From IMG/VR virus record IMGVR_UViG_3300020462_000042, positions 1-25,540 of that record: DNA of 25,540 nt; one strand, 5' to 3'. The stretch comes from a virus. Taxonomy: Duplodnaviria; Caudoviricetes. The stretch's first letter is position 1. Each line of letters opens with the position of its first letter. A program made the position numbers and the translations under genes. The notes beneath the pieces are model-generated. The model did no database searches. It saw nothing but the letters and a program-made list of their open reading frames with translations, and was not told where the DNA came from. Shown piece by piece: positions 1 to 25,540 of the stretch.

Positions 1-108
1 AATGTTTTTATATTGTGGTGGATTTTCTTTTAGTCGTTTTTCTCTTGCGAGTGCAAGTCTTTCAATCGCAGCCTGTCGTTGTTCTTCAGACATTTTTCGT
101 TTAGCCAT
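1..108 (-). CDS. Hypothetical phage protein, N-terminal part (runs off the window)
   Basis: ATG at 108 with GAGG RBS at 113-116; reads MAKRKMSEEQRQAAIERLALAREKRLKENPPQYKNI, open to the window edge. Confidence 0.7.
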   Translation of the reverse strand, partial: MAKRKMSEEQRQAAIERLALAREKRLKENPPQYKNI

Positions 109-134
109 TATACCTCACTAGTTAAATTAATATA

Positions 135-172
135 TGGTAGTTAATGTTTACAGAGGCAACTACCAATCCTCT
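135..172 (-). ncRNA. Candidate H-type pseudoknot in a 5' leader
   Basis: Minus strand reads AGAGG-AU-UGGUAGUU-G-CCUCU-GUAAACAUU-AACUACCA; stem 1 AGAGG/CCUCU, stem 2 UGGUAGUU/AACUACCA. Confidence 0.5.
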
Positions 173-237
173 TGCATTTTGGTTCTTTTTTTTTAATGTG
201 TTTAAGAACTGAGGGCACCCCCAAGACAATCCACACT

Positions 238-271
238 ATTATAATAACACATATTTTTTAAAAGTCAACCC
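238..271 (-). promoter_or_regulatory. Sigma70-type promoter (GGGTTGAC family)
   Basis: gggTTGACT-N16 (ending TGt)-TATTATAAT; same layout at 21170-21203 and 23788-23818. Confidence 0.6.
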
Positions 272-948
272 TTTGACAATTTTTTCAATCTTAACTGATT
301 ATCAATCCATTGTTTTGCAATATAATTATTGACCTTTTTGGTTGCAAGTTTTCTAATTGACTTAAATACTCTATTGAATACATTTTCTTTTGCATTGTTA
401 TTATCTACAACAACAAAGTTTTTAGTACCAAATAAATTTTGAAACTTACCTATGTTTGATTGCACATTGTTCCAATATGTTTTAACAATATCTAACGGTA
501 GTTTTCTATCTCTTTTATTATTTCTTTCTATTGCAGTATCTAATGAAGTATTAACAAAAATCATATAAGTATCATAACCCATTTGTTGTAATAATCTTTT
601 TTGTGTTTCTATTTTACCATATTCTGCACCAGTACCATCTACAATCATACCAAGTCTACCAGCAACAAAATTCTTTTGCATTTTAGATGTAACTTCTTTT
701 GCTCTTTTTCGTATGACATCTCTCTCAAGAGATTTCTCTGGACTCATATCCCTAAAGTCTAAATCAAAGTCTGCATCTTTAAGTAGTTTTTCAAATGCAG
801 TATCAGAGTTTACAACTTTCAGACCGAGCCCACCAGTGGTCTTTCTTACTACAAAAGATTTACCACTACCAGGCCCGCCTGCTAGAAAAAATGCTTTGAA
901 TATATTAGGGTCATATACACCCTCTTGTAGTTGGTCAAATGTCTTCAC
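265..948 (-). CDS. P-loop kinase (zeta-toxin/AAA_33-like), possibly virion-packaged
   Basis: Walker A GGPGSGKS, VVNSD, Walker-B-like MIVDGT, lid motif ERNNKRDR; GTG start overlapping the upstream stop. Confidence 0.75.
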   Translation of the reverse strand: MKTFDQLQEGVYDPNIFKAFFLAGGPGSGKSFVVRKTTGGLGLKVVNSDTAFEKLLKDADFDLDFRDMSPEKSLERDVIRKRAKEVTSKMQKNFVAGRLGMIVDGTGAEYGKIETQKRLLQQMGYDTYMIFVNTSLDTAIERNNKRDRKLPLDIVKTYWNNVQSNIGKFQNLFGTKNFVVVDNNNAKENVFNRVFKSIRKLATKKVNNYIAKQWIDNQLRLKKLSKG

Positions 949-1094
949 GCTGTTCTTCTTCCTAAAAACTTTCTCGTTCTTGCGAGGTAGAGTTTACTCA
1001 CCTCTGTTGTTAAGTCATTCACTTCATTATTTAGGTATCGTTCTTGTTTTTGAAAATTTAGTGTTCTTAACTTACGAGTTTGTTTATTAGTCAT
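945..1094 (-). CDS. Small basic hypothetical protein (49 aa), not in the ORF track
   Basis: MTNKQTRKLRTLNFQKQERYLNNEVNDLTTEVSKLYLARTRKFLGRRTA; AAGGAAG RBS; GTGA stop/start overlap with the kinase. Confidence 0.6.
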   Translation of the reverse strand: MTNKQTRKLRTLNFQKQERYLNNEVNDLTTEVSKLYLARTRKFLGRRTA

Positions 1095-1104
1095 TTTACT
1101 TCCT

Positions 1105-2514
1105 TTAAATTAACCTCTTTGGGTTAGGTGGTAGATTACTTGAGTAAGGTTTAGTCACACTATCTTTAATAACTGTCGCTTGTATCGTGTGTTTTTTTGG
1201 ATTACCAAAATCAAAAGTGTGTCTTAACCTTGTTATGATATATCTACCAGTTAATCTTTCATCATATAAATCTTCATCTTCATTGTCAACATCAGTTTTT
1301 GCTTTATATACATTCAATCTTATTACATCTGAAACTTGTATTGATAAATTACCTACCATATCAATAGTCATACCCATTCTATCTAAAAATGACATCTTAT
1401 GATTTCTAGTTAATAAATGGTCACTTATTGAAGATTCTTCAAATGGATATATTGTATTGGGATAAGGATTAATATTGTGAACTGAACCTTTAGGAGTATT
1501 AAATCCAGATGTGGATTGTAAAGTTAAATATGAATCGTGAAAATCTTCTACTGTTTTTCCATCTTCATCAACTGAACTTGATATCGGAAATATTGGGTGT
1601 CCAGTTTCACCGATACTAGTTTCTATGTCATTTTTTTTGGAAAACGCATCAGAGTATCTAAACTTTAAATCGTGGTAGGTTTTATTGTATATGTCGTGTA
1701 ATAACATTCTTGAAGAATACATTCCATTCAGTGTGTTTAATAGTACACTATTACTTATTAAGTTATCGTTTTCTACTTGTCCTAATTGTCTGACAATATT
1801 TGCCTCTAATTGAGATGATTTAGATGGTTTGTTATCATAAGTATCTGATGCACCTAAAGTAAATGTTGTTTTAGTGTTTTGTCTATTAATCATATCAAAA
1901 GATAAAAAATGTAAACCTTTTGTTGTTTCAAAAAACACAAATGGTGAGTCTTTTTTTGTCTTAGCTCTTTGTGCAATCATCTGAATTGCAGTTAAAGGTC
2001 GCAAATTAGGTATAACAATTCTTTCTAAACCAACACTATCATCAGTTAAAAATCTTTTATCACTACCTAAAAATTGTTTTTCTTTTACTAATCTACGGAC
2101 TATCTCTGACATATTACCAGAGAAACTTTGAGAAATTCTAGTTCTAGAATTTTTCATATATTCTCTAGATGCAAGAGTCAAAGAAACAAATCTACCTTGT
2201 CCTTCATTTCTTTGTGATACTGATGTAACTATTAATGGGTCTTTTGTGAAATCTAATGAAACATCTTCAGAAGAAGGAGTGATTAATTTTAAATAACAAT
2301 ACTCATTACCTACAATACCATTTTGTAAAACTAAATCATTTGTGTCTAAGAAAGATATATTTGCAGTTAAAAAACCTTGCATTATATCTTCATATACACT
2401 TACAATACTTAACACACCATCAAGGTCTAATGGTACTGAATTTCCGTGATGAGTTATTATCTTACACTCTTCAACCTCAAATGAACCACTATAATTATAA
2501 TTGTCTTGTGCCAT
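1105..2514 (-). CDS. Baseplate hub protein (gp27/GpD-like)
   Basis: Follows gp53; motifs SVYEDI, SRTRISQSF, IPNLRP, FVFFET, GRYIITRLRHTF typical of T4-like hub proteins. Confidence 0.6.
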   Translation of the reverse strand: MAQDNYNYSGSFEVEECKIITHHGNSVPLDLDGVLSIVSVYEDIMQGFLTANISFLDTNDLVLQNGIVGNEYCYLKLITPSSEDVSLDFTKDPLIVTSVSQRNEGQGRFVSLTLASREYMKNSRTRISQSFSGNMSEIVRRLVKEKQFLGSDKRFLTDDSVGLERIVIPNLRPLTAIQMIAQRAKTKKDSPFVFFETTKGLHFLSFDMINRQNTKTTFTLGASDTYDNKPSKSSQLEANIVRQLGQVENDNLISNSVLLNTLNGMYSSRMLLHDIYNKTYHDLKFRYSDAFSKKNDIETSIGETGHPIFPISSSVDEDGKTVEDFHDSYLTLQSTSGFNTPKGSVHNINPYPNTIYPFEESSISDHLLTRNHKMSFLDRMGMTIDMVGNLSIQVSDVIRLNVYKAKTDVDNEDEDLYDERLTGRYIITRLRHTFDFGNPKKHTIQATVIKDSVTKPYSSNLPPNPKRLI

Positions 2515-3047
2515 TATGCATCACTTTGTAATAAGTTTCTTAATTCTTTCCTAATTTGATTAACAAATTCTTTTCTAACTAATCTTATTTTACTATATTC
2601 GGTCTGTAAATTTTCTTCATACTCTCTATTTGTTACCTCACTCACAGTGTCACCACTATGACCAGTAGAATCTAAACCTATGTTTATTTTTATGTCTGTA
2701 TCACCAGACTTTTGACTAATTTCATAATGATGAGTTCCAAGTGGATTTGTATATTTGTCTTTTATGTATTCTTCAAAACCTCTAACACTCATAGGCCATT
2801 GATGGTATCTATCAACTATATTATTTGCATATAATACTAACCAATGCAATTCTGCACTACCATAAAAATCAAATGCAACATCCTCTGGTTTTTCGCCTGG
2901 TTTAACTTGATAAAAATCATATAATAAAATATTATCTTTTACTAAATCATTTATCTTAACTCTTCTTAATATATGTGTAAACAGTTTTGGATTGTCATCA
3001 CCAACTACATCATAAACTAATGTTTCAAAGTTCTGAAAGTATGCCAT
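2514..3047 (-). CDS. gp53: Baseplate wedge subunit gp53
   Basis: LysM-like GEKPEDVAFDFYGSAELHWLVLYANNI, QWP, HHYE and VTNREYE motifs. Confidence 0.85.
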   Translation of the reverse strand: MAYFQNFETLVYDVVGDDNPKLFTHILRRVKINDLVKDNILLYDFYQVKPGEKPEDVAFDFYGSAELHWLVLYANNIVDRYHQWPMSVRGFEEYIKDKYTNPLGTHHYEISQKSGDTDIKINIGLDSTGHSGDTVSEVTNREYEENLQTEYSKIRLVRKEFVNQIRKELRNLLQSDA

Positions 3048-4282
3048 TAAAAACCCCTTGCGAGTACATTATTCTGTGTTACTATTTCTAGTTCTTTAAA
3101 TTGAAGTGTCATTTCTGTTTGCACTGGTGGAGCTTTCATACCGTCTGGTGCTCCTGCCTCTGCCATAGATGGGTCAAATGTTTGATATCTATCACCACCG
3201 TATTTTACATTCATATTTTCTAATACACAAGTTGATATTTTATTAATGTATTCATTTTCTTTACCATCACTCATCATATATTTAATATCAAACACATCTG
3301 GTGTAATAAATGTTCTTGATGTAGTTACATCACCAGCAATTTCTGGTAACATATGAAATTTAAATCTTCTTATAATATTATAAACTGCTTTTGCTTCTTG
3401 ATAACTTTTTGGTAAAAATTTAAAATTAAATGAAAAACTTCTTTTTTGTAATCCAGAAAATATTAATTCTAATCTATTGTTAACTGCTTTACCAGACCTA
3501 CCAAATAATATCGCTTTAAAACCAGGCGCAAGTGTGTCTATTGTTCCAATCGCAGCTTTTTCAATTAAATTATTATCTTCAAAAACTTCCTTAAATGTTT
3601 CACCAATTTTTTCGGCAGTATCACCTTTTGTGGTAATAAACCTATCAACTGCACCAGCAGCAGTTTTTGCACCAAGTCCTATTTGTTCATCAGTATATTG
3701 TGGTGCATATGTAACCTCAACAGTTGGTGGCATAAATAATTTAATTAAACTTTGTAATCTACTTGTGGGTGCTCTTGCAAATGTTTGGTTTCTAATTCTT
3801 GCACCTTGTTTTTGAACTCTTTTGACTTCTGCTGAACCACTAATAAATGGATTAAGACCTAACTCTTGTGCAGCTCTACTTGAATTTCCTTCTGAGAGTG
3901 TAGACTGTGCTTTTTGTGATAATGCTGGAACTAAAGTAAACACAGAACCATTTTTACTTACAACAACATCTCTTGCAACAGCAGAATTATTTATTAGTGA
4001 ACTAATACCAACCACCTCATCAGTCGTTTCTTTAGGTAATTCACCAAATTTAATTGTACCTACATCTTGTTCTAATATCTCAAATTGAATATGATGTCCA
4101 GCTGGTGTCCTACCACCATCATTACCAGCATTTAATGGATATTGTAAAATCTCTTGATTGAATTTACTTTGTCTAGTGTTTTGGTCAAGACTCACTCTTT
4201 GTTTAAATGGGTCTGCACTAAAATCATTTGTCAAGTCCTCAGTTGAGGGTTTTCCCATTGCGATGTCTTTATAATTAACCAT
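3047..4282 (-). CDS. gp48: Baseplate tail-tube cap gp48
   Basis: LQYPL, LFMPP, ELIFSGLQKRSFSFNFKFLPKSYQEA, FKFHMLP, LQFKELE; next to gp53. Confidence 0.85.
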   Translation of the reverse strand: MVNYKDIAMGKPSTEDLTNDFSADPFKQRVSLDQNTRQSKFNQEILQYPLNAGNDGGRTPAGHHIQFEILEQDVGTIKFGELPKETTDEVVGISSLINNSAVARDVVVSKNGSVFTLVPALSQKAQSTLSEGNSSRAAQELGLNPFISGSAEVKRVQKQGARIRNQTFARAPTSRLQSLIKLFMPPTVEVTYAPQYTDEQIGLGAKTAAGAVDRFITTKGDTAEKIGETFKEVFEDNNLIEKAAIGTIDTLAPGFKAILFGRSGKAVNNRLELIFSGLQKRSFSFNFKFLPKSYQEAKAVYNIIRRFKFHMLPEIAGDVTTSRTFITPDVFDIKYMMSDGKENEYINKISTCVLENMNVKYGGDRYQTFDPSMAEAGAPDGMKAPPVQTEMTLQFKELEIVTQNNVLARGF

Positions 4283-4289
4283 ATAAATA
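4282..4289 (+). promoter_or_regulatory. T4-type late promoter TATAAATA (gp4)
   Basis: Exact TATAAATA ending 5 nt before the gp4 ATG. Confidence 0.65.
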
Positions 4290-4294
4290 TTCCT

Positions 4295-4747
4295 ATGAGT
4301 TACAGTGGTCGTTATAATCCCTCTAATGTAAAAAAGTATAAAGGTAATCCTACTACTATTTATTACAGAAGTTTGTGGGAGCGCAAATTTATGGTATATT
4401 GTGATAAAAATCCTAGAGTATTAGAGTGGGGGTCAGAAGAAATAATAATACCTTATCGTCTACCCACAGACGGTAAAATTCACCGATATTTTACAGATTT
4501 CTATGTAAAAGTGAAGAGAGCAGATGGTAAAATAAGAAAAATGATTATAGAAGTCAAACCTAAAAAATATACTGTTGAACCTAAAATACCTAAAAGAAAA
4601 ACTAAATCATTTGTAAGAGAAGTTTACGAGTGGGGAAAGAATACTGCAAAGTGGAAAGCTGCAAGAGAATATTGTAGAGATAGAAATATGGATTTTGTAA
4701 TATTGACTGAAGACCACCTCAATCCCACTTATAAATATAATAAATGA
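4295..4747 (+). CDS. gp4: Head completion nuclease gp4
   Basis: KYKGNP, YRSLWERKFMVYCD, WGSEE, HRYFTDF, IEVKP, N-AKWKAA (TnsA-like endonuclease fold). Confidence 0.92.
   Translation: MSYSGRYNPSNVKKYKGNPTTIYYRSLWERKFMVYCDKNPRVLEWGSEEIIIPYRLPTDGKIHRYFTDFYVKVKRADGKIRKMIIEVKPKKYTVEPKIPKRKTKSFVREVYEWGKNTAKWKAAREYCRDRNMDFVILTEDHLNPTYKYNK
4730..4737 (+). promoter_or_regulatory. T4-type late promoter TATAAATA (gp2)
   Basis: Exact TATAAATA ending 6 nt before the gp2 ATG. Confidence 0.6.
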
Positions 4748-5253
4748 GTATATTTGACGAAATATCAAAGTTAAGGAAAAGTGGTAAAGAACCATATCAA
4801 TGGTATCGTAATCGCATAAAAGAACTTGGTACACCATCTCAAGCACAACTTATAAGAGATGGAAAGATAACTGGTAGGGTTAGTTTTGGTGCATTAAATA
4901 TGTTTATATACGACCCTAAATTGAAAAACAAATTACCATATTATGATACATTTCCATTGGTATTACCTTTAGAAAGATATAGAGATGGATTTTTAGGAAT
5001 TAATTTTCATTACTTACCATATGCACTTAGAGCTAGATTATTAAGTCGTTTAGACCCAGATGCAAATTATAGTGCATTAAAAAATGTAAGACTTGTAAAA
5101 CCTACTTTGAAAAGATACTTAAATAGTAATGTTAGAAGTAGATTTAGAAAATTAGAAGAAGAAGATTTTATGACTGCAATTATGTTACCAGTACAAAGAT
5201 TTAAAAAATCATCTGCGAGTAAAGTGTGGTCAGATAGTAGGAAAGTAATCTAA
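4744..5253 (+). CDS. gp2: DNA end protector gp2
   Basis: YDPKLKNKLPYYDTFPLV, GFLGINFHYLP and VWSDSR motifs. Confidence 0.92.
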   Translation: MSIFDEISKLRKSGKEPYQWYRNRIKELGTPSQAQLIRDGKITGRVSFGALNMFIYDPKLKNKLPYYDTFPLVLPLERYRDGFLGINFHYLPYALRARLLSRLDPDANYSALKNVRLVKPTLKRYLNSNVRSRFRKLEEEDFMTAIMLPVQRFKKSSASKVWSDSRKVI

Positions 5254-6047
5254 TGGTATTTTCATTAAGAGATTTTAAAAGTTCTTTATATGGTAGAGAA
5301 CAAGCACAACAAAACAGATTTGAGATATTTTTAAAGTGTAAATTATTTACTGGTGAAAGTAATCGTTATGTTAGTTTAAGAGCAGAAAATTTACAGTTTC
5401 CAGGCAGGACAATTCGTTCTGCACCAGACGATAATATATACGGCCCACCAAGAGAACTACCTCAAGGTGTTGGTCAGTATGCATCATTACAAGCAACATT
5501 TTTATGTAATGCAGATATGTCTGAAAAAAGATTCTTTGAGATGTGGATGAAAAACATCTATAATCCATTAAATCATAATTTAAACTATTATAATAATTAC
5601 ATAGGTGAGTTAGACATTTTTCAAATGGGTAAAGGTAGTAACACAGTTATACCATTTAATTTTTTTGCATTTACTGGTGCGAAAGAAGAAAAGACAAGTT
5701 ATGGTGTTTCAGTAAAAGAAGTTTGGCCTAAATCTATTGCACCTCAAGATTTAAACCAAGCATCTACTGAGTTACAAAGAGTAACAGTTGAACTCGCATA
5801 CAGAGAATGGCATACTATCAAAGAAGAAGGTGTTGACGATAGTCTTGCAGATAAGAGTTTAAGGTTGAGGGGGTCAGATATATATATTGGGGATGATTCC
5901 AGATACAGTATCATAAGTCCTAAAGGTGTTCTTTATGATATTCTTGGTAAGTCTGGTGCATCACCAACTGCGATTGCAACCGCTGGTTCGGCTGCAGATA
6001 TAATCACTGGTGGTGTTGGTAACACTATCGGTAAATTTGTTAGATAA
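5253..6047 (+). CDS. Tail tube initiator / tube-like protein (gp54/gp19 family)
   Basis: NRFEI, FPGRTI, FFEMWM, EVWPKSI, VTVELAYREW; between gp2 and gp26. Confidence 0.7.
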   Translation: MVFSLRDFKSSLYGREQAQQNRFEIFLKCKLFTGESNRYVSLRAENLQFPGRTIRSAPDDNIYGPPRELPQGVGQYASLQATFLCNADMSEKRFFEMWMKNIYNPLNHNLNYYNNYIGELDIFQMGKGSNTVIPFNFFAFTGAKEEKTSYGVSVKEVWPKSIAPQDLNQASTELQRVTVELAYREWHTIKEEGVDDSLADKSLRLRGSDIYIGDDSRYSIISPKGVLYDILGKSGASPTAIATAGSAADIITGGVGNTIGKFVR

Positions 6048-6058
6048 AGGAGTACATT

Positions 6059-6769
6059 ATGGCTTTGCCTAAATTTGAAGTGTCAACTTATGACATAAAA
6101 CTACCAATTTCTCAACTTGATATTAAGTACAGACCATACTTAGTAAAAGAAGAAAAGAATCTTATGATTGCAAATGAAACTGGTGAACAGAAAGATGTAA
6201 TAAATGCAGTCAAAAATCTCATAGAGAATTGCACTAATAATACTATAAAAAGTGGTGTAATACCTATGGCAGATTTAGAATATTTATTTGTAAATATTCG
6301 TGCAAAATCATCTGGTGAAACTACTAAAGTTTCAATTAAATGTCCAGATGAAGAAAACACATATGTGACAAAAGAAATTAATCTTACTGATTTGACGGTT
6401 GATAAACCATTACCAGATAGTAATTTAGTTAGATTAGATGATAAAATTGCAATAGAATTTAGATATCCTTCTATTGATGATTTATCACATTTAAAAGATT
6501 TTAAAAATCCTACTATGGATGATTTATTTAAAATTATTATTAATTGTGTTCATAGAATTATAGACGGTGAAAAGGTTTACGAAAAAACAGACTTTAATGA
6601 AAAAGAATCTAAAGAATTTGTTGAAAGTTTGTCGTCAAACCAATTTAATAAAGTAAGAACATTCTTTGACAATATACCTAAATTGTATAAAGATGTAGAA
6701 GTTAATAATCCAAACACAAATGTTTCATCAAAAGTTAGACTGGAGGGTTTGAATAGTTTTTTTACATAG
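6059..6769 (+). CDS. gp26: Baseplate hub assembly chaperone gp26
   Basis: MALPK, YRPYLVKEEK, DLEYLFVNIRAKSSGE, CPD, C-terminal LEGLNSFF. Confidence 0.9.
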   Translation: MALPKFEVSTYDIKLPISQLDIKYRPYLVKEEKNLMIANETGEQKDVINAVKNLIENCTNNTIKSGVIPMADLEYLFVNIRAKSSGETTKVSIKCPDEENTYVTKEINLTDLTVDKPLPDSNLVRLDDKIAIEFRYPSIDDLSHLKDFKNPTMDDLFKIIINCVHRIIDGEKVYEKTDFNEKESKEFVESLSSNQFNKVRTFFDNIPKLYKDVEVNNPNTNVSSKVRLEGLNSFFT

Positions 6770-6954
6770 CTCTTTCTCACGATACTCTTGAGAACCATTT
6801 TAAAACAAACTTTTCGTTTATGCAACATCATAAATATAGTTTGACTGAATTAGAAAATATGGTGCCTTGGGAAAGAGAAATATATGTGGGAATGTTAAAC
6901 GAACATATAAGAGAGGAAAATGAACAACTTAAACGACAACAACAAAATACCTAA
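6757..6954 (+). CDS. gp51: gp51 baseplate assembly module, probably reached by -1 frameshift from gp26 (first ATG at 6820); not in the ORF track
   Basis: -1 frame reads FFYIALSHDTLENHFKTNFSFMQHHKYSLTELENMVPWEREIYVGMLNEHIREENEQLKRQQQNT; QHHKYSLTELENM.PWEREIY is the gp51 signature. Confidence 0.8.
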   Translation, partial: FFYIALSHDTLENHFKTNFSFMQHHKYSLTELENMVPWEREIYVGMLNEHIREENEQLKRQQQNT

Positions 6955-7285
6955 AACAGTTGACCCAGAGTTGGCTAAAAAAGACTTGAATGGTGATGGA
7001 CACATTACTTCAGAAGAATTGGAGATGGATTTGGAATTTAAAAGAAAAGAATTAGAAGATGCAGATGCTCGTAGAGATGCAATGAGAACTATGACTTGGT
7101 TCGCATTATTTGGTATGTTATTTTATCCTAGTGGTATATTAATTACTGCAATGTTAGGACAAGACACAGCTGCAAAATTAATCGCCGATATTGCACCAAC
7201 ATATTTTGTTGCAATTTCAGCACTAGTCGCCGCATATTTCGGTGCAAATGCATATGTAGATAAGAAAACAGAGAAGAAAAAATAA
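6920..7285 (+). CDS. Two-TM membrane protein with an EF-hand-like loop (holin-like)
   Basis: DLNGDGHITSEE loop, two hydrophobic helices, basic C-terminus KKTEKKK. Confidence 0.6.
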   Translation: MNNLNDNNKIPKTVDPELAKKDLNGDGHITSEELEMDLEFKRKELEDADARRDAMRTMTWFALFGMLFYPSGILITAMLGQDTAAKLIADIAPTYFVAISALVAAYFGANAYVDKKTEKKK

Positions 7286-9000
7286 TGGCTGATATTACTT
7301 CAAGAGACTTTCAAGAACTTATCAAAAGACAAAAAGAAACTACTGATAGTCTACAAACTATTATTCAACAAAATGATAGAGGTGATGATGCTGGTGAAAG
7401 ACTAAAAGATGCATTACCAGAAATAATTAATGATACTAGACTTGCGTCCCAAAGAGAAAGTTTTGATAAAAAAGAAGGTATTACTGAAACTGATAATCTA
7501 CAAAAAGAAACAACAGACGAAGTAGTAAAATTACAAAAAATACAAACTCAAGGTATTGATGAAACAAAAGAACAAAAAGAAGAACAAAGTGAATTACAAC
7601 AAGAAATTCTAGAGGCAAATAAAAAAGGGTTTTTAACTTTTGGTGAAAGAATAAAATTCTTTGCATTAGGTGTGAAAGAATCTATAACAAAAAGTGGTGA
7701 AGATAAAAAAGATGAAAAGAGAGACAGAAGTAAATTATTAACATCTGTTCAAAATCTCGGTAAAGGTATATTAGGTGCGATAACATCACCAATAGAAACT
7801 ACATTCAAAAGTATAGGTGCGATTCTAAAAAATATAGTGACTGGTGGTCTTTTACTTACTGCATTGTTTGCTTTACAAAAATTTATTAATAGTGATATGT
7901 GGCCTAAATTTATTGAGGGATTGAAAAAAACTATCCGTGCAACCATAGAAATTACAAAGGCATTTATCAACTATGTTAAAGATTTATATGCAGTATTTCA
8001 AGAAGAGGGTTTAGCTGGTGTTGCAAAAAAATTATTTAAAGATGCAAATGATAAGTTTGGTGGTTGGACAAAAGGTTTTCTTATTACTCTAGGTGTAGCA
8101 ATCGCTGCCTTTGGGGCTGCAATTATTTTTGCGATAAAAACTGCAACAAGTATGGTCAGAGGACTTGGTGGAATGATGGGTTTTGGTCGTAAAGGTGGTA
8201 AAGGTGGTAAAGGTGCAAAAGGTGTAAAGGGTGGTAAATCATCAGGTTTTGATGTTTCCAAAATGGGTCAGACTAAACAAACGATTAAACCAGATAAAAT
8301 ATCAAAATTAGGTGGTGTAAAAAATATTGTAAAAGGTGGTGCGAGAGTTGCTGGTACTGCACTTAGAGGTGCAGGCCCAGTAGGATTTGCACTTGGTTCT
8401 GTGGTTGTTTCGGCAACAGATGCAGTTGCAGCATTTGGAAATGCGAATGAATTATTTGGTAAAGAGGCAAATAAGTTTGAAAAAATATTAGCAGGGGGTG
8501 CTGGTGCAGTTGAAGGTTTTACTTTTGGTTTAATAAAGGCAGAAGATTTAATTGATACACCAGGCGACAAGATTGAAAGATATGCAAAACAAGTTGAAAA
8601 GAGTCAAATTAGTTTTGAAAAATTTGAGAAGTTTCAACAAAAAAGATTAGAAAGAGGTGATATAACTCAAGAACAATTTGATAAACTCATTGAACAAAAA
8701 AGAGTTGCTACTGTTGAGAGTATGAAAAAGAATAATGAAAAAATTAAAAAGGTGATGGACGAGAATAATAAAATTCTTGAAAAAACTAGTATAAAACAAG
8801 TTGAAAAAATAAATGAGTTGGTTGAACTTATGAAAGATAATAAAAAATTAGTTGCAGAAAAAGAAAATCAAACTGCATCATTTATGATGGCTGGTGGTAA
8901 TACAAATATTACAACTAATCCGACTGAAAAGACAATAGTTATGGACACAAGTATTACTGACAGTTTTCATTCACAAGTTCATAGACAATCATATGGTTAA
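7285..9000 (+). CDS. Tape-measure / gp29-like tail protein
   Basis: 571 aa, coiled-coil rich with hydrophobic Gly/Ala segments; lies downstream of gp26/gp51. Confidence 0.55.
   Translation: MADITSRDFQELIKRQKETTDSLQTIIQQNDRGDDAGERLKDALPEIINDTRLASQRESFDKKEGITETDNLQKETTDEVVKLQKIQTQGIDETKEQKEEQSELQQEILEANKKGFLTFGERIKFFALGVKESITKSGEDKKDEKRDRSKLLTSVQNLGKGILGAITSPIETTFKSIGAILKNIVTGGLLLTALFALQKFINSDMWPKFIEGLKKTIRATIEITKAFINYVKDLYAVFQEEGLAGVAKKLFKDANDKFGGWTKGFLITLGVAIAAFGAAIIFAIKTATSMVRGLGGMMGFGRKGGKGGKGAKGVKGGKSSGFDVSKMGQTKQTIKPDKISKLGGVKNIVKGGARVAGTALRGAGPVGFALGSVVVSATDAVAAFGNANELFGKEANKFEKILAGGAGAVEGFTFGLIKAEDLIDTPGDKIERYAKQVEKSQISFEKFEKFQQKRLERGDITQEQFDKLIEQKRVATVESMKKNNEKIKKVMDENNKILEKTSIKQVEKINELVELMKDNKKLVAEKENQTASFMMAGGNTNITTNPTEKTIVMDTSITDSFHSQVHRQSYG
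8191..8238 (+). repeat. 9-bp coding tandem repeat (AAAGGTGGT variants; Lys-Gly-Gly)
   Basis: aaaggtggt aaaggtggt aaaggtgca aaaggtgta aagggtggt aaa. Confidence 0.7.
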
Positions 9001-9185
9001 TATTCTGGTATCTTTCTGGTACTAATCCCTCTACATATATGAATAGGAACTTTCTCACCTTCTATATCTTCGTACTTTACTAATACCATTTCACTTTTCC
9101 ACATTACCACTGGACTTTTATACGGCATTGCGTGTCTCCACCTAGACTTAGGTTTAGGCCAACGAGTCCATTTAAATTTTTTCAT
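8997..9185 (-). CDS. Hypothetical protein
   Basis: ORF coupled by TAATG to the upstream small gene. Confidence 0.55.
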   Translation of the reverse strand: MKKFKWTRWPKPKSRWRHAMPYKSPVVMWKSEMVLVKYEDIEGEKVPIHICRGISTRKIPEY

Positions 9186-9295
9186 TAACTTGTTATGAAA
9201 TCAACTAGAGTCAACATAGTAAAAAGAACTATGACAAATAAATAAATCCAAAACCAATGACTTCTCATTAATTTAGTCAAAATATTATTTTTCAT
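9185..9295 (-). CDS. Small membrane peptide (36 aa), not in the ORF track
   Basis: MKNNILTKLMRSHWFWIYLFVIVLFTMLTLVDFITS; fills the gap between neighbours exactly. Confidence 0.55.
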   Translation of the reverse strand: MKNNILTKLMRSHWFWIYLFVIVLFTMLTLVDFITS

Positions 9296-9296
9296 T

Positions 9297-9743
9297 TTAA
9301 CTTCCCATTGCTTTCCAAATGACATAAAATACCACCCAAAGTGAACATAATGCACCTATACCTATCATAACCCACATAATCATTTCTTCTTGTTTTCTTT
9401 TTGCAAGTAATATTGCTTCTTTTCTTTTTTTTCTTATATCCGCTTGTATTCTTAAAACTTCGTTCCACGCATTAGGGCCATGACTCAAATTAACAAAAGT
9501 TCTGAGTTCTTGTTCCATTGCGGCGATTTTCTTTTTGTGTGCAAAGACTTCAAGTGCTTCTTCTTCAACACTCATACCAGATTTTTTTGCTTTTGCAGCT
9601 TCTTTGTTTACAGTTTCACAACTTGTCATCCACCTACCGATATCACCATACATAGATTCCACATCTCGGCCGATTTCAAATCCTTTTTTGATTGCACTAA
9701 AGGCGGCTGTAGCCGCACCAAACGCTGTAATTGGGTCTACCAT
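9297..9743 (-). CDS. Conserved phage protein with C-terminal TM anchor
   Basis: MVDPITAFGAATAAFSAIKKG N-terminus, coiled coil, C-terminal hydrophobic helix; GGAGAGG RBS and late promoter. Confidence 0.7.
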   Translation of the reverse strand: MVDPITAFGAATAAFSAIKKGFEIGRDVESMYGDIGRWMTSCETVNKEAAKAKKSGMSVEEEALEVFAHKKKIAAMEQELRTFVNLSHGPNAWNEVLRIQADIRKKRKEAILLAKRKQEEMIMWVMIGIGALCSLWVVFYVIWKAMGS

Positions 9744-9765
9744 ATTTGCCTCTCCTACTCACTAC

Positions 9766-9773
9766 TATTTATA
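9766..9773 (-). promoter_or_regulatory. T4-type late promoter TATAAATA
   Basis: Exact motif, intergenic, downstream of the gp32 terminator. Confidence 0.7.
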
Positions 9774-9788
9774 AAAAACCGTGTGGAT

Positions 9789-9823
9789 AAAAAAAAGGGT
9801 GTCACAATAAAGTAACACCCTTT
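9789..9823 (-). terminator. Intrinsic terminator after gp32
   Basis: AAAGGGTGTTAC-TTTATT-GTGACACCC followed by a T run. Confidence 0.85.
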
Positions 9824-9846
9824 AAATAAGGAGAAACAAAGGAAGT

Positions 9847-10737
9847 TTAGGCTTCTTTTGCTAATTTCTGAAAGTAATCTAAACTATCATCACTCTCAGT
9901 AGAAGTCGTTTTGACAACATTGTCTACATAAGACTTGTCATCTCCGTCAACTTCTGTCTTAGGAAGTTCTACATCTTCGGCAGAACTTGTTGTTGATTGA
10001 GTTCCACTTAGAACATCGTCAAGACGATTTTTGAGTTCATCATAAGTCTTAAAGTTAGATGGTGCAGTAAACTCTTTTAAAGAGTATTCTGTCTTCCAAA
10101 TCTTATCTAATTCGGAATCATCTTCGTTTAATTTTGATGGACTATCAAACTCTGACTTGTCGTAGTTCCAATATCCGTCAACCTTCCTAATTTTCAATTT
10201 AAAGTTTGCACCTTCCCAGAAATCAAATGGATTTACTGGAGTTTCATCTTCAAACTGAGGTTGCAAAGCTTCCATCAACTTATCATAAATTTTCTTACCA
10301 TATCTGAATAAGAAAACTTTACCTTCAGTTTCTGGGTGCTTTGGGTCAGACACTACATATATGTTTGAGTAGTATTGTAGTTTTCTCTTTTGTTTTCTAG
10401 CGATTTCTTTATCACTTTCAACACCAGAGTTCCACAGTTTAGAATTATATTCTGAAACTGGGTCTTTTTGATTTAATGTAGTTAATGAGTTTTCAATGTA
10501 CCACTTACCAGTTGGGCCTTGAAATGCATGATTCCAAAGTTTTGCCCAAGGCATATCTTCACCATCTGGTGCAGGCAGAAAACGAATAACTGCATAACCA
10601 TTACCAGACTTATCTAGTTCTGGTTTCCACAATCTCTCGTCTACATATGATTGTTTTTCTACTGGTGCATTTTCTGATTCAACTGCAGCCAGTATTTTGT
10701 CTAAAGAATTAGACTTTTTTAAAGTATCTAATGACAT
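9847..10737 (-). CDS. gp32: Single-stranded DNA-binding protein gp32
   Basis: DERLWKP, GNGYAVIRFLPAP, WYIENSLTT, FDFWEGANFKLKI, acidic tail ending YFQKLA. Confidence 0.97.
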   Translation of the reverse strand: MSLDTLKKSNSLDKILAAVESENAPVEKQSYVDERLWKPELDKSGNGYAVIRFLPAPDGEDMPWAKLWNHAFQGPTGKWYIENSLTTLNQKDPVSEYNSKLWNSGVESDKEIARKQKRKLQYYSNIYVVSDPKHPETEGKVFLFRYGKKIYDKLMEALQPQFEDETPVNPFDFWEGANFKLKIRKVDGYWNYDKSEFDSPSKLNEDDSELDKIWKTEYSLKEFTAPSNFKTYDELKNRLDDVLSGTQSTTSSAEDVELPKTEVDGDDKSYVDNVVKTTSTESDDSLDYFQKLAKEA

Positions 10738-10796
10738 ATTATATCTCCGTATGTTATTATATGCTATTTTATCTTCACTTAATCATAATATAATGT

Positions 10797-10804
10797 TATT
10801 TATA
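10797..10804 (-). promoter_or_regulatory. T4-type late promoter upstream of gp32
   Basis: Exact TATAAATA overlapping the upstream stop codon. Confidence 0.55.
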
Positions 10805-11714
10805 CAACCACTCTACCCCACATATTTCCGTAGGTGATTGTTTTCACATTATCATAGTCTGACCATTCTGGTATTTCAGAACCATCATCTATAACTCTGT
10901 AAAACTTTTTATCTGGATATTTCTTGAAATTATTTTCGTGTTGTTCTATCCAGTTCATAGGACTTACATATTTACAATCAGAAGTTATATAACAATCTGT
11001 ATCTTTATAAACATTGTTAACTTTACCTTCTCTAGGCATATCAAATCCTAACATATAGATGTTATCTGTATCTTTATTCTCTTCTATCGCAACTCTGACA
11101 GCAGTAGGGCCTGAACTCCAACCCATAAACTCACCATCAAAGAAACTATCTAAATCTTGAACCTTATCATTTTCATCAACCCAAGTAATCCATAAACCAG
11201 CATTACCTAGTTTCTGTCTTACATCACCTTTCGGTAATCCTTTAAACTTTGTCAATATTTCTAATATTGCATCTTTAAATCTCTCTGGGTCTATTCCGTG
11301 ACAAACTAATTGTGTTTTATTACCTTTTTCATTTTGATGTAGAAACTTATCTACTGTGTCTAATTCTAGACTCTTTAGTTGTTCATTTAATTGTTCCATA
11401 CTTGATTGTTCTAATCCAGTATATTGCAACATCTCAAAGAATTGTTCTGGTAACAGTTTCCATTGTCTAAAATAACATTTGTTATCAGAACAATAACCAG
11501 ATGAATATACCTCGTGCATCATAGCCCAATCAGTTGATATTAATCCATCTGGTTGGAAATCTCTATAAAGTGCATTACACCCATAAATCTTTCCCCATTG
11601 TCTAAATTGTTTTAGGTCATATCCATCTCTAGATTCACCATTACCAAGTACAAATACATTTTTAGGTTTATTATTATCCACTACAAAATCCAATAAAGAT
11701 AATTGTTGCATCAC
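10800..11714 (-). CDS. Rossmann-like transferase (sialyltransferase/MAF-like motifs), function unknown
   Basis: VFVLGNGESR, IYGCNALYRD, WSSGPTA, IYMLGFD. Confidence 0.5.
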   Translation of the reverse strand: MMQQLSLLDFVVDNNKPKNVFVLGNGESRDGYDLKQFRQWGKIYGCNALYRDFQPDGLISTDWAMMHEVYSSGYCSDNKCYFRQWKLLPEQFFEMLQYTGLEQSSMEQLNEQLKSLELDTVDKFLHQNEKGNKTQLVCHGIDPERFKDAILEILTKFKGLPKGDVRQKLGNAGLWITWVDENDKVQDLDSFFDGEFMGWSSGPTAVRVAIEENKDTDNIYMLGFDMPREGKVNNVYKDTDCYITSDCKYVSPMNWIEQHENNFKKYPDKKFYRVIDDGSEIPEWSDYDNVKTITYGNMWGRVVV

Positions 11715-12028
11715 TCTGTATCAGATGGTTTATCAAAATCATCATTGTACATAGTCTTTTTTTTAAATGCACGAATATTATCAACCTCATCTATGTCTTC
11801 TAGTTCATCATCTAGGTCACCTAAATGGTCACTATCTTCTTCAATTCTAGGTTCTGTTATTGATACTGAAATGTTTTCATAACCACAACCCTTTAAAAAG
11901 TTACTAAACTTTTCTTCAAGTTGTCCTAAATCATTATCTTCCATAACAACTTCAACTTCTACTCTCTCCTCAGAATCAAAATCTTCTTTTATTTCATTTG
12001 TTTTTATAAATGTAAATCTCTGTTCCAC
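11711..12028 (-). CDS. Acidic hypothetical protein
   Basis: GTG start with GGAG RBS; FSNFLKGCGY motif seen in small T4-like proteins. Confidence 0.7.
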   Translation of the reverse strand: MEQRFTFIKTNEIKEDFDSEERVEVEVVMEDNDLGQLEEKFSNFLKGCGYENISVSITEPRIEEDSDHLGDLDDELEDIDEVDNIRAFKKKTMYNDDFDKPSDTE

Positions 12029-12030
12029 AT

Positions 12031-12237
12031 CTATCTCCTAAAGTTTCTTCTGTTTTTAACAAAAGCTTGTTTGTTCATATCTTTAAGTCTATCTCTAAGT
12101 CCGTCATTATCTTTTTTTAAATATGCACAGTCTGTTGTTAGACTTTTTATTTTCTTTTCCATACCTTCAAATTTAGAACGATAAAAATCTCTTTCTCTTA
12201 CTAAAGATTCGTTAGATTGTTTTTGTTCCATTTTCAC
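12031..12237 (-). CDS. Small coiled-coil hypothetical protein
   Basis: ORF with GGAG RBS, tightly packed between neighbours. Confidence 0.65.
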   Translation of the reverse strand: MKMEQKQSNESLVRERDFYRSKFEGMEKKIKSLTTDCAYLKKDNDGLRDRLKDMNKQAFVKNRRNFRR

Positions 12238-12249
12238 TCCAAGTTAAGA

Positions 12250-13197
12250 TTAATATTGTATGTGTTGTAGTTGTTTTGATACATTTCGTACATAGTCATC
12301 TCTGACCATATCACCCTCGTGTATAAACATATCACAAGAACAATATGCACAATTTTTACCTTGTAATAAGAAATTCAAAACTGTATGTTTAAAGTTCTTC
12401 ATATCCTCATCAAAAGGTTTTAATGGTAAAGTATCAATACCATTATTCTCTAAAATCAATATGGAATTAGTAATAAAAGAAGATTGATTCTTATGTTCTA
12501 ATTTCATATGTTTAAGAAACTCAAAATATTTTTGTACATTAACATTGTATAAACTGTATAAAACAGAATACACAGTTCCTAATTGATGGTGCAATTCATC
12601 TGACTCAAATAGGTCAGCCACATCTGACACCAGACCCTCTGGTGTTATATCATTGATTGCACCTTTATCCCATAAAAAATTCCAATCACTTCTTAACATA
12701 TATTCTATAAGACTTTTTAAATTTCTGGGGTCACCACCATCTTGTATATAACTTCTTCTTTCACACTCGTAATCCATTTTAAAATAATACTGTTTGTTTA
12801 CTATATCATAATTAATTACTTCTATAACATTTACAGATGATTTTTTAAAACATCTAGCATTACCAGTGATTGTTTTTTCTTTAACACTACAAGCACCAAT
12901 AAAGTCTGGAAAAAAAGGTTGATATCTTTCTTGAAATATTCCTACTTTATTTTTCCAACTTTTTCTACTTACAGAATATCCTAGATAAAATATATTTGTA
13001 TCTTGAATTGTATCAAACTCGGTATCGTCTGTAATATCTTTTTCTAGTAATTGGTGATGAGTGTATGGTATACCTAAACCTTTATAATAATGTTCTTTAC
13101 CTTTCCAAACTCTACCACCACAATGAGTTAAATCATCGTCAATTTCTAATCTATTTACTTCTTTACCTTCTTTATCGTATATTGATGTTATATGCAT
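12250..13197 (-). CDS. Hypothetical protein (C-terminal CxxCxC)
   Basis: 315-aa ORF coupled to gp59; CAYCSC near the C-terminus. Confidence 0.65.
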   Translation of the reverse strand: MHITSIYDKEGKEVNRLEIDDDLTHCGGRVWKGKEHYYKGLGIPYTHHQLLEKDITDDTEFDTIQDTNIFYLGYSVSRKSWKNKVGIFQERYQPFFPDFIGACSVKEKTITGNARCFKKSSVNVIEVINYDIVNKQYYFKMDYECERRSYIQDGGDPRNLKSLIEYMLRSDWNFLWDKGAINDITPEGLVSDVADLFESDELHHQLGTVYSVLYSLYNVNVQKYFEFLKHMKLEHKNQSSFITNSILILENNGIDTLPLKPFDEDMKNFKHTVLNFLLQGKNCAYCSCDMFIHEGDMVRDDYVRNVSKQLQHIQY

Positions 13198-13790
13198 TAC
13201 TTTTTATTTTTTGTTAAATTAAGAACTTTCATTTTATACTCTGTTTCATTAATTGTCAATAGTGAATTGTAATTATTTAATTTGTTTTTATGATTAGGCC
13301 ATATGATATTTTCATTTATTTGTTTATCCCAATCTTTTTGATAGTTTACTAACTTGTTTAATATAATCATTGTTTCTATATTAATTCTTTGTGATAAATA
13401 ATTTCTAAACAATATTGGGTGTTGTCCATTTTCAACAGTAAATAATTTATTAAAATCTGTAACTTGATTTAACAACAAGTTCATATCTTGTTCAAACATA
13501 TATTTTAATGATTGATGTCTTTTTTTCCAATCTGTAAAGTTTCTATCATTGAACTCACCAATATAACCTTTTTCATTTTTCAAAAAATTAGATACAAAAA
13601 AGTCTTGTGTATCATCTCCATACTTTCTTGCAACTTTACCAAAAAAATGTTTGTCTTTTCTTTTTAAATAACTTGATTTACTAGCTCTAGTTTTACCACC
13701 GTACTTTGTGAAATCGTAGTCTGAGTTAAAATGTGCTTTCAAACCCATATAAATTTTAAATGCATTAAAGGCGTCCATAATATGAATCAT
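13197..13790 (-). CDS. gp59: Helicase loader gp59
   Basis: YMGLKAHF, YDFTKYGGK, KRKDKHFF, GQHPIL, INIETMIIL. Confidence 0.92.
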   Translation of the reverse strand: MIHIMDAFNAFKIYMGLKAHFNSDYDFTKYGGKTRASKSSYLKRKDKHFFGKVARKYGDDTQDFFVSNFLKNEKGYIGEFNDRNFTDWKKRHQSLKYMFEQDMNLLLNQVTDFNKLFTVENGQHPILFRNYLSQRINIETMIILNKLVNYQKDWDKQINENIIWPNHKNKLNNYNSLLTINETEYKMKVLNLTKNKK

Positions 13791-13996
13791 ACTGGTAGTT
13801 TACCCATTTTAGGTAAAAAGTTTAAATCTCTTGCGTTTGCTTCTATTTTATCTTTAAGTGGTTTCTGGATTAAACCAGTGATTGAATCTGGTTCTATTTC
13901 ATTCTTGATACAATATTCTAATATCGCATCCATATGTGTGATATTTTTCTCTCTGACTTGAGATTCTATGTATATTGAAAATGTTTTTGGTGTCAT
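13787..13996 (-). CDS. gp33: Late transcription coactivator gp33 (start corrected to MTPKTFS)
   Basis: FSIYIE, HMDAILEYC, LKDKIEANARDLNFL, KLPV; the longer track ORF extends through a terminator. Confidence 0.88.
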   Translation of the reverse strand: MTPKTFSIYIESQVREKNITHMDAILEYCIKNEIEPDSITGLIQKPLKDKIEANARDLNFLPKMGKLPV

Positions 13997-14015
13997 TATA
14001 TATTCACAATCTAAT

Positions 14016-14062
14016 AAAAAAAGGGTGGGTTCAAACCTTGAAGGTATTATACCCCACCCCTT
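14016..14062 (-). terminator. Intrinsic terminator after pqqA
   Basis: GGGTGGG...CCCACCC stem with an inner ACCT/AGGT hairpin, then T7. Confidence 0.8.
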
Positions 14063-14073
14063 ATTCAATGAAA

Positions 14074-14151
14074 TTACTTCTCAGCGCAAGCGTAAGAATT
14101 AATTTCTAGTCCTACTGAAATTTCAGTAATAGTTGGTTTTGACCAAGCCAT
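14074..14151 (-). CDS. pqqA: PQQ precursor peptide PqqA (25 aa), not in the ORF track
   Basis: MAWSKPTITEISVGLEINSYACAEK: W-x-K-P start, G-x-E-x-x-x-Y core carrying the Glu and Tyr cross-linked in PQQ synthesis; AGGAGA RBS at 14158-14163; terminator follows. Confidence 0.9.
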   Translation of the reverse strand: MAWSKPTITEISVGLEINSYACAEK

Positions 14152-14173
14152 AGTTATTCTCCTAACTAGTATG

Positions 14174-14205
14174 GAGTGCTGGTTGCCTTGGGCCGCAGAC
14201 CACTC
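14174..14205 (-). other. GC-rich structured element in the pqqA leader
   Basis: GAGTG/CACTC outer stem enclosing a GCC-CAA-GGC hairpin. Confidence 0.4.
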
Positions 14206-14216
14206 ATTATTATTAT

Positions 14217-14470
14217 GGTGAGTATTCTGTTACTAGGAACTCACCGAACCCTATCCGATTAAGCTGCGAGAGCGAAATCTTGAGATGCAAAATTGTCGTT
14301 TGCATTTATTGTGTTTGACCTATAAGGAAGTCAACCCATACTCTCCAATAACTCTTAAATACCTGTCAACCCTATTTCACCCCCTCATTAGGGGTTTTGG
14401 TGGAGGTGGAGGGTACTGCCCCCTCGTCCAGTCTATCTCCAAATTATTTTCATCAAGTATCTCTATATGT
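14217..14470 (-). ncRNA. ssrA: Circularly permuted two-piece tmRNA (alphaproteobacterial type); 5' boundary approximate
   Basis: Acceptor piece ends GAGGGGGCAGTACCCTC-CACCTCC-ACCA at 14398; 13-nt spacer; coding piece starts GGGGGTGAAATAGG at 14384; 7-bp acceptor stem with G3:U70; tag ANDNFASQDFALAA* at 14303-14259; terminal hairpin GGTGAGT/ACTCACC. Confidence 0.93.
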
Positions 14471-14509
14471 ATAATTTATATTTCTGTAAGTTATATGAAC
14501 AAAATTATA

Positions 14510-15196
14510 TTATACTCCAGTCTTTACAGTATTATAATATATATTTAACTCTTTGTCAAGTAGATGTAAATATTGATGTTTCTTTTTTTTAAACTCTTGT
14601 ACTGTGCCATCTTCTGTAACCACTAATATAACTATCTGTTCTATCTCTTGTAATGTTCTTTCTTGATACATCTCTGCATATGCAGAGGCCTGTATGTAAT
14701 AGTTTTCGTTCCAATCATCTTTTCGTTCTTTTGTACTTGTTTTAAAATCAATGACAGATAGAACTCCGTCCCATTCTGCAATACAATCTACTCTACCAGC
14801 GATTTTATAATAATCGTGCCATAGTGTTTGTTCTTGACAATGCACTAATCCAATAGATTCATCTAAATATGGTTTTAGTTGTGAGAACATACAATACGAT
14901 AGAAACCTACCTTTTTTATATTCATTCCAATCTTTGTTCTCATAACCATTGTCTAAATACTTTTCACAATAATGGTGTACTTGAGTTCCTCTGGTTGCAG
15001 ATTTTCTTGCAACATAATTTGCAACATCATCACCAACTCTTTTTCTCCATTCGTGTAAACCTTCTTTACCTCTATTATTTAAAACAGTGGTAATAGATGG
15101 ATAAAACTTACCCTCTGGTGTTTCATATAATCTTATACCATCATTTGTTTTTGCACTTATTTCTGGTATATTTAAATCAAGTTTATGTTTGAACAT
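14510..15196 (-). CDS. PD-(D/E)xK exonuclease of T4-like phages
   Basis: YPSITTVL, RGTQVH, AGRVDCIAE, IDFKTS, YYIQASAYA. Confidence 0.9.
   Translation of the reverse strand: MFKHKLDLNIPEISAKTNDGIRLYETPEGKFYPSITTVLNNRGKEGLHEWRKRVGDDVANYVARKSATRGTQVHHYCEKYLDNGYENKDWNEYKKGRFLSYCMFSQLKPYLDESIGLVHCQEQTLWHDYYKIAGRVDCIAEWDGVLSVIDFKTSTKERKDDWNENYYIQASAYAEMYQERTLQEIEQIVILVVTEDGTVQEFKKKKHQYLHLLDKELNIYYNTVKTGV
14531..14559 (-). promoter_or_regulatory. Consensus sigma70 promoter for tmRNA-pqqA, inside the exonuclease 3' end
   Basis: Perfect TTGACA-N17-TATAAT. Confidence 0.75.
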
Positions 15197-16199
15197 TTAA
15201 TAATATATCCTTAAATTGTTTATAACAGTTTTCCCAAGTCCATTTTTTAGACATTGTGAATACTTTTTTTCTATCTAAATGCAAACAACCTCGTATTGCA
15301 CTTTCCAAGTTATCTTCCATATAACCATTATATCCGTGTTTAATAATATCAATAGGGCCGATAACTGGATAAGATGCAACTGGTGTACCACACGCCATAG
15401 CCTCAATTTGCACCACACCAAATGTATCAACTTTACTTGGAAATACAAACACATCAGCATTTTGATAATATTTTGCTAACTCTTGACCAACTTTTTTACC
15501 TACAAATTTAACATCTGGATATTTTTTTTTAAGTGTTTTTAAATATGGCCCATCACCTACTAATATTTTTATTGATTCTGGATATTCTAAACCACAAAAA
15601 TCATCTAATCCCTTTTCGTGTGAAACTCTACTGACACACAATAATATATTTTTACTTGTCTTTTTATATTTTTTACTAGGTTTAAATATATTTCTATCTA
15701 CACCTCTTGACCAAGCTTTTATATCTTGTGTAAACCCTTTTTCTTTTAACATCTTAACCATAGATTTGGTTGTAGTTAAAATAGTGGTAGAACCCTCATA
15801 GACTTTATGCATATATTTCCAACCAATATTAGATTTAATTATTGGTATTCTTTTTTCAACAAACTCTGGAAACAATGTATGTAAACTCGTAGAAAAGGGT
15901 ATGTTTAATCTCTTACAAGTTCTAACAAAGTTTAAACCAATAGGTGCCTCAGGCGTTGCTATGTGAATGTGTTCCCATTTTTGTTTTTTAAGTAACTTTC
16001 TGATACCACAAGGAAAAGGAACTCCAATAGTTATTTCTTTATAAAGTGGTAATGGAAATCTAATCTTACATCTGCCTGGATGGTAAACATGAATAGTATC
16101 ACCTTGTTTTTTTGCTTGGTCAACAAGGTTTACAAGTGTAGTAACAACACCATTAACTTGTGGTTTCCAAGCATCAGTTACTAATAATATTTTAGACAT
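15183..16199 (-). CDS. GT4 glycosyltransferase (Agt-like glycolipid synthase)
   Basis: LVTDAWKPQVNGVVTTL, HIATPE, HTLFPEF, RGVD, DVFVFPSKVDTFGVVQIEAMACGTPV. Confidence 0.85.
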   Translation of the reverse strand: MSKILLVTDAWKPQVNGVVTTLVNLVDQAKKQGDTIHVYHPGRCKIRFPLPLYKEITIGVPFPCGIRKLLKKQKWEHIHIATPEAPIGLNFVRTCKRLNIPFSTSLHTLFPEFVEKRIPIIKSNIGWKYMHKVYEGSTTILTTTKSMVKMLKEKGFTQDIKAWSRGVDRNIFKPSKKYKKTSKNILLCVSRVSHEKGLDDFCGLEYPESIKILVGDGPYLKTLKKKYPDVKFVGKKVGQELAKYYQNADVFVFPSKVDTFGVVQIEAMACGTPVASYPVIGPIDIIKHGYNGYMEDNLESAIRGCLHLDRKKVFTMSKKWTWENCYKQFKDILLNVQT

Positions 16200-16923
16200 A
16201 ATTTATAATCTTAAATGTTCCGTTTTTCTCTTCAACTAATGCTGAACAACTTTCTACCCAGTCTCCACAGTTCATATAGTCAATTCCATTAATTTTTTTG
16301 ATAGCTGGTGTATGAATGTGTCCACATATTACACCATCATATTGTTTTTCTTTACAATAATTTGATATGAGTTCTTCAAATTTTAAAATAAAATTAAGTG
16401 CTTCTTTAGTTTTAGACTTTAAAAACTTACTTAAAGACCATTGTTTTAGTCCAAATAAATTTCTTAATCTGTTAAGATTTAAGTTTAACATTATTAACCA
16501 AGCATATAATTTATCACCAAAAAACATTAACCATTTAAAGTTTTTATTCATCAATCTATCAAACAAATCGCCGTGAATTATAAGGTATCTTTTTCCATTT
16601 ATTGCGTGGTAATCCGTTTTGTTTAATATTCTAACTTTTCCAAAACTTATTTCAAATCTTAAAAACTTTCTCAAATATTCATCGTGATTTCCAATAATAT
16701 AATAAACTCTTGTTCCGTGTTTTGCTTTACCTAATATTCTTCTAATAACATTAGCGTGACTTGATGGCATATACCATCTATTTTTCAAACGCCACCCATC
16801 AATGATATCTCCTACAAGATATAAATTTTCACAATTATTTTTTTTAAGAAAATCATTTAGTTGTTTTGCTTGACAACCTCTAGTACCTAAATGAACATCA
16901 CTTATAAAAATAGATTTATACAT
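16192..16923 (-). CDS. plcP: PlcP-like metallophosphoesterase (phospholipase C / LpxH2 family)
   Basis: FISDVHLG, LVGDIIDGW, GNHDE, HGDLFD, CGHIH, NCGDWVES; directly upstream of the GT4 gene. Confidence 0.8.
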   Translation of the reverse strand: MYKSIFISDVHLGTRGCQAKQLNDFLKKNNCENLYLVGDIIDGWRLKNRWYMPSSHANVIRRILGKAKHGTRVYYIIGNHDEYLRKFLRFEISFGKVRILNKTDYHAINGKRYLIIHGDLFDRLMNKNFKWLMFFGDKLYAWLIMLNLNLNRLRNLFGLKQWSLSKFLKSKTKEALNFILKFEELISNYCKEKQYDGVICGHIHTPAIKKINGIDYMNCGDWVESCSALVEEKNGTFKIINYV

Positions 16924-17383
16924 TTAATCCTTTTGTATATACAGTTTTACCATTTATTCTTGATGCTGTCAATACCGATTTCCTATTTCCTTCTTTTTTA
17001 TATGATACATGAGTCCACCCAGAGTTAGGGTCGCCTGGTGTATAGAACTCTAAAATTAACTGGTCAAAATCTAAATTATCGTGAATAAATCTTGATACTT
17101 CTTCAGTTGATGCATGAACACATTCTATATCAACTGCTTCACCTTTACAATGTTGTGATTTTGATGAACCACCAATCTTTGCATTTAGTTCTGGACTTCT
17201 ATATCCAGATGTAATAATTGTTACACCAAACTTTTCTCTAACTGGTTGCACAACATTTTCAAATAATCTTTCTGCATTTGTTCTGTGTTCTGAACTCATT
17301 TCATTATCTATTCCATGTCGTGTTGCAGTTTGTGATTTAACATATTCTGCAACTGTAAAATTTGCACTTAATTTTTCACTCAT
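16916..17383 (-). CDS. Peptidase M15A (endolysin-like)
   Basis: LSANFT, ITSGYRSPELN, SQHCKGEAVD, FDQLILE, WTHVSY. Confidence 0.9.
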   Translation of the reverse strand: MSEKLSANFTVAEYVKSQTATRHGIDNEMSSEHRTNAERLFENVVQPVREKFGVTIITSGYRSPELNAKIGGSSKSQHCKGEAVDIECVHASTEEVSRFIHDNLDFDQLILEFYTPGDPNSGWTHVSYKKEGNRKSVLTASRINGKTVYTKGLNV

Positions 17384-17487
17384 TAAAATTCCTTTTTAAT
17401 TTGACATTGACAATCTTCATCCCAACCAAATTGAATATTTGAACAACTTGACAAAAGAAGTGTTGTAATAATAAAAAATATTTTCAT
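17383..17487 (-). CDS. Small lipoprotein (34 aa), not in the ORF track
   Basis: MKIFFIITTLLLSSC-SNIQFGWDEDCQCQIKKEF; lipobox LSSC; TAATG overlaps on both sides. Confidence 0.7.
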   Translation of the reverse strand: MKIFFIITTLLLSSCSNIQFGWDEDCQCQIKKEF

Positions 17488-17699
17488 TATATACAACTTC
17501 CCTCTGGATATGCACCATTTTCCTCTGGTGATTTTCCGTGTTTCAAATAATAATCTCTTGCCTTACGAATATTCGCACCGTGATGATTTGACATTCCACA
17601 CCATTTTTTAATGTAGTCGTTTTCTGGGTCAAGTCTTAATACTTCTTTCACTAATGTTTCTTGTATTCTCCAATCCCAAGCTTGTTTTGTACTTTGCAT
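17487..17699 (-). CDS. Hypothetical protein
   Basis: ORF with GGAG RBS between phoH and the lipoprotein gene. Confidence 0.65.
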   Translation of the reverse strand: MQSTKQAWDWRIQETLVKEVLRLDPENDYIKKWCGMSNHHGANIRKARDYYLKHGKSPEENGAYPEGSCI

Positions 17700-17705
17700 A
17701 ATATA

Positions 17706-18410
17706 TTACTCTCCTAGACCAAGTTTTGTTTTTTCTATTAAATATGAGCGAACAAAACCAGAACGAACAATATCACCTATCGTAAATTCTACTGTTTCAA
17801 ATTCTTTCATTTGTTCTAATATTCTCATAAAATCTTGTAGTCCTTCTTTTTCACTCATCTTGGTCAAATCTGATTGAAAGAAATCACCACAAAATATAAT
17901 TCTACTGTCTTGACCAACTCTTGTAACAATCGTATCTAATTCGTGAAAGTTACAGTTTTGAGATTCGTCAACAATTACGACAGCGTTATCTAATGTTATA
18001 CCACGAAGATATGAAGTTGTCAAGAAGGTAACACTACCTTGATTCTTTAATCTGTCGTATAACATACTAAATGCATTATCACTTGATTGTTCAAACATAA
18101 ACTGAACCATATTATGATAGGGTACTTGGTACAATGCAGACTTATCCTCTTCATCACCAGGCAGAAACCCCATATCTCTCGTAGGAACAACTGAACGAAT
18201 AATGATAACATTTTCATATTTACTCTTTGGGTCTAATACTTGTTCTAGTGCAAGGTAAAGTGATATAAAAGTTTTGCCTGTTCCAGCTGCACCAAACAAA
18301 AACAAATTCTTATTTTCTTTTCTCCAGGCATTAAATACTACCTTTTGATTATCTGTAATTGGTTTTACAGTAACTAAGTTATCTAATTTAATATCTTGTT
18401 TCTTACTCAT
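17706..18410 (-). CDS. phoH: PhoH-family ATPase
   Basis: GAAGTGKT, GFLPGD, YLRGITLDN, DESQN, TRVG, GDFFQSD, DIVRSG. Confidence 0.95.
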   Translation of the reverse strand: MSKKQDIKLDNLVTVKPITDNQKVVFNAWRKENKNLFLFGAAGTGKTFISLYLALEQVLDPKSKYENVIIIRSVVPTRDMGFLPGDEEDKSALYQVPYHNMVQFMFEQSSDNAFSMLYDRLKNQGSVTFLTTSYLRGITLDNAVVIVDESQNCNFHELDTIVTRVGQDSRIIFCGDFFQSDLTKMSEKEGLQDFMRILEQMKEFETVEFTIGDIVRSGFVRSYLIEKTKLGLGE

Positions 18411-19119
18411 AATTTTCCTCGTAATTGTTTCCTAAATTGTCAGTATATACTATTTTTTCTATATCACCACTAAACAAAGTGAAGTAATGATTTTGTGATA
18501 TACCGATTGTTCCCTCATATGAGAATATACCTTTACTTGTTTTAACAACAACAGAGTCAATATAATCTGCTGGTATTTCTGTTCTAGTTAATTGATTAAA
18601 TTGTAATCCAGAATAGTTTGGGTGATTGAATTGAATTTTCTTTTTATCAAAATGTAGTTTGTCATCAATAATATCTATTTTATCTTTTGGTACATCATTA
18701 TCAACTATTGGTGTTGCAGAACAACCACCAGCTGCCTTGATATACTTTCTGTTAACATATAAATTACCATCTATATCTTCTGCAACAACAGTTAAATGAG
18801 TGTATGCATTTACTCTTATATTAGTTTCTATGTATGGTAGTAAACCTACAAATTCAAATGTTGCACAACAAGGTGTTGGATTTTCATCAATGATTAAAGT
18901 GAATTTAATTAAATCTTTTGACTTTGTTGTGATAACAATAGGAACATCACCACTATCTATTGCACGATAAGGTGAATCAATAATTATGTCTTTAGTTTGT
19001 ACAATCTTTTGAGAACCATACAAATTATTTTTTAACCATTCATTCCAACTATCTGAACAAACAGATAATGGAAACAGTAAAATGAAAAGACTAAGGACTA
19101 CGCTTTTTATGTTTATCAT
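18403..19119 (-). CDS. Quinoprotein dehydrogenase-associated SoxYZ-like carrier (secreted fusion)
   Basis: Signal peptide; SoxY-like SPYRA, LIIDENPTP, TNIRVNAY, KAAGGCSA fused to SoxZ-like HPNYSGLQFNQLT, IPADYI, ISQN. Confidence 0.8.
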   Translation of the reverse strand: MINIKSVVLSLFILLFPLSVCSDSWNEWLKNNLYGSQKIVQTKDIIIDSPYRAIDSGDVPIVITTKSKDLIKFTLIIDENPTPCCATFEFVGLLPYIETNIRVNAYTHLTVVAEDIDGNLYVNRKYIKAAGGCSATPIVDNDVPKDKIDIIDDKLHFDKKKIQFNHPNYSGLQFNQLTRTEIPADYIDSVVVKTSKGIFSYEGTIGISQNHYFTLFSGDIEKIVYTDNLGNNYEENYE

Positions 19120-19393
19120 ATGCTCTTTTTGCTTTTATTTTCCTAATTGATTTTTTACCATATCTTTCTGCAAGTGGGCTGGTAGGGTGTTTTTCTGCAA
19201 TCTTACTAAACACCTCTCTCATACCAGAATCACCTTTTTCACTTTTAGTAACCCCACTAACCACATTCATATTTAAATAATCAGCAGATTCAATATTCGG
19301 ATTATTTTTTAAATACTCTACTTTCTCATCGTAGGACATAAATTCATCAAAATATTTATCTTCTTGTTTGTTATAGAAATCGTATCTAGGCAT
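19091..19393 (-). CDS. FmdB-like small protein of T4-like phages (start corrected to MPRYDF)
   Basis: MPRYDF, YLKNNPNI, EVFSKIAEKHP. Confidence 0.6.
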   Translation of the reverse strand: MPRYDFYNKQEDKYFDEFMSYDEKVEYLKNNPNIESADYLNMNVVSGVTKSEKGDSGMREVFSKIAEKHPTSPLAERYGKKSIRKIKAKRAYDKHKKRSP

Positions 19394-19583
19394 CTTTACT
19401 TTCATTAAAACCATATTCTTCTGTAAGTTCTGCTTTCAAATCATTCGCTCTTTCTTGAATATAATTTTTTGCAGTATGAACATAACCCATATCTTCTGGG
19501 CCATTATCTTCAATAAATTTATCTGCAATTCTTACTTCTTCAAGTAACCATAATAATTTATCAAGTTTAGTTGGTCTTTTCAT
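19386..19583 (-). CDS. Hypothetical protein
   Basis: ORF overlapping both neighbours. Confidence 0.65.
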   Translation of the reverse strand: MKRPTKLDKLLWLLEEVRIADKFIEDNGPEDMGYVHTAKNYIQERANDLKAELTEEYGFNESKDA

Positions 19584-19782
19584 TTTTAAGTTCCCTTATT
19601 GTTTCGTTAAGTTCTTTTATTCTAATGTATAAATTTTGTATTTGTTTCTGCATTTGTGCAATCTCAAACTGATACAATTCATCTTTACCTAACCAGTTTT
19701 TTTTTAAATCTTCTCTTTGTTTTTTCACCTCTTTACTTTCTAAATATTCTAAATCACCTTTATTGATGTGTTCATTAATCAT
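19567..19782 (-). CDS. Coiled-coil hypothetical protein (start probably MINEH)
   Basis: ATGA overlap with the upstream gene; heptad-like C-terminus. Confidence 0.6.
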   Translation of the reverse strand: MINEHINKGDLEYLESKEVKKQREDLKKNWLGKDELYQFEIAQMQKQIQNLYIRIKELNETIRELKNEKTN

Positions 19783-20336
19783 ATCCCAATATCCTTTTCT
19801 TGAAACCATGATGGTACACTCCTATTTTTCCAAGTCGCAAATTTAGTCTTTTCTTTTATATAGTAGTTCTTATATGCAGCTAAAGGATTATTAGGTATTT
19901 TACAATATTCTGGCATACATTGAGGCATCTGTGTAATCTCTGGTGTCATATTAATATTTTGTGGTAACATATTTAAATATGGTATTCTATCTTCTACTGA
20001 ATGTCTTTTACCATATCTATATGTAAACTCTTTTAATAAATGTTTTAATAAATGTAGTAACCAAGAATAATTACCTTTGGTTTCTCTACACCATATCGCA
20101 GATGGGTGTTTCGTATGACACGCTAACATTAGATTCTTATCCATAAAATCCACTGGGTGTTTCCACCTTTTTACATTTCTACCAGTTTTAGATTTACCGA
20201 CAAATTCTTTTCCGTCTAATAATCTATGTGCAGTTGATAATAGTTGTGCATACTCTACACACATTTTTACAGCGTGTTTATCACAATGTTCCAAAGATGC
20301 AATCTTTGGGTCTTCATTAATATAAAATATATTCAC
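19779..20336 (-). CDS. DenV-like pyrimidine-dimer DNA glycosylase family protein
   Basis: MNIFY, HCDKHAVKM, EYAQLLSTAH, HPSAIW, RYGKRH, PQCMP, AYKNYY. Confidence 0.8.
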   Translation of the reverse strand: MNIFYINEDPKIASLEHCDKHAVKMCVEYAQLLSTAHRLLDGKEFVGKSKTGRNVKRWKHPVDFMDKNLMLACHTKHPSAIWCRETKGNYSWLLHLLKHLLKEFTYRYGKRHSVEDRIPYLNMLPQNINMTPEITQMPQCMPEYCKIPNNPLAAYKNYYIKEKTKFATWKNRSVPSWFQEKDIGI

Positions 20337-20337
20337 A

Positions 20338-20994
20338 TTATCTCCTTCTATAAAAAATGTGTCTACCTATTTTTACTGTTTTTTCAAAATGTCTTGACCA
20401 TTTTGGTTTAACATAGTCAGCGTGATAATACAACGCTCCGTCTGTAATGTCAAGTAGTGTTTTAAAATTTGATGCAACTAAACCCTCTGCAAGAACATAT
20501 AGTTGATTATATGTGTAGTGGTCTTTTATCTCATCTGATTTACCATCACAGTACCAACTGAATTGACACATATGTTTGATAGGTTTTTTCAAACCTTTTT
20601 CTTTTAACCACCATTGTGATATTTTTGCATCTTCTATAACACCACAAATTGTGTTTGGATATATTTCACTTTTTACTCTGTTTAAAACTACATTGGTTAC
20701 ACCTAGAACTCCAGCAGTTCCTTCATTACGAGCTTCAAAATACATATTCTTTGCAAGACAAGTTATTTCTTTTTTGTCAATATACCTATCGTATTTTGCA
20801 ATTTCCATATATTGCATTTGTGGAATTCTTTCTGGTCTATTGATACCAGCGATAACAATGAATGTTGCTAATATTGTAGTAAATAGTTTAAAAAACACTC
20901 TGTACCCCTCATCTATATTTTTGAATTGTAGGGAACGGTCTGGTAATCCAACTTGTTCCCTTACAATTCTGGGTTTAGAATAAGTCTTGGTCAT
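20338..20994 (-). CDS. Cell wall hydrolase (SleB/Hydrolase_2) with N-terminal TM segment
   Basis: CLAKNMYFEARNE, VVLNRV, YPNTICGV, CQFSWYCDG, GALYYHADYVKPKW, IGRHIFY. Confidence 0.92.
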   Translation of the reverse strand: MTKTYSKPRIVREQVGLPDRSLQFKNIDEGYRVFFKLFTTILATFIVIAGINRPERIPQMQYMEIAKYDRYIDKKEITCLAKNMYFEARNEGTAGVLGVTNVVLNRVKSEIYPNTICGVIEDAKISQWWLKEKGLKKPIKHMCQFSWYCDGKSDEIKDHYTYNQLYVLAEGLVASNFKTLLDITDGALYYHADYVKPKWSRHFEKTVKIGRHIFYRRR

Positions 20995-21139
20995 CTTCCT
21001 TATTCATCATATAAGTGCCAAGACTCATAAACCCAATTCCAGCGACTGCGAGGATGGAAAGAGTAGTGAGAGAGGCGTCACCATCAACAGCACCAGCCGC
21101 AAGAATACTGAATAAAAATCCAATCATAAAATAAATCAT
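20975..21139 (-). CDS. Small two-TM membrane protein (54 aa), not in the ORF track
   Basis: MIYFMIGFLFSILAAGAVDGDASLTTLSILAVAGIGFMSLGTYMMNKEDDQDLF; promoter upstream. Confidence 0.65.
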   Translation of the reverse strand: MIYFMIGFLFSILAAGAVDGDASLTTLSILAVAGIGFMSLGTYMMNKEDDQDLF

Positions 21140-21169
21140 AATATACCTATAAATAAAATGTTAATAATT

Positions 21170-21203
21170 ATTATAATACCATATTATTTTAATATGTCAA
21201 CCC
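21170..21203 (-). promoter_or_regulatory. Sigma70-type promoter (GGGTTGAC family)
   Basis: gggTTGACA-N16 (ending TGg)-TATTATAAT. Confidence 0.7.
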
Positions 21204-21682
21204 TATGCAGATTTTTTATAATCTTTATGATTAACATTTAAAAAATTGTCATCCCAATCAAATGCCTCTTGTACCACTTGTTTTGATAACCCCTTATATT
21301 TTTGATGTAATTTCTTATCTTTTGCAAGTATTAAAACTTCTGCTTCACCCTCTTGTAATCCCTCTAACATTTGGACAAACATTGTTTCACATTTAACTTG
21401 TTTTAATTTATCATTTCCACCTTTAATAAAATGAAAAAGTTTACTCGCTTCTTGTTCTAATCTTGTGTGTTCAGTTCCCTCTGGTGCATCATTTTTAATA
21501 AATGGTACATCACCGTCTGGTAATCTCCACACAATTTTAGGGTCAAAACTAGATTTTAAAACCATCTTCAACCCATCACTTTTATATTTTCTTAATACAT
21601 TTATTTTTTTATCTTTAACCTTTGCATTGTTAACCATAGTTAATACTTCGTGCATCAAAGGTCTTACAACATCATATGCCAT
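21203..21682 (-). CDS. Conserved T4-like hypothetical protein (rnh neighbour)
   Basis: LPDGDVPF, LFHFIKGG, ETMFVQMLEGL, KDKKL, YKGL. Confidence 0.8.
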   Translation of the reverse strand: MAYDVVRPLMHEVLTMVNNAKVKDKKINVLRKYKSDGLKMVLKSSFDPKIVWRLPDGDVPFIKNDAPEGTEHTRLEQEASKLFHFIKGGNDKLKQVKCETMFVQMLEGLQEGEAEVLILAKDKKLHQKYKGLSKQVVQEAFDWDDNFLNVNHKDYKKSA

Positions 21683-22527
21683 TAAAAATCTCCTAGTTTT
21701 TCAGTCAGCTCTTTTAGTCTGTGTTTCATAAAATAAGGTAGTATTTTACTCTTATCTTTTTGGGTAATTTTATCTACCCACTTATTATATATGAGTTCTC
21801 CCAACTCATTTGGTATACTGTCAAAGTCAATCAATGTTTTGTTCCTTTGATAGTTTCTTTTAATCTCACCCTCTGGAATACCATTTTCTTTCCACTCAGT
21901 TAATTTCTTTTTTGTTATTGGTCGTTGTCTTAAATCCTCTACAAAAACTGTATCTTGTGATAAAACATTTGGAACTCCATCACCTTTATCACCTCTAATA
22001 ATATGTTCAAATTTGTAGTGTTCTGGATTCGCATCAACTACATACTTTTTCAAAGTTGGTGAATATTGTTTTATATTTTCTTTTTGATGTAGTTGTATAA
22101 AATCTTTATCACCAGATATAATTAATATTTCCTCATATAAGTTTGGTGTAGAAGAAATCTTATTTGATAAAATCGCAATAATATCATCAGCCTCTGCACC
22201 ATCTATTTTTAAAACTTTATAAGGGAAATTTTCTTCTAACTCATTTTGAATTTTAGTTAGTATATCAAATAACTCATTCCAATCTAAACTACTTTCACTT
22301 CTTGCCTTCTTACGATTTTGTTTATAATAAGGAAAGTAATCTTTTCTCCAACAATATTTATCGTCATAACAAAGTACCAACTCACCAAAATCTTTACTGA
22401 ATTTTGTTTTATAAGACCTCAAGGAGTTTAGTACCATATGTCTTACTAAATCCTCACTTAAAGGTTCATCTTTCATCTGTATCATCAAATTACTTATTGT
22501 AACTTGATTCATATCAACTAATATCAT
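21682..22527 (-). CDS. rnh: T4 RNase H / 5'-3' exonuclease
   Basis: MILVDMNQ, WRKDYFPYYK, EADDII, ISGDKDFIQL, GDKGDGVPN. Confidence 0.95.
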   Translation of the reverse strand: MILVDMNQVTISNLMIQMKDEPLSEDLVRHMVLNSLRSYKTKFSKDFGELVLCYDDKYCWRKDYFPYYKQNRKKARSESSLDWNELFDILTKIQNELEENFPYKVLKIDGAEADDIIAILSNKISSTPNLYEEILIISGDKDFIQLHQKENIKQYSPTLKKYVVDANPEHYKFEHIIRGDKGDGVPNVLSQDTVFVEDLRQRPITKKKLTEWKENGIPEGEIKRNYQRNKTLIDFDSIPNELGELIYNKWVDKITQKDKSKILPYFMKHRLKELTEKLGDF

Positions 22528-22916
22528 TTATTCTTTTTTTTATCCAAAGCTTTCAAAAACTTGGGTATCAATTCCATTTTAAATATTGTGTTAGTATTAC
22601 CTTTTTTATCTTTTTCTTGAACCATAAACTTATCAACCAAAGGTTGCATTTCGTGATTAATATCTAAATCTCTATAAATAGAACTCTTGATTGATTCAAT
22701 AACAAAAGATAAATCTTTTATAAATGTTGGGTCATTAACTTTCAATCCATTATCATTTAATGAATGTACTAATTGTACTATTAAGGCTTCAGTAAGTTGG
22801 TCTGCAAAAGAGATATCCTCATTAAGTCTTAATAAGTTCTCATCTGGTTTAACTACTTTTCTTTTACCCTTAAATCTTTTAGGGAATTTAATTATGTTAT
22901 CGTTTTTCTTTTCCAT
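22524..22916 (-). CDS. Hypothetical protein (start corrected to MEKKND)
   Basis: NIIKFP motif; TATAAATA at 22922-22929 just upstream; the longer ORF overlaps its neighbour. Confidence 0.65.
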   Translation of the reverse strand: MEKKNDNIIKFPKRFKGKRKVVKPDENLLRLNEDISFADQLTEALIVQLVHSLNDNGLKVNDPTFIKDLSFVIESIKSSIYRDLDINHEMQPLVDKFMVQEKDKKGNTNTIFKMELIPKFLKALDKKKNK

Positions 22917-22924
22917 AATAATAT

Positions 22925-23167
22925 TTATATCCAATAGTTTATTAAACCAAAAACTGATATAATAAACCCAACAGAGTTTAATAATATGATAGAACCGTCT
23001 TTCCAAAAATATCCTACACTAACCCATACAACACTCCCTATGGTCATAAAGTATAGATTTAGTGGATAGATATTAAAAGATGTAAAACATAAGCCTATCA
23101 ACAATAGGAAAGAACCAAACCATTTTAAACCTCTAACTTCTCTAGTTTCTCTTTCTTTCTTATACAT
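22925..23167 (-). CDS. Small three-TM membrane protein
   Basis: LKWFGS, NIYPLN, hydrophobic helices. Confidence 0.7.
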   Translation of the reverse strand: MYKKERETREVRGLKWFGSFLLLIGLCFTSFNIYPLNLYFMTIGSVVWVSVGYFWKDGSIILLNSVGFIISVFGLINYWI

Positions 23168-23391
23168 CTTCTTGTACTCGCAGCCTTCTCTTTTCTTTTT
23201 CTTTCGTTCCTTGTTTCGTAATATTCTCTTTTACGAAGTTCATTGAACATATCTTCTTTTTGTAGTTTCTTTTTCAGTTTTCTAATTGCCTTGTCTACAT
23301 TTCCGTTCTCTACTGCAACAGCAGTACCAGGCAATCTTTTCTCTGGGAATCTTTTCTTTTTATTAAATTTATGAACTTGTTTGAATCGCAT
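23125..23391 (-). CDS. rpsU: Phage-encoded ribosomal protein bS21
   Basis: VAVENGNVDKAIRKLKKKLQKEDMFNELRKREYYETRNERKRKEK matches the bS21 pattern. Confidence 0.88.
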   Translation of the reverse strand: MRFKQVHKFNKKKRFPEKRLPGTAVAVENGNVDKAIRKLKKKLQKEDMFNELRKREYYETRNERKRKEKAASTRRCIRKKEKLEKLEV

Positions 23392-23566
23392 ACATATCCT
23401 CTATTAATTGATTAGTAACTTCTGCTTCATATTGGTCTACGCCAGTAAGAAATGCATTTATATCTGTTATTGATAGTTTTGTGATATCCGAAACATCTGC
23501 ACACTTCATAACATAGTCTACAATATGATTAGGGATATCTTCGTGTGTATTATAAAAATAAATCAT
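23369..23566 (-). CDS. Hypothetical protein
   Basis: ORF in the early cluster. Confidence 0.6.
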   Translation of the reverse strand: MIYFYNTHEDIPNHIVDYVMKCADVSDITKLSITDINAFLTGVDQYEAEVTNQLIEDMYAIQTSS

Positions 23567-23781
23567 TTATACCTTTCTAATTCTCTATCAATCATCTCAG
23601 AATAATGTTTAAGATAATTCACTCCAGATTCATTAATTCCGTGTTTTTCTGGATTAATAACTTTGTCGTTCATCATTTTAACAATCTCTTCAAGATTTTC
23701 AATAGCAAGTTGTTTATTAGTTTTAATTGGTTTTAAATCTTCAAAACTCAATGTAATACCAACTGTTTCTAAATTATTCAT
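23563..23781 (-). CDS. Hypothetical protein (probably leaderless)
   Basis: ATG lies 6 nt after a -10 hexamer; no RBS. Confidence 0.6.
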   Translation of the reverse strand: MNNLETVGITLSFEDLKPIKTNKQLAIENLEEIVKMMNDKVINPEKHGINESGVNYLKHYSEMIDRELERYK

Positions 23782-23787
23782 AATTAT

Positions 23788-23818
23788 ATCCTACCATAAA
23801 AATTAATATTGTCAACCC
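23788..23818 (-). promoter_or_regulatory. Sigma70-type promoter (GGGTTGAC family)
   Basis: gggTTGACA-N16 (ending TGg)-TAGGAT. Confidence 0.6.
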
Positions 23819-24069
23819 TAATTTAAAGTTTCTACTATATCACCATTTTCAATTTTAACTAATCTGACTAATTGACCAAAGTTTGTTTTGAAAACTTCTA
23901 CTAAATTATCATAATCACCAGACATCATTTCTTTGACAATACTGTCAATCTCGTCTTTTGATAAATCTAATTTAACTCCTAAATATTTTGCCTTTCTCAT
24001 CAATGCAAATGCATTTCCGTCTGGGCCATTTAAATTTACTTCTACTCTATACTGCAATTTTACCCCCAT
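23818..24069 (-). CDS. Conserved phage hypothetical protein
   Basis: LNGPDGNAFALM and EMMSGDYDNLV motifs common in phage early proteins. Confidence 0.75.
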   Translation of the reverse strand: MGVKLQYRVEVNLNGPDGNAFALMRKAKYLGVKLDLSKDEIDSIVKEMMSGDYDNLVEVFKTNFGQLVRLVKIENGDIVETLN

Positions 24070-24352
24070 TATAATAACATCTAGTTGTTTTTAAATCCTC
24101 ATTATCATCAACAATAGGTGAAACATCACCTCTGCCGTCAGAATCACACTCCACGATATTGTAATAACCTTTTTGTTGACCTTCTAAATCACTAAATGCA
24201 TTTTTAACTGTGTCAGTATAATATGTTTCTGTATTATACTTTACTTCATCATCTTGTGTTTTCCAATTAGGGCTCCACTCGTCATACCACCAATTACCAT
24301 TAGGTGTCATAGTCTGACCTTTTTCGTTCATAATTTTAAAACATTTTTCCAT
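24047..24352 (-). CDS. Hypothetical protein
   Basis: GAGG RBS, coupled to the upstream gene. Confidence 0.65.
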   Translation of the reverse strand: MEKCFKIMNEKGQTMTPNGNWWYDEWSPNWKTQDDEVKYNTETYYTDTVKNAFSDLEGQQKGYYNIVECDSDGRGDVSPIVDDNEDLKTTRCYYNGGKIAV

Positions 24353-24600
24353 TATATTACCTCTTTTAAATTAAACTTACTTGTAAGAATATCTCTTACT
24401 CTTTCTCTGTCAAGACTATCACCATAAAATGGCAAAGAATCATCACTTGCAATATAATCAATGGTTGCAGTTTGAATTTGACTTACAGTTGCACCCATAT
24501 CATAGATACCATTTTTACCATAAAAATCATAAACATAACTTACAAATTCATTCATTCTTTTTGCAAATTTTAAACCTTTAACAATATCTTTTTTTTCCAT
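24352..24600 (-). CDS. Hypothetical protein
   Basis: FYGKNGIY and GDSLDRERVRD; AG-rich leader. Confidence 0.7.
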   Translation of the reverse strand: MEKKDIVKGLKFAKRMNEFVSYVYDFYGKNGIYDMGATVSQIQTATIDYIASDDSLPFYGDSLDRERVRDILTSKFNLKEVI

Positions 24601-24623
24601 ATTTCTCTCTCTTTCTTTAAAAA

Positions 24624-24848
24624 TTAGTTCCAGCCTGGTAATGTATGATTAGACCAATAATCGTTCCACACATAATTTGAAATCCAATGTATGTCAGCTT
24701 CACTCCATATGTTTTCACACTTATCTTTTGCAACATCAAAGAACTCATCAAATGATTCACATTCTTTTATATCATTTTCATCTACATTATCATAAAATCT
24801 TTCTACAAGATTTGTCATATGGTTGTCATTTATATTTGCGATTGTCAT
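24624..24848 (-). CDS. Hypothetical early protein
   Basis: First gene after a consensus promoter. Confidence 0.65.
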   Translation of the reverse strand: MTIANINDNHMTNLVERFYDNVDENDIKECESFDEFFDVAKDKCENIWSEADIHWISNYVWNDYWSNHTLPGWN

Positions 24849-24880
24849 ATTTTTTCTCTTTCTTTCTTGATTATATTATT

Positions 24881-24909
24881 ATTATACTTTGTTTTAAGAA
24901 CAATGTCAA
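24881..24909 (-). promoter_or_regulatory. Consensus sigma70 early promoter with palindromic spacer
   Basis: TTGACA-ttgttcttaaaacaaag-TATAAT. Confidence 0.85.
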
Positions 24910-24924
24910 GTCTTTTTTTAATTA

Positions 24925-25236
24925 TTATGACCAAAGTTCGTTTCTTACTTTTCTTTGTTTTTTTCTTTGTTCTCTATTCCAAACTTCTTCTTGAACTTCT
25001 AATGAAGGCCACTCGTGGTCATCATCTATTGTATCGTTAACCCACGCTAATAAATCATTTGCTAACTTTTTTGCTTCTGTTTTACTAAGATTAACAACAT
25101 TCATAGAATCATCAGATTGCATCCAATTAGTCTTTGGATTTCTTACAGTCAATACACTCAATCTTGCACCACCAAAACCAGCATACTGTCTTAAACTTAT
25201 TGTTTTTTTATTTGAAGATTTAACTCTTTTTCCCAT
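24925..25236 (-). CDS. Hypothetical early protein
   Basis: AAGGA RBS; follows the repeated promoter. Confidence 0.7.
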   Translation of the reverse strand: MGKRVKSSNKKTISLRQYAGFGGARLSVLTVRNPKTNWMQSDDSMNVVNLSKTEAKKLANDLLAWVNDTIDDDHEWPSLEVQEEVWNREQRKKQRKVRNELWS

Positions 25237-25271
25237 TTTTTTTGTCCTTTCTTTCTTGACTTTATGTCTCT

Positions 25272-25300
25272 ATATTACCTTGTTTTGAGAACAATGTCAA
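25272..25300 (-). promoter_or_regulatory. Sigma70 early promoter, near copy of 24881-24909
   Basis: TTGACA-ttgttctcaaaacaagg-TAATAT with upstream T tracts. Confidence 0.8.
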
Positions 25301-25338
25301 GTAAAAAAGTAAAAAAAATGAAAAAAAGATATGAATTA

Positions 25339-25351
25339 AATCAATGACTTA
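25339..25351 (+). promoter_or_regulatory. IHF-consensus site
   Basis: AATCAA-TGAC-TTA matches WATCAANNNNTTR, about 40 bp upstream of the -35. Confidence 0.4.
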
Positions 25352-25540
25352 CGAAGATGTGTAATATTTTCTGTAATCATTATGGTTTCCATACCAGTGA
25401 ACTTCGGTATGAATCTTGTTTTTATTGGATTTTATGATGTGTTTTTCCCACCAATCTGGTTCTTTTACAGTACAATGTGCATTTTCACCATTTGGTAGTA
25501 TTGCTTGTGCAAGTCTAGTACAAATCGCAAGATATACAAA
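25349..25540 (-). CDS. C-terminal part of a probable class I SAM methyltransferase
   Basis: FVYLAICTRLAQAILPNGENAHCTVKEPDWWEKHI...TSS*; NAH...P.WW motif. Confidence 0.55.
   Translation of the reverse strand, partial: FVYLAICTRLAQAILPNGENAHCTVKEPDWWEKHIIKSNKNKIHTEVHWYGNHNDYRKYYTSS

What the first reader, a model, noticed from the sequence alone, without database searches (positions are those of the whole stretch)
14074..14151. Phage-encoded PqqA, the peptide precursor of the redox cofactor PQQ
Seen: a 25-aa ORF missed by the track, MAWSKPTITEISVGLEINSYACAEK, with a strong AGGAGA RBS and its own terminator. Known: PqqA peptides carry W-x-x-P and G-x-E-x-x-x-Y; PqqE/PqqD cross-link the Glu and Tyr, and one peptide is consumed per PQQ. 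The MAW...EIN.YAC form resembles alphaproteobacterial PqqA. No pqqBCDE gene is in this window. Inference: the phage supplies only the stoichiometric substrate to the host pathway, sustaining PQQ dehydrogenase (alcohol, methanol or sugar) respiration during infection. It would be an auxiliary metabolic gene that standard gene callers miss.
Basis: partly seen in the sequence, partly recalled or inferred. Interest (0 to 1): 0.92.

Follow-up and report, generated by a model that had tools for sequence, protein, structure and literature searches.

The report
Phage PQQ precursor with leader RNA
A marine T4-like phage carries a real gene for the tiny peptide that bacteria turn into the cofactor PQQ, behind a conserved RNA hairpin we could not find described; the gene recurs in many kinds of ocean phage and likely keeps methanol oxidation running in infected cells, probably of the abundant methanol-eating order TMED127.

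Summary
The 25-aa ORF passes the Pfam and NCBIfam PqqA cut-offs and has an RBS and a terminator. It sits in a T4-like phage directly behind a permuted tmRNA.

Phage pqqA was reported once before, in a Lake Baikal phage, so the gene class is not new. I found no paper reporting points 1–4.
(1) pqqA occurs in about 430 IMG/VR stretches and seven gene neighbourhoods; pqqE was in 0 of 54 phage records.
(2) The closest cellular peptides (23/25 identical) belong to TMED127/Methylaequorales, streamlined XoxF methylotrophs with several pqqA copies.
(3) The window's 'soxYZ', published as a thiosulfate-oxidation gene in close relatives, is a TIGR04557 quinoprotein-associated carrier. It travels with pqqA (42 of 68 loci; 24 others too short), and its host homologue lies beside xoxF.
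(4) A covarying 32-nt RNA hairpin precedes pqqA; 76 of 77 full viral matches found by the motif alone have pqqA downstream. It has no Rfam match and also precedes rpoH in one TMED127 lineage.

Function, host and the hairpin's role are inferred, not tested.

The parts
14074..14151 (-). pqqA, 25-aa PQQ precursor peptide (Glu16, Tyr20)
14158..14163 (-). Ribosome-binding site AGGAGA, 6 nt before the ATG
14174..14205 (-). Conserved leader RNA hairpin: P1, G-N bulge, P2, CG/AAC internal loop, P3 with variable loop; no Rfam family
14016..14059 (-). Predicted intrinsic terminator (stem plus U7); its loop holds a conserved GUAUAAU / inner hairpin / UUGAA element
14216..14507 (-). Permuted two-piece alphaproteobacterial-type tmRNA (RF01849, RF04321), tag ANDNFASQDFALAA
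14531..14559 (-). Perfect sigma70-type promoter match (TTGACA-17-TATAAT); predicted to drive tmRNA and pqqA
   Evidence: consensus match only
18403..19119 (-). [quoted passage not shown]
13787..14068 (-). T4 gp33-like late-transcription co-activator (longest ORF; the real start is probably the ATG at 13996), downstream neighbour
13197..13790 (-). T4 gp59-like helicase loader, context
14510..15196 (-). Phage exonuclease (phrog_298), upstream neighbour

Best explanation
This is a real phage pqqA gene whose peptide is likely processed by the host's PqqBCDE enzymes into PQQ, which would sustain the host's methanol dehydrogenase XoxF during infection, probably in TMED127 (Methylaequorales) bacteria. 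Shown: family membership; conservation with synonymous change; spread over seven gene neighbourhoods without pqqE; near-identity to TMED127 peptides; linkage to a TIGR04557 carrier whose host homologue neighbours xoxF; a covarying leader hairpin almost exclusive to phage pqqA. The carrier likely serves XoxF maturation or redox upkeep rather than thiosulfate oxidation. The hairpin likely tunes translation or stability of the short message by binding a ligand or protein.
For: HMM cut-offs passed. In loci fetched through the carrier gene, not through pqqA, 24 of 33 have pqqA and the other 9 end within 2.5 kb of the carrier; among 11 distinct coding sequences Glu16 and Tyr20 are invariant with synonymous codons, crude pN/pS 0.17. 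Wider set: 42 of 68 carrier loci have pqqA 0.5-4.6 kb away, 24 are too short, 2 lack it. pqqE in 0 of 49 phage records, 7 of them at least 90% complete, and 0 of 5 more; pqqD and PQQ alcohol dehydrogenase in 0 of 5 near-complete records. Closest cell peptides are 23/25 identical, in AG-892-F10, TMED13 and kin; PMC12542740 places these in TMED127 and reports xoxF5 as 16-57% of that cell's transcripts. The ending EINSYACAEK* occurs in 4 of 401 sampled Alphaproteobacteria, exactly the four members of that order in the sample, one of them the centre genome included by design. 39 of 42 genomes of the order have pqqA, up to 5 matches each. The host island holds pqqB-C-D-E, moxJ-like, cytochrome c, a methanol/ethanol-family PQQ dehydrogenase and a TIGR04557 carrier side by side. 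SoxB is over cut-off in 0 of 42, true SoxY in 0 of 5. The same hairpin precedes rpoH in one TMED127 single-cell genome and four metagenome contigs, a second link to that order. Contigs of RNA runs cover tmRNA and pqqA.
Against: No biochemical or infection data. PQQ is recycled in the holoenzyme, so a need for new PQQ during one lytic cycle is an assumption. Other host markers do not point to TMED127: the phage carriers form their own long-branch clade, not nested in TMED127 (quick tree), and the best hit in the class sample is outside that order; phage and host tmRNA tags differ; none of the four TMED127 genomes is among the 127 of 401 that match the phage bS21 at E<=1e-9. Phage Melnitz carries an alpha-type tmRNA yet infects OM43 (PMC9004378), so borrowed genes can mislead on host. 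The carrier passes its cut-off by only 0.5 bit (relatives 141-158 bits), and its function is unknown even in cells (PMC12997753). The T4-like relatives searched are all fragments (at most 40% complete), so pqqB-E elsewhere in this lineage is not excluded. RNA-run contigs cannot show strand or level, and no silent-stretch control was obtained.
Confidence: 0.7

Rival explanations
1. The peptide does become PQQ, but the phage gains through another quinoprotein (glucose dehydrogenase, metal or phosphate mobilisation) or through PQQ as a general redox protectant, not through XoxF-driven energy.
For: TMED127 also transcribes a PQQ glucose dehydrogenase (PMC12542740). 35 of 119 viral hits end in CYACAEI, nearer to peptides of marine genomes that have pqqE but no close carrier homologue (G018, G019, G024-G026). 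Related phage loci carry a redoxin and iscA/iscU.
Against: This lineage also keeps the carrier that in the host sits head-to-head with the methanol-family dehydrogenase.
Confidence: 0.13
2. Same mechanism, but the host is another marine methylotroph; pqqA and its leader came from TMED127-infecting phages by exchange.
For: Carrier tree, tmRNA tag and bS21 give no TMED127 signal; Melnitz precedent. Only 401 genomes of the class were sampled, and no other class.
Against: Peptide ending specific to TMED127 in the sample; leader shared with a TMED127 rpoH; TMED127 pqqA tails occur in RNA runs that hold the phage stretch.
Confidence: 0.1
3. The carrier is a thiosulfate-oxidation gene as published (Kieft et al. 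2021), unrelated to pqqA, and pqqA is a near-neutral passenger.
For: SoxY/SoxZ folds and Pfam domains; published reading.
Against: GGCSA rather than GGCGG; TIGR04557 passed and TIGR04488 failed; no SoxB in 42 candidate hosts; tight linkage to pqqA; purifying pattern on pqqA.
Confidence: 0.04
4. The phage peptide is a decoy that ties up PqqD/PqqE, or the contig holds host DNA.
For: No direct evidence; short peptides can act as inhibitors (general knowledge).
Against: Only two conservative differences from the host peptide (T4S, S9T); flanked by T4 core genes; same gene order in many independent contigs.
Confidence: 0.03

Closest known systems
PqqA precursor (PF08042, TIGR02107)
   Same: Length, W-x-x-P, E-x-x-x-Y core; stand-alone extra copies as in methylotrophs (five copies in the strain of PMC9851590).
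   Different: Phage-encoded, no pqqBCDE nearby, lacks the host promoter box, has a leader hairpin that host pqqA copies lack.
Lake Baikal phage VP_266 pqqA (Coutinho et al., PMC7678222 / bioRxiv 10.1101/2020.04.02.019802)
   Same: T4-like phage pqqA proposed to boost methanol oxidation.
   Different: Freshwater, predicted Methylophilaceae host, phage also encodes methanol dehydrogenase; one population; no leader RNA, carrier or alphaproteobacterial host in the passages seen.
Viral fused soxYZ (Kieft et al. 2021, PMC8190135)
   Same: Same proteins: ggCs and variable CC motifs; two of my loci (L002, L004) match soxYZ rows of their Supplementary Data 1 by IMG id and length.
   Different: Read there as thiosulfate oxidation; 'pqq' and 'quinoprotein' do not occur in the main text. 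Here it scores as TIGR04557, travels with pqqA, and the candidate hosts lack SoxB.
Phage Melnitz ssrA-riboswitch-gp33 locus (PMC9004378)
   Same: Two-piece alpha-type tmRNA just upstream of the gp33 co-activator in a marine T4-like phage, with a regulatory RNA in the same operon.
   Different: Melnitz has a glutamine riboswitch; here pqqA and a hairpin without Rfam match fill the slot.
c-di-GMP riboswitch beside pqqA in Methylophaga GP59 (PMC12530212)
   Same: A pqqA gene flanked by a regulatory RNA.
   Different: That is a known riboswitch class in a cell; this hairpin matches no Rfam family.

Membership tests
PqqA | Score above curated cut-offs | tested here: met
   32 against 21.1; 39.4 against 20
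PqqA | Conserved Glu-x3-Tyr core under purifying selection | tested here: met
   invariant in 11 distinct coding sequences, crude pN/pS 0.17
PqqA | pqqBCDE in the same genome | tested here: not met
   0 of 44 ORFs; pqqE 0 of 54 phage records; present in candidate hosts instead
PqqA | Cross-linked by PqqD/PqqE and converted to PQQ | not testable with these tools
   needs biochemistry or complementation
Auxiliary metabolic gene | Embedded among phage core genes and conserved across phages | tested here: met
Auxiliary metabolic gene | Expressed during infection | tested here: inconclusive
   RNA-run contigs cover tmRNA and pqqA; no strand, level or silent control
TIGR04557 quinoprotein-associated SoxYZ-like carrier (18403-19119) | Score above cut-off, fused SoxY+SoxZ, GGC cysteine | tested here: met
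   140.5 against 140; three relatives 141.5-158.4; SoxY fold hits
Canonical SoxY/SoxYZ of thiosulfate oxidation | GGCGG arm and TIGR04488 cut-off; SoxB in the host | tested here: not met
   49.4 against 125, GGCSA; SoxB 0 of 42 candidate hosts
Riboswitch (leader hairpin) | Covarying structure with conserved unpaired bases, fixed 5' of one gene class | tested here: met
   98.6% of cells paired, 7 of 10 pairs with double changes, 0 of 500 shuffles
Riboswitch (leader hairpin) | Expression platform | tested here: inconclusive
   forcing the hairpin opens the RBS by more than 0.2 in 31 of 97 leaders; mean 0.32 to 0.44
Riboswitch (leader hairpin) | Selective ligand binding | not testable with these tools
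   needs in-line probing
Known Rfam family (leader hairpin) | Match to a covariance model | tested here: not met
   none at E<=5 over 13950-14600 or at E<=1 in six other loci

The most novel reading that the evidence does not exclude
The leader hairpin is a new riboswitch class that senses PQQ, a lanthanide ion or a one-carbon metabolite. Several unrelated families of ocean phages use it to switch on PQQ-precursor synthesis only when the host's methanol oxidation can profit, as part of a viral 'XoxF support kit' (pqqA, SoxYZ-like carrier with an added cysteine pair, iscA/iscU for the Fe-S enzyme PqqE). These would be the first phages assigned to TMED127.
Probability: 0.2. Interest if true: 0.92.

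Novelty: new variant of a known kind. Interest (0 to 1): 0.74.

Why it matters
If right, many ocean phages intervene in lanthanide-dependent methanol oxidation with a 78-base gene that standard gene calling tends to miss. It offers a host marker for phages of TMED127, an order reported at up to about 10% of surface reads (PMC12542740); that paper's main text does not mention phages. It would move the marine viral 'soxYZ', counted as up to 34% of soxYZ gene coverage in Tara samples (PMC8190135), from the sulfur cycle to the one-carbon cycle. And it gives a 32-nt RNA with strong covariation and one clear gene context, which is cheap to test for ligand binding.

Tried and rejected
ARAGORN found no tmRNA; Rfam did. 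tblastn of the peptide against 50,697 GenBank phages gave only two chance hits at E=9, and the carrier gave none. Host markers that gave nothing: carrier tree (quick tree only; the careful search did not finish), tmRNA comparison, bS21. The idea that the hairpin is a general host pqqA leader was rejected: 1 of 55 cellular copies ending in SYACAEK had it, and that contig (L158, a Maricaulis bin, 35% GC) looks like a misbinned phage (not verified). The model found nothing in five non-TMED127 genomes (no positive control in that call). A strictly PQQ-specific role is weakened by the rpoH copies. The AlphaFold model of the carrier (pLDDT 75, pTM 0.73) recovered SoxY as top fold but I could not measure whether the CC pair lies near the GGC cysteine. 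The host 'box' patterns were drawn by eye from the same sequences, so their enrichment is partly circular. A wider RNA lay with a silent-stretch control was not obtained, so transcription stays open. PMC12801897 and PMC9564219 (passages) and PMC11118758 (passage) do not report a phage pqqA. No complex prediction was run (peptide under 30 aa).

Full report
Observation. The ORF is on the minus strand, 14151 to 14074, and gives the stated 25-residue peptide. It has AGGAGA 6 nt before the ATG and a hairpin plus U7 behind the stop (-21.8 kcal/mol, 3 of 200 shuffles as good). It passes the PqqA cut-offs of Pfam (32 against 21.1 bits) and NCBIfam (39.4 against 20) and matches no PHROG. The window is a T4-like phage fragment (baseplate, tail tube, gp32, gp59, gp33, PhoH, bS21), estimated 17% complete. 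pqqA lies between a permuted alphaproteobacterial-type tmRNA (14507-14216) and gp33. A perfect sigma70 match precedes the tmRNA (14559-14531).

Spread. A degenerate pqqA pattern returned 119 viral loci, with about 430 stretches estimated in IMG/VR. The 80 loci with flanks sort into seven neighbourhoods plus 8 unassigned (markers): two T4-like (9 and 4), a GroES/portal/capsid block (30), a holin/ribonucleotide-reductase block (15; possibly the same family as the former), a large-myovirus-like type (6), between terminase subunits (6) and T7-like (2). pqqE was in 0 of 49 phage records, 7 of them at least 90% complete, and 0 of 5 more. pqqD and the PQQ alcohol dehydrogenase were in 0 of 5 near-complete records. 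In loci fetched through a neighbouring gene, 24 of 33 had pqqA and the other 9 ended within 2.5 kb. The 11 distinct coding sequences change mostly at silent sites (crude pN/pS 0.17), with Glu16 and Tyr20 invariant.

Host. Among 121 genome loci the closest peptides are 23/25 identical and come from AG-892-F10, TMED13 and related genomes; CM1_5m.P40 and MED657 follow at 22/25. Glass et al. (PMC12542740; parts 1-2 of 5 and passages) name these as TMED127/Methylaequorales, ~1.5-Mb predicted obligate methylotrophs in which xoxF5 is 16-57% of transcripts. 39 of 42 genomes of that order carry pqqA, up to five matches each. The ending EINSYACAEK* occurred in 4 of 401 sampled Alphaproteobacteria, exactly the four members of this order in the sample, one being the centre genome. 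Three low-GC loci with this ending bear other taxon titles (L158, L167, L204) and may be misbinned; I did not verify that. pqqE passed its cut-off in 23 of 29 selected genomes, of this and other orders. Against: the carrier tree, tmRNA tags and bS21 give no TMED127 signal, and Melnitz shows that such genes can mislead (PMC9004378, passages). I put the host at about 0.75.

Second gene. [quoted passage not shown] Of 68 viral carrier loci, 42 have pqqA 0.5-4.6 kb downstream, 24 are too short to tell and 2 lack it. In one T4-like group the order is carrier, iscA, pqqA, iscU. In TMED127 the homologue is divergent from the methanol-family dehydrogenase next to pqqBCDE, SoxB is over cut-off in 0 of 42 genomes and true SoxY in 0 of 5. 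65 of the 68 viral carriers have a Cys-Cys pair that none of 42 cellular homologues has. Kieft et al. (PMC8190135; passages; supplement rows) list two of these contigs as soxYZ sulfur genes. A review ties the family to lanthanide quinoproteins, function untested (PMC12997753; section 15 and passages). Two earlier notes of this scan reach the same re-reading; they are not independent support.

Leader RNA. Between tmRNA and pqqA (14205-14174) lies a hairpin: P1, a G-N bulge, P2, an invariant CG/AAC internal loop and P3 with a variable loop. A structural pattern found 70 matches in 4.36 Mb of held sequence, all 55-76 nt before the PqqA Trp codon (many are near-duplicates). In 28 distinct copies 98.6% of pair cells are standard, 7 of 10 pairs show double changes, 0 of 500 shuffles reach this, slid controls give 26-58%, and RNAalifold returns the same structure. 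Searched alone in IMG/VR, 77 of 119 hits form the full structure; 76 have pqqA downstream and one is cut after MWSK; the 42 partial hits are GC-rich and lack pqqA. In metagenomes, 113 hits gave 102 pqqA, 4 truncated pqqA starts, 4 rpoH and 3 unrelated GC-rich sites. In TMED127 it occurs in 1 of 42 genomes, before rpoH, and in 1 of 25 rpoH loci by unfiltered model search. It accompanies 55 of 62 phage copies ending SYACAEK but 4 of 35 ending CYACAEI. No Rfam family matches. In context it is only marginally stable (mean pair probability 0.35 at 20 C; 5 of 97 above 0.8), and forcing it opens the RBS in 31 of 97 leaders. That fits a ligand- or protein-stabilised element but does not show one. Host pqqA leaders instead share a TGAA-N-TCA box (48 of 53, background 1%, phage 1 of 111), and a related tandem repeat lies before 24 of 29 rpoH genes and xoxF (patterns drawn by eye).

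Expression. Six RNA runs hold part of the stretch. In one, two contigs cover 14072-14403 without mismatch and nothing lies on the flanking genes; in another a single contig spans 14073-14503. Contigs cannot show strand or level, and no silent control was obtained. Loose ends in two runs match TMED127 pqqA tails.

Mechanism. Shown: a conserved phage pqqA without its enzymes, near-identical to TMED127 peptides, linked to a XoxF-associated carrier and headed by a covarying hairpin. From established knowledge: PqqD/PqqE cross-link Glu and Tyr and one peptide yields one PQQ (PMC12997753); methylotrophs carry extra stand-alone copies (PMC9851590, passages). Inferred: the phage restores the consumed precursor once host transcription falls, keeping periplasmic methanol oxidation, the host's main energy source, running.

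Novelty. Phage pqqA was reported once (Lake Baikal). Searches 'pqqA + phage' (60 papers, 30 listed), 'pyrroloquinoline quinone + auxiliary metabolic gene + viral + marine', 'phage + methanol dehydrogenase + pqqA + auxiliary metabolic' (only Baikal), 'TMED127/Methylaequorales' (listing), 'SoxYZ-like + lanthanide', 'pqqA + riboswitch' (one c-di-GMP case) and 'PQQ + RNA motif + riboswitch candidate' (0 papers) found no account of the marine spread, the host, or the hairpin. The library lacks most subscription papers, and large viral RNA-motif catalogues were not examined. Verdict: a real feature, a new variant of a known kind, interest 0.74.

Noticed in passing
window 14059-14023 (-); L027, L105, L433, L666 and others: The loop of the terminator behind pqqA holds a conserved GUAUAAU / inner hairpin / UUGAA element; 10 variants in 52 loci, all directly behind pqqA, with compensating outer and inner stems. 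Possibly a second structured RNA.
   Followed up: partly
L484 (G009:C2 about 10937-10988); L541, L545, L552, L591: One TMED127 lineage has the phage-type leader, including a similar spacer and RBS, in front of rpoH and lacks the repeat box that most other rpoH promoters have. Direction of transfer unknown.
   Followed up: partly
L026-L034, L038: Phage cassette carrier - iscA - pqqA - iscU, with a redoxin and an Fe-S protein of succinate-dehydrogenase type nearby; could supply Fe-S clusters to PqqE.
   Followed up: partly
window 18403-19119, residues 84-85: Cys-Cys pair in 65 of 68 viral carriers and none of 42 cellular homologues.
   Followed up: partly
L083, L089, L102, L123: T4-like phages with the same tmRNA-pqqA-gp33 order but a different peptide ending (CYACAEI or SYACADI) and no hairpin; probably other hosts.
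   Followed up: no
L039, L088, L101: Phage pqqA of a different type (GMEITAY...), L088 in a complete 36.5-kb record; recalled as Methylophilaceae-like, not checked.
   Followed up: no
window 15183-16923 (-): GT4 glycosyltransferase and LpxH-like phosphoesterase pair, absent from the close relatives; a lipid-modifying insert.
   Followed up: no
window 23125-23391 (-): Phage ribosomal protein bS21 (TIGR00030).
   Followed up: partly
L158 (Maricaulis bin), L167, L204: Low-GC contigs with phage- or TMED127-type pqqA inside genomes titled as other taxa; likely misbinned.
   Followed up: no
L036, L048, L057, L090, L093: Large-myovirus-like contigs with a fatty acid desaturase directly before hairpin and pqqA.
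   Followed up: no
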